A DNA stretch of 58,641 nucleotides, the filler included, from Basidioascus undulatus (lineage: Eukaryota): the NCBI GenBank assembly GCA_000826855.1. It is 3 parts of 3 records of this genome, joined end to end, with 100 filler letters (N's around TTAATTAATTAA, not from the genome) between each part and the next. Parts side by side here need not be neighbours in the genome. Positions count along the whole stretch, not along the records: positions 19,586 to 39,067 come from JTLS01000416.1; 2 more parts are not named here. One strand, given 5' to 3'. The translations under genes were made by a program, and so were the position numbers. The notes below the pieces were generated by a model, which was not told where the DNA came from, searched no databases, and saw only the letters and a list, made by a program, of their open reading frames with translations. This document shows, one piece after another, positions 1 to 58,641 of the stretch; position 1 is the first letter of the stretch; each line of letters opens with the position of its first letter.

Positions 1-115
1 GGGGCGGGTGCATGGCGGCGGGTCCAGGACCGGGCATGGCTGGGTAGGCGCCTGGCTGGGGTGGAGTATAGCCTGGCATTGCGCCGGGGTATCCGGCTGC
101 TGGGCGGGGGATCAT
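1..115 (-). CDS. 5' end of a Pro/Gly/Tyr/Met-rich protein (partial, runs off window)
   Basis: ATG at 115 reads MIPRPAAGYPGAMPGYTPPQPGAYPAMPGPGPAAMHPP, open to the window edge; head-to-head with the HEATR5 gene about 225 bp away. Confidence 0.6.
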   Translation of the reverse strand, partial: MIPRPAAGYPGAMPGYTPPQPGAYPAMPGPGPAAMHPP

Positions 116-340
116 CGTCGATAATAATGGGTGCAAGTGTTTGATGAGAGACGCGTTAAGGAGGCTGGGAGTCGCGTCTCTCAGGGCCCGATGGCAAGTC
201 GGCGATTGTGGCTTTCATTTCGGAGATTGTGGGATGCTAGCCTCCAGGCTACGCGTGATGGCCAGCTTGCGAGGGTGTCTTCCTCGTATCTCACACTCAT
301 CATCGGCTCGGTAATCCCGAGTTCCATGGTACCGCACACG

Positions 341-3300
341 ATGGCGGATAAACCGCAGGATGCTGGTTCCGGGGTACCATTACATATTGACGAGGTGCGA
401 TCACAGTGAACCACGGAAGCACTCCCACAGAGCTCACCGCCTGCTGCCCCTTCGCTCCATCTCACACAGGCCAAGCTCGCCTCAGAGTCGGGCTCGCTAT
501 ATGCGCTACAATTCCTAGCCCAGATGTCTAAGGACCTCTTGACTATCGATGAGGTGTGTGTGCTTTGAGTCTTCGTATCAAACCAGCTCACCCTCCCACA
601 GTCCGCCCTCAAAGCCGAGCAGCCCGCGCTCACAGCGACCCTCCTCAAGCTCGTCACCCACGCCGACCCAGCCTGGCCAGTCGCAGGCCGCTCGCTGCGC
701 AACCTCGCGGCCAAGTGCCTCGCCGCGCTCTACCGTCGCGGCGAGACGCGCAGCCTCTTTGATGATATGCACGCGCTGCTCCGGGTCGTGGGGGACTTGA
801 AGGCGTCGGGGGAGGCGAGGCTGTGAGTTGAAGTGCATTCTCTCGGCCATGCGTGGGAGTCTTGGAATGCGGGAGGATGGGTCGTGCTGCCTGTTTTAGG
901 CGCTGGCAGTCAGGCACAGCGAGGACTGCGCGCTGACACCCTGTCCTCCCAGACCGGCGTGGTACTGCATCGGGGAGGTCATGCTCGAGTTTGGCTCTGA
1001 AGTGTGTTCCTCTTTAATCACCATCCACTACTTCACCTCACCCTTCTCCATAGGTCATGTCCCAGTTCAGCGAGGTCGTCGTGCAGGGGATCAAGACGCT
1101 GAAAGCCTCTTCCCAAGTGCGCTGTGTCTCCCCATCTACCCCCCACCTCCTCTGACACGCTGCGCAGTCCGTCATCATCCGCTCCCAAGCCGTCGTTGCC
1201 GTCTCCAAGTCGCTCACTTCCGCCGGCCGCGCGCTGTCCGACCACCTCGCCAAGGACCTCCTCAAGCAGCTGCGGAACGGGCTGTCAGACAAAGCCCTTC
1301 CCGTCCAACGAGCATGCGCAGATGTACGCGTCTCCCTCCTCTCCCCACCCAACCCCTCTCATACCCCCCACAGTGCCTCCTCTCCCTCGCCTCCCACACC
1401 CCCTACCTCTCCACACTCCCAGACATCGAGTCCCTCCTCGCGCTCTGCATCAAAGCCCTCGACGGGGCGGACCAGCCGACGCGCCGCGCGCTCTCCTCGC
1501 TTATGGCGCACCTCCTCGCGTCCAGCCAAGTCGAGGGCTCGGCTGCGTCTGCGGCGGACGCGCCCAGGCCCTCAGGCGCAGGCGACGACGACCCGTACCC
1601 GTCCACGTCGACCGCCGCGCGCGACGAGGGCGCCAAGACGCTCCTCTCCCCGTCCGCGATGCTCCAGCAGCTCTCGGTGCCGTTCAACCGACCGCAAACG
1701 ACGCGCAAGACCCGCAACGCCCTCATTGACGTCTACGCTACCCTGCTCTCCCTCCTCGGCACCGCCTACGTCGAGGCCCACTATGGGACGATCGTCGCCC
1801 AGCTCCTAAACGAAGTCGCGAGCTCCCCGCGGAGCACGTCGACGCGGCACGAGGCGCTCGCGATGCGCGAGCTTGTCGGCGTCCTCCTCCGCGACCTGAT
1901 CGGCGTGCGCCTCCTCAGCGAGCAGGGCCAGATCACAGCCATCAGCGAGCTCGGCTCGGCATACCTCGCTAAGTGGCCGGCCCTCCTCCCCGGGCAGACC
2001 GAGCCGCATAAGCAGGCGCTCATCATCGCCCTGGGCGAGGTCGCCGGGCTGCTGCAGCAGCTCGGGAACGCGCCGCAGCCGGTCCAAGACGTGCTGTACG
2101 AGCCGCTCGTGCGCCTCCTCGCGCACCCGAGCTTCTCAGTCCAGATCGCAGCCGCCCGCGCACTCCGCGACTTGTGCTGCTCCACCCCGTCCCGCCTCCC
2201 CACGACGCTCACGCATACGCTTGACCTCCTCTCCTCGAACCTGACAAACCTCGCAACGCCGGGTGCGCCGGCGGACCTGGCGCACCGCGCGCTGGGCCAC
2301 GCGCACGCGCTCGCAGCCCTCCTCAACGCCGTGCCCTCCCGCCAGCTCTACGTCTCACTCGCGGTCTCCACGCGCATCTTCGACCTTGCGATCTTCCTCC
2401 TTAAGTCCGCAGGCGAGCACGACCTCCCTGTCGCGAGTGTCGAGATCCAGGTCGCATGGACGCTCGTCGGCGCGCTCATGAGCCTCGGCCCGCATTTCGT
2501 CCGGCTGCACCTCCCGCAGCTGCTCGTCCTCTGGCGGAACGCGCTTCCCAAGCCCACCACCCCGCACGTCGCGCGCGCGGACGCGGAGTGGGCGTTCCTG
2601 ATGCACGTGCGCGAGTGCGCGCTCACCGCCGTCCTCGCCTTCCTGCGGCACAACGCCTCCCAGCTCGTCACGCTCGACGTCTCGCGCCGGCTCCTCGCGC
2701 TCCTCAACCACTCCCTCGCGTTCACGAACGCCTTCGCCGCGTCTCACGCCGAGCTCATCCAAGAGCAGATGCCGTCCGGCTCGGCCGCCCCCGGCCGCCT
2801 CACCCTCCTCGACAGGGACGTCATGCTCCGCCGCCGCGTGTTCCAGTGCTACACCGCCCTAGGCCAGGCCCCCGCGACGGAGGCCCTCCAGGCGGGCCTC
2901 GTCCAGGCCGCGCTTGCAGTCTTCGCCGACCCCGAGAGGTACACGGGCTCGGCAGCCCAGGCCGCCATCGCGGCGTCTGCTGGGACGTTCAAGTCCATCT
3001 GGGACGTCTGGGACGGGTACAGCTACGGCGTCACGAGCTTGCAGGAGCGTGCGGCGACGCGGATCGCCGAGTCGGAGGAGGACAAGCGGGCGAGGACGGA
3101 CTGGCTGAACAGGGATCGGATTGAGCTGCAGATCGACAGCCAGGTATGTGTCTCTGCTTCCTGAGCGGATGCTTCAGCAGCTTTGACTCAGTCTGGTGGG
3201 TCGGGGTTGCTCCAGCTCCGAAGACCCGTCATCGGCGCAACGGAACACGACGTCCTATCGCTATACGCGCGCGCCCCGACCCAGTCCGACGCGAACGCGG

Positions 3301-6300
3301 TCTGCGCCGAGCCCCCGCCGCCCGCGACCGGCCTCGTTGACGCCGCGCTCGAGCTGTTCGCGCTCGTCCTCCCGACGCAGGACGCAGACGCGCAGACGCT
3401 GACGCTCGAGCGGCTGAGCGCGTGCGTGCGCACGGGCAAGCTCGAGCGCAACCCCGGCAGGAAGTCGGCCATTCTGGTCAACGCCGTCGTCGCCCTGCTC
3501 GGCGCGCTCAGGCATACGTCCGTCGCGGCCCGCAGGGCGAGGGAAAGCATCGCGAGCGCAAGGGTCAGCGCGCTGATTAGCTCGTTACTTAAGGTGCGGG
3601 TTTCTTTTAAATGCTACTGGATAAGAGGAACAGCGGATTAATTTGGAGTATACAGGACGCGATTCTTTCGGACGACCCGAGTCTACGCTTTGCGGGAAGT
3701 GAGGCGCTCGGCCGCTTGGCGAGCATCGCCGACACGCCGTTCATGACCGCGCAGGTCCAGTTCCTAGTCGACCAAGTCGTAAGCAACCGCGATCCGGACG
3801 CGCGCGCAGGGTGCGTGCTCGCGTTTGGTGCGATCTACAGCCGCGTTGGCGGGCTTGCCGCAGGCCCGCTGCTCAAGACGATCGTCAACATCCTCATGTC
3901 TCTCAGCGCGGACCCGCACCCGGTCGTGCATTATTACGCGCTCGACGCGCTCGCGACGGTCATCGACGCCGCGAACCTCGGCTACGCGCCGTATCTGCAC
4001 AGCACGCTCGGGATGCTCGCCAAACTGTACTCCCTCGAGTCGCACGAGCCCGAGGGCGGCTCGCTCGCGAGCGCCAACGTCCGCGGGGATCTCCCCGCGT
4101 ACCAGGCCGCGTGCAAGATCATCGACGCCGCGATCGGCGTGCTCGGGCCCGAGCTCAGGGACGAGTCCAAGGTCCGCGCGCTCGTCCTCACGCTTGTCGA
4201 GCAGTTCTCGGACGAGGCGGACGAGGGCATCGCTGTCGAGGCCATCAAGTGCCTGCACCACTTTGTCATGTTCGCGCCCGAGCACGCCGACATCCCCGCG
4301 CTCATCCAAAACTTTCGCTCCCACCTCTCGTCCACGCGCCGCCCACTGAAGATCGCAGCCATCAACGGCTTCTACCAGCTCGTCCAGCGCAACGTTGCAC
4401 TCATGTCCAAGCTCGGCGGCGACCGCCTCGTCGAGGACCTGTTCGGCCTCCTCGACGACGACCCGAGCATCGACGGCGTCCGGCACGCGATCCTCAGCTG
4501 GCTCAAGCAGACGGCCGAGCTCAACCCGTCGGGGTGGATCGACCTCTGCCAGCGCATCATGGCACGTACGACCGCCTCGCAGCAGGCCGTGCAGACCGGG
4601 CCGGCGGCAGGGGGTATCAGGGACGAGGAGGTCGAAGGCCTCGGGGTCGAGTACACCGGCGGCGGGGGCGTCGCGCTCGGCGGCTCGGGCAAGGCAGCCC
4701 GCCTCACGTCCCGCTGGCGCACGCAGCTCTTCGCGCTTCAATGCTTGCACCAGGTCTTCCTCTGCGTCGTCGCGGGCGGCCGGAGGGAGCACTTCGACCT
4801 CTCGCTCGCGCGCGCATCGCGCGCCAACCCCCGCGCGCTCCTCATCAGCCGAGTCGCGGACCTCATCAAGATGGCGTTCACCGCGTCCACGGCGCAGATC
4901 ACCGAGATCCGTCTGGAGGGCCTCGTGCTACTGAGGGATGTTATTGAGGTGAGCCTGCGGCACACTACGAACTTTCGAGGGCCAGCTGACTTGGTATCTC
5001 CTACAGAACTTCGCGCGCTCGCCCGACCCGGACTTCGAGGACGCGCTGCTGCTCGAGCAGCACCAAGCGCCAATCGCCGCGGCGCTCACTCCTGCCTTCG
5101 CCGCCGACTCAACGCCAGAGATCCTCGCTGCTGCCATCCAAGTCAGCGCGGTCTTCGTCGGGTCCGGCGTTATCAAGGAGGTCCCGAAGATGGGCAGGAT
5201 CTTGAAGCTGTTGACCAACGCGCTCGAGCAGTGCAAGGGTGAACTGGACAGCCCGCATGCACACATGGTGCGAGCCGCTGACGCCCCAAAATCATCAGCG
5301 TCGGACATGTCTTCCCTCGGCGAGGTCAAGAACCTGAGCGGCAACGCGGTGACGATGCTCAAGATTTCGACGTTCACCGCGTGGGCGGAGCTTGCGACGG
5401 CGGCCGCCACTCAGCCGTACCTCGACAAGGTCCTCGAGCCGTACCTGCCCACCCTCGCCCCGGTCTGGGTCGACTTGCTCCGCGAGTACGCGCGCACACG
5501 CACAGACCCGGAGGCCTCGTCGGCACTGCCCGGTGCGGCCGACTTGTCGTACGCTGGCTTGGCTCGCGAGGTCATCCTTCCGGTGCGCCCATTCCTGTCA
5601 GATCTCTTAACGATTCTTGGGCTGATGAAACAGCACCGGCAGTACTACGAGCGCTCGTGGATCGCCATGCTGCACGCCCTGGCTGCGACTTTCCAGACGT
5701 CTCACCCGCTCGCCCTGCAGGCGATGGGTGCCGACGAAGAGCCCAAGCCCGCGCTCGCGAACGGTACCGCCGCGCGACAGCACCCCGCGCCGCTCTTCTG
5801 GGCGGTGTATGGCCTGACGTACGAGGTGCTCGCGGCGGACGACCGGACCGAACTGCGCGCGTCGGTCGCGCTCCTCGCGCTCAATGGCCTCCTGCAGTCT
5901 GACTGCGCGGGCTCGGCGATCCTCGAGGACGGAGTGTTCGCCGAGTTCTGCAGCCTAGCGCACCGCCTCGGCGTCGCGGATTCGTTCCGCGTCCAGAAGC
6001 TCGTGGTCGGGGTCATCGCCGGCTTCGTCAAGAGCTACGGTGCGCAGCTTGCGGAGTTATCTGTGTGCGTTTTGCGAGGTTGGCTGCGCACTTGGAGTCG
6101 CTGACCCCGGCGTTGTCGTGTAGCACCAACGGCTCCGCGAAAGCGTCGCTCCCAGTTGACGCCAAGCTCACGCAATGTCTGCGCATCATCGCCGTTATGC
6201 TCCGCCAGGCCATCCCGTCTCGCGATGCTTCAAGTGAGTCCTCAATCGAGCTTTGGTTGTGGCCGTCTCCGTATTGACTTTTGCCTCAGCTTCTCGCCGG

Positions 6301-7508
6301 GATCGCCCCGAAGATCGCGCCGCGCTCGTCAAAGCTGCCTTCGCCGCATACTGCGACATTGCCAACGTCTTTGCGGCAGACCTGCGACCCGATCTCTTTG
6401 CGGTCGGCCTTCAAATATATGCCGGTATGTCATGCGACGGATGCGAGATCCAGAGATGCAGAAACTGATTCATCAGCTGCTTTACCTGCACAGATATCCT
6501 GAAGGACGAGACGCCCGGGCTCGACCTGCCTGGCCAGACGCTTGCGTGCTTGAAGCTGGTGCTCGAGAACGCCGTCGCCGCGCAACGAGATGCGGACGGC
6601 GTCCTTGGCAAGACGATTCATGGCTTCCTCTCTGCCGCGCTGCAGAACATGGACGACATGCGGTAAGCGGTTACTGCAGATTGAGGGCTTCTCTCTCTGA
6701 CATGCTTCCTCTCACAGAACACGAGCCGGGCCGGTCGCAACTGCGAAGATTAAGGGAAACCTGCTCGCAGCCGTTCTTGTCATCACGAGCTTTCCGCCGT
6801 CGATCAAGCTCAGCCGTGCGGTGCTCGAGCACTGCTCCTACGTTATTACGCAGAAGCTGGATGCCGAGCCGGAGGTTTGTTCTTTTTCATCACGCTTGTA
6901 CTCACGAGCTTATCTGACCTGCCCGCCCTGCCCCAGGTCGCAATGGTCGCGGCGCAATGTGCCAAGACGCTGATCGCAGCGTCCGGCCGGGGCAATCCCA
7001 CCCTGCTCTTCTGCGTCAGTCAGTTGATCCCAGGCCTTGTTCGATTCCTCGCATCTACTGCTCGCTCTGTAAAGCAACCGGAGAAGACGAACTTTCGGGC
7101 CAACGTGGCAGAAGAAGCGCTCAAAGCGCTTCTCAACCTTTTCACCATCTCCTCGGAACAGCAACGTGCGTCGTCCCCCTTTATCTTCTCGCCAGCTCTC
7201 TTCCCTAATGCCGTCTATCCCTAGGCCCCATCCTTCTCGGCATCCTTCTCCCGACTTTCATCCTGTTCCTCTCTCCGGAAGCATCCTCCCCTTCGCCGTT
7301 GCACGCCATCGCCGTTACCCTCCTTCTTCAACTCGCCACCCAGGCGCCCGGACCCTTCCGCGAGGCAACCACAGCCCTCGCAGAGGACCAGCGGATTATA
7401 CTCGAGACATCTATTCGACAAGCGGTCACAGGCGGGCGGCCGGGCGCGCCAGCACCGCCCACGCGACAAAGTTCCGCGCCTGCTATATCTCTCAAAAGCT
7501 TTGGCTAA
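341..7508 (+). CDS. LAA1: HEAT repeat-containing protein 5 / Laa1-like AP-1 accessory protein (multi-exon)
   Basis: Long HEAT-repeat exons with HEATR5 hallmark motifs: HLPQLLVLWRNALPK, NPGRKSAILVN, RAGCVLAFGAIYSRVGGLAAGPLLKTIV, SRWRTQLFA, DLIKMAF, DPDFEDALLLEQHQA, and a C-terminal ISLKSFG. About 15 GT-AG introns. Confidence 0.9.
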
Positions 7509-8137
7509 ACGTGACTTTGTTTCCCTTGCCCTGTTTTGTGCTGTTGTACGCATGATACCATATACTGCATCGCATGCTTCTGTGAAGTCATAGGCCTTGT
7601 CTTTCGAGAGGCCTGGAAGCACATCGCCATTGGCAGAGCGACCAAGGGCGCTTGACCACGAGAGTTGTGGCGTCGTATTTTTTCGACGCAAGTTCGCTAT
7701 GGGAAGAAACTGCAATGTCTGCGTCGTGATGAGTTGAGAGTCCTATTAGGTTGCGTAGCTGAAAGGAGATGAGTCAACTGAGCAGTGTGCTCCTCTCCTC
7801 CAGCATTTTACAAACAGGCGACATAATTGTTATACTGGGCAGAGGTCGGCACCATAAAACCATGAAACGAAGGTTGCAAAGGTCCAGGAGCGCATACCAG
7901 CGGAATCCGTGCGTTCCGTTCAGCTTGACAGACCGACCCATCTGACTTCGGACGCCGTTGCAGCCAATTTGTCTGACATTGAAACGCATCCCATAACGAC
8001 CACAGGGGCACATGAGGTCTCACATTGACCCACACCATCCCCGATGCCCCCAATCGTTTTCATTGCATCCTCCACGATCGTCAACCCTCTGCTTCACCAC
8101 TTGGTCCCCGCTTTTCTTTACCTTAATTCCACTCACC

Positions 8138-9020
8138 ATGCTGTCAGCGCCACTGCCCTGCAAGATCCAGCTCAACCACGACGTCCTTCGTCTCATCGTC
8201 GGCCAAATCCACCGCCAGTATTGCGCGCTTTTCAATGCGCCCTTGAGCGACCCTAGTCATTTCGAGGACTTCCGCATTCTTCACCGCACTCTGCTTGATC
8301 TTTCGTTTTCTAGCCGAAAGCTCCGGTCGATCGCACAGCCTCTGCTGAGCACCCGTTGTGCGGACATTCCGATGCGTGCGGGAGCATTGACGCAGGCTAC
8401 GGGGCGGCCCTCCGTCCCGTGAGCTCTGATTTTCAATCGTTCAGTTACCATCTGACTCAATATTGTCGTGCCAGTTCGTTCGCTTCGCTGTTCGTGCCGC
8501 AAGCCTGGCAAACTTCGACCTTGCGGCTTTCTATCGCTTCGTCCGCACGGTCATGCACGAGATGCAGCCCCGACGAGTCCTTGTCGACGTGTCCAAACTT
8601 GCGCTGTCTAGCAACCCGCCGGTCTCCTTATCCACTCTTCCGCCGCAGATTAAGGTGCTTATGGTCCGCGCAGGGAGCAAGGAAACCCTCACAGCAGTTC
8701 TTCGTGGACTTCAGGTTGCTAACTGGGACATCTCCACCCTTGGGTTTCATGTCTCGGAAACCTCTTGACCGACTATTTGGATCGCTTGAGCACCTCTGCC
8801 ACGTCCTCTGAAAACCCTGTTTTCGAACTATGGGGAATGGATGGGAAGCACCGAAGATGTTCTCACAGACCGTATCGTACGTCTTGTGCTCTTCCAGTTC
8901 TTATTCTGCTTTGCTACATGTTTGGGGCTCGTTTGGACAGATGATGATCACTGCGGCGCTGGAACGCTTTGTGAGTACATAATCTCGATGCTGCTTTCTC
9001 TTTTTCTGGTGGCTTAGCTT
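8138..9020 (+). pseudogene. degenerate F-box-like protein
   Basis: N-terminus LNHDVLRLIVGQI...HRTLLDLSFSSRKLRSIAQPLL matches the basidiomycete F-box-like pattern; downstream frame has in-frame stops (e.g. about 8766); 3' boundary approximate. Confidence 0.45.
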
Positions 9021-9447
9021 GGGAGTCAACGAAACAGGCACATCTCAACTTGTGTCTTTCCCTGTTCCTCTGCCGCTCATCAACAAGATGGAAGCAACCG
9101 ACCACACAGGGCAGGTACGCTATGTACCCAGCGCAGACTTCAAAGAGCTGCCTTGTGGACTGACTTGTTGTTGAACCGATAGCGCATCTATTCCATCGAT
9201 CTAGCACACGGCATCGCTGTTCTGCTACAGAAGCTCATGGCTTCACTTATTGCCAAGTTCCAGTTTGCGGCATCTCGCTATGTCAGGTGGATGTGGAACG
9301 TGTCTGGCGTGACGTGGTTCGCTAATCTTTGAGGGAGACGTGTTGCACTTCGGTGATGAGGACGGCAATACGTACAGTTTAGGCCAGGCAGCATAAAAGT
9401 AAAAGGGTGGGAGCAAGGACTTTGGTCTGCAATAATTGCATCTCAAT

Positions 9448-10002
9448 ATGCCACTTCGCACGCGATCGCGGACGTCGTCGCGCACTCGAAGGCGGGCGAT
9501 ATGTTTCGCCTCCGCGCACGCGTGATCGACTGCGACTTCGTCGAGAACCTCGAGCACGTGTACCACTTCGCGCTGCTCCTCGAGGACAAGAGCGTTGAGG
9601 ATGAGAGCGCCGCAGGGCTCCCCGTTATCGTGACCCGTCCTGGCGCGGCACGTTCTCACTCCGCATCATACCTTCTTCCTGCTTCTCTTTTCAGATCCGT
9701 GCGCGCCACAGGCCACATTACTGCCGGACCTACCTCCCGAGGACGTTTCCGGCGGCGACAACGAGCGGCTTCCGGACCGCGTGCTCGAGCTGCAGCGCCA
9801 CCTCCGACCGCTCCTCGGAGAGCAGCTAGAAGCGCACCATATCGCGATGCGCGAGAAGCGAGCGTCGGAGTGGCCGAAGGGGCCGTGGATCGACTGCCTT
9901 ATCATGTGCCTTGAGCGCGACGGCAGGCCGGAGGCAGGCGGGTCGCCCATCAAGGAGTATTTCATGTTCGGGACGCGGCTGTCGGGGGCCGTGGGTGGGT
10001 AG
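9448..10002 (+). CDS. small protein resembling the POT1 C-terminal OB fold (possible frameshift near start; GC-AG intron)
   Basis: FRLRARVID...YHFALLLED...LPVIVT|ATLLPDLP...LQRHLRPLLG...PWIDCLI...YFMFGTRL follows the fungal Pot1 C-terminal OB pattern; in-frame phase-0 intron 9648-9711. Confidence 0.55.
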
Positions 10003-10429
10003 GGCATGAGCCGGAGTTGATTCCGCTGTTGCTGTCGAGGTTTTCGCGCGCGATACATTTTCTGCATTCACGATTTCTGAACAACGTCCATGTCGACATG
10101 TTCGCCCTAGTTGGCCAGCTATAACCCAGAATTTGCCTTGAACGCAGCTTAAGTGTTCGCGTTTTCCTTAGCATGCTTCGTATCTGCACCGACGCTCAAA
10201 GTCGAAGTCGCAACCCTTTCAGCCGAATAGCCTCGGCTCCCCTGTCACCGACATGACCGCAAACAACACATCTCTTGCAGACGCAGACAGACATGCCGTG
10301 AAGCGGAGCAAGCGCCAGTAGTCCCGCGCACAGCCCCATCAATCACCCAGCGATAGTAAGCGAGTCCAAGAAGTCCATGTCCCCATCAACCCGAGACATC
10401 AACAACCGCCGTCCCATCGGCACCGTCCC

Positions 10430-12711
10430 TCAGCACCTCCTCCAGATCCCTCTCCGCAGCTCCTCCTCGCGATACTCAAACATGACCTGCACGCCGACGA
10501 ACAGGCAGGCGGCAGCGACGAGCATGAAGCGCGCGCCCTGCCACGTCCCGGCGAGCTCGTGGACGAGGTAGCGCGTCCCGTCCGTGCCGAGCACGAAGCC
10601 GACCAGGTTCGCAGCCATCATGGCCAGGACGTTGAGCACGCCGCCGAGCGCGCAGACGTGCCTATACCAGGGGCGGGAACTGTACTGTGGAGCACGCTGC
10701 GAGGTCAGAAGGGATTCAGGGAGGTGGCGGAGGTTGAGGGAACGTACCTTGGATGCAGGGAGGACACGCGAGGCAGCCATCTCGGGGAGGACGAAGACGG
10801 AGATGAGCCAGCCCCAGGTGAGGAGGCGGAGAGTGAGGTCATGCCAGAGCGCGACGAACGTGAAGACGAGCGCGGTGGACCAAATGGCGTTTTTGGTGCC
10901 TCCGAGTGGGACGTAGATGTACCTGTCAGAGACGAGAAGGCGGATGAGATCAACGTGACTTGCGCGAGAGGTGCGACGGGGGACAGGATAAATGGCGCAC
11001 CGCACGACCCAGAGGTTGTAGCTGCGGTGCCAAGCGCGCCAGAAGCCGAGGATCGAGTAGTTGTTCGCGACGCAGCGAATCATGTTCTCAGGTGGCTCAA
11101 CGCCGTCCGCGAGCGCCCAGAGGCGGAAGAAGCGCCAGGGAAGGAGAAGCTGCCGCGCTCAACCGAACCATCAGTCTTCGCCTCAGGCTGGTTCGTCGGA
11201 CCGAGGAGAAGCGCACCTTGAGCCAGACGACGATGAGGTTCCAGAAGCCGATCATGGAAAGCTGCGCGGGCGTATCGCCCTGCCACGCCGAGGCGTCCTT
11301 GATCGCGACGACGTGCATGAAGTGGAGGATGAGCTCCATCGCGAGCAGGCACGCGGCGAAGCGGAGCGCGTAGAGCGCGACGTTCTTGGGGGAGCTCGAT
11401 TGGGGACGCTTGAGCTGTGCGTGCGCGCACATCGAAGGTGAGTATTCAGATGAAGGGGAGGAACAGGATTTGGGAAAGGACAGGACGGACTTGGGAGAGA
11501 TAGTCGTTGAAAGTCATGATGGGTCCGGCGATGTAGAGCGGCGGGTAGAGCGCGTGGATGATGAAGTTCGCGAGGGAGTAGTCCTCCGGCGCGTGCGGCG
11601 TGGCCACGCGCTCGCGGTGGTTGGGCGGCGAGTCGGTCGGGGACGCGGAGCTCGAAACCTGTTCTGCGAGTGAGATAGTTCGCTGCAGGGGGGAAGAGGG
11701 GGAAGAGTTAGACGTACAGGAGGTTCTGAGGATTTGCGCGAGGCTTGGACGGCCCAGTGGTAGTCGATACTGAACGAGACGAGGCGGAGCATAGTAATGT
11801 TGAAGAAGACATTCCAGCGCATGATGCCGCGGTGGTTGTCCTGCCAGATCCCGCCATCCCCCAATTCCCCCGCATCAGTATGGTCATTGCAAGAGCACAT
11901 GATCCGAGCTCAGAAAAGAAGTCACCAGCTTCCCCAACCCGACCGCCGCAAACCGATACCCATCCAGCCAATCATTCGCGAACAGCGTCAGTACGTTCCA
12001 TGCCCAAATAGCAGGGACGGCCGCGCGCGTCCCGCCGAGCGTGCGCGCGAGGGTGTAGTTCGCCGCGAGGAGGGCGAGCGGGAAGATGGCTGCTGCGCCG
12101 TGCAGCCCGAGGAGGAAGGCGATGCACCAGAAGAGGGTGTAGGGGCGGCGGAGGGCGGGGCGGACGCGGGAGATGAGGCGCGAGGGGAGGGTGTGCAGTG
12201 CAGCGATGAGTGTGAGGAGAGGCACGTTGTCCCGGAAGGAACGGTATTGGTGGTCAGAGTTGTCCTTTGGGATTCGGGCTTGAGCTCTGGGGCTGGGCTG
12301 GGAAGAAAGGGAGCGGGGATGGGGACGCACGATCTTCCGACCCCAGATCCACCCGTCGGATAACCGACTCTGGTACCTCCAGTAATTAGGATGTGAGGCT
12401 ACCGACCACCGCACAACCTACGCACAGATAAGCTAGACGCCCTTCCATGCTCCGGCTCCATTTCCGAAAAGGAGAGACGCACGCGAGCTGAGCTGGACCG
12501 GAATCCAGACCATGACCGGCAGCGCGATGGCGAAGACAGCAGCGTACACGGCGAACTCGCGCGTGCGCCATCGGGGGGGCTGGGGTGTCCGTCGTTGCGC
12601 CGGCGGAGACCGGGAAGCAGCTTTCCCATCGCCATCGGACACGGCCAACGGGGAATACGCGTGCTGCCGCTGCGTCTCGAGCAGCGTTGGCGGGGGCGAG
12701 AGCGGGGCCAT
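10430..12711 (-). CDS. GUP1: GUP1/HHAT-like membrane-bound O-acyltransferase (MBOAT)
   Basis: [90 protein letters not shown] (catalytic His). Confidence 0.93.
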
Positions 12712-13241
12712 GCTGCCGTTGGTACTGTGCGCTGCGGTGGGGGTAGACGGGGATGGGGATGATGGAGGTATAGAGGACGATGCTTTGCGCCGGAGCATCT
12801 GCTGGAGCATCGACGCGCTGGGTCGCAGAATGAGCTGAATTGATGAGGGCGGAAGTCAGGAGGAAGAGAGAGAGCACCCTCGTGCAGTCGAGTTTCACGT
12901 GAGGCTCTGAGCGGCTGCGGCAAGCGGCGTGTTGCGTCGCCAAATTGCCGAGGATGGATGCAGCGTGACACAAACAAGAAAGACAGGCGAAATTTCAAAG
13001 TTATCGCACCTTAAAATGACTGCTGGGTTTCCTGGAAGTCCCCAGCCGGCACACTCTATGTAAGGGCCTGGGTCTCTGAATCCGTCCGCTCACAACCTGG
13101 ACGCAGAGCGTCGCAGAAATGCTAGGGTATGTATGCGAAAGGTGTGGAAATCCACTCATGAAGTCTTCCACTGAAAAATCTTCTCCAACCACCAGCCCCA
13201 CTCCGCCCATCGCTGACAGCCAGAGCTATCTCCGCCGCCGC

Positions 13242-14304
13242 TCATTTCTCTGCACCACCGGGCCTCCGTCAGACTCTCCGCGACCTCGAGGAGAAGGAAA
13301 TCGGGCGTACTCAATCCCTTCTGCAGCCACTTCGGGATCCCCTTGCTCAGGCCCTCCCGCGCCTTGGGCTTCGGCTCCTCCGGCTGCGCAGCCTGCTTTG
13401 TCGCTGCTTCTGGCGTGGGATCGAACGACGGCGGGGCGGGGAGGTCGACCGCCGCAGTGCGGAGGGCGTCGATGAGTGGGGCGGGAGCGGAAGATGCTGG
13501 AGATAAGGTAGATGTATGAGTTCCAGCGGAAGGTGTCCCAAGGAGGGAGAAGAACACGGACCATTCAGCGCCTCGTTCGTAAACCGGATAAGCAGCACCG
13601 AGCTCGGCGCAAGCTTCAAATCGTACAGCGAGAGCTCCTTGATCCTGGGATCGTCCAGCTTGAACTCGCGTTTGGGGGGTGATTGGTCTGTCCGCCAAAT
13701 AGCTAAGCGACCGCAGCGAAACCGACGCAGCAGCAGCGGGGCGACTCACAAAGCACATAACCCCCGTCCTTCGCCCCCGGCGCCAAGCTCTCATCGACAA
13801 AGTCATACACCTCCCGGACCGTCACGCTCGACGGGAACGTCGTTTCGAGCTGGGAGCGATCGCTGAAGCGGATCCGAATCTTGGTCTGCCGTACACGCAT
13901 CCCGCCGCCTCAGCCTTCAACACCACCACCACCGCCGCAGGGGAGAGAGGAGCACTGACCTGAGGCCAGCTGGACTTCTTCGCACGCTCCTCGCGCTCGC
14001 GCATCGCCCGCGTCTTTAGCGGCGCGTCGACGAGCGTCTCGCGCAGGCGAGTCTGGGACGAGTGCGCGCGCATGAGCTCCGCTGAGGAGGGGTTGTAGTA
14101 GGACTCGGGAAGGTCGGGGGCTGCAGACGAGTTTAAAGCGTCAGAATTGGTCATTCTCAGCTGGCTGTAGTAGATAACGATGCTGAGCGTTGAAATGGGA
14201 GACATACGAAGCCGCGCTGGCCCATCTGCGGGCGGCTTCCAGAGCTTGACTTCGCGTTGGGGCGCCTCCGGGCCGGGAGCGGGGGTGGATGACTCCGACG
14301 ACAT
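13242..14304 (-). CDS. UBX-domain protein (ASPL/TUG-like C-terminal UBX, Cdc48 cofactor)
   Basis: DLPESYYNPSSAELMRAH...DAPLKTRAMRE...WPQTKIRIRFSDRSQLETTFPSS...LAPSSVLLIRF...KGIPKWLQKGL; several introns. Confidence 0.8.
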
Positions 14305-14787
14305 TCTGGCTATCACAAGAGCTAAGCCTGGAGGATGGAGATGCGAGCTTGGGATAACGGAGGTGATGGGAGAGTAATGGCATCCGACGGTGACGCGTTT
14401 CGCCAATGCGGCACTCACGTGATTAAAAAATAAGTACGCCGCCGAACAAGGATGGAACGTCTGCGAATGATTGGCAATGACCATCATAATGCCTCTCCAG
14501 ACAATTAAAACATAGAAACATTAACTTTTAATGGTTGCGGAGCTCACATATGGTTTGCAGCGCGTGGTGCATCGCGTGGCGGCAAGCCAGCCACAGCCTG
14601 CAGCCTTCGTCTTGGGAACAGGTGGTGCATGGGCCTGCAAGATACCAATTCTATACAGAATAAACTTCTTGTTCCACAGTTTGTAAGTTCGTAACCTGCT
14701 CTGAGCTGAAGGCGAGCCCACTGACATATATCGCTGCAGGACCAACTCGAAAATCGCTCGGAGACCGGGTCTGTGTTCAAAGGTTCC

Positions 14788-15991
14788 TTAGCTAGCCCAA
14801 AGTTCCTGATCATCTGCTAGACAATAAGTTAGCCTGATCTTTGAGCTATCCTGAAAGGTGTTCGTGCCAACAATCCATTGCTGAGCACCAGCACCGACCC
14901 ACATTGCTTCATTTCCTGTAGTGCTGTGCGCACTTCTCGTGAAGCTGTCGCTCCCCTCGGGTGAGGATTCTTCCACTTGAGATTTATACAGAACCACAGC
15001 ATAGTCATAGAAGAAGTTCATATCTGCCAACCGCTCGCGAAAACATTGAAAGGCCGCGTCTATTACACCAAGAAGCTGCGTACTCAAGCAGACAAAGAAA
15101 CCCCCCTGCATCTCCCAAACGGTACCCTCGACGGCTAGGCGCATGATATTGGCGGCACCCAACTTCTCCTGCCGCTCGGCCCACATGTCCACAATCTCGC
15201 CTGTGCGCTGAGGCGTTCACCAGCCCTGCGAACGTTGTTGCACCTCAGTCAGGGGCACTAGAAGGGAGTCTTGCCCGTAAACGTCGATGAACAAGCAATT
15301 TTTCAGCGACGGCTGCGATGGATGAAATCTCGAGTGCGAAGCAAGAATTGTTGGTCCAGCGTGTGCGTGTGGTCGAACAAGACGTCAGCAACGGTTGAAA
15401 CGATGGTCTCGATCTCCGGCAACACCGTCGTGACCGGCAGTTTGATCCCGACGAAAGGGGAAAGATTTTCGAACTCCATCCATCGAGAGGCAGTTAAGCG
15501 CTTCAAGTGAGAGAGTGCACTTGAGTCCGGCACGTCGAACTGCGCGCCCACGCAGACTAACTCCTCGAGCCTCTGCAGACTGCGAATAGCTCTCGAGAGA
15601 GGCGAGCTCGGCGTCAAGTTGTACCCGGAGAAGTGAAGCGCGAGACGCTTCAGAGTCGGTTGAAACAGGCACAACACCATGGCGAGCCGGTCGTAGATCG
15701 GGTCGTCAGTCCACGGCATGGGGACCTCCATCGCGAACGAGTGGACTTTGGCGGAAGCGATGCGTCGGCGCTGAAGGCATCGGATAAGGATAACCCGTAG
15801 AGTTGATCCTTGTCATAGATTACTATGTACTCGTAAAGGTACTTGCGAGCGATGGGACGAAGCGAGTGCGAGAGGAGGCACAGCGTCGCGAGGGTCGCCC
15901 CGTCACGGGTGTACGTGAGCGGGTGCGACGGCTTTGCGACGAGCTTGATGATATGGGTGAGGGTCTCGAGGGGGAGACGAGGGGCTGCCAT
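14788..15991 (-). pseudogene. F-box/LRR-like protein, frameshifted
   Basis: MAAPRLPLETLTHIIKLV...TLATLCLLSHSLRPIARKYLY is an F-box-like start; LRR-like LKRLALH/LQRLEELVC/LSHLKRL lie in another frame (shift near 15770); stop at 15303 interrupts. Confidence 0.55.
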
Positions 15992-16963
15992 TGGGTTAAC
16001 GCTCTGCAAGGTGGGTTGTGGAAGTGGTAAAGCGCGGGGGCGGGGGTGATGACGGAACGAGGGCAAACCAAGCTGACATGCCCCTCAGTACAAATATTCA
16101 GGCCCGATAAATTCTATATTCTACACCATCGTTATCCAATGGATGGTGCAGCGTCAGCGCTGCTTCGGGCTCAGGTGCGAAACTTACAATAATCTTTGCT
16201 CGGCATCCCTACATTCTGACAGACCTGCAAGACCCTTCTTTTAAGGGGCCAAGACTAAAACTGCCCTTGGAGCGTACTAGGGCAGGGCAGTCGTTGTAGT
16301 CATGAAAGCGACGAGGTTCCCTCACTCGCCAGCCCATGCGAAGCTCTGACGCAGCGCTTTCACCCTCTTCCGCACAAAACCGGATATCTCGGTGGGCAGT
16401 GAGGGTGTTTGCTTCTCAGGATTCCGAGTTAGATCATGAGTACTAGTGTCATTCTTATCGTTAACTCCAGTAAGATCCCCACCCTTGTCGAACACTTATC
16501 CCCACGCACCGCGACTCAGCCAACTTGCAGCCAACGGCAACACCACCACGACTTCAATATTACTGTCCTAGCACCAGGCCGTTATCCGTTATTGACTGTT
16601 GCACTTCGATGCATTGCTTATGTGGTCAGTATATTGTTGAAGAGTCTTTTCGTTCTGGTTGTTGTGGCACTGTGACGCTCACAGCCCCGAGCGCTCGTTG
16701 CAAAACCGTTATTCGCCTGCTGACTCAACTACTCAAAACTGCGAAGTTCGCACACGGAACAGCTTGGCGGACGACATCTTTCCCCATGCATATGACGACT
16801 GAACAGTGAGCCCCCGCAAGTCATTTTTCCCCGAGTTTTTCCCCAAGGCCCTGTTCCCTTTAAAGCCGCGCCACCCCTTCCTTCTTTTCTTTCTTCCCTC
16901 GTCGTCGTGTTATCCCCGCGTAGCGTCCCAGCACGCTCACCATCTGAACCCTTCTCAAGTCAC

Positions 16964-17340
16964 CTGCAGTGCGGCCTTCCGCCAGACGGGAGAAGGCCGT
17001 TCTGCAAGCGGGCTGAGTAGCGTTCGCATCCTGATCGCTCTGGGGTGATACAGCGGATGCCTCAGTGCGCTCTTGATTGGGAGGTGCGCACATCATCTGC
17101 AGTGCTTCCTTCCGGGGAGAAGGCCGTTCTACAGATATTGTTGCATACTTCAGGATTCTAGTCGCTCTGGGGAACCGCCTAATTCCTGCTTCTCGTTTGT
17201 ATTTTCCGGATGTAACGCCCCAGCGCGCTCACCGCCCGAGCTGTGCGGCGGCTAGAAGGCCGTTCTGCAAAGCGTCTGCAGTGCCCGGGACTAGGCCTTG
17301 CCGTGGTCGTGGCATTGACGGCCGTTCCGGGTGCTTACTG
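16964..17340. repeat. degenerate tandem repeat (about 127-nt period) of palindromic hairpin units
   Basis: AGAAGGCCGTTCT at 16991, 17118, 17254; CTGCAGTGC at 16964, 17097, 17276; TCGCTCTGGGG at 17035 and 17162 (same 127-nt offset). Confidence 0.7.
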
Positions 17341-18515
17341 CGAGCTTTCCAATTTTCAATCTCTGAGGCTAAATGCGGATTCACCCTTCTTCCTCCCGTC
17401 TGTTTCCTTCCGGCATAGTGCATCTCTACCCCGGCTACATGACAAGTTGCTGTTCGGCTTCATCCAGCTCTGCACCACCGCCAACCTGCAGAAACAATCA
17501 GAACTGTATGGGAGTTGAGAGACATTGTCCAGGGATCCCTGAGTTGAGGCACCAGTCATCGCTGCATGGGCTCGATCACTTTTCAACGTTAACAGTTACA
17601 GGGCTCCTGCATTGCGTGGTGCGGTGCCCCCGCACACCGGCCCCTCCCACCCCCTCTCCTTCCTTGGCCCTTCCTCCTCAGCACGCCTATATTCAGTACA
17701 AATACTACGTGAAATGTCTGGCAGGACCCCATCTCGATCCACGAGCTCCGCCAAGCTCACAGCGCATGCAAGCTCGTGCGCTCGTGCTGTGCGATGTCGT
17801 TCAAGATTTCGTGAAGCTCTGGCGTAACCATTGTCCTCCTTCTTTCCATTTTTTTTTCTAAATCAAATCAAGCACCTGCGAGAACGCAAAGTCCGTCCTG
17901 CATTCGTCCGTTGTGCAGTTCACTTCGCCGAGACACCCACTGACATACACGTGAAAGTCGGCGCCTAGTTACCTGCGCTCGCCTCAACATTCCTCCCTCT
18001 TCGGTGTCGGCAGCCGCCTCCTCCCGCAATTCAAGCTAATCTGAAACCCCAAATCCCGCATAACGCAGCCCTCGTTACTCCAAAGCAGAGATGGGTACCC
18101 AGCAGAGAAAGAGAAATGTGCTGAGTATGCTTCTGCAGCCAAAGAGACGACGTCGAAAGTAAACGAACCGACGTCATTTGCGGCAATGTGAGACACTGCC
18201 TTCTCGGCGACCGAGCGAGGACCGAGGACGAGGAGAATGAGAACGAGGATCGCACCGTCCGTCCACTGACCTCGTGGACGAACGAACGGTGGACGGATGC
18301 ACTGAGTGAGTTCCGGCTTGCGTGTGCGAGATGCGAAGGACGAAAAAGTGGGCTGACCCTGCTCGCACAGAACAGAGGAGCCTTACAAAGACCAATCCAC
18401 AGCGAATACAGGCGACCGCCCTCGCCTCTCCACTCCACCACCACATCATCGCTACTTACTTCCAGCCCGACGCTCTCCATTCTTTCCATCCACCATCCTT
18501 CCATCTTCTTGAGAC

Positions 18516-19485
18516 ATGCCGAACGTCAAGGAGGATGACGAGCCAGAATCAGAAGCGGACGGGATCGTCGGCTGGCTTTTGCGCTTCGTGCCCAGCGTCG
18601 CGCTGCCCAATATGCCGCTGCCAGGGATGTTTCGGCTTGAACATGAGCATGAGGAGGAGGAGCGGGAGCGGGAGGCGGGGGTGGGCGAGAGGGAAGGTGA
18701 GTGCGGTGCGAAGGAGAGACGAGAAGAGTGTGTTTCGTGGGCGTGATCGAGGAGCTTATTAATTTTGGAGGATGAGGCAACGGCCGGGTTCTAATGTTGG
18801 GATCCGGGATTTGGACCGCTGGTCATCCGCTTCCGAGCTTGTTCTCAAACACACTCATTCACATGAGCGCACCTCCGTCTTCCCACTCACGCCCCTGCCC
18901 TCCCTCAGTCCCAGTCCCTCCCTTACCCACCACACCCACGACCACCTCCCGCGGCGTGCAGGCCCCCTCCGTCCGGGGCGACTCCTCATCCGCGATGCTC
19001 TCCCGGCCCGCACTCAGCATCCCCTTCCCGCTCTCGCACCCGCACGAGCCCGAGCACGAGTCCGACGCGCTCCTCGTCGCGTCCCCCACGCAGACCGCGG
19101 TGGGCTCGTCCACTGCCGGGTCCGCAGGCTCCGCGAACGGGCGCTCGTCTTCCTCGGGTTCTTACGGTACACCCAAAAAGTGCGCCCCTCCCCTTGCTGT
19201 ATCTTCCCTTGAGGCAGGCTGACGGACTGCTAGGGAAGGAAGAAGGAAGAAGTCCCTCCTCTCGCGTCTCCTCCCGTCCCTCCCCTCCCCGCGCATCCCC
19301 CCAGCTCCGCATGCACACGCACACTCCGCCCTGCCCGAGCCGACCCCGCGCAGGAGGAGCAAGCGCCTCGCGGAGCAGCACGAGTCGAGGCAGTGGGTGC
19401 GCGTGCGCGCACACCACCCCTCCTCCGGCTCCTCCTCCTCCACCCCCCAGAAATCTTTCGATCCGCTCTTCCTCGCCCAAACGCT
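18516..19485 (+). CDS. hypothetical low-complexity protein, truncated by assembly gap
   Basis: GC-rich coding-like exons (MPNVKEDDEPES..., ...SSSSGSYGTPKK) with GTGAGT and GTGCGC donors; exon structure uncertain. Confidence 0.4.
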
Positions 19486-19585
19486 NNNNNNNNNNNNNNN
19501 NNNNNNNNNNNNNNNNNNNNNNNNNNNNNTTAATTAATTAANNNNNNNNNNNNNNNNNNNNNNNNNNNNNNNNNNNNNNNNNNNN
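19486..19585. other. scaffold gap with artificial TTAATTAATTAA linker
   Basis: 100 nt of N with central TTAATTAATTAA (19530-19541); genes on both sides are truncated. Confidence 0.97.
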
Positions 19586-21000
19586 GGGGGGGGAGGGAGG
19601 GGAGGGACACACCGGTCGACATTGTCTGCTGCTGTTTGTTTTCGGAGGCGGCGCAGCGCCTCGGTGAGGTGCTCGTTTAGGATCACAGCTGTTCCATCCA
19701 ATTCTATCAGCCACTGCTCTGGACATGAAGGCAGCGTGTCCACACACGCACCCTCATGTCGGACCTTCCCAATCAGCACAGTCTTCTCCTTGACCTCCTT
19801 CTCGAGCTGCTGCACGCGCGTCGCGTCCGTTTCCATGTCGCCGAGCTTGACCTGTGCAACACAGCAGGGAGGTTCAGCGAGATCGCGGAGGGGGGAGATA
19901 CGGGTGAGAGCGGCGGACCTCCGCGTTTAGCGCTCTGGACTTGTACTCGGCTAAGGATTGGGTGAGGCTGGATATGGTCGCTTTGGAGTCGGACACTGCT
20001 TGGGCAAGCTCGGCGTCCTTGGCTAAGAGGGAGATGGATATGGTCAGTCCGGCCCCTCATTCCAACCCAGCGCCAGAGAGCATGTACTCACACGCCTGAA
20101 ACTCGCTCAGCACCGCCTCCAAGTTCCTACTTGCCTCCTCCGCCCTCCTCCTCTCGTCGCGCTCCCGCTCCAGCTCGACCCTGCACATCTCCAGCTCGCC
20201 TGCGAGCTCCCTCGCCTGCTGCTCCCACTCCTCCCTCGCGGCGCCCTCCTCATGAGCGACGCGCTCCCACTCCTCACGCCCCACGCGCTCCCGCTCCGCC
20301 TCCTCCTCGCGCTCGCGCAGCTGCCCCTGGAGCAGCAGCGCCTCATCTGCGGTTGCGCGCTCGGACGTGGAGAAGCGCGAGCGCAGGGAGGAGAGCTCGT
20401 GCAACAGCGTGGAGTTGTGTGATTCGGACGAGGCGAGCTCGGTCTGGAGGGTGCTGATCGTGGATTGGAGGGTGGTCGTTTGCGATGTGAGCGTCGTAAT
20501 TTGCGCTTCTCGTCGATCGAGCTCTTCCTGCAGGCGTGGGGAAGAAACCCGGTCAGACCAGACTGGGGGCAGCATAACAGCGAAAGCAGAGCACCCACTG
20601 CGTCTTGCTTCAACCGCTCTCCGAGCGTATTACGCATCGCAGTCAACTTGCTGAGCAAGCTCCGATACTGGCTCTCGAGGCGCTCCTTCTCCCCTCTCGT
20701 GATCTCGAGCTCTCGCTCGAGCTGGCCCGTCCGGCTCTCCTCCCCTGCCTTCGCCTGCGCCCCATCGCCATTGACGACCGCGGCGGCCGCCTCATCCGCG
20801 GCGCGCGCGATCTCGGTAGATGCGCGCGGGAGGTCCTCCGAGAGGCGCATACCCGCCAGCGGTGGGGAGAGGACGGTGTCGGGCGCGGGCGCCGAGGTGC
20901 TGGTGGATGCGGTCGAAGGGGCCACTTCGGTCGACGGGCGCGCTGAGGAATCTGTAGATTGCGCCGGGGTCGATGCGCCGGCTGCATCGCCGGACGCCAT
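19586..21000 (-). CDS. RUD3: Rud3/GMAP-210-type golgin (coiled coil + GRAB domain), 3' truncated by gap
   Basis: EKERLESQYRSLLSKLTAMRNTLGERLKQDAEELDRRE; NLEAVLSEFQA; KEKTVLIGKVRHEAVILNEHLTEALRRLRK...NVDR. Confidence 0.85.
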
Positions 21001-21771
21001 GCTAGTGTTTTGGGGGGTTTAACAAAGACTGAGAGACGAGAGCGTGAGGGTGAGATCCTGAGCTGGCTGGGTACTGCTGCGCTGTGTCGCTCGCAGCGGT
21101 CGCGCGGGAATTGGATGCTATCACAGCGCGCCCCGCCAGTCTACAAATTCTAATTGCAGCCTTTCGCGAACATAGACAGTCCAGTTTCAGGCTGTCCGCT
21201 GAGCACAACTTCCGTGTATTCGACTTGATTCTGCTCATTAGTATGGTAGGACCTTTATGGTTTACAGCTTTTGTAAGAATCAAAATGTCTATCCATGAGT
21301 ACACGCGAGCAGTCGCATAGACACCGGCTCCTTGGCGGTTCACCGCCATGCCCACCCGACCTCGTCGTCGTGGATAAATTAATTAATGAGGTACCATTAT
21401 GCACACTGTCACACATACCCGAGGATAAAAAACCCGTGAAGTTCATTCAGCTGACGTATCGTGTTGTTGATGGTCACACGCGCAGGCTGGTGTGGTGCGT
21501 TCCAGCTGGGCTGCACCCTCGCTCTTCAGGACAACTCCCTGTACTCCGTTCATGCACAGAGGAAATTCCTAAGTAGGATATCTTCCTTTATAATATGGGT
21601 GCCTAAACCTCTGTTGAAGTGTGAAGTAGGCCGGAAACGACCTCGCACTGCGCCTGCTTTCGGTCAGCCGGAATTCGTTTCGGTGCCTGCCTGCCCCTTA
21701 CGAGCACGAGCTCCTTGACTTGGCTGTGTCTTCTCGCTTCCCATCCCCCCTCCTCCACACATCATTTCAAC

Positions 21772-22535
21772 ATGCCCCTCGTGTCCGCCTCCCTCGCCGC
21801 GCCCAAGACGCTCTCCGTCGCGCTCATCGGGCCCGGCGGCGTCGGGTCCGCGGTCCTGACCCAGCTCTCCTCGCTCGCCCCGCGCTTCAAGCTCGTGTCG
21901 ATCTCCAACTCTCGCCTGACGCTGCACTCCGCCTCCGGTCTCTCTTGGTCGTCCGCCAAGGCGGACCTCCTCGCGCAGGGCAAGCCCCTCAACATCGAGA
22001 CCGAGCTCGTGCCCGCCCTCGCCGCCTCGGGCGACCCTACCGTCGTCGTGGACAACACCTCCGACGCCAAGATCGCCGGGCTGTACCCGCTCTTCCTCAG
22101 CCACGGCCTCCATGTCGCTACCCCGAACAAGGTCGCGTTCTCCTCTGCGCTTACCCTCGCGCGCTCGATCGAGGATGCCGCCAAGGCGAGCGGCGCGCTC
22201 GTCTACCGTGAGAGCACCGTCGGCGCCGGCTTGCCCATCGTCAGCACGCTGGGCGACCTCGTAGCGACGGGCGACGAGGTCTGGAAGATCGAGGGCGTGC
22301 TCAGCGGGACGATGAGCTTCATCTTCAACGAGTTCAGCCGCCCCAGTGGGAAGGGCGAGAAGCGCAAGTTCTCGGAGATTGTCCGCGATGCGCGGGACAA
22401 GGGCTACACTGTGCGTCTTCCTTTCCTTTCTTGCCCCGTCCTCATCCATCCGTCTGTCTTTATCCCCGTTCTCCTCTTATTCAAACACCTTTGTCCCCCA
22501 CAATGCAGGAGCCCCACCCCGCCGCGGACCTCTCC
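21772..22535 (+). pseudogene. HOM6: homoserine dehydrogenase, 3' truncated (about 222 aa)
   Basis: IGPGGVG Rossmann motif, VVDNTS, VATPNK, ESTVGAGLP, IEGVLSGTMSFIFN, GYT|EPHPAADLS (intron 22411-22508); homology ends before the expected DVARK motif. Confidence 0.85.
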
Positions 22536-22543
22536 CCCTCGCG

Positions 22544-25500
22544 ATGGATGATGCCCCCGCCGCCGAGAGCCTCGTCGGCGCCGTCGAGGCCGCGCTCGAG
22601 GACCTTGACCTCGCTGTCAACGAGACGGGGCTCCTCCTCCTTACGCGCCGCGCGTGGCCTACCGCGTTCGTCCAGGCTAGCAAGCTCGACCGACTTGTGG
22701 GGGCTGTCCTTCGCTGGGTATTCGACGAGGTGCGCATCCCTTTCATCCCCGTTCCTCCCATTGCTCCAAATCACACCTCTCATCTCTTCTCTCCTTCCAG
22801 GACGATAAGCTCCACACCATTGCGCAGCGTTACATCACGCAGCTCCGCCCGGGCCACTCGCCGCTCACCTCCCCTAATCCTCAGCAGCCCAACAGCAGCG
22901 CCGGCGGCGGCGGGGGCGACCAGTACGTTGCTTCTCGCCGCAGGCTGGTCGAACACTACGTCCGCCCGTGGCTCGCAGCCGTGCACGACGCAGAGGCGGA
23001 CGTGTTCGGGGAGCTCGTGTTCGCTGTCGCGGCGGAGCGTGCGCTGGAGAAAGATGGGGAGAAGGGGCGGGCAGAGCACGCGGAGGATGCGGGGGAGATG
23101 GGGCTGGTGAGTTGCCTATGGGGACCAAGAATGAACAGGTCACTGATCTCCGGGCGAGTGGGCGTGGCAGGAGAGGAAGGTCAATCTGGCGGATGGGATG
23201 CTCAGGAATATCATCAAGCTCGTACAGGCTGAGCTGGTTTTCTCGTCGTGCGTGATTTTCCATTTCTCTTAGATGCTCGGCCCGTAAGTCTGACAGACGA
23301 TCTGCGCACATTCAGTTTCGACGCCATCCTCTGCTCCTGGCTGGACGAGATGCTCGCGCTGGCTAGTGCAGGCCAGGTACGAGCGTATTCGCTCTTTTCA
23401 TTTCGGAACTTGCCCACTGAGGCTCTTTGCAGAACATCACCTTCCGCTCGCTTCCCCGCCTGTTCAATGGCCGCGAGGGCGGCGGGAGCTATGCGAACCG
23501 TTCGATCGCCTACGCGTTCGCCGAGGACCCGGACACGCACGCAGACCTTCTCCTTGAGCACTCACTCGACCCTTGTATGTCTCACGCAACCGTCTTAACC
23601 CGGCGTATTTCTCACAGATGGCCATTCCTGACCAGGGCGCGTCATTCTCGAGACGTCCGCGCTCGACGCCCTAAGCCTGCAGCGTGGCCTTCGCTGGCTG
23701 CGGCTCCTAGCACAGTCGGGCGTCGCCATCGCGTCCGCGACCCTCAGTCAGCTGGCCGAGCTCGTGCTCGCGTTCGCCCCGCCGTTCGAGACCGTGCTCG
23801 ACCTTGTTCAGTCCGGGTTCTTCGCCGCGTGGCTCCGCCCGATGGGCAAGCGTGAGCTCGTCAGCCTCGTTGCGGAGGCGTACAAGAGCCAGCTCGACGT
23901 CGTGCAATTTGAGCTGGTCGAGGGGAGGGACTTGGAGGTGGTGTGAGTGAGCCCGGGCGGAGGCCTACAAAACGCAAGTCGCTCATGCTGGATGGGCTTC
24001 TTAGGTTCAAGTTCGTGCAACGATGCCTTGGCACGATCTTGCTCGTATGCGGGTGTCCTGCCGAGGAGCTCTTGGTCATGGGCTTCGCGACGGAAGCGGA
24101 GGTGGCGTCAGTGCAGAAGGGGTACGGCCCCATTTCTTCTCAAGCACTGTAAAGTGTCTCAGCCCCCCCATATCCACAGCCGCAAGGTCTCTCGAACGTC
24201 CATCGCGCCCACGCCGATCGAGATTGACGGCGACCTGATCTCCCTTCTCGCGCTCCAAACGGAGATGCCTTCTCCTGCGCTCCGGGCTCTCATCGGCAGC
24301 TTCTTTCGCGCGCTCTTCGTTTCGTCCAGCTTCGTCAACTTGCCCGACCAGCTCATCGCACGAAACTCGGACGCGCTCATGGCGGCGTAAGCTTCTTGGT
24401 TGGTTTATATAGGTGGGCGATTTGTTGATCCATGTCACTTTCAGTGTCTGGCACCTGTTCGAGTCCGAGGCTGCCTTCACGCCGGCTCGTGCACAGCTCT
24501 TTACTCGCGTTCTCCCAGTCGACCCTCAGGCGCTCAAGCGCCTTCTCGACGGCATCTGGACCTCCAGAGACTGGCAGCTCCGGTACGCCCTATCGACTCT
24601 AACATTCCTGCTGTTTCTGACACTGATGGATCCCCGAACTCGCAACAGCCACGCAGCAGTCCAGCGCCTTTTCGACATCATCGGCGAGCTGAAGGATCCG
24701 GAGCTGCTCAACGTCGAGGTCGACTGGCGACCGCATATCGCTCCGGCAGTATACCGCTTTTTCGGCGCGTGCCGTGACGACCGGGTACGCCTTGTGCCCG
24801 GTCTCAACCTGCGTCTTGCAAGCTAACAGTTTCCCGCACTCCACCAACAGGAAGAGGTCCGGCAGCTCGCAGATGTTCTCGTTCGCGCGCTGCTGCCTGC
24901 TCACGTGACCCTGCTGTCGAGCTGTTTTGAAGCTCAGCACGAGCAGGCGACGATCGACGAGCGCCTGGAACTCTGCTCGTTCATCACTCAAGTGCAGCCG
25001 CTGCTGCCCGAGTGGCAAGGTATGCCTGTCGCGTGCGCATTCTTGGGCGACAGAGCTGACCCTGAGCAACGCGGCAGTCTTGAGCTGGGTCACGCTCCTG
25101 GACGCTCTTTTTGAGATGCAGTACGAGCTCAACAACGACGGTGCATCAGCTGTCGGTAAAGCTTTGGTGCGTCTCAGGCATCGGTCTCGATAACCCGCTC
25201 TGACGTCTTCTTGAACATAAGTTGAACCCAGACACAAGCGTCAAAACATCGCCGTCTGAGCGTGACCCGAAGATCGAGCAGCTTTGGGTGAGCATATTTG
25301 AGGATGTTGCCCCTTTGCGAAGTTGTCTGACTGTGTATCCCGTACAACAGCTACACCTCATCTCGATTACCTTGCAGCAAGTCTCAGCCGGACATCCAGT
25401 AGATTTGGTCACGCTCTTGAAGCTGAAGTATCACCGTCAGTTCGTTCCGGACCACATCTCCAAGAACGATGCTGACTTTTGCATCAGTCGCTTGCGTCTA

Positions 25501-28244
25501 TTTCGACGCCGTCCAGATGCGACCGTCGTCAGAGGGCGCCGCGCTGCACATCAAGTTCGAGCAACCCTCCGCGCCATCGGACCTCGCGCTCGGCTGCCTC
25601 GTCGCGCTCAAGCAGGTTCTCGACTGCTCGTCGCACATCGAGCTCTCCGCCGCTGCCTTCGGCGGCTACGATGCAGAGGCGGCGGTAGCGTCGCGGCATC
25701 TGACAGGCGCGGTGTTCGTCGACCTCGTCTTCGGCATCGTCCCCGCGCTCGACCTCGCGGCGCTCCCGTACCTCGTCTGCCGTAACTGGCTCGAGGCCGT
25801 CCTGGTGATCGTATATAAGGCAAGTCTATCTACGCGACACTCGCATCATTTTCGGGATGCTGACGACCGCGAGAGTCCGGCAGCATGACTTGCAAAGCCC
25901 GATTTTCCGACGCCGCGCCTTGCAAGACGGTCTCGTCAAGACTCTCTCGAAGGTCGCCGATCTCGTCCTCGCGAACTCCATCAGCGTCGAGAATCGTCAA
26001 TTAGCCATCACCATTTCGACGACCTTCCTCACTCGCGTCCCGGACCTGGCTCCAAGCGTCCTGAGGTACGCTTGACTGCATTCAAAGTCGGGCGTGAGCT
26101 TGCGGCTAAATGTGCTGATCCCTTGCCACCGAATGACAGCCGGCAAGTGCTCACACTGTCCCAGCTCGTCTCGCAGCTTCAAGACGACCCGGAAGGTCAT
26201 CTCTGTCAGCAAGCTATAGCATTCCTGCAGTCTGCATTTGCGAGGTAAGCTGAACGTAGCCTCAAAGTGCCACAGCAAGAGAGGCTTACATTTCAACCGC
26301 AGGTTCGCCCTACGCGGCGTCTTTGTCCTCCTCTTCAAGGTTAATTGGTGATGTTACAACGCTTCAACTCACTTGTTAGCTCACAAGTACGGACCTTCCC
26401 AGGGATCTCCCGATCCGCGGGCCTCGGATTCAGCTTTCGACATCTCGGTCGTCCTCGAGCGCGTTCTGGTGTCGAAGGAGCGACAAACGGACGAGGGAGT
26501 CCAGCTTCTTCATGCGATGGTCGTCCAAGACGTCCTGCACCACATCCACCGCGAGACGCACGCCAAGGGCACTTTTTCGCATATCCTGCGCAGTCTCCGA
26601 CACTACATCGAGCGCGTCTATCCTCGCGGTTGGTCGAATTCGCTGCAGAAAGGTGCGTCTTTCTCCTCATCGTCCACTTACGGAGCGGAAGCTGACATTA
26701 GCCCTTTCACCAGAGCTGGCATCCTGGTGCGAGCACGTCGCGCGGTCGCTAGGATACGGCTTCGCAGGCGAGGTCGATGCAGACCCACTACTGTCGATTT
26801 GCGCGACGGTTGTGGAGAATCATCGCGGCGAAGGCTCGAAGGTCGGTCCGACGGTGGGGTAAGTCTTACGCTCTATGACTGACACGATTCTGGTAGGCCG
26901 TTCTGCACAGCGTCGAAGCGCTCTTGCGTTCATCGCTCGTACACGCCAATGTTTCGGCTTCGATGCTCATGCGCGTCCTCCGCCTCTACCTTACCGCTTC
27001 AGCTCAGCACGCACCGGATGCCGACAGCCCGTTCGCGCTGGCCGTCATCGAGACGCTGAGTGACGCGCTGCGCGGGCGGACCGCCGTACAGCCGAAAACG
27101 TTGCAAGCCATGCTCGAGGTGGGTTGCTTTCTTCGACTCGCGGTCTCTTCTTATTTCTTACATATGCGACACTCAGGTCTATGCTTCCGGCACCGGCTCG
27201 TCCAAGTACCGCGCTCTCGAATGCATCGACTTCTTGCGAGGCAACGAGCGCGCCGACAGCCGGTACCTCGCGGCCGGCTTCGACACCTTCGTTGCAGCTG
27301 CCAAGCTCTTTCTCGACTCTGCCGAGTCCGAACCGGCTCTCCTGCAAGATTACTTCTTTCAAGCCCGCCAAGTAAGCACGTTCGCGCTGTTTTGATAAAC
27401 AAACCTCCGCTCACAAATCTTTCCCCAGCCGCCTTCTCAGACCACGCCCAGCCCCTTATCGAATGTCCGGCTCCTCAACTGGCTGCACCTCGGCGCACTC
27501 TACGTTTCGTCCTCCCGCCCGTCCCGCACGCTCCTCCAGCACGCCGAGCGCGCCTCCGCCGTCCTCGGCCTGTCCCTGCGCTTCTCCTCGGCCTTCCTCA
27601 AGGACGAGCACGCCGCGGCGCGCATCGCCGAGAGCGTCAATCAGGCGCTGGCGCTCGTCAAGCTCGCCCTGCTCGTATACCGCCGTGCGGCACTGCCGGG
27701 CGAGGGGCTCGAGGGCGTCGTGCACGACGGGGCTGCTGCTAAGGACGAGGAGACGCTCGCGGGCGAGCAATTCTGGAACGGCTTTTGGCCGCCTTTCAGG
27801 GTGCTGCTCGTCGAGTCGGTCGACGCTGATGGGAACCTTCCGGTGCGTTGAGCATGTCGGCCAATTGCTAACCGTTCTCATGCTGACATATTTGCTTTTG
27901 CAGCCACTGGCGTCGTCTATTTGGCTGTGCTTCGCTGACGTCGTTCTCTTCCTTCACGCTTTGCGCTCGCCGCTCGTCAATTCGCAGGCGACCGAGCTCG
28001 TCAACTGTCTGCAAATGCTTCGCGTCTTCTCCAAAAGCGAAGGCACCACGAAGGTTCGTTTATTCGCCATCCGCCGCCTTCCGTTCCGTACGAGCGATGC
28101 TGACTTCGGGCCTGGTTCGCGCAGTTCCACCGCGCTTTGCAGTGCTTCTCCGAACCGCCACCGAGCGTATCGACCGAGACGCTCCTCGCCCAAGCCAAGA
28201 CTGATCTTCAAGCGGCGATCAAGCTCCGGCAGCTGCGCGGCTGA
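22544..28244 (+). CDS. large multi-exon alpha-solenoid protein, putative UNC79-like
   Basis: MDDAPAAES start, about 20 spliceable introns, stop TGA 28242-28244; helical Leu-rich sequence; WQLRY and C..Q...LSW motifs (see findings). Confidence applies to the gene; the product name is tentative. Confidence 0.75.
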
Positions 28245-28453
28245 TGAGCTTCTTTGCCACCCTCTCCGCCCTCTCCAGCCTCCCCACCCCACCCGTCCCG
28301 GTGTCTATTGTCGCTCGCTTGTTCTGCTTTGCTCTCGCATTTTGCTCGCATGATACCCGCTGGAATGATACAACATGTTGTGATCTTTCGTTATGCAATG
28401 GTCGTACAGCTCGTGTGGATGCAAAGTGGGAAGGGGACGTCGGTGTTTCGTCT

Positions 28454-29117
28454 CTACTGACCGCCCGGCGGAGCAGGAGCGGCTTTCTTGGCCTCGTTCC
28501 CTTCAGCGCTCGGGCTCGCAGCCCGTTTCGTCCCCTTCGCAGCGTTCCCGTTACTCCGCACTGCATCTTGGATGATGTCTCCCTCGGTGAACGCCGCCCT
28601 GGTAACCCCATTCCTTGTCAGCCGGCACTCTTCTCGTTGAGCACGGGCTGGACAACGCACCGAGCCCGCTTGATGTCCTCCTGCATATACAACAGCTCCT
28701 CCACACGCGCAAGCTTCTTGGGGTCGTTCCGCAGGACGAACTTCAGGTCCTCGACCTTGATCTTCCCTCGGTTGGTCGAGACGCGGTGAGCGCGAGTGCA
28801 CTGCGGAAAGCCGGCAAGGCACTCAGCGGCAAAGACGGAACGAAGGATGGGGAACGGACGGGGACGCACGACGTCAGAAATGTAGTCTATCAAGATCTCC
28901 TCCATCACCGCAACGCTGTCCGGATCCGGGTTGGGATCGTCCCCGAAGGAGGTCATGAGCATGCGCACTACCCATCCGCCCGTGAGTTCCACGCCGTGCG
29001 ATGTGAGGACGCAAGGTACGCACAGTCCTTAACGAACTGTCCGCGCATGTTGGTGCGCCGCTTGGCGCGCGGCGGCTCAGCAGCGGGCGCATTGGATGTA
29101 GACGCGTTGGCGGACAT
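28454..29117 (-). CDS. TAF13: TFIID subunit 13 (histone fold)
   Basis: RGQFVKD|.RMLMTSFGDDPNPDPDSVAVMEEILIDYI...RGKIKVEDLKFVLRNDPKKLARVEELLYMQEDIKRAR. Confidence 0.92.
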
Positions 29118-29430
29118 GGCGACGTTGTGGCGGTTGATCGTCAAGTCGCAGTCGCCGTGAGGGGAGCGCGTTTGCATCCGGCAGGCCCGCTCAGCCGTCT
29201 TCTGCGCCCAAGTCCCTTGTCCTCTTCTCTTCGCACCTTGACCTCTTACCGCTACCGTCCAATTTCTTGAGAAAAACCAACGTGCTTATCGAGTGCTCAC
29301 ATATCGAACTTTGCCTCCTCTCGCTCATTTCACTGAGAGCCTCCGAAATGTAGAACTGTCGATCGAGTGCAGCTGGTTCGCTCACTTACCACTTCGCTCA
29401 CTTTCCCTCCCTCCATCACCACCCAACATC

Positions 29431-29980
29431 ATGTCTATGATTGCGGAGCAAGTTTCTCCAGCGCCTCCATTGCAGGAACACAGCGCTGCCGCGCCGAGGG
29501 CGTTCTTCCCGCCCTTCCCCGCCGTCCCACCCGGCCGCACTCTCATCCCCTTCCGAGTCCCACCCCCGGAGTCTGCTGGTCCCCGTGACGTCCGAGGGCG
29601 ACATCGACGACGAAGAGGAGGAGGTTGATGGCTGGGACGTGCCGACCGTCACACTCGGCGTCAAGCATGTGCTCGACAAGAGCAAGGTGAAGCCCAAGAA
29701 GAAGAAGAAGCGGGCGATGGAGGACCTGCAGAGAAGCCCTGACACGGTACCTTACGACCTGTGCGTGTCCACGCTGCAATATTTGACTGAATGGATGAGA
29801 CTTACTTCCAATTGGCACAGCATCAAGTTGCCGTACGAACGCCTCGGCCGCGCCGTGACCGACTTCCGCAACGAGCACGAACTCGACCAGACGCTTCACA
29901 TCCTCTTCAACCTTGTGCGCATATCAGATGACTTCCCGTGTTTTGCTTGTCCTAATCACACACTCTCGGCCATGCACAGT
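29431..29980 (+). pseudogene. conserved basidiomycete hypothetical protein, frameshifted/short
   Basis: FFPPFPAVPPGRTLIPF and EVDGWDVPTVTLGVKH belong to one recalled motif series but lie in different frames (shift near 29552, no intron); 3' boundary approximate. Confidence 0.45.
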
Positions 29981-30582
29981 TCCTCTCTGCGAGAGGATGG
30001 AAAATAGGGAGGGGTCGTCTGCGCTGGGACGCTTTCTTGGTACTGCTTGGGACTGTTACTTGCTTGGGACTGTCGCTTGCTGGGCCCTCTTGTCGCACTT
30101 CTGTCACCTTGCCTTGTTCCTTGTCGAGCGATCTTGATCGTTGTCTCCCTTTCCTGGCTGTTGCGTCGCTTTTGGTGCATATCGCTCGGCGCAGATGAAG
30201 ATGCAGTTATCTCGCACACGAACAGAACGATCTTCGTCCTGCAGGCTTTCGGCCCAGCCTCACATTGTATTGGAATTACGCGGCGCTGTGCTGCTCGCAT
30301 CTCGGGAAGAACAAACTCAGTCGTTCCCTCCGACAAGTGTAGAAACACTATAGAAAGCGCATTCAAATATAGCGAACAAGCACAGGCTTGCCAGTGTTTG
30401 TACCCGTGCGCTCATCCCGCAAACTTCACTCAGTCGGAAGCGTCACGAGAAATGCATATTAATGGCCAAGGTATAAGTATGCAGAGTGGATGCAAGAAAG
30501 GCAAACAAGGAACGACACGAGTGAAAGTCAACAAATGCGATGCGAGCGGAGACTAAGAAAAGGGAAGAAACAAGCGATTCAA

Positions 30583-33500
30583 TCAAACCCTCGACATCTC
30601 TACTGGAACCGCAGAGTATCCGTCGCCCTCCTTCTTCCTCGACCACCCCTCGAACAAGCGTCCCAGCGCGGCCTGTGCGCCCGCGAAAGGCGTCGGCTTC
30701 GCATCACCCACGTCTGCCAAGCCCGGGCGCTTCCACCGCTTGAGCGTCAGACTGCTGGCGACGACGCTGACGCTCGAGAATGCCATCGCGGCGCCGGCCA
30801 TCATCGGGTGGAGGTGGAAGCCCCACGGGAGGAGCACGCCCATCGCGAGCGGGATTCCGACGACGTTGTAGATCGTCGCCCAGATGAAGTTGAGCTTGAT
30901 CTTGCGCATAATAGCGCGGCTGAGGTCGAGCGCAGCGACGACATCTTGCAGCTCCGGCCGCGTGAGGACGATGTCCGCCGCCTCGATGGCGATGGACGTG
31001 CCGGACGCGAGCGCGATGCCGACGGACGCGGCGGCAAGTGCGGGCGAGTCGTTGACACCGTCGCCGACCTGGAGAAAAAGTACAAACATGAGCAAAGAAG
31101 CGGATGCGAGATTATGATAGGGGTCCGACGTACCATAGCGACTCCGCCGCCAGCCTGCATCATCCCCTTGACCCTCTCCCTCTTCCCCTTCGGACTCACG
31201 CCCGCCCATACGCGCTCCTTCGCAACGCCCGCCTCCTTCGCTATCGCCAGCGCCGTGGGCATCTGGTCGCCCGTCATGAGGTACGATTGAACGCGCATCG
31301 CCTGCAGCGCCTGCACCGTCGCGCGCGCGGAGGGCTTGACGGCATCGGCGAGCGCGAGCGCGAGGACGGGCTGGGACTGCACGGCGAGGACAATGACGGA
31401 GCGGCCGAGGGCGGCCTGTGCCGAACCGAACGAGGAGAGGGGATCCGGCATGCCGTGCGGGGCGGCGAACGCCGGACTGCCGATGAAAATGTCGAACAGC
31501 TCCGGCGTGAGCGCCGCGCCGCGCTGCAGGGCGAGACGCGCGCGGACGCCCAGCCCCGTCACGGCCTCAAAGTCCTGCGTGACAGCACCGGACACAGAGA
31601 AGTCGTCGATGCCGAGCTCGGCCATGGCGTACGCGGCGAGCGCCTGTGCGAACGGGTGCTCGCTCCTCGCTTCGGTCGCGCCGGCGAGCTTGAGAAGCTC
31701 TTGCGGGCTGAGGCCCTGCGGAACCGACGCAGGGTCGACGGACGCCGACGCGACGATGCTCATCTTGCCGAAAGTGATCGTGCCCGTCTTGTCCCAGACG
31801 ACGCGGTTGACCTTGCTTGCCTCCTCGAGCGCGCCGCCGCCCTTGATGAGGATCCCGTTCTGCGCGCCGACGCCCGTGCCGACCATGACGGCCGTGGGGG
31901 TGCTGAGGCCTAGCGCACACGGGCACGCGACAACGACGACGCTGATGCAGAGCTTGAGGCAGACAGCGAAGTTGTTCGCGCCGGGCTCGTGGAAGATGTG
32001 GGGGAGTGCGTCGTGCGGGAGGATGAGGCAGGACAGGACGAGCCAGCCGAAGAAGGTGAGCAAGCCGAGCGAGATGACAGTCGGGACGAAGTAGCCGGCG
32101 ACGGTGTCGGCGAACGCCTGGATCGGCGCCTTGGACGTCTGCGCGTCCTCGACGAGCTTGACGATCTGCGCGAGCGCGGTGTCGGAGCCCGAGCGCGAGA
32201 CGAGCATGTCGAACGTGCCCGATCCGTTGACAGTCCCGCCCGTCACGCTGTCGCCCTCGCGCTTCGCGACGGGGAGCGCCTCGCCAGTGACCATGCTCTC
32301 GTCGATGGTGGACGTCCCATAGATGACAGTCCCGTCCGCGGGGATCCGGTCGCCCGGAACGATCTTGACATAGTCGCCCTTCTGCACGAGCTCGGTCGGG
32401 ACGCGCTTCTCGCTCTGCGCGCGGGCCGGAGCGGCGCCGCTGCCGTCGAAAACGTGTTTCGTGGGGGAAGGGGGGGAATAGTTGACGTAGATGATGGCGG
32501 TAGAGGGAGTGAGCTGGAGGAGGCCGGAGAGCGCCGTGCTGGTCTTGCCCTTGGCGAGGTTCTCAAGGTAGCGGCCGAAGGAGACGAAGGTGATGAGCAT
32601 GGTGGAGGTGTCGAAGAAGGTTTGGGGAGGGATTCCGTCCTCGGGGAAGGGCAGGACCACGGCGAAAAGCATCGCGCAGACGCTGTAGACGAACGCCGCA
32701 GTGGTGCCGAGGACGACGAGGACGTCCATCGTCGCGACGCCGTGCTTGACGCTCTTCCACGCGGTCCTGTAGAACCGCCGCCCGACGCCGAACTGGACCG
32801 GCGCCGTCAAGGTGAGACACGCGAGGTCGCCGAGCGTGAGGCCACGGAAGAGGCAGAACATGACGAGCGGGCGCGTGGGCGGGATCATGCCGAGGATCAT
32901 GCTGATAACGAAGACGGGCACAGCGAAGAGGAGCGACCTCCGGAACGCCGCGCGCCACTCCGCAATCTCGCGCGAGCGGCTCAGCGACGCAAGCTGCGAC
33001 GTGTTGCGGTCGTCGCAAAGAACGCAGTCGAAGCCGCACGCCTCGACGGCCTCGACGATATCGCGCGCGCCGACAGCATCCGGGTCGAACTCGACCTTCG
33101 CGCACTCCAGCGACAGCGAAACGGACGCGGAGAGGACGCCTGGGGTCGAGGTGAGAGCGTTCGTGACAGAGGAGGTGCAGGACGCGCAGGTCATGCCGAG
33201 GATGGTGAGGTCGAGCGTGGAAGACGTGGTAGGTGGGAGAACGGAAGCTTCGAAGCCAATGTCGCAGATTTCCTGCAGCATCTCAGAAAATGAGCATAAT
33301 TTCGGTATTGCGTGAAGGGAGATCGTGCGTACCTCGGCGATACGCTCCGGCGTCCACAAGTCGGGGTCATACTCGACGACTGCCCGTTCCGCCAGGAGAG
33401 CGACCCTCGCGGAGAGAAGGCCTGGTTGATTCCGCAGAATGCTCTCTATCGACTGTGGAGAGATGGGACGTGTCAGAGAGTCGGAGAGAAACGCGAAGGG

Positions 33501-33826
33501 TAGAAAGTCGGAGAGAAACGCGAAGGGTAGAGTGCCACCCCATCCAATGAATTGACCGGTGCGCGGGCCGCGCCTGAAAGCGCGTGGCCAACGGCGAGCA
33601 GGCTCGTCGCAACAGCAACGAAATGAAAGCTCAGTAGACTTACCTCTACGCATGCACCGCAGGTCATTCCCTCGACCTTCAACTGCGCGATCTCCTTCTT
33701 CTCCTCCGTTTCGCCCTCTCCCTTCCCCTCGTCCACCAAGTGCTCCGCCTCAGCCTCAGAAAGCGCGTCTGCCTGCAGACGCGGCGAGCGCATTGCCGAC
33801 CCGAGAAATGAGAGGGATCCCGCCAT
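30583..33826 (-). CDS. CCC2: copper-transporting P1B-type ATPase
   Basis: Two metal-binding motifs (GMTCGAC, GMTCASC), [35 protein letters not shown] and MAFSS copper-site motifs. Confidence 0.96.
33479..33531. repeat. 27-bp tandem duplication inside CCC2 intron 1
   Basis: AGTCGGAGAGAAACGCGAAGGGTAGA(A) x2. Confidence 0.9.
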
Positions 33827-35149
33827 GCTGATGTGGTGGCGATAGGGGTATAGGGCTGAGGCGAACGCGCAGGTGAGGTGTTATATACGCGAACCGAAAC
33901 GGATGCGGGAGGACGGTGGGCTGAAGGGGAGCCGACCCGGTGGCTGCTGCTGGCTGCTGGAGGGGGAGGCTCGGCCACACCCCGATGGATTCGGCGTTGG
34001 CGCTGTAAATATGTATGAGGAAAGAATCAGGGAGAGTAAAGTGCCGCAGAGGCGATGGGAGTGTAGTTTCAAGAAAGAGGAACGGAGGCACAAGAGACCG
34101 TGAAATGATCCGGCCGAGTGAGGTGCTGACACAATCAGATTACGCGATCTGACAGAAACGCGCTATAAACGCCAAACCAGCTGTTGCCAGCCCCCATATA
34201 TGCGTTTCTGGCATTCCCCAATTGCGGTTGATAGCGCGAACGACGAGGTATTCAGCGCTAATTGACCACTAACCATCAGCCAAAAAGCGGACACGTCCTC
34301 TTTCAGCTCCGAGTATAGCTCCAGATCGAAGGAAAAGCGCTCTCACTCTCGTGGACTGTGTGGCGCGGAAAGGACGTCTTCAACATCGGCGCTCGCTCGC
34401 AGCTGCAAACGCATCCCGACTCACCAGGGCTATCTCCGTTAACGTCGTAAGTCTTATTCTAGATGGGCAAGTCCGGGTAGGTGAGGTTCGAAGTGCCACT
34501 CACCGTTCCCCGTCAATCAGGAGCTCGACGAATACCACGCGCAAGGCTCAGATGCGGTTAGTCCATCCGGTTCAGCTCCACATGCCTCATATGTCCCGAG
34601 CAGCACGCTGAATAAACATTCCTCTGTTCCAGGAGAAAGCTCCACGTTTCCCCAGGAAACCAGGTTCGGGCAAGCGCATGCAATGCACTGCAAGTCATTT
34701 TCCGGTCGCCTGTCGTACTGCACGTTTTCTGTGGTGCACCTCGTCTAAGTGTTGTAATCCTCCTGCTCTGAGCCGCCCTTAAACGTACCACTTTCCCTTT
34801 GAGCAGGCTTCTAAATACTAATTTAACCTATTAGGATGGTTCAAACCCCTGAGTTAGTGTCGATGAACAGCACATCCAGCGCCTGCAGTCGTCCTCGGAT
34901 CGTTGGACAGCAGCATCCTGTTGTTCGATTCGGCTGGGCTTCAGTACTTCCGCATCAATAATTTTAAGCTGTATAATTTGCATAAAACCAAAGGTATCCA
35001 TACACGGCACCTGTAGCAGCAACCATGGGACTGTGCCCCGCCCTTTCACTGAAAATTTTCACGTAGCGCCGTTCACTTACCAGAGGGTTGGTGTTATTCC
35101 CACGCACATGCTATTCAGACTCTCACCCTTCTTACATACTTTTCGCCGC

Positions 35150-36335
35150 TCAGCTCAAAGAAAGGGAAGACTTCGCAGGAGTGGCCTCGTTATCCTGCAG
35201 CTGAGGTTGAAGTACGCCTGGCAGGCCACAATCACGGAGATCAACGGGACGAGGCTTGGACGCCGGCAACCAGCGGGTGAGAGGGAAGGACAGCCCGGAG
35301 AGGAAGGCGGCGAGGGAGAGGTTTGGGGCAGCTGGCGCGGCAGGCGCGGGTGGGGGTGCGGGCTGCGACGGGGCGACGGGGACCACTTCAAACGCCACTT
35401 GGGGACGGCTGGTGCAGGTCCGGATGCCCGTGCCGAGGACGAGGATGAAGGGCCTGCAGCAGTTGATGAAGAGGTGCGACAGGCGTGGCCATAGCTGTGC
35501 GACGAAGACGAGGCGGGGGAGCCGTCGAGCGCTGCAGAAAAGGCACCTCGGCGGAGAGTATGAGCTGTCGGACCTGACGGTGAAAAAATTCAACGACCGC
35601 ACCATATCGCTTTCCCCGTCGGACTCGTACAGCTCCGACTGCGCGGCCTCACCTCTGGGTGAGACTTGAGAGGATCTGTGTCTGAGTTTGCGTGGCGGCG
35701 CGTCCGGTAGAGACTGAGCAGTGCGGGCGAGGCGTGAGAAGCGGAGTTCGGAAGGGTCTCGATTTGGGACTGGCAGACGTACGTCCGAGGCGGTATCGTT
35801 GTCCGAGCTCGGAACGAACAAGGAAGGGGAGCGGGGCCCTTGTCGAAGAGCGGGGTGTGGCGGTGGGCTGCGGAGGCGACGGCCAGCGACGCTCCCGCTC
35901 AGCGTTGGGACCGCCGGCGCCGGCGACGCCTCCGTGTCGACCTTGCGAGCCATGTCAAGCCTCAGCTTCGCGGCTACTTCCTCCTCCTCTTCTCCTTCAG
36001 TCCACTCATCCACCTCCTCGCAACCCGCACATCCTCCTCCCTCAGCCTTCTGTCCGCCTCCGTCCCCCGCTCCGGCCGGTCCCGAACCGCCACCTTCCAG
36101 AATTGCAGCAGGCTCCCCATCAGGCCCAGGCCCTCGCCCGACTTGTCCCGTCTCATCTGTGCGACGAGGACGTTTACACGGTCGTCCAACCTGTACGGCT
36201 CATCGATGAGCGCGGGCCGAGTACGCGCGAGGTGGTCGTACCGCAGGCGGATGAGGGAGCTCCGTCGGTCGAGGGACGGCGGACGAGGAGCGAGAGGGTC
36301 CGCCGGTGAAGGATTTGAAGTTGAATTTGATGGCA
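35150..36335 (-). CDS. hypothetical protein (exon structure unresolved, possibly disrupted)
   Basis: Overlapping GC-rich ORFs 35974-36417 and 35150-36013 with a frame change near 36020; no recognisable domain. Confidence 0.35.
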
Positions 36336-36740
36336 TAAGCGCGAGGATATCCGGGACGTTAGTGATGAGAGGCTGTCGAGAGAGAATGAGCAGTCGAGCG
36401 AGCTGAACAAGGGTCAAGTTGCCGAAAGCGCGCGGAGGTCACGTGGACCGACTGTGCTTACGTTGGAATAAGACTGTCGTCTAACAATCAACTTCTATCC
36501 AGGAAAATAGAACGGTAGATGCGCATGATGGTGCTTTCTAATTGATTTCAGATCTACTCAGCCCAAACGGCGTCGCATCGCTCACAATGCATTCGAGCTT
36601 CAGTTTTATTACCGTGAACTTGCTCCTGAGAGCGCCCCGGAGAACAAAGCCATGCACGCATTGCAATTACATTTGGCTGCGAAAACGTGCCCAGGGGTAT
36701 CATAGTCCGCCCTCCTTCTCACTCCATCCCCTCCCATCCC

Positions 36741-37543
36741 TCAATCGAGCACCTCAAAGTCCGTAGCCTCCACGAGCACCCTAACGAACTCCTCCAGCCC
36801 CTCGCGATCCTCCTCCCCGAACCCCTCCAGCGCCTCGCAATCCAGATCCAAAACTCCCATCGCCCTGCCCCCAACGACAATGGGCACGACAACCTCGCTC
36901 TTCGTATCTCCGTCGCACGCGATGTGGCCCGGGTACGCGTCGACGTCGGGCACGACGACCGTGCGCGCGGAGGTGAACGCGTCGGCGCAGACGCCTGCGC
37001 CCGGGATGACGCGGATGGACTGGCAGGCCGGGCGACCGTGGAACGGGCCGAGGAGGAGGAGCGGCGTGGGGGGACGCGGGGAAGAGGAGGAGGGCAGGAG
37101 GGGGGAGAGGAGGTAGAACCCTGGGACGGGGGAGGAAGGAGTGAGGGGAAGGAGTGAAGGGAAGGAGTGAAGGGAAGGAGGGAGAGGGCGAACCGGTCCA
37201 GTTTACGGGCTTTGTGGAGCCGAATGAGGGGAAGGCGTTGAGGGACCAATAGAGCAGGGACGCAGCGTTCGAGAGGTTCGTTGCCTGTCGGGAGGGCACC
37301 CCAGAGGTCTCGAGTGAGCTCCGCCCAGTCAGCAAAGGAGGGAGAGAAGAATGAGCGCACCCAGTTACGTTGCCCCTCCAACAACGCCACCAGCTGCTCG
37401 TTGATGTGTGCATAGAGCTGCGGCTTGGTCTGAACGTCGGGGGGAAGGTGGGAGGAGTCGGCGTGGGGCACTAGGGGGAGTGTCAGGAGGCGCCGTTAGG
37501 GCCGGACGTAAAATTTGGCGAGGACTGTTCAGGGCAACTGACT
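36741..37543 (-). CDS. free methionine-R-sulfoxide reductase (fRMsr, GAF domain; yeast YKL069W-like)
   Basis: MPHADSS...QRNW|ATNLSNAASLLY...VNWTG|FY...LLLGPFHGRPACQSI...GVCA...DVDAYPGHIACDGDTKSEVVVP...GVLDLDC; start codon apparently split by intron 37471-37542. Confidence 0.93.
37133..37181. repeat. purine-rich 13-bp tandem repeat in fRMsr intron
   Basis: GGAAGGAGTGA(A/G)G about 3.5 copies. Confidence 0.8.
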
Positions 37544-38264
37544 GATGGGAAGCTGAAGTATCTTGAGATAAGCAAGGCTGGGAGAAAGAAGGAAAGAGGA
37601 AAGCAAGGAAGGACGGGAAGTCAGACACGCGACTCTCACGCGAATTCGTGCCGGGATGCCGTGCTCAAGCAGGAGCGAGCAGATTACAGCGTCAAGCAGT
37701 GAAGGAAGCAAGCAAGTGGATACGTTTGTAGGATTGTCCAGACTTTGTTAAGATCATGTCGTTTCATAGATGAGGTGGTTTGGGGGTAGTGCAAAGCACC
37801 ATATCGTGTTCACGGAGCTCGGGAATCGATGCGCAGGTCCTTGACCCGCCCGCTTTCTTGGGAGTCGTGCGCGGTGTGCGAGTGTCCAGAGAGGATTTCG
37901 GCATTGCATCCCAAGGGCATTGGAAGAAGATGAACATGTCTGATCTACCCTAGTCCCCATCACCGCCCGCTGCCCATGCCCCCGGTTCCCACCATCCAGC
38001 ATCCTCCCAAAGCCCAAGGCGTCCTTCAACGCTCCATCCATCTCCATGCCCCGTCCGAGATTTGTGACCGCGTAGCGAGGACAGTTCGGCTAATGAGCAG
38101 CCGAGGGAGGTTGCAGCGATGTTCAATGGTAGTCGACCTGGACCGGACGGGCTCTGGCCGCTACGCATCAGCATCCGCCTCACCTTCCTGTTCGCCACAA
38201 CAACTGTCTCACCTTATCTTTTATTCCTTCCATCAATTATCTCCCATCATCCCCGCTCCAACCC

Positions 38265-38432
38265 TCAGCGCCCCAACGCGCCCGGGCGGCCGCGGCCAGC
38301 CAGGATCGCGATCCCCGCACACGCGACCGCCCAGAGCATGAAGTTCATAAAGCTCTGCCTGCTGACTGCGCGCTCCTCGTTGGACGTCCGAGATGCGGCA
38401 AAGATTGCGCGGAGGTTTGGGAGATTCGCCAT
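38265..38432 (-). CDS. 55-aa single-transmembrane microprotein
   Basis: MANLPNLRAIFAASRTSNEERAVSRQSFMNFMLWAVACAGIAILAGRGRPGALGR*; intronless, pyrimidine-rich leader, GC3-rich codons; below the ORF track size cut-off. Confidence 0.7.
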   Translation of the reverse strand: MANLPNLRAIFAASRTSNEERAVSRQSFMNFMLWAVACAGIAILAGRGRPGALGR

Positions 38433-38594
38433 CGCGGGAGATCGTCGTATGCGGCAAGACGAAGGAAGGGAGAAGACGGTGGAGGTTCAAAGAGAAGGAA
38501 GCGCGAGCGCGTCGCGTCGCTGTTGCTTTCCTTCTGCCCTCACCACACCGCTCCCTAATAGCCTCATGCTGACTGCTCGCAGACGGCCAAATCG

Positions 38595-39067
38595 ATGCCC
38601 ACTCTCGACTTATCTCATCTCACATCAAGCACAGTCCACTCCGGGCCGTCGCTCTCGCTCTCATCGCTGTCCCCATCGACGACCGCGCTCCTCTCGGAGA
38701 TCGTCGCGCGCTGCCCGCGCAGCGCAGCCTTCCTCGAGCTCTTCAAGGCGTACAACGACGTCCTCCAGGCGCACAGCATCGACCCAAACGAAGACGTCCA
38801 GCTGTATGGGCTCCTCCTCAAGCTCGGCGTCGTCCGCGGACGAGACTGGGGAGAGCGCTGGGAGCGTGTCGTGCAGGCTGCTGAGGAGGAGGACGGGCGG
38901 CGGCAGCACGGCGCGGGGATTGGCGTTGGGAACGGGACGAGCAGACGGGGGACTATCGTGTGGGGGAGCGAGACCGGGAGTGAGGTGGGCACGGTTGAGA
39001 CGCGGTCGCTGCAGGACGACGACGACGACGACACTCGGTCCCAGCACACCGCTCTTCCCCCGCCTCT
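38595..39067 (+). CDS. Sfi1-like spindle pole body protein N-terminus, truncated by gap
   Basis: FLELFKAYNDVLQAHSIDPNEDVQLYGLLLKLGVVRGRDWGERW resembles the recalled N-terminal domain of fungal Sfi1 proteins; Trp repeats not visible because of the gap. Confidence 0.65.
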
Positions 39068-39167
39068 NNNNNNNNNNNNNNNNNNNNNNNNNNNNNNNNN
39101 NNNNNNNNNNNTTAATTAATTAANNNNNNNNNNNNNNNNNNNNNNNNNNNNNNNNNNNNNNNNNNNN
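39068..39167. other. scaffold gap with artificial TTAATTAATTAA linker
   Basis: 100 nt of N with central TTAATTAATTAA (39112-39123). Confidence 0.97.
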
Positions 39168-39287
39168 ATTCTTTCTGGGGTGGATATGTACCGGGTTAGA
39201 GCGGCGCTGCGCTGGAGAAACCACGAGGTCGCGTTCGGGGTGGGACTGGCGGGTGAGGGGAGGGGGATGGCAGATGGAAGTCAGTAA

Positions 39288-40070
39288 CTATGTCGGGGGA
39301 TACGATGATGATGGTGAGTATGCAGGAATGGAGAATGGATCAACTCGAGGAGGCAGAGAGCGGGTCGCAGCGGCGGGATGGCTGAAGGTTAGCCAGTCGG
39401 GGAACAGGCAGGCTAGTGAGCCCCCCCTCGAACAGCCCGCAGGAGCGCAGCCATCTCGACACGCCCGCGCAGACTGCCGCCAGGCGCAATGCATACGCCC
39501 AGCACCCCAGCGCAGCTCTGGTCGCCATCACTCCTTTCCATATTTTGAAGCGACGAGCGAGGTTCGGGCAGGTTCCCGTCCCTCGCGCAGTGTGCGCGAA
39601 GGCAGCCACCCCCGCAAGCACGTGGAAGCGGGCGGCGACCCCGAGCGCCTGGGCTCATGACCGCGCTGCTCAACATGGACAACGACGAGCTCACCTCTAG
39701 GAAGGGCGGCGGGGAGGTCGGCGGGTGTTGGGAGAGAAGGAGGACGCGGCGGGAGGGGCTTGAGGGCAGAGGCAGCGGCGGCTTGCGCTCTGGCCTGGGA
39801 CAGAGAGGGCGGTTGGGCAGAGGACAGCGGGGCTATGGGGTCTGCCATCATCCTCGTCGGCGGGGCGCTCGCGCTCGCTGTTGGCGGTCCCGTCGTCGTT
39901 GTTGGCGGTGTTGTCGCCGTTGCAGACGATGCTGGTGGTGTAGGTTTGAAGGGGCGAGCTTGGGCAGGAGGTGTCACAGAGAAGCAGTCGCTTCGCGCGA
40001 GGGCGGGCCGAACCCGGGTCTGGGCCTTGCCATTGCCCTTCTCGCAGTTGTGGCTCTTGACTTTTGACAT
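39288..40070 (-). CDS. hypothetical Pro/Thr/Ala-rich protein
   Basis: ORF 39528-40106 with GTGAGC donor near 39693 and a CTAAC..CAG acceptor near 39382 leading to a stop at 39288. Confidence 0.35.
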
Positions 40071-41793
40071 TCTCCTAAGCCAAACGCGCCCTTTTTCAGT
40101 GGACATCTGTTCCTTGCAGTCTTTTCTTTATTGAGTTCAGAGTCTCCCCTTAGCGAACAGACCTTGTCCACTGCACACAGCCAGTCCCCGACAGCCTGTT
40201 TCAGAAATCACTGAGACTTGAGAGATGATCGTCGCTGTCGCCCTCTTCCATACTGTACCTCCCCAGTACCCATCACGCCAAGTCAACGCCTTTTGGCTCC
40301 CTCCACATCCTCAACGCTCACATCGATAGCCCATCCGCAGTCCTGTCCTAACCGTTAGCAAGAGCCAGACGCGTTCAAGCTCCATCGTGTAAATGAATCC
40401 CGACGCGCTATTGACTTGCGCGCCAAGGGTGCCTTCATCTTGCTTCTCCATTGCTCCACGCACATCGCGCTCAATAATGCGCACTCTGGAGGTCCGATGT
40501 GCGATGCTGCTGACCACCGCCAATACGAGGATGAAAAGGAGCAAAAGGACTTGTGACGAAGCCACCATTGCCAACTGCTCGCTGCGCCAACTGCACCAGC
40601 ACAGTGGTGCCTGCAAGGCACCCCTGAACCCCTCACCCCCAACCTGTCCCCCGAGAGACGGGTTGACAGGGCTTTTCTCCCCTCACTGTCCGTTTGTGTC
40701 TTTTACAATCTTTTCAGCACATTTCATTTGCTTTTCGCTTCATTTCGCAGTCGTCTGGTCCGGGAAGCCACGCGATCTTGACAGCTAGGAGGTGCATGGG
40801 CTCCGGTGATCCAGCCAGTGGGAATTGCGTGAAATTTTTCGGGGTAGACATGAAAAGACCCGGACGATTGCAAGTACAACTTGGTGCAACTTGGCATGTA
40901 TGGAAAGGTAGAGCGGCTCTGCGGCGGATATGCGGTGGGTGTTGTGGCTGTTGTCGCCGGAAGACGGTATGCGTTTTGTTTTGAGATGCTTACCAGTTGC
41001 TCTAAAACCCATCAGAGCACTGGTACTGAAAACTTCCTACTCTTGAGAGCTGCGAACCTCAGAAGCTTTTGCATGTAAGAGACAGGTTGTCAGTCTGTAA
41101 GTGCGAGGCCGCAAAACGTACAAATGGGGGTGAGCTTCGAACAGGATAGGTTACGCTGTGAGAGAAAGCAGGAGCCGGCGTGACTAACTGGAGCGTATAG
41201 CAGTAGTCGATTCTCAGACCAAATCAAGCTCTCTGGGGTAAAGAGTATGAGAAGCCAGATGGGCCTAATACGCAACTTCTTGCAGTTGAACGATGCGAGT
41301 TGCCGGACAGGCTTGGGTAGACGTGACGGGTGGGTGACAGATAAGCTTCGTAGAGTGTGGTACTGTTTTTTCCCCAGAGAAAAAGCATTTGTAGAAGGTG
41401 TTTGGTGAGATAACACGGATACGAGCAGGAGAGGAGAGGACAGAGGTGGTACGCCAGAAGCACGCGCAGCAGAAGGGTGTATCACATGCATCCGCAGAAG
41501 GTACGAATGCGGGCGGAGTACGACTACAGAAGTTCAAAACATTCTGAAATCTCAAAGGAACTCCTCAAGCGGGCGTGTAGGCGGGCTTGCGTAAATTTAG
41601 GACATGCAGGAAGGACAGGGTGGTCTGCAGCGGTGCGTAGAGTGTGGTGGGCTGTGGCAAGGCTTTGACACTGCATGGCAGGACATAGATGCTTCAGTAA
41701 CTGAGATGAATGTGCTGATGAGCTCATGTGAAGCTGAGGGGGGACGAGAGAAAATGGGGTTGCCAAGTGACCAATTGATGAAGTCGAAAAAGC

Positions 41794-41794
<1 letters not shown>

Positions 41795-41838
<44 letters not shown>
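41795..41838 (+). repeat. poly(A)44 tract
   Basis: 44 consecutive A, flanked by AAAAAGCC on both sides. Confidence 0.95.
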
Positions 41839-41839
<1 letters not shown>

Positions 41840-42213
41840 CCCGGATCGTCCCGACGTAAACGGCTCAAAATTTCAGAATACAGTGGGAAAGCGGTGCCTG
41901 TAATATTGACCAGCCAGGAGAAGAACGCAAGAACCGTCATAGGGAAAATTGCTGCAACTAATGTCGTGGCTCAGACCTGCGCCGTCTGTAATTTCGGCAC
42001 AAGTTCAACTTTCATGGGATTTTACTCTAAATTCCTTATCCGCTATTCCTTGTCCGCTATTCATTGCGAATCAATATCAAGAAGCAATGAGTCGGATTTT
42101 GAAGACTATTATCACAGTTGTCCTTCTCGCTGCAGCGCCCACCCATGAAAGATGTTCAGCATTGCGCCTCACGCTTGTCATGCGAGGTATTGATCAATCG
42201 ACATGTTACTGAT

Positions 42214-43270
42214 TCAAGTCAACCAAGCCGCATAGAAAAGACGCACGCTGAACAGCACTGGAAGCCACTTCCAAAACCAGACGACCTGAGTTGGCGGTAT
42301 GATCGGATGCTTCTCCAGGAGATGCGCCGATTTCAGAGGACCCGGCTTCGTGAACCCCGCCCAGAGGTGAAATGCCTCCGGCTGCGCCTAGCGCGAGAGG
42401 GCGACGACGAGCTCGACGCACTCCTCGATCGTGTACGTCGCGTTCATGCCCCAGTGCAGGCCGCCGCCCTGGAGGATGACAGGGCTGAGGCTGCGCGCGG
42501 GCGAGTCGCCGGGGAGGAGGTTGAACGTGTGTCGGAAGCTCTGGAAGTCGCCGCAGTGGTAGCTGTGCGGAAAGAGGACTCGAGTGTGTGGCGGAGGACG
42601 GGAAGGATGGAGGGAAGGGGAGGAGAGACGCACGCGTGCTGGTGCAAGAAGTGGACCCTCCCCCCGCACATGTCCTCGCCCGTGACCTTCTTCAGGGTGG
42701 TTGTCGTTCGCGGGATGAACGCGCGGCACCACTTGCCGGCATTGAACATCTTGTCGCCCACGCACTCCTCCAGGTGCTCATGCCCAATCACGTCCCCGTC
42801 CGGCCGGTCGCGGAGGAGGATCATGAGCGCGTTCTCGAGGTGTCGCATCAGAGAGTCACCGTGGATGTATATATGCCCGAACGCGTTGAGGAGGTCGCAC
42901 GCCTCGGCGAGGGAGTAGACGTGCAGGGGGGGGGCATGTGGGCGGGGTGAAGGAGAGAGTGAGGGAGGAGAGTGGCCGGTCGGGAGACTGCATCGTGTTG
43001 ATTGAGGGGGATTGTGCGTGTGCGGGAGGTCAGAAAGAAGCTGCGAGGACGTGCAGCCGCCATAACGCGGCCGGGATGGCACGCTGGCCTACGCGCGTCG
43101 GAGGCGGGGGAGCGGGGCAAGGGGGAGACGCGGGTATGGACCATGCGTAGGATGCAAACGTGCAGTGGATCGTTGATTGGGATGACGGATTGTTGTGCAA
43201 GAGCGCGAGAAGGCAACAAGGACGATGATGAGCGCAGCAGCGATCAGGAACCGACCTCGCGGCAGGGCCT
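42214..43270 (-). pseudogene. SGNH/PC-esterase-like (GDS motif) type II membrane protein, disrupted
   Basis: TM FLIAAALIIVLVAFS; EACDLLNAFGHIYIHGDSLMRHLENALMILLR; GGLHW block; TM frame hits a stop before the GDS exon; in-frame TAG at 42388 followed by coding-like AQPEAFHLWAG. Confidence 0.55.
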
Positions 43271-46200
43271 GAAGGGTGGACTACTGTAAGTCCTAGTAGC
43301 CCCCTCACTGCTTGACAGTAAAACGCACTTTGGACACGCTCGAAATGGACATCCCCTGCTCCTCCTCAGGTCCTGGTGGTAACGAGACAGAAAGGAAATC
43401 CCAAAATCCAAAATCCATGGCACGCTCGGTAGTTACCGACCCCCTTGGCTGGGAACGCTGGAGCGGCTGGACGACGCAGCGACAAGTCCGAGTGAGACAG
43501 GGCGTTCAAGAACGCAGCGCACTTTGCACGCGGCGGTGCGGTAACCTTCGGCGCTGGGACTGCCAACGGCACAAGTGGAGAGCCTTGATAAAAGACTAAA
43601 AAAAACCCATCTAAAGATGTGATCAATCAATCCTGAACACTACTCGCTGATGGTCGCACACATCGGCGATTGACAGAAATGTTCGACGGTGACTGCAGCC
43701 CTCGCGACGACTCACCACCGCGAGCATCCCAGGACAATCGGCGTCGCTGTTCCATTCATCCTCGTCTCCATCACCAACGCCTCGGCTATGAGTGATGGTG
43801 AAACCCTGGCCCTGGTGAATGTTGGTATGGGTCGAGCTGTGAACCATGATGGCTGCGTTGGAACGTTACACCTAGCCGGGAGAGGAAAGCTGAATTTCTG
43901 AGTTGTGAGTCGGAAGGATCATCTGGCCTCATTTTCCTGTAAATAAGTAAAAGACAAAGCGAGGAAGTGAAAGCGCTGCACGTTCTTGAACCTACGGAAG
44001 CACCCCTCGACGCTGTGCCCAGTGGTTTGTTCAGGTCCATGTCCTCCACCGCCCATAGGTCAGTCCATCCAGCGCCTTGCAATTGTTTACCGTGCTCAGT
44101 ACTCTCTTCGAATTGGCGGACCCGCCGGCGCCTTTGTCCAGTTGGGATTCAAACTGGAACTTGAACAGCGTCGGCACCGGCACAGGCGGCGAGACTGGCG
44201 ACAATTCCAAAGCTTGGCCTATTGAAAGATTACTTTGTTTTGTCACCGGGTTTGGCAGGGATATCAAGCAGCTTCGAACCTAAGAGGTTGACGGGGTGTG
44301 GTGTGAACCGCCGTCCATGGTGGGGCAACGCGGCTGAAGCATGCAAGACGTGCCCCCAGTATATCCATTGTTATGGCTGAAAATTCTTATTCGAAGATCC
44401 CGGCTCTGGAAATGGAATTTGATCACAAAGTTCATCTGCACCGTCGGGAGGTTGCGATTGGCGCCTCGTCGTGCCACCACAGCCGACTCGCGGTAGCAGT
44501 CTGACTACACTTATTTACTTTAGTATCTGAGCAAGGTGCGGAATTCATCGCATACCATACAAAATGATGCGCAGTTTTTGGTACCAGAAGACTTCGCAGT
44601 GAGCGAGGGCATCCGCAACGTGCTCACAGTGCAACTACAAACTGTGCAAGACTCCACGACGCAACTTCAGCTGATGCGCAGCTTGGGTCTTAAAGTATAA
44701 AACAATAAATTGCCGTTGAATTAAATTATAGCCTTCAGACTCCTTTGGTTCAGGCCGAACTTCTGTGGAGCTCTCTACAATCGGTCTCTTGCTAGGGACG
44801 CTCAAGGTGCCCCACTCCCCCAATCCGAGCACTCCATGGATAGCCTGAAGTATTTCTCCATTTTATTTCTCCAAAAAGTGTAGGCTATCCACCTTCCGTC
44901 CCGCTTCTCTTCCTTCCTCCTGGCGACTGAGTACTTCTGTCGATTGGATTGTCACCCCCTTCATTGATGCACTATGGTTAATGAGCTCCTTGTGTTATCT
45001 TCTGCTCACTGATTAGGCGGCTGTCCCAGCCCCGGCTGCTGGGGCCTGCCAGTGCGCCTCGAACCCTTGAACATTTCATGAGCCCTTCGTCTAAAGTCAG
45101 CTAAACATGCCACGCAGACGCCTTGCCGCGCACACCCGTCTGCTCGTTACGCAACACCTACCCCTGAGCGAGGGCCTTGAGGGGTAGCTCGTACAGTAGG
45201 CGTTGTTGTCTAGTTCAGACTCAGCGGGACTGCGGGCGTCGGCACCGGCGGCGAAGCGGGCCACCGTGCGAAGCCGGACAGAAAAGGAGCGTTATGTTTG
45301 AAAAAGAAGGTAAGGATAGGAAAGAAGTTGTGCCAGCAGCCGAACCGTGTTGGTCTGTGTGGTCACGACCGGAGATAGCTGGGTGTGCGTTCCGTACAGC
45401 CCCCGTGCCGTTCAGCCATCAGCAAGACCTAGTCCGTCCAAGACACATTTTTACCAGCATTTTATCTGGGTGAGGTAGATTAGTGCTGATATCCATAAGA
45501 TCGTGGTGAGGACGGCGGCGAGGTTCGATATCGGATTGCGCAGCAATCTAGCTGTGCGGTTGCTTGGAGTCTTTGTGTATCATTCTATATATTGACTATA
45601 TGGGAGACATAAATGACCTCCAGGCTGTACCACGCCAAGACAGCTTGGCCCTGGAGGAGGTCAGCCGGAAGCATGTCACACTCGCCAGGACGCTCACACT
45701 CAGTGCCAACAGTCCAAAGACTCCGGCACGTTGGGCTATCAGCAATATACATACATAGTAACATTTCACAGGTTTCCGGTACCACTTGGAGGTGCCACAG
45801 CTTCAACCTGCGCTTTTGTAGCGCTCTACCCAACTCTGCAATTGGACTCCTAAGTGACGCTGAAGGCACCCCACCCCCCAACTGAGCCCACTCTATATAT
45901 GGTTGGGAAGGATTATTTGACTGGAACTCTCCAACAAGAACAGGCTGTCTACCCATCCTTTCACCTGGGATTGTCCTCGCAGCGCGTCCGCCCTGCCTTC
46001 TAACAAATGTATAGTTGCTCCTGTTGATGGGCTTATCAACCTTTCTCTCACGTCTCTCAATACAGCGTCATGTCCAGTAGGGAACATGGGTTGCGTGTGT
46101 TGTCAGCAGGTCACTGAGAGTCACACTACGCTGTCGTCATTCTGCTGGAGACCTGGGCCTCGAACCCTCAAAAGTCAGGAGCTTTTCCTGTCAGGGCAAC

Positions 46201-47311
46201 TGAGCAGGACATGACTTTCTGTCGTCAAGCATTTGGGCGTGTGATACCATACAGTAAATGCATCAGTGAGGGGCTGCACTTTTTGATCCCTTGCTCCGGG
46301 GCTTCCCGCGCGTGGAGATCATGCAGTCCCTCAGGCTGTCAACGACGGCAGGGATGTATTTCGCTCGGCATACCCAGCTTCTGTTGTGCCGGTCTGATGC
46401 AGACCAGTAATGCCATGCAGGGTCCTAAGTACTTCACGCTAGCAGCATTCCAGCTGGCACATTGTCTTGATCATCGCTGCAGCTCGTTGTCGAATGTCAG
46501 ATGTCCGGACTCGGAGCGGAGCTGAAGATTCTCCTCCCAGCTTCCCCCTGTGCACGCATATCAAATAAGAAAAAAGGGCCTCTCCATCACTTGAAAAAGT
46601 TTTCAGGGGTCTGCTTTAGCGATTCGATGATGCTTCTCCTTTGTGCTCGGCGAGCGATGATCATCATCATCTGCTGCAGATTCGAGCCTGTCAGCAAGCG
46701 GAGTGGTGCCAATACTTCTCTCAAAGCTGCTCGTGACAAGCATTTGTAGGTTAATATCGTGACCCTATTTTTGTCCCAAAGGCTTGCCATAAGTCAACCC
46801 GACTGCTTGGAAATGGTGGGCTTGAAGAAAAGCTGCAGAAGTGCGGCTGATGTGATGGACGAGCAACCACTTACTTGGCCCAGCCGGTTGCCACAGTATC
46901 TTCTGAAATTTTGAGAGCTCGGTTGGTGCATGCAATTATTGACACCGATGCTTAAAGTTTTAAGCCAAGTCGATTGAACAGTTTGTAAGGTGAATAAGGT
47001 GAGTAAGATGAGTCCTCGGCACAGCCGAAATGACTGCAAGGCGCTGCCGCGGAGGCAAACGTCGGTTCGCGTGCCTCGACGGCGCGACGCCTGCCCCAGC
47101 TGCTTGCCCTTGGTCGAGGAGCACCTGCTCGCCTTCCTTCTATCTTTTCACACCCAGCACAGGGCTCTACGCCTTCCCGTTCGTTCATTTGGGTTCCCTT
47201 CGACCGCTACACCCATTTCGATCGCGCAGCCGGTGCGCTTCGTAGCTGCCATTCGACTGAGCTCTACCATCACCAATCATCGCGCTCTAGAACCACCACG
47301 CGGCGATCAGC

Positions 47312-50300
47312 ATGCATCCGGAGCCTACCAACCCATCTGCGCCTGCTCCCGCGAATGCGGATGAAGGGGTGCCTGTGGTGTCTACGACCACGCTGCCTCA
47401 GCCGATACAACGATTGCCTCAGGCTGCGAGGAAGGTGTGTGCGGGCGACTCGAAGTCCGCGCGGCTTGCGCGTAGCTGACGCGTGTGTGGGACCACAGCA
47501 ATATAGCGGTATGTAGTGAGACTCTGATCTTCGAACCTTTCGCAATATTGAACGATGGCTGGCCGATGACAGCTTGCGACGGTTCGTCGAGCTGCTCGCT
47601 TGGCTTTTGCATGGTGGCGGAGCTGACGCGGCGTTAGCTCTTCAGCTTGCCGGAGTCGCAAAGTGAAGTGCTTCCGCGTTCCTAACGAGCCGAAGGTGAG
47701 AGTCTCGTCAAGAATGATATTCCGTTGTATCAAGGCAGTCGGGGGCCATGACTTTAAACCTACCTGGTCGAATGAGCCTCTTCTGTTCACCCGTACGACA
47801 CCACTTCGAGGTCCCAGTAGCTTACCGCCCCCTTTCTGCAGTGTGTCACATGCCGCACAAAGAATCTTCCCTGTACCTCTGTCTACGTCACCTCCGCCTC
47901 GCACTCCACCTCGAAACGGTCTACGAAGCGCCCCCGCACTTCCTCCACGACCACCCCCGCGTCGTCTTCTTCCACCCCATCCACATCCTCCACCAACCCG
48001 CTTACCCGAACCGCGGAACGAAGAGGGTCATCCCCGCTCACGGGAGCTGTGGAGGATTTGATCGGGTTTCTCTTCGAGCCGGACGGGGTGGACGCGAAGG
48101 TCACGGAGAGTCGGAAAAGGCTCGCGGCGAGCAAGGAGCTGCAGATGGAGTGAGTCGTTGTTCGGCCTCGTTGGGTTTTCTGAGGGTGGATGAGCAGCAT
48201 ACTGATGAACGGGTTTGGCCGACAGGTTGGCGGCGGACCTGGTGGAGACCTATTTCGCAGTCGTACATATCCGATTACCCCTACTCGAGTACGCCGTGCT
48301 TCCGTATCTTGCTTGAATGTGTTCAGTACTGACGATACTTGATAGTCCTTCGGCATTCCGCTCGCGCTTTTACCAACCGGAAGCGGACGGCCCGCCTCCG
48401 GAGTGCCAAATCGTCGTCGTCATCGCGTTCGTGCTTTCGTCCCGTTCTCCTCAATGTTCCTGCAGCTCATTCTCCTTTTCTCTGTCTAACAGATGGGGTG
48501 GAAAGTTCTCTGAGAATCCGCTCATCGTTCAAGGTAGGTTTATGGGCCGACCAGGTAGCTATTTCGGGGCTGACTGTCACCATGTGCGGGCATCGTCAGA
48601 TCGCAGCGAGACTCTCGCTCTCAGTGGCCGGTCGCACAGCCAAATCGCAACCCAGCTGTGTCGGCGCGCTCAGGAAGTCCTCGAGCGGGCAAAGGTGCAC
48701 CGCGTGGCCAGCATCGAGCATGTTTCGGCTGCGCTCCTTATGGAGCTCCTTCTTCCACGTGCGTCTGTTATCGCTTCGCTTAATGCTTCCTTGTCACGCA
48801 AATGCACACAAGCTTATTCACCCTCTTCCGTTTACTCGTTCTGGGACCACTTCAGAACATGCCAATGCGGCCGACCGCTTCAAAAGCTTTTGGATCACGA
48901 CCGCTGTTCGGCACCTGCTCGAGCTGCAGATCAACAAGCGGAGTACAGTCCTCGCCATAAAGGACTCCCAGGAGCGCGGCGCAACAGTGCTTGTATGGTA
49001 AGGCTCAACCAACATAAGATCTCGCTAACGGATGCTGATAAGCTGCACGTATGTGTCCTACAGGTGGATAGCGACTCAGGTTGACGCGATTGGGTCTGCG
49101 TGCTTCCGTCGGAAACCGATTTTGTACGTCAGATACCGACCTGGGCTGAGCGGCATCCAGCTAATCAGGATAACTTCGGTCCCGAGGTCCGAGGACGATT
49201 ACGACGTCGACTTGCTCTCCATCTCCCCGGCCGTCTCAGATGACTCTCCTGACTCTTCCGACGCCGTCGATCGCGTTCGTTTGCCCTCTTTGCCATTTTC
49301 CCCTGATCCCATCTTCGAAAGTCTACTTTGGCTGACGCTCCAGGTCTGTGTCGTGCAGTATGTAATCTGGTATCGGGCGCAAGACGCGCTGCTGCGCGCC
49401 GCACGTAAGCTCTGCTTGACGCTTTGGACGCCCCGCTGCGAGTCGAGCGAAATTCCGGCTTCCGCTCTGCGCGAGCTTCTCGACGTATTTGCGGGGTGGA
49501 GGATGGAGCACTTGGCGAGGGTCGGAGTACCGCCTGTGTGGCCGCAGAGCTGGGACTTGTGCGTTTCTCATATTCACTCACCCGAATCTCGGAGCGGGAC
49601 TGACTTTTGCCTTTGTCGGTGCACCGTACAGTGTTCAAGCCGTGCAAGCATGTACGCTCTGGACCGCGCAACCGTAGCGGCTATGCAATTTCTGACGTTC
49701 TGTTGGTTATCACAGGCGCTACCGATGCATGCTTCCATGCGCTTTTGGTGGTGCGTCTTACGCAGCCTCTTATCCGGCCCATCCGTCCCGCGCTGATAAG
49801 CTTCCATTTCAGTCGATCGCCGACGCAGTCGAGGACTACGGCATCGCAGCGTCGTATCCGTCGAACGACTCAATGGGCAGGCCACCATCGACGCCCGAGA
49901 CGGAGCACCTGCGAACGCGGGCGCTCGAGGAAGGGTTGCATGCCGCGCTAAGGATCTCTGCTCTCGTGAGTAGTCTCGTGTCTGTGCTTCCCCCTTCACG
50001 CAAGCGGCAAACGTTGACTTCCGAAAATCATATGCAGTCGGTCCTGCTCCGCTCGAACAACTACCTCCGGTTGGACCCCAACTTCCTCCGCTATCCTCTC
50101 TCTGCTTCGGGTCTTTTTCTTGCTCGGCGGGGTGAGCAGCTCTCGCCGTATCTTCCTTCCCTTGTTCTCCTGTCCCTGACACTTTGCGACACGACGGTAG
50201 GTCGTTCGGAAGCTACGCACGTTGTAGCCGGCCTTCGACAATACGCCCTGTCTTACGAGGTAAGCGGCTCTTCCATCTAGACGAATGAGATGCACAAGAT

Positions 50301-50874
50301 GTTGACGTCGGTTGGCTGTCTCCTTCGATTAGGACGCTGCCGCACACGCGAACGAGATCGAGAGCCTGCTCGCCGCGCAGAAGACTCAACAACCGCAACC
50401 GCACCCTCAACCGCAGCCAGAGCCGCACGTCCCCGCGCCTGTTCAACGCCATCATCGCTCCGCGTCGACACCTTCCGAGGTACTCTTTTCGGCGCTCGGC
50501 GAAGACTTCTGCCGTTCATCGACTACGGTACGTTGTCCGCTGTTCGAGTATGCTTGATCATGGACTCATTATTCGGTCTCTAGACTTCTTCTCAACAGGC
50601 CTTTAACCCGCTCAACCCGGCGACCACCACGACCACCGCATCCCCCACCCAGCCTTTCGCCCCCGACCTGGCCGGTCACGCTACCGCCGGGTTTCACCAT
50701 TCTCCTTACATGCAGCACTCGCATTCGTTCCCCGCCACTCCGCAACAGCATCCGCAACCCTTCCATTCGTCGCCGCACCTTCATGTACCCCCTCAGCACC
50801 CTCCTCAGCAACACCCGCAGCCGCAACAGCCTCAGCAGCAAAAGTTTGCGATGCCTGGCTTCCCGTACTTCTGA
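47312..50874 (+). CDS. Zn(II)2Cys6 fungal transcription factor
   Basis: Spliced zinc cluster ACDACRSRKVKCFRVPNEPKCVTCRTKNLPC; middle region (RWGGKFSENPLIV, AIGSACFRRKPIL); Gln/Pro/His-rich C-terminus. Confidence 0.88.
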
Positions 50875-50895
50875 TAACTTCAGACACATTTCTTG

Positions 50896-50949
50896 CTTTC
50901 GTCCCTTTCTCCCCTTTCGTTCGTCCCTTTCGTCCCTTTCGTCCGTTCG
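50896..50949. repeat. 9-bp tandem repeat in 3' UTR
   Basis: CCTTTCGTC, about 5 imperfect copies. Confidence 0.75.
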
Positions 50950-52232
50950 ACATTCGCCAAGGACATATAGATATTATAGTCCCGCAGTGGACCTTCTCAT
51001 GCATCCCCGACCTGGACTTGTACCGCCTTGCATCTGCACTTGTATATAAGAAGACTCAAGAGCCCATCAGCTCCAAAATGCCGCAAGCTAGTATGAGTTA
51101 ATCCGTAGATTACATGTGTCTGTGGACGGGGCGAGTGACGCGGCCTGTGCCAGTCAAGTGCCTTGTCCTCCCGCAGCAAGTATCCTCAACATTTCCCAAA
51201 AAGGCAATGCTTAACTTCTCTCGCCGTGTGCAAACTGAATATGGAGCGTGGAGTCAAATGCATGGTGGCCCTGCAAGCTGAGAAGTCATCACCAGATACA
51301 CTCAGCCGATGCGCCCAATATCACAGAAAACACAGACTCTCGTCACCTCATCCTGATCCCCGTTTCAGTGTCACTGTCCAGTCCTTTTAGTGCCAATAAA
51401 TGCCATGCTTTCACCATTTTTTCACAAAGTATCGCGACTTCCATCCACCCTTCTTCATCCCCCCATCAGGTACCCATCCCTCGTTTGTGTGACACTAGTT
51501 TCCAGCCGTACTAAATTTGCATTCGCCCGGGTTTCTCTTTTGTATTCCCAAGAAGCAACGGCCGCAGTCACGCCTGGCACCTTCCTGGGTGCGCCACCAA
51601 GTCAAAGTGGCTCATACCTGCTGCACTCTTTTGTGTGGAATTGTCCACTCGACGATTTCCAAGGTTTCTACGGTTTGTCTGACCGTTTTCAGGGTATGAA
51701 GGTATGACAACGAGGGCAGGAACACTGCGTCGTTAGCCCGGTAGTATAGCATCCTCGTTCGAACGGTCCAAGTGTGTCGAGACTCGATACAGACGCTGTT
51801 AGAATGTAGTGTTTGTTCTTCAGACCTGATCTCAAAATATGCGCCTTCGTATGAAGTGTCTGTGTAGGCATCTGAGCGGGCAGGGACGGAGACGACTGAC
51901 AGTCACCGCGCGCCATCGTGATCGCAGTTCTCCAACGCCGGCGTGCAGGCGGACCCTACGCCTCACTAGCCTCCAATAGCCGGGCTACCGTGGACGTAAA
52001 TTGTATCTATTATTTGATCCAAGCGCTTTCTGGGCAAGGAAGCGTCTGTGGCTAAGTACTTCTTCCACTGTACGGTCGGCCTCGGGCTTCGGAGCAGGGC
52101 TCGCGCTTGCGCCGTCGTGAAACTGCCCGTCTGACTCGTCTCTTCTGGTTGTCTTGCTTTTGTCTTTTGCTCCTCTTGTTTCTAAACGGATACCTCCTTC
52201 TCTTCCTCAAGCACCTCATAGTTCCTCTCGAC

Positions 52233-53822
52233 ATGCCCCAAACCGTCCCTTCGACGCGCGGCGTGCTCAGTGTACCAGCCCTGCCCAATGTGCTGCGGTC
52301 CACAATAATCGCCCTCGTCCTATCGGTTTTTTTGTCCGCCCCGACCTTAGCGGACACGGTCATGGAGTGTAATTGAAATCAGACGTATGGTTGGATGTTC
52401 AATTATCAACATGAGAGCCCCTGCGTATCTTCTCCTCAGCAGGGGGTTAGTTGGGCGGCTTCTCGAGACCTGACACTATGTTCGGACTGACGTATCATGC
52501 CACCCGGAGTGCAGTTGCCAAATCGCCAATTCCATCTTGCAAGTGTTTTAACCGGGCCAGAACCTTTTCCGCACGGATGAGCCAGGGCTCGGCTTCTACG
52601 CGTACGACAACGAACGCCAGTGTAGGTCCCGGCTCTCCTCCTGACCTCGGTGTTATCTTGCTGATCAGGCCTACTTTTCAGGAAATGTCTATTTTACAAC
52701 ATATACATTAGTTTGAAGCATGTGACGTTTCACTCAGCTCACATGGTTGGCACTTCAGGGAATGCTTGGCCTGTCACCAAGATACTTAGTTTTCGCCCTT
52801 CACGTTCAACGGTTTCACTGTCGATTGTTCTCAAGGCAGCTTCAGGAACAAGACGTATGTGATTTCTCAGGCTGTTTATAGGTCTCTAATCCGGGTGGGG
52901 AATCAGGGCCGATGTTCACAATTTCTCCCCCGAGCTGTAGGCGCGCATTCCGAAATGGGCGAAGATCGACAATCTGGTCGTGCAATGGTCATTCAGTAAA
53001 TTTCTAGAGGTATATCTGCCTGAAAAAAGGTTCCAGCTCTGACTCTCGACCTGCAGCGGATGCAAAGACCAACGCCACCCAAGAAACCGCCATCCAGTCG
53101 AGTGCATCTATCGGTGAGTGACTGCGCACTCGTCCAGGCTTCAAGGCATCAATCCAATCAACCACAACAATGTAAAAACCTCTACTGCATCTGTCGCCAC
53201 CTCTTCCGCCACTTCTGCGTCCGGCAGGTCAACTTCCTCTTCGGGTAGCGAACGCGGGGGCGATCGCAGGCGGCGTTGTCGGCGGCGTTGCCGATCTTGC
53301 CTTGATCGCCGCCTTGATCTGGCTCTTCCGGAAGAAGGCTCGCTCACGCGGCAAGGACACCGAGAGTGCGGAGAAGGTTATCCGCGACAGCGCGGAGGGC
53401 GAGGCGGTCATTGAGCCGTACAAGAAGCAGCCCTACCGTGACCTCCCGCTCGCAGGCCACCGGGAGTCGGCGCATCACTCCTTCATCGGGTCGCAGCACG
53501 GGCATCCTGCGCCTACGGACGAGGCTTCTGTTCGAGGCCAGGGGCCGTTCAGTCCGGTCGGCAATACGTTTGAATACCTTATGTCTCTTCCACAACGCCT
53601 TGTGTTTCCTCGTGCCGACGTTGTTGCGTGAAATTGCTAGCGATATCGTCCCTTGGCACGTTCGACCCTATCAGTGCCTCAGGGGGCCGCCGTCCTTACC
53701 AGTCTTCTCAAGGCTCCGAGTCTGGCTCTACGCACCGTCGCGACCTGAAGTCGGCGCACCGACCTCCGACGAGTGTCACGGAGGAGCACGTGGAGCAGCC
53801 TCCCCCTGCGTATCAGCGATAG
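52233..53822 (+). pseudogene. Cys-rich secreted-domain, single-TM (Mid2-like tail) protein with premature stop
   Basis: Signal peptide IIALVLSVFLSAPTLA; ECN*NQTYGWMFNYQHESPC (TGA 52374-52376 in frame); Ser/Thr stalk; NAGAIAGGVVGGVADLALIAALIWLFRKK; C-terminal PPPAY. Confidence 0.65.
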
Positions 53823-54355
53823 CTTGCCATTTGAAGCTTTCCATTTACTCTTGCTCTTATACCCAGCTCTTGTGCTCTTCTGTATCCTTGCATGTCACTC
53901 AAGTCGTTCTGCTCTACACTTGGGACATGGAATCATGGTTGCGAAAGAATGCATGCCTCCGCGGCTGGTACTTCGCCTCTTCTCCATGCACTGCCCATCT
54001 TACTTTCTGATCTACGTCATCTGTGCGGTAGAAATTTCACGTCACGTACATTGATCACCATTGAGCGCTCGATGCCTCCTCTTATTATGCATGCTATGAC
54101 ATGGGGCAAGGCAATTAGGTGTGCAGTCAAAGTCACTTTTAACGGGGTAATGATCTGTCTGCGAATGTTTAATGGTATGTAGATGCCTACCAATCTAGCT
54201 AAGGTAAAGCATCAGAAAGCGCGGCGCAATGACGTTCACATCCACCAAAAGGCAACCTGCTACGCCGCGCAACAGCGAAAAGCTAAACAGCCTACACGTG
54301 TACATAGGCCAATTCAAATGGAATTCTGTAAATTCTAAGGCAAAGGAAACAGAGA

Positions 54356-55686
54356 CTACTGCTGCCAAGGCTGGCTTGACTGGATGAACTGGTCAACGAG
54401 GATGGCAACTCTGCGACCGACACCGGCGCTGAGTGCAAAGCCACCACCGGCGCCACCTGCAGTGAAAGCGGTTCAGAATGAGACCAAATAATATGATGGC
54501 CGTGGAGTATTGGAATGCACGGACCATACGCATGTACGACGGGCTGTCCCTCAATGACCTCTGCCTCGACGCGCAAGCCAGACTTGCGGCCGGGCCGAAT
54601 GCCGACAATGTCCCTCAAAATCTCGAGCTCCTTGTGCGACGTTGGAATGGAGGGCTCGAGTTGGTGCGCACGGCGGCAGATATCGTCGCGTAGCGCCGGG
54701 TCGACTTTGCCATCCCTGTACCACAAGCTCGACGAACGTTAGCCCATGTGCCGGATCCGGAAACAACGACAATGAATAAAGACCCACGTCTCGCCAAATT
54801 GCTTGATGCCCCCAATAATGACTGTGCCATCAAGGCGAGGAATGATGTAGCAATAGTCGTTGCCGGTTCGGAAGAGCATCTTGTCGATGGAGCTCTTGAT
54901 GACCATCGTCTGCCCCCTTATCGTCTCCACGTCCGCATCCTCGACGCCCCCGAGCGTTTGTGCGCCAACGCCGGTAGCGTTTACGACTACGTCCGCCGTA
55001 CCCTTGAGCTCCCCGATAGACTCCACCGTCTTGCGGACAAAGACGACGCCCGACGCCTCGAGGCGCTGCTTGAGCCAGACGATGTACGCGGGGGCGGTGA
55101 GGACAATTGTGTCGTGCGAGATGCCGATCTTAGCGCCGCATTCGGGCGGCAGTTCCGAGGGAGACAGAATGCGGTACTAGCTAGTTTGGTGTCAGAAACT
55201 TCGATTTTCATAAAAGACCCAACAAGCACGCACGTTGGGCATGAAGTCTTTCCACCAGAGGTCCTCGTCGGTATGGGTGTTGTCCCGAAAGAGCACCTCT
55301 TTGATCCGCTGCAGGCCGGCCGGTATCAGTCGAGTCAGCCAGAGGAAATGTACAGGTGAGTAAGTACGATTTACCCACCTTGACGGTAGACTCAGGGTTG
55401 GTCTCTGCGAGTTCCCAAAAGTAACGGAAGCTCGCTTTGAGCATCTCGATCTCTTCGGGGTTCTTGGATGACCCCCCCCCGAAGCCAGCACCGGCCCTGA
55501 AAAAGACCTATTCAGTGAGCATATGGTATGCATCAAACTTGATGCGTACCAAGGACTCGCCCAACCTAGGCTTTCCGGGTCGCCCGGAAGATCGCGAGCG
55601 ACGACAGTGACTTTGAACGAACGAGGAAGCGCTTGCGCGATCGAAAGGCCGAAGACGCCTGCACCTATGATGGTAACCGAAGGCAT
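54356..55686 (-). CDS. D-amino-acid oxidase family flavoprotein
   Basis: IIGAGVFG FAD motif, WASPW|AGA, VVVNATGVGA, IRGQT, YIIPR, VGIRPGR, VVHAYG|GAGGGF; five introns. Confidence 0.92.
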
Positions 55687-58266
55687 AGTGGAAGTTGTTC
55701 GAGCGAGTTTGAGACAGAGCACTATCAAAGTCCTGAAGAGGGCCAAGTTGGGATGGTGTAAGGACGGTGACCGCGCTGCTCAAGTCGCGTGCTGCGCTTC
55801 GCCAAGAGCTCACATGCGCATGCGAGACCTCAGCGATACTGTATAATCGCGTGATGTGTAGGCAGGAATAATGCCTTCGGGGGACACGGGGCGCCGTATT
55901 CTTCTAAAATTAGCTGGAAAGTCTGCCTCGAAAGGCCAGCTCAGTGAGCTGGCACAAGCGAGCAAGTGTAAGGGGAAAGCAAGCAGTACGCCCCTCCCTC
56001 GACGCACTGATTCTTGCGGAGTAATAAGCCGTCCGCCCAGAGAAGGCTGGCTTGTCAGAATGTGGGCCAGTAAGTTCTGGGACTGAAAGCGAAGCACAGC
56101 AGGCTGGGCTGTAGCACCGGGGACGCCGCAGGGGGCAAGGCCAAGCTGGAAGGAGACTTGCGACGACGGGTCCGTATCTTTCACTGCGGCGTGCTGAACA
56201 ACTTGCCGACGAAGTGAGTTTATGACAATGCTCACGCCTGTCAGATCTTGTATCTTGTGAGTTTTCACGAAGGCGGATCTTCCGACCAGGTGCAGTTTCA
56301 AAACTCACCCGTCAACAGGTGCACAAGCAGTGTTTCTGCCCCACCTATTCCTGATTGTAAGCTCAGGCTTGCGCGGACTTTAACCTTTACAATGCATCTA
56401 TTTATTTCAGTAGTGGAAAATTTAGATGGGGCCTGTCCCTCCTGAATGTCTTCCTTTGACCCTTCGTGGATCGTGCACCACTGAAGGCGATGCCTTTACA
56501 CTGCCCATCCTCAACGGTTTGGTATGTCTGGGTTCACCTTCCGGGTATTTCCAAGAATACCAACCGACAGTAAATAACAGTGCCATGAACTTTCTTCAGC
56601 AACGTCTTGAAAGTTTCTCAGGGAGCTGCCCACATGAACGTGCATGAGTCTAGTGATCCAACTCCGACTGCCACACAGATGAAATCCTTGACACATCCTA
56701 AACATGTCTAAACAAAGTTTTTGAGCGAAATTTCGGCTTTGTATTAATAACAAGAACGCAGAGTCTGACCTTTTGGGCAGGTTGCCCGTGCAATTTTTCC
56801 AAATGAAGCGACACTCTAGATCACTCGCTACTGGCTACCGGGCCAGATGTGAGACATTGTAGAGTGGGAAGGTTTTAACAAGAAGCAGCTGATAGCACAG
56901 TAGTCCGCCTCGGCAACGTCCCATCGAGGAAAGGGGCTGCAGTTTTCACCCATTTGAGGCATTGTACCCTACGCGGCCAGCCGAGTCGCACTTGGACCAC
57001 AGTTGGGCACGGCCATTCTTGGCTGCGAGCTGGATGTCCAACTGGTTGACACGCGCGCGATATTCTTGCATTCATTCCGAAAGGCGAGCGTGGAGGGGAC
57101 TTCCCATAGCCAAAACTTCTAGTTTAGCACCGCTAGAACTCCGGACCTCCAAATGTCAGATATCTGGCAGCGCTACCGCAGGACACCGAAGTCCGCTAGG
57201 TTGCCAGTCTGGCGCGAGTGTCCGTGCGTCGGGCAGCATGGTATGTATCGAAGTTCGCATTACACCGGGCAGTCGCGCTGTCCTTCGGAAGATAATGATC
57301 TGGAGGTGCTGTCAAGCATCTGGGGAGGGGTCGACCCCTTCCCCAGACTCGGGGGAGGACCTCTGAGCAGTTGCTGTCGCTCACGATCCTCCAGACGCCT
57401 CAGACAAGCAATTTGGCACCGCTAAACAAGGAATCTGGCCTGCGGGAAGTCCTTCACTTGAAATGCACCCTCGGCGTGACGCAGTCGATCGGACTGCCGC
57501 TGCAGGATGAAAGGCGCAGCGTGACGCCTTTCGGTCTTTCTTTCACCCGCAGTCCCCTTGATCCGGAGTAGCTTCGTGAGATCACCATCAAGGACCATTG
57601 AGAATGAGCTGCTCTTTGAGGGCGAACTTTTCTTCAGCGATAGGTAGCGATAGTACCAGCTTGGAGAACGCACGCCGACTCGAGTGCCGCGCAAGTCTTT
57701 GTCTGGCGGGTTCCGCTGTGCGCCTTTGTTGGCAAAACCAACCTTCAACCGCATGAAGCATGTCATGATCTTAACGAGATATGTGGTCAAAGCGTTCGCA
57801 CATGGTACAGCTCCGCGGGCGCCGTCCCGAATCGCATGGCAGACAAAGACGCCCAAGTAGAAAGACTACTGTGTCAGATGAACCTAGAGAACGATGAGAT
57901 TATGTGAGATACGGCGGCAGTGGTAGAGCAGGAAAGCGGGAAATGCGGGAAAATGCAAGTGAAAGTGCAAGTGCAGGAACCTGAAATGAATGGGAGAATG
58001 CGAGACCCTTTGGTGGTGCAGTGCGAAACGGGAAAGTTTACGGGATAATGAGATAATTAGAGTGAAAGAGAAGGGTGTGGAGCAACAGTAAGAGAAACAC
58101 CTAAGGAGACGGAGAGAGACGAGACAGCGATGGGAATGAGAGTGATGAAAGAGACGAAGTAGAGAGCACGAGATACAACAGCGCCATACCGGCCCAGCGG
58201 CCCCTAGGGGTATCTAAGAACGAGGCACGGAAGGGAAAGTCCTCACATCAGAGAAAAAGGAAACGA

Positions 58267-58641
58267 CTAATGCTGCGCCGTCCACGTCTGCGGGTGGGCC
58301 TCCCACATGGGCGCATACGACCCCGCTGCAGCCCTAAGGAACTCCGGGTTGAGCTCGACGGGGAGCGTGAGGTGCTCCGCGCCCGCGGTGGCGTCCGCCT
58401 TGATAGGCGAGTCGGGCGGGAGCGCCAAGGAGATGCCGTTCAGGTGGTATGCGAACCCTGCGGAGGCGGAAGAGCGGAGCGCGACGAGCCCCGCCAGCGC
58501 GGAGTCTTCTTGATCGGACGTACGCCGGGCGCTCCGCGGGAGGGTGTGCGACAGAGGCGGGTGGTGGTCGGCGTCGGACAGGTGCGGAGCCCAGTTCGAG
58601 TAGGTCGGTGCGGGGGCGGTGGGGCACGCGGCGGGCGTGCA
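58267..58641 (-). CDS. 3' end of a gene entering from the right edge (hypothetical)
   Basis: Open GC3-rich frame CTPAACPTAPAP...QEDSALAGLVALRS...PQTWTAQH* with stop at 58267-58269, followed by a pyrimidine-rich 3' UTR. Confidence 0.65.
   Translation of the reverse strand, partial: CTPAACPTAPAPTYSNWAPHLSDADHHPPLSHTLPRSARRTSDQEDSALAGLVALRSSASAGFAYHLNGISLALPPDSPIKADATAGAEHLTLPVELNPEFLRAAAGSYAPMWEAHPQTWTAQH

Follow-up and report, generated by a model that had tools for sequence, protein, structure and literature searches.

The question raised by this locus is whether a plus-strand gene of 25 predicted exons, found in a 58,641-nt stretch of DNA (hereafter the window, filler included), encodes a fungal UNC79 and, if so, why its predicted product is so much shorter than published fungal members of the family. 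In animals, UNC79 is a subunit of the NALCN-FAM155-UNC79-UNC80 channelosome, for which Senatore 2025 cites cryo-EM structures, and forms a head-to-tail dimer with UNC80. The animal channel passes a Na+ leak and the fungal one Ca2+. The UNC79 identity had been proposed in an earlier note on this DNA. From alignment to published sequences, and from contigs of three sequencing runs, we conclude that the gene at 22532-28244 (+) very probably represents the C-terminal ~60% of the UNC79 orthologue of the host, cut by an assembly misjoin.

The window is eukaryotic DNA with abundant short introns and a GC content of ~0.51-0.68 per 2-kb block. The same spacer, N44-TTAATTAATTAA-N44, a linker with stops in all frames, occurs twice, at positions 19486-19585 and 39068-39167. 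Thus, the window consists of at least three joined contigs, and gene neighbourhood across the spacers is meaningless. Exons were predicted using a codon model trained on the long open reading frames of the window and a dynamic-programming exon chain over positions 22300-28700, in which only GT donors were allowed. Three public sequencing runs (X1, X2 and X3) contain the stretch, and their contigs were placed on positions 20800-24200. None of them is listed as RNA, and the type of the X3 run was guessed only ('DNA?'); its contigs, however, lack introns and leave 21028-21711 uncovered, as expected of cDNA.

The dynamic-programming model gives a 25-exon gene on the plus strand with limits 22544-28244, the same as those proposed earlier. 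The end of the gene stands. The stop codon is at 28242-28244 and the C-terminus is intact, with the last 150 residues aligning to the C-terminal ends of the UNC79 proteins from Lentinus and Phanerochaete (the pattern ..W-N-x-[LF]-W-P-P-F.. and then ..P-L-A-S-S..). The start does not stand, as the ATG at 22544 encodes an internal methionine 9 nt past the misjoin. We place the partial coding sequence at 22532-28244 (+), with 1,387 codons plus a stop and an open 5' end; the protein of 'about 1,400 aa' inferred previously corresponds to the length of the fragment only (1,387 C-terminal residues), read from a misjoined contig. The model places exons 1-6 at 22532-22729, 22801-23106, 23171-23247, 23316-23376, 23433-23574 and 23636-23942, and exons 7-12 at 24005-24121, 24180-24386, 24445-24582, 24649-24784, 24851-25019 and 25078-25140. 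Exons 13-18 are predicted at 25232-25287, 25351-25435, 25488-25819, 25884-26065, 26140-26244 and 26303-26339, and exons 19-25 at 26403-26628, 26714-26858, 26911-27118, 27177-27371, 27441-27842, 27904-28053 and 28125-28244 (all on the plus strand).

Splicing of the 5' part of the gene is directly documented. X3 contigs skip seven GT..AG intervals, six of them in the UNC79 gene and one in the adjacent dehydrogenase gene (22411-22508, +). The six are all of the introns predicted in the covered part between 22573 and 24107 (6/6), at 22730-22800, 23107-23170, 23248-23315, 23377-23432, 23575-23635 and 23943-24004. Because these contigs lack the introns, the 5' exons of the UNC79 gene are spliced and transcribed. 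Word depth in X3 is 42.5 for the dehydrogenase contig and 7.9 for the UNC79 contig, but expression cannot be read from contig depth. Within the 20800-24200 interval on which contigs were placed, they confirm introns 1-6; introns 7-24 rest on the gene model and on hand alignment to published fungal UNC79 sequences (Senatore 2025, Data S15).

Two of these downstream introns required particular attention. The first, at 24583-24648 (+), is 66 nt long, in frame and without a stop codon, and has a GTACGC donor, a CTAAC branch site and a CAG acceptor. Fungal UNC79 homologues pass from W-E-L-R directly into the next helix, without the 22 residues that the interval would encode. The second, at 25820-25883 (+), is a probable GC-AG intron (GCAAGT...GCTGAC...CAG) that is suggested by homologue alignment. 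We favor it because it is the sole donor giving ..VIVYK then HD.., as in the ..VIYKHD.. or ..IVYKHK.. of homologues; the GT-only model had cut the preceding exon 9 nt too early. Five of the 24 introns (24583-24648, 24785-24850, 25288-25350, 26340-26402 and 27372-27440) have lengths divisible by three. One of them at least (24583-24648) is stop-free, and its retention would add 22 residues and keep the frame.

The peptides that had drawn attention to the gene lie in a conserved block at 24445-25140 (+; exons 9-12), which reads W-Q-L-R ... FFGA ... REEVR ... LLPAH ... SSCFE ... PEWQ/VLSW. They are present on the plus strand: '..DGIWTSRDWQLR' closes exon 9 (24445-24582), 'EEVRQLADVLV...LPEWQ' is exon 11 (24851-25019), and 'VLSWVTLLDALFEMQYE' is within exon 12 (25078-25140). 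The one part that has to be withdrawn is the 'YALS' quoted after WQLR, which is noncoding read-through of the intron at 24583-24648 and is absent from homologues.

Similarity to fungal UNC79 extends well beyond this block. We aligned the predicted protein by hand with rows of Data S15 from Lentinus tigrinus, Phanerochaete, Kwoniella and Mucoromycota, and the identity figures given here are hand counts on that alignment, not program scores. Relative to L. tigrinus UNC79 (RPD80165.1; 2,335 aa) the protein is collinear from approximately residue 895 of the L. tigrinus sequence to its end. The first block, with the pattern ..L-V-x-x-[VI]-E-A-x-L-x-D-[LI]-D-L-x-V-N-E-x-G-L-L-L-L.., is identical at 34 of 78 positions without a gap, and the focal block is identical in 36 of 110 columns with one gap. 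Later stretches occur in the same order in both proteins: LLKLK-x-HLA, ..FVDL.., ..VIVYK then HD.., F-L-x-S-A-F-x-R-F-A, LLRSSL, W-N-x-[LF]-WPPF and PLASS. This collinearity with published fungal members (Senatore 2025, Data S15), which extends to the C-terminus, bears out the proposed UNC79 identity. Identity to L. tigrinus is nevertheless only 33-44%, and the host is seemingly outside Agaricomycetes. A Kwoniella row (2,301 aa; from the same class as Cryptococcus neoformans) shows ~43% identity over the first block and has diverged further around W-x-L-R. None of six 5-letter words taken from the focal block occurs in the 12 supplement files searched, indicating that there is no near-identical orthologue in the published set.

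The order of landmarks is also shared with animal UNC79. Animal rows (Senatore 2025, Data S14) read DWRVRF-AVE ... C-LE-QFD ... DR ... LSWEFF, in the landmark order of the focal block, so that the common pattern is D-W-x-[LV]-R ... C-x-E-x-Q ... D-R ... L-S-W, plus ..[IV]-x-Y-K... The spacing between the first W and that of LSW is also nearly the same in the window protein and animal UNC79, at 107 versus 109 residues (hand count). The ..ILYKYP.. block of animal UNC79 is likewise collinear with the ..YK.. block of the window protein. The pattern given for animal UNC79 in the earlier note was roughly right in form, with the right landmark order, but the word is WRVRF rather than WQLRF; WQLR does not occur in the Data S14 file.

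Animal UNC79 is too divergent to be found by phmmer or Pfam searches with exon-sized pieces. A Pfam search with 13 exon or open reading frame translations identified no UNC79 or UNC80 family and only weak, unrelated matches below cut-offs. In phmmer searches of PDB chains with exon-sized queries, which are underpowered, none of five exon pieces matched any chain of UNC79 with an E value of 10 or less; we found chance matches only (YaxA, E 1.6; 3op6, E 0.79; RBM42, E 3.1; and an SDR, E 1.0). The focal exons were also searched by word index against proteins of 206-2,000 aa, and nothing was found; most Data S15 rows seen are longer than 2,000 aa. The C-terminal exon, used as an HMMER query against the full set of 1.84 billion representatives, gave no matches, and the matches from an ESM Atlas search were noise, with recognition below threshold. 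For exon 23 by itself, a piece of 134 aa modelled without an alignment, AlphaFold2 predicted four helices with a mean pLDDT of 51.6, too weak for a fold search. Thus no tool gave a scored link to UNC79 on exon-sized pieces, for which these searches are underpowered; published BLAST with full-length sequences fails too.

These results bear on a first alternative, that the fungal family and animal UNC79 are not true homologues, the former being a convergent helical-repeat partner of Cch1. The absence of UNC79 matches for the five exon pieces in the PDB and for the translations in Pfam would fit such a reading, as would the reported failure of BLAST to reach any fungal sequence from animal UNC79 and the reported global identity of 23.1% (Senatore 2025). 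We nevertheless consider it improbable, given the collinearity of the focal and ..YK.. blocks with the animal rows. In addition, a mixed HMM recovers both the animal and the fungal groups (Senatore 2025), the top Foldseek matches of AlphaFold models of the C. neoformans proteins are human UNC79 and UNC80, and the proteins purify reciprocally with Cch1 and Mid1 (Boucher 2024). Homology with animal UNC79 is the reading we adopt.

The complex had been described in the earlier note as functionally uncharacterised in fungi, but it has already been characterised by Boucher 2024 (10.1101/2024.10.22.619677) and by Senatore 2025. In C. neoformans, CNAG_06362 (Unc79) and CNAG_01613 (Unc80) fall in a knockout phenotype cluster with Cch1 and Mid1, and reciprocal association with these proteins is seen in AP-MS experiments (Boucher 2024). 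Loss of Unc79 leads to tolerance of FK506 and cyclosporin (Boucher 2024), and Unc79 mutations are reported among suppressors of calcineurin inhibition. HMMs and AlphaFold3 lend support to the fungal family, for which 39 fungal UNC79 sequences are reported in Data S15 (Senatore 2025). Thus, the retention of UNC79 and UNC80 in fungi has been in print since 2024-2025, and the gene in the window adds one more orthologue.

By analogy with these systems, the host protein would be a large cytoplasmic subunit built of helical repeats. It would form a head-to-tail pair with UNC80, and the UNC79-UNC80 pair would dock on a calcium channel formed by Cch1 (NALCN-type) and Mid1 (FAM155-type). The antiparallel Unc79-Unc80 dimer would sit at the cytoplasmic side of the Cch1-Mid1 channel, and Ca2+ entry upstream of calcineurin would depend on it. 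The closest characterised counterpart is C. neoformans Unc79 (CNAG_06362), a basidiomycete protein of the same family (a row of Data S15) that is also encoded by an intron-rich gene; a similar role may be expected here, in partnership with Unc80 on the Cch1-Mid1 channel and upstream of calcineurin. We did not recognise UNC80, Cch1 or Mid1 in the window.

Compared with C. neoformans Unc79, the copy in the window is without the N-terminal ~900 aa, and this is only through the misjoin. The join, at 22532-22535, is a 4-nt overlap (CTCC) of two unrelated contigs. Contigs of X1, X2 and X3 that approach from the left stop matching the window at 22535 and continue as homoserine dehydrogenase (G-S-D-V-A-R-K-L..). 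From the right, a 36.6-kb X2 contig stops matching at 22532 and continues upstream in the UNC79 frame, where it resembles the Lentinus sequence at that point. The continuations on both sides extend for 390 nt to >15 kb, and no contig crosses 22532-22535 in any of the three runs. Because no contig bridges the join and both ends continue as the expected genes, the ATG at 22544 is internal and the true UNC79 is longer.

The left side of the join tells the same story. The 5' part (two-thirds) of a homoserine dehydrogenase gene is present at 21772-22535 (+), with Pfam matches to NAD_binding_3 (E 1.2e-14) and Homoserine_dh (E 2.2e-11). The latter match covers only profile positions 1-53 of 173, and the rest of the domain was found neither downstream nor elsewhere in the window. 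The misjoin explains both the missing UNC79 N-terminus and the missing dehydrogenase domain. Published fungal UNC79 rows that we compared are 2,301 to 2,750 aa in length, with C1 zinc fingers in the N-terminal half (Senatore 2025, Data S15), and neither a C1 pattern nor an N-terminal motif was found in any of the six frames of the window, in which the gene is cut at 22532. The real protein would continue upstream, most likely by ~900 further N-terminal residues that include C1 (phorbol-ester/DAG-type) zinc fingers.

A second alternative takes the window at face value: a deletion in the strain would have fused the dehydrogenase gene, reduced to its 5' part, with the 3' 60% of the UNC79 gene, and the shortened UNC79 would then start at the ATG at 22544. 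The window does read this way, and the 25 exons downstream are intact and transcribed. We regard a real truncation of this kind as very unlikely, and slightly less plausible than convergence. None of the three runs bridges the junction, although two of them may be the source of the DNA, and contigs on both sides carry on with expected genes. Moreover, the dehydrogenase frame is lost at the join, and the catalytic domain of the enzyme would be destroyed. The apparent truncation of UNC79 in the window is an assembly artefact, and in any annotation of this assembly both UNC79 and the homoserine dehydrogenase would appear truncated.

Least probable of all is that the gene encodes UNC80 or another large solenoid (Tao3/Furry, Mon2/Dop1 or HEATR5): although all of these are long proteins of helical repeats rich in Leu and Ala and a HEATR5/Laa1 gene does occur in the window, collinear identity of 33-44% is seen with UNC79 rows only, the Laa1 gene sits at its own locus and none of its Pfam matches recurs on the UNC79 gene, and six short words of the protein occur 5, 2, 2, 2, 11 and 7 times in the fungal UNC79 file (29 in total) as against 0, 0, 1, 0, 0 and 0 times in the fungal UNC80 file (Data S13), where the lone match is at an unrelated place. 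Fungal UNC80 (CNAG_01613) is of similar size, has the same kind of repeat and is the expected partner, yet shares no common blocks with the window protein. Assignment of the gene as an orthologue of the published fungal UNC79 family, rather than UNC80 or another solenoid, is thus supported by these sequence comparisons.

Other genes in the window provide information about the host. The Laa1/Sip1/HEATR5-type clathrin-coat HEAT protein is encoded at ~900-7000 (+; Pfam PF20210, E 9.8e-44), and the best database matches of its N-terminus are 51-53% identical. A copper P-type ATPase is encoded at 30801-33749 (-) in a 982-codon open frame with HMA, E1-E2 ATPase and hydrolase domains; its best matches are 52-55% identical and are scattered over Basidiomycota and Glomeromycotina. 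Given that no match exceeds 55% (copper ATPase) or 53% (Laa1) despite hundreds of annotated basidiomycete genomes, the host appears to belong to a poorly sampled lineage. Also present is a fragment of an MBOAT-family O-acyltransferase at 10430-11158 (-; Pfam E 7.1e-24).

A quick maximum-likelihood tree of the copper ATPase, built with 28 rows picked from the 120 matches listed and without Ustilaginomycotina, places the window sequence beside Wallemia (SH-aLRT 99), with long branches. In a Laa1 tree, also of 28 rows picked from the 120 matches listed but without Wallemia or Ustilaginomycotina, the window sequence branches outside the clades of Tremellomycetes (support 99) and Agaricomycetes (support 100) and is also separate from Pucciniomycotina (100); the node that joins Tremellomycetes and Agaricomycetes to the exclusion of the window has a support of only 81. 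The window rows are compositionally deviant in both trees.

This placement bears on the distribution of UNC79. The 37 headers that we found in Data S15 (39 are reported in the paper) are only from Agaricomycetes, Tremellomycetes and Mucoromycota/Glomeromycota. We judge the evidence evenly balanced as to whether the host lies outside Tremellomycetes and Agaricomycetes, possibly near Wallemia, in which case UNC79 and, by implication, the channelosome would occur in a third basidiomycete lineage. The sequence lists of the published FungiDB-based survey include no UNC79 member from that lineage (Senatore 2025).

The UNC79 reading of this gene is right but published, and the placement of the host is the only, modestly new, point. 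If that placement is true, retention of the channelosome would reach deeper in Basidiomycota, and the known fungal range of the complex would be slightly wider.
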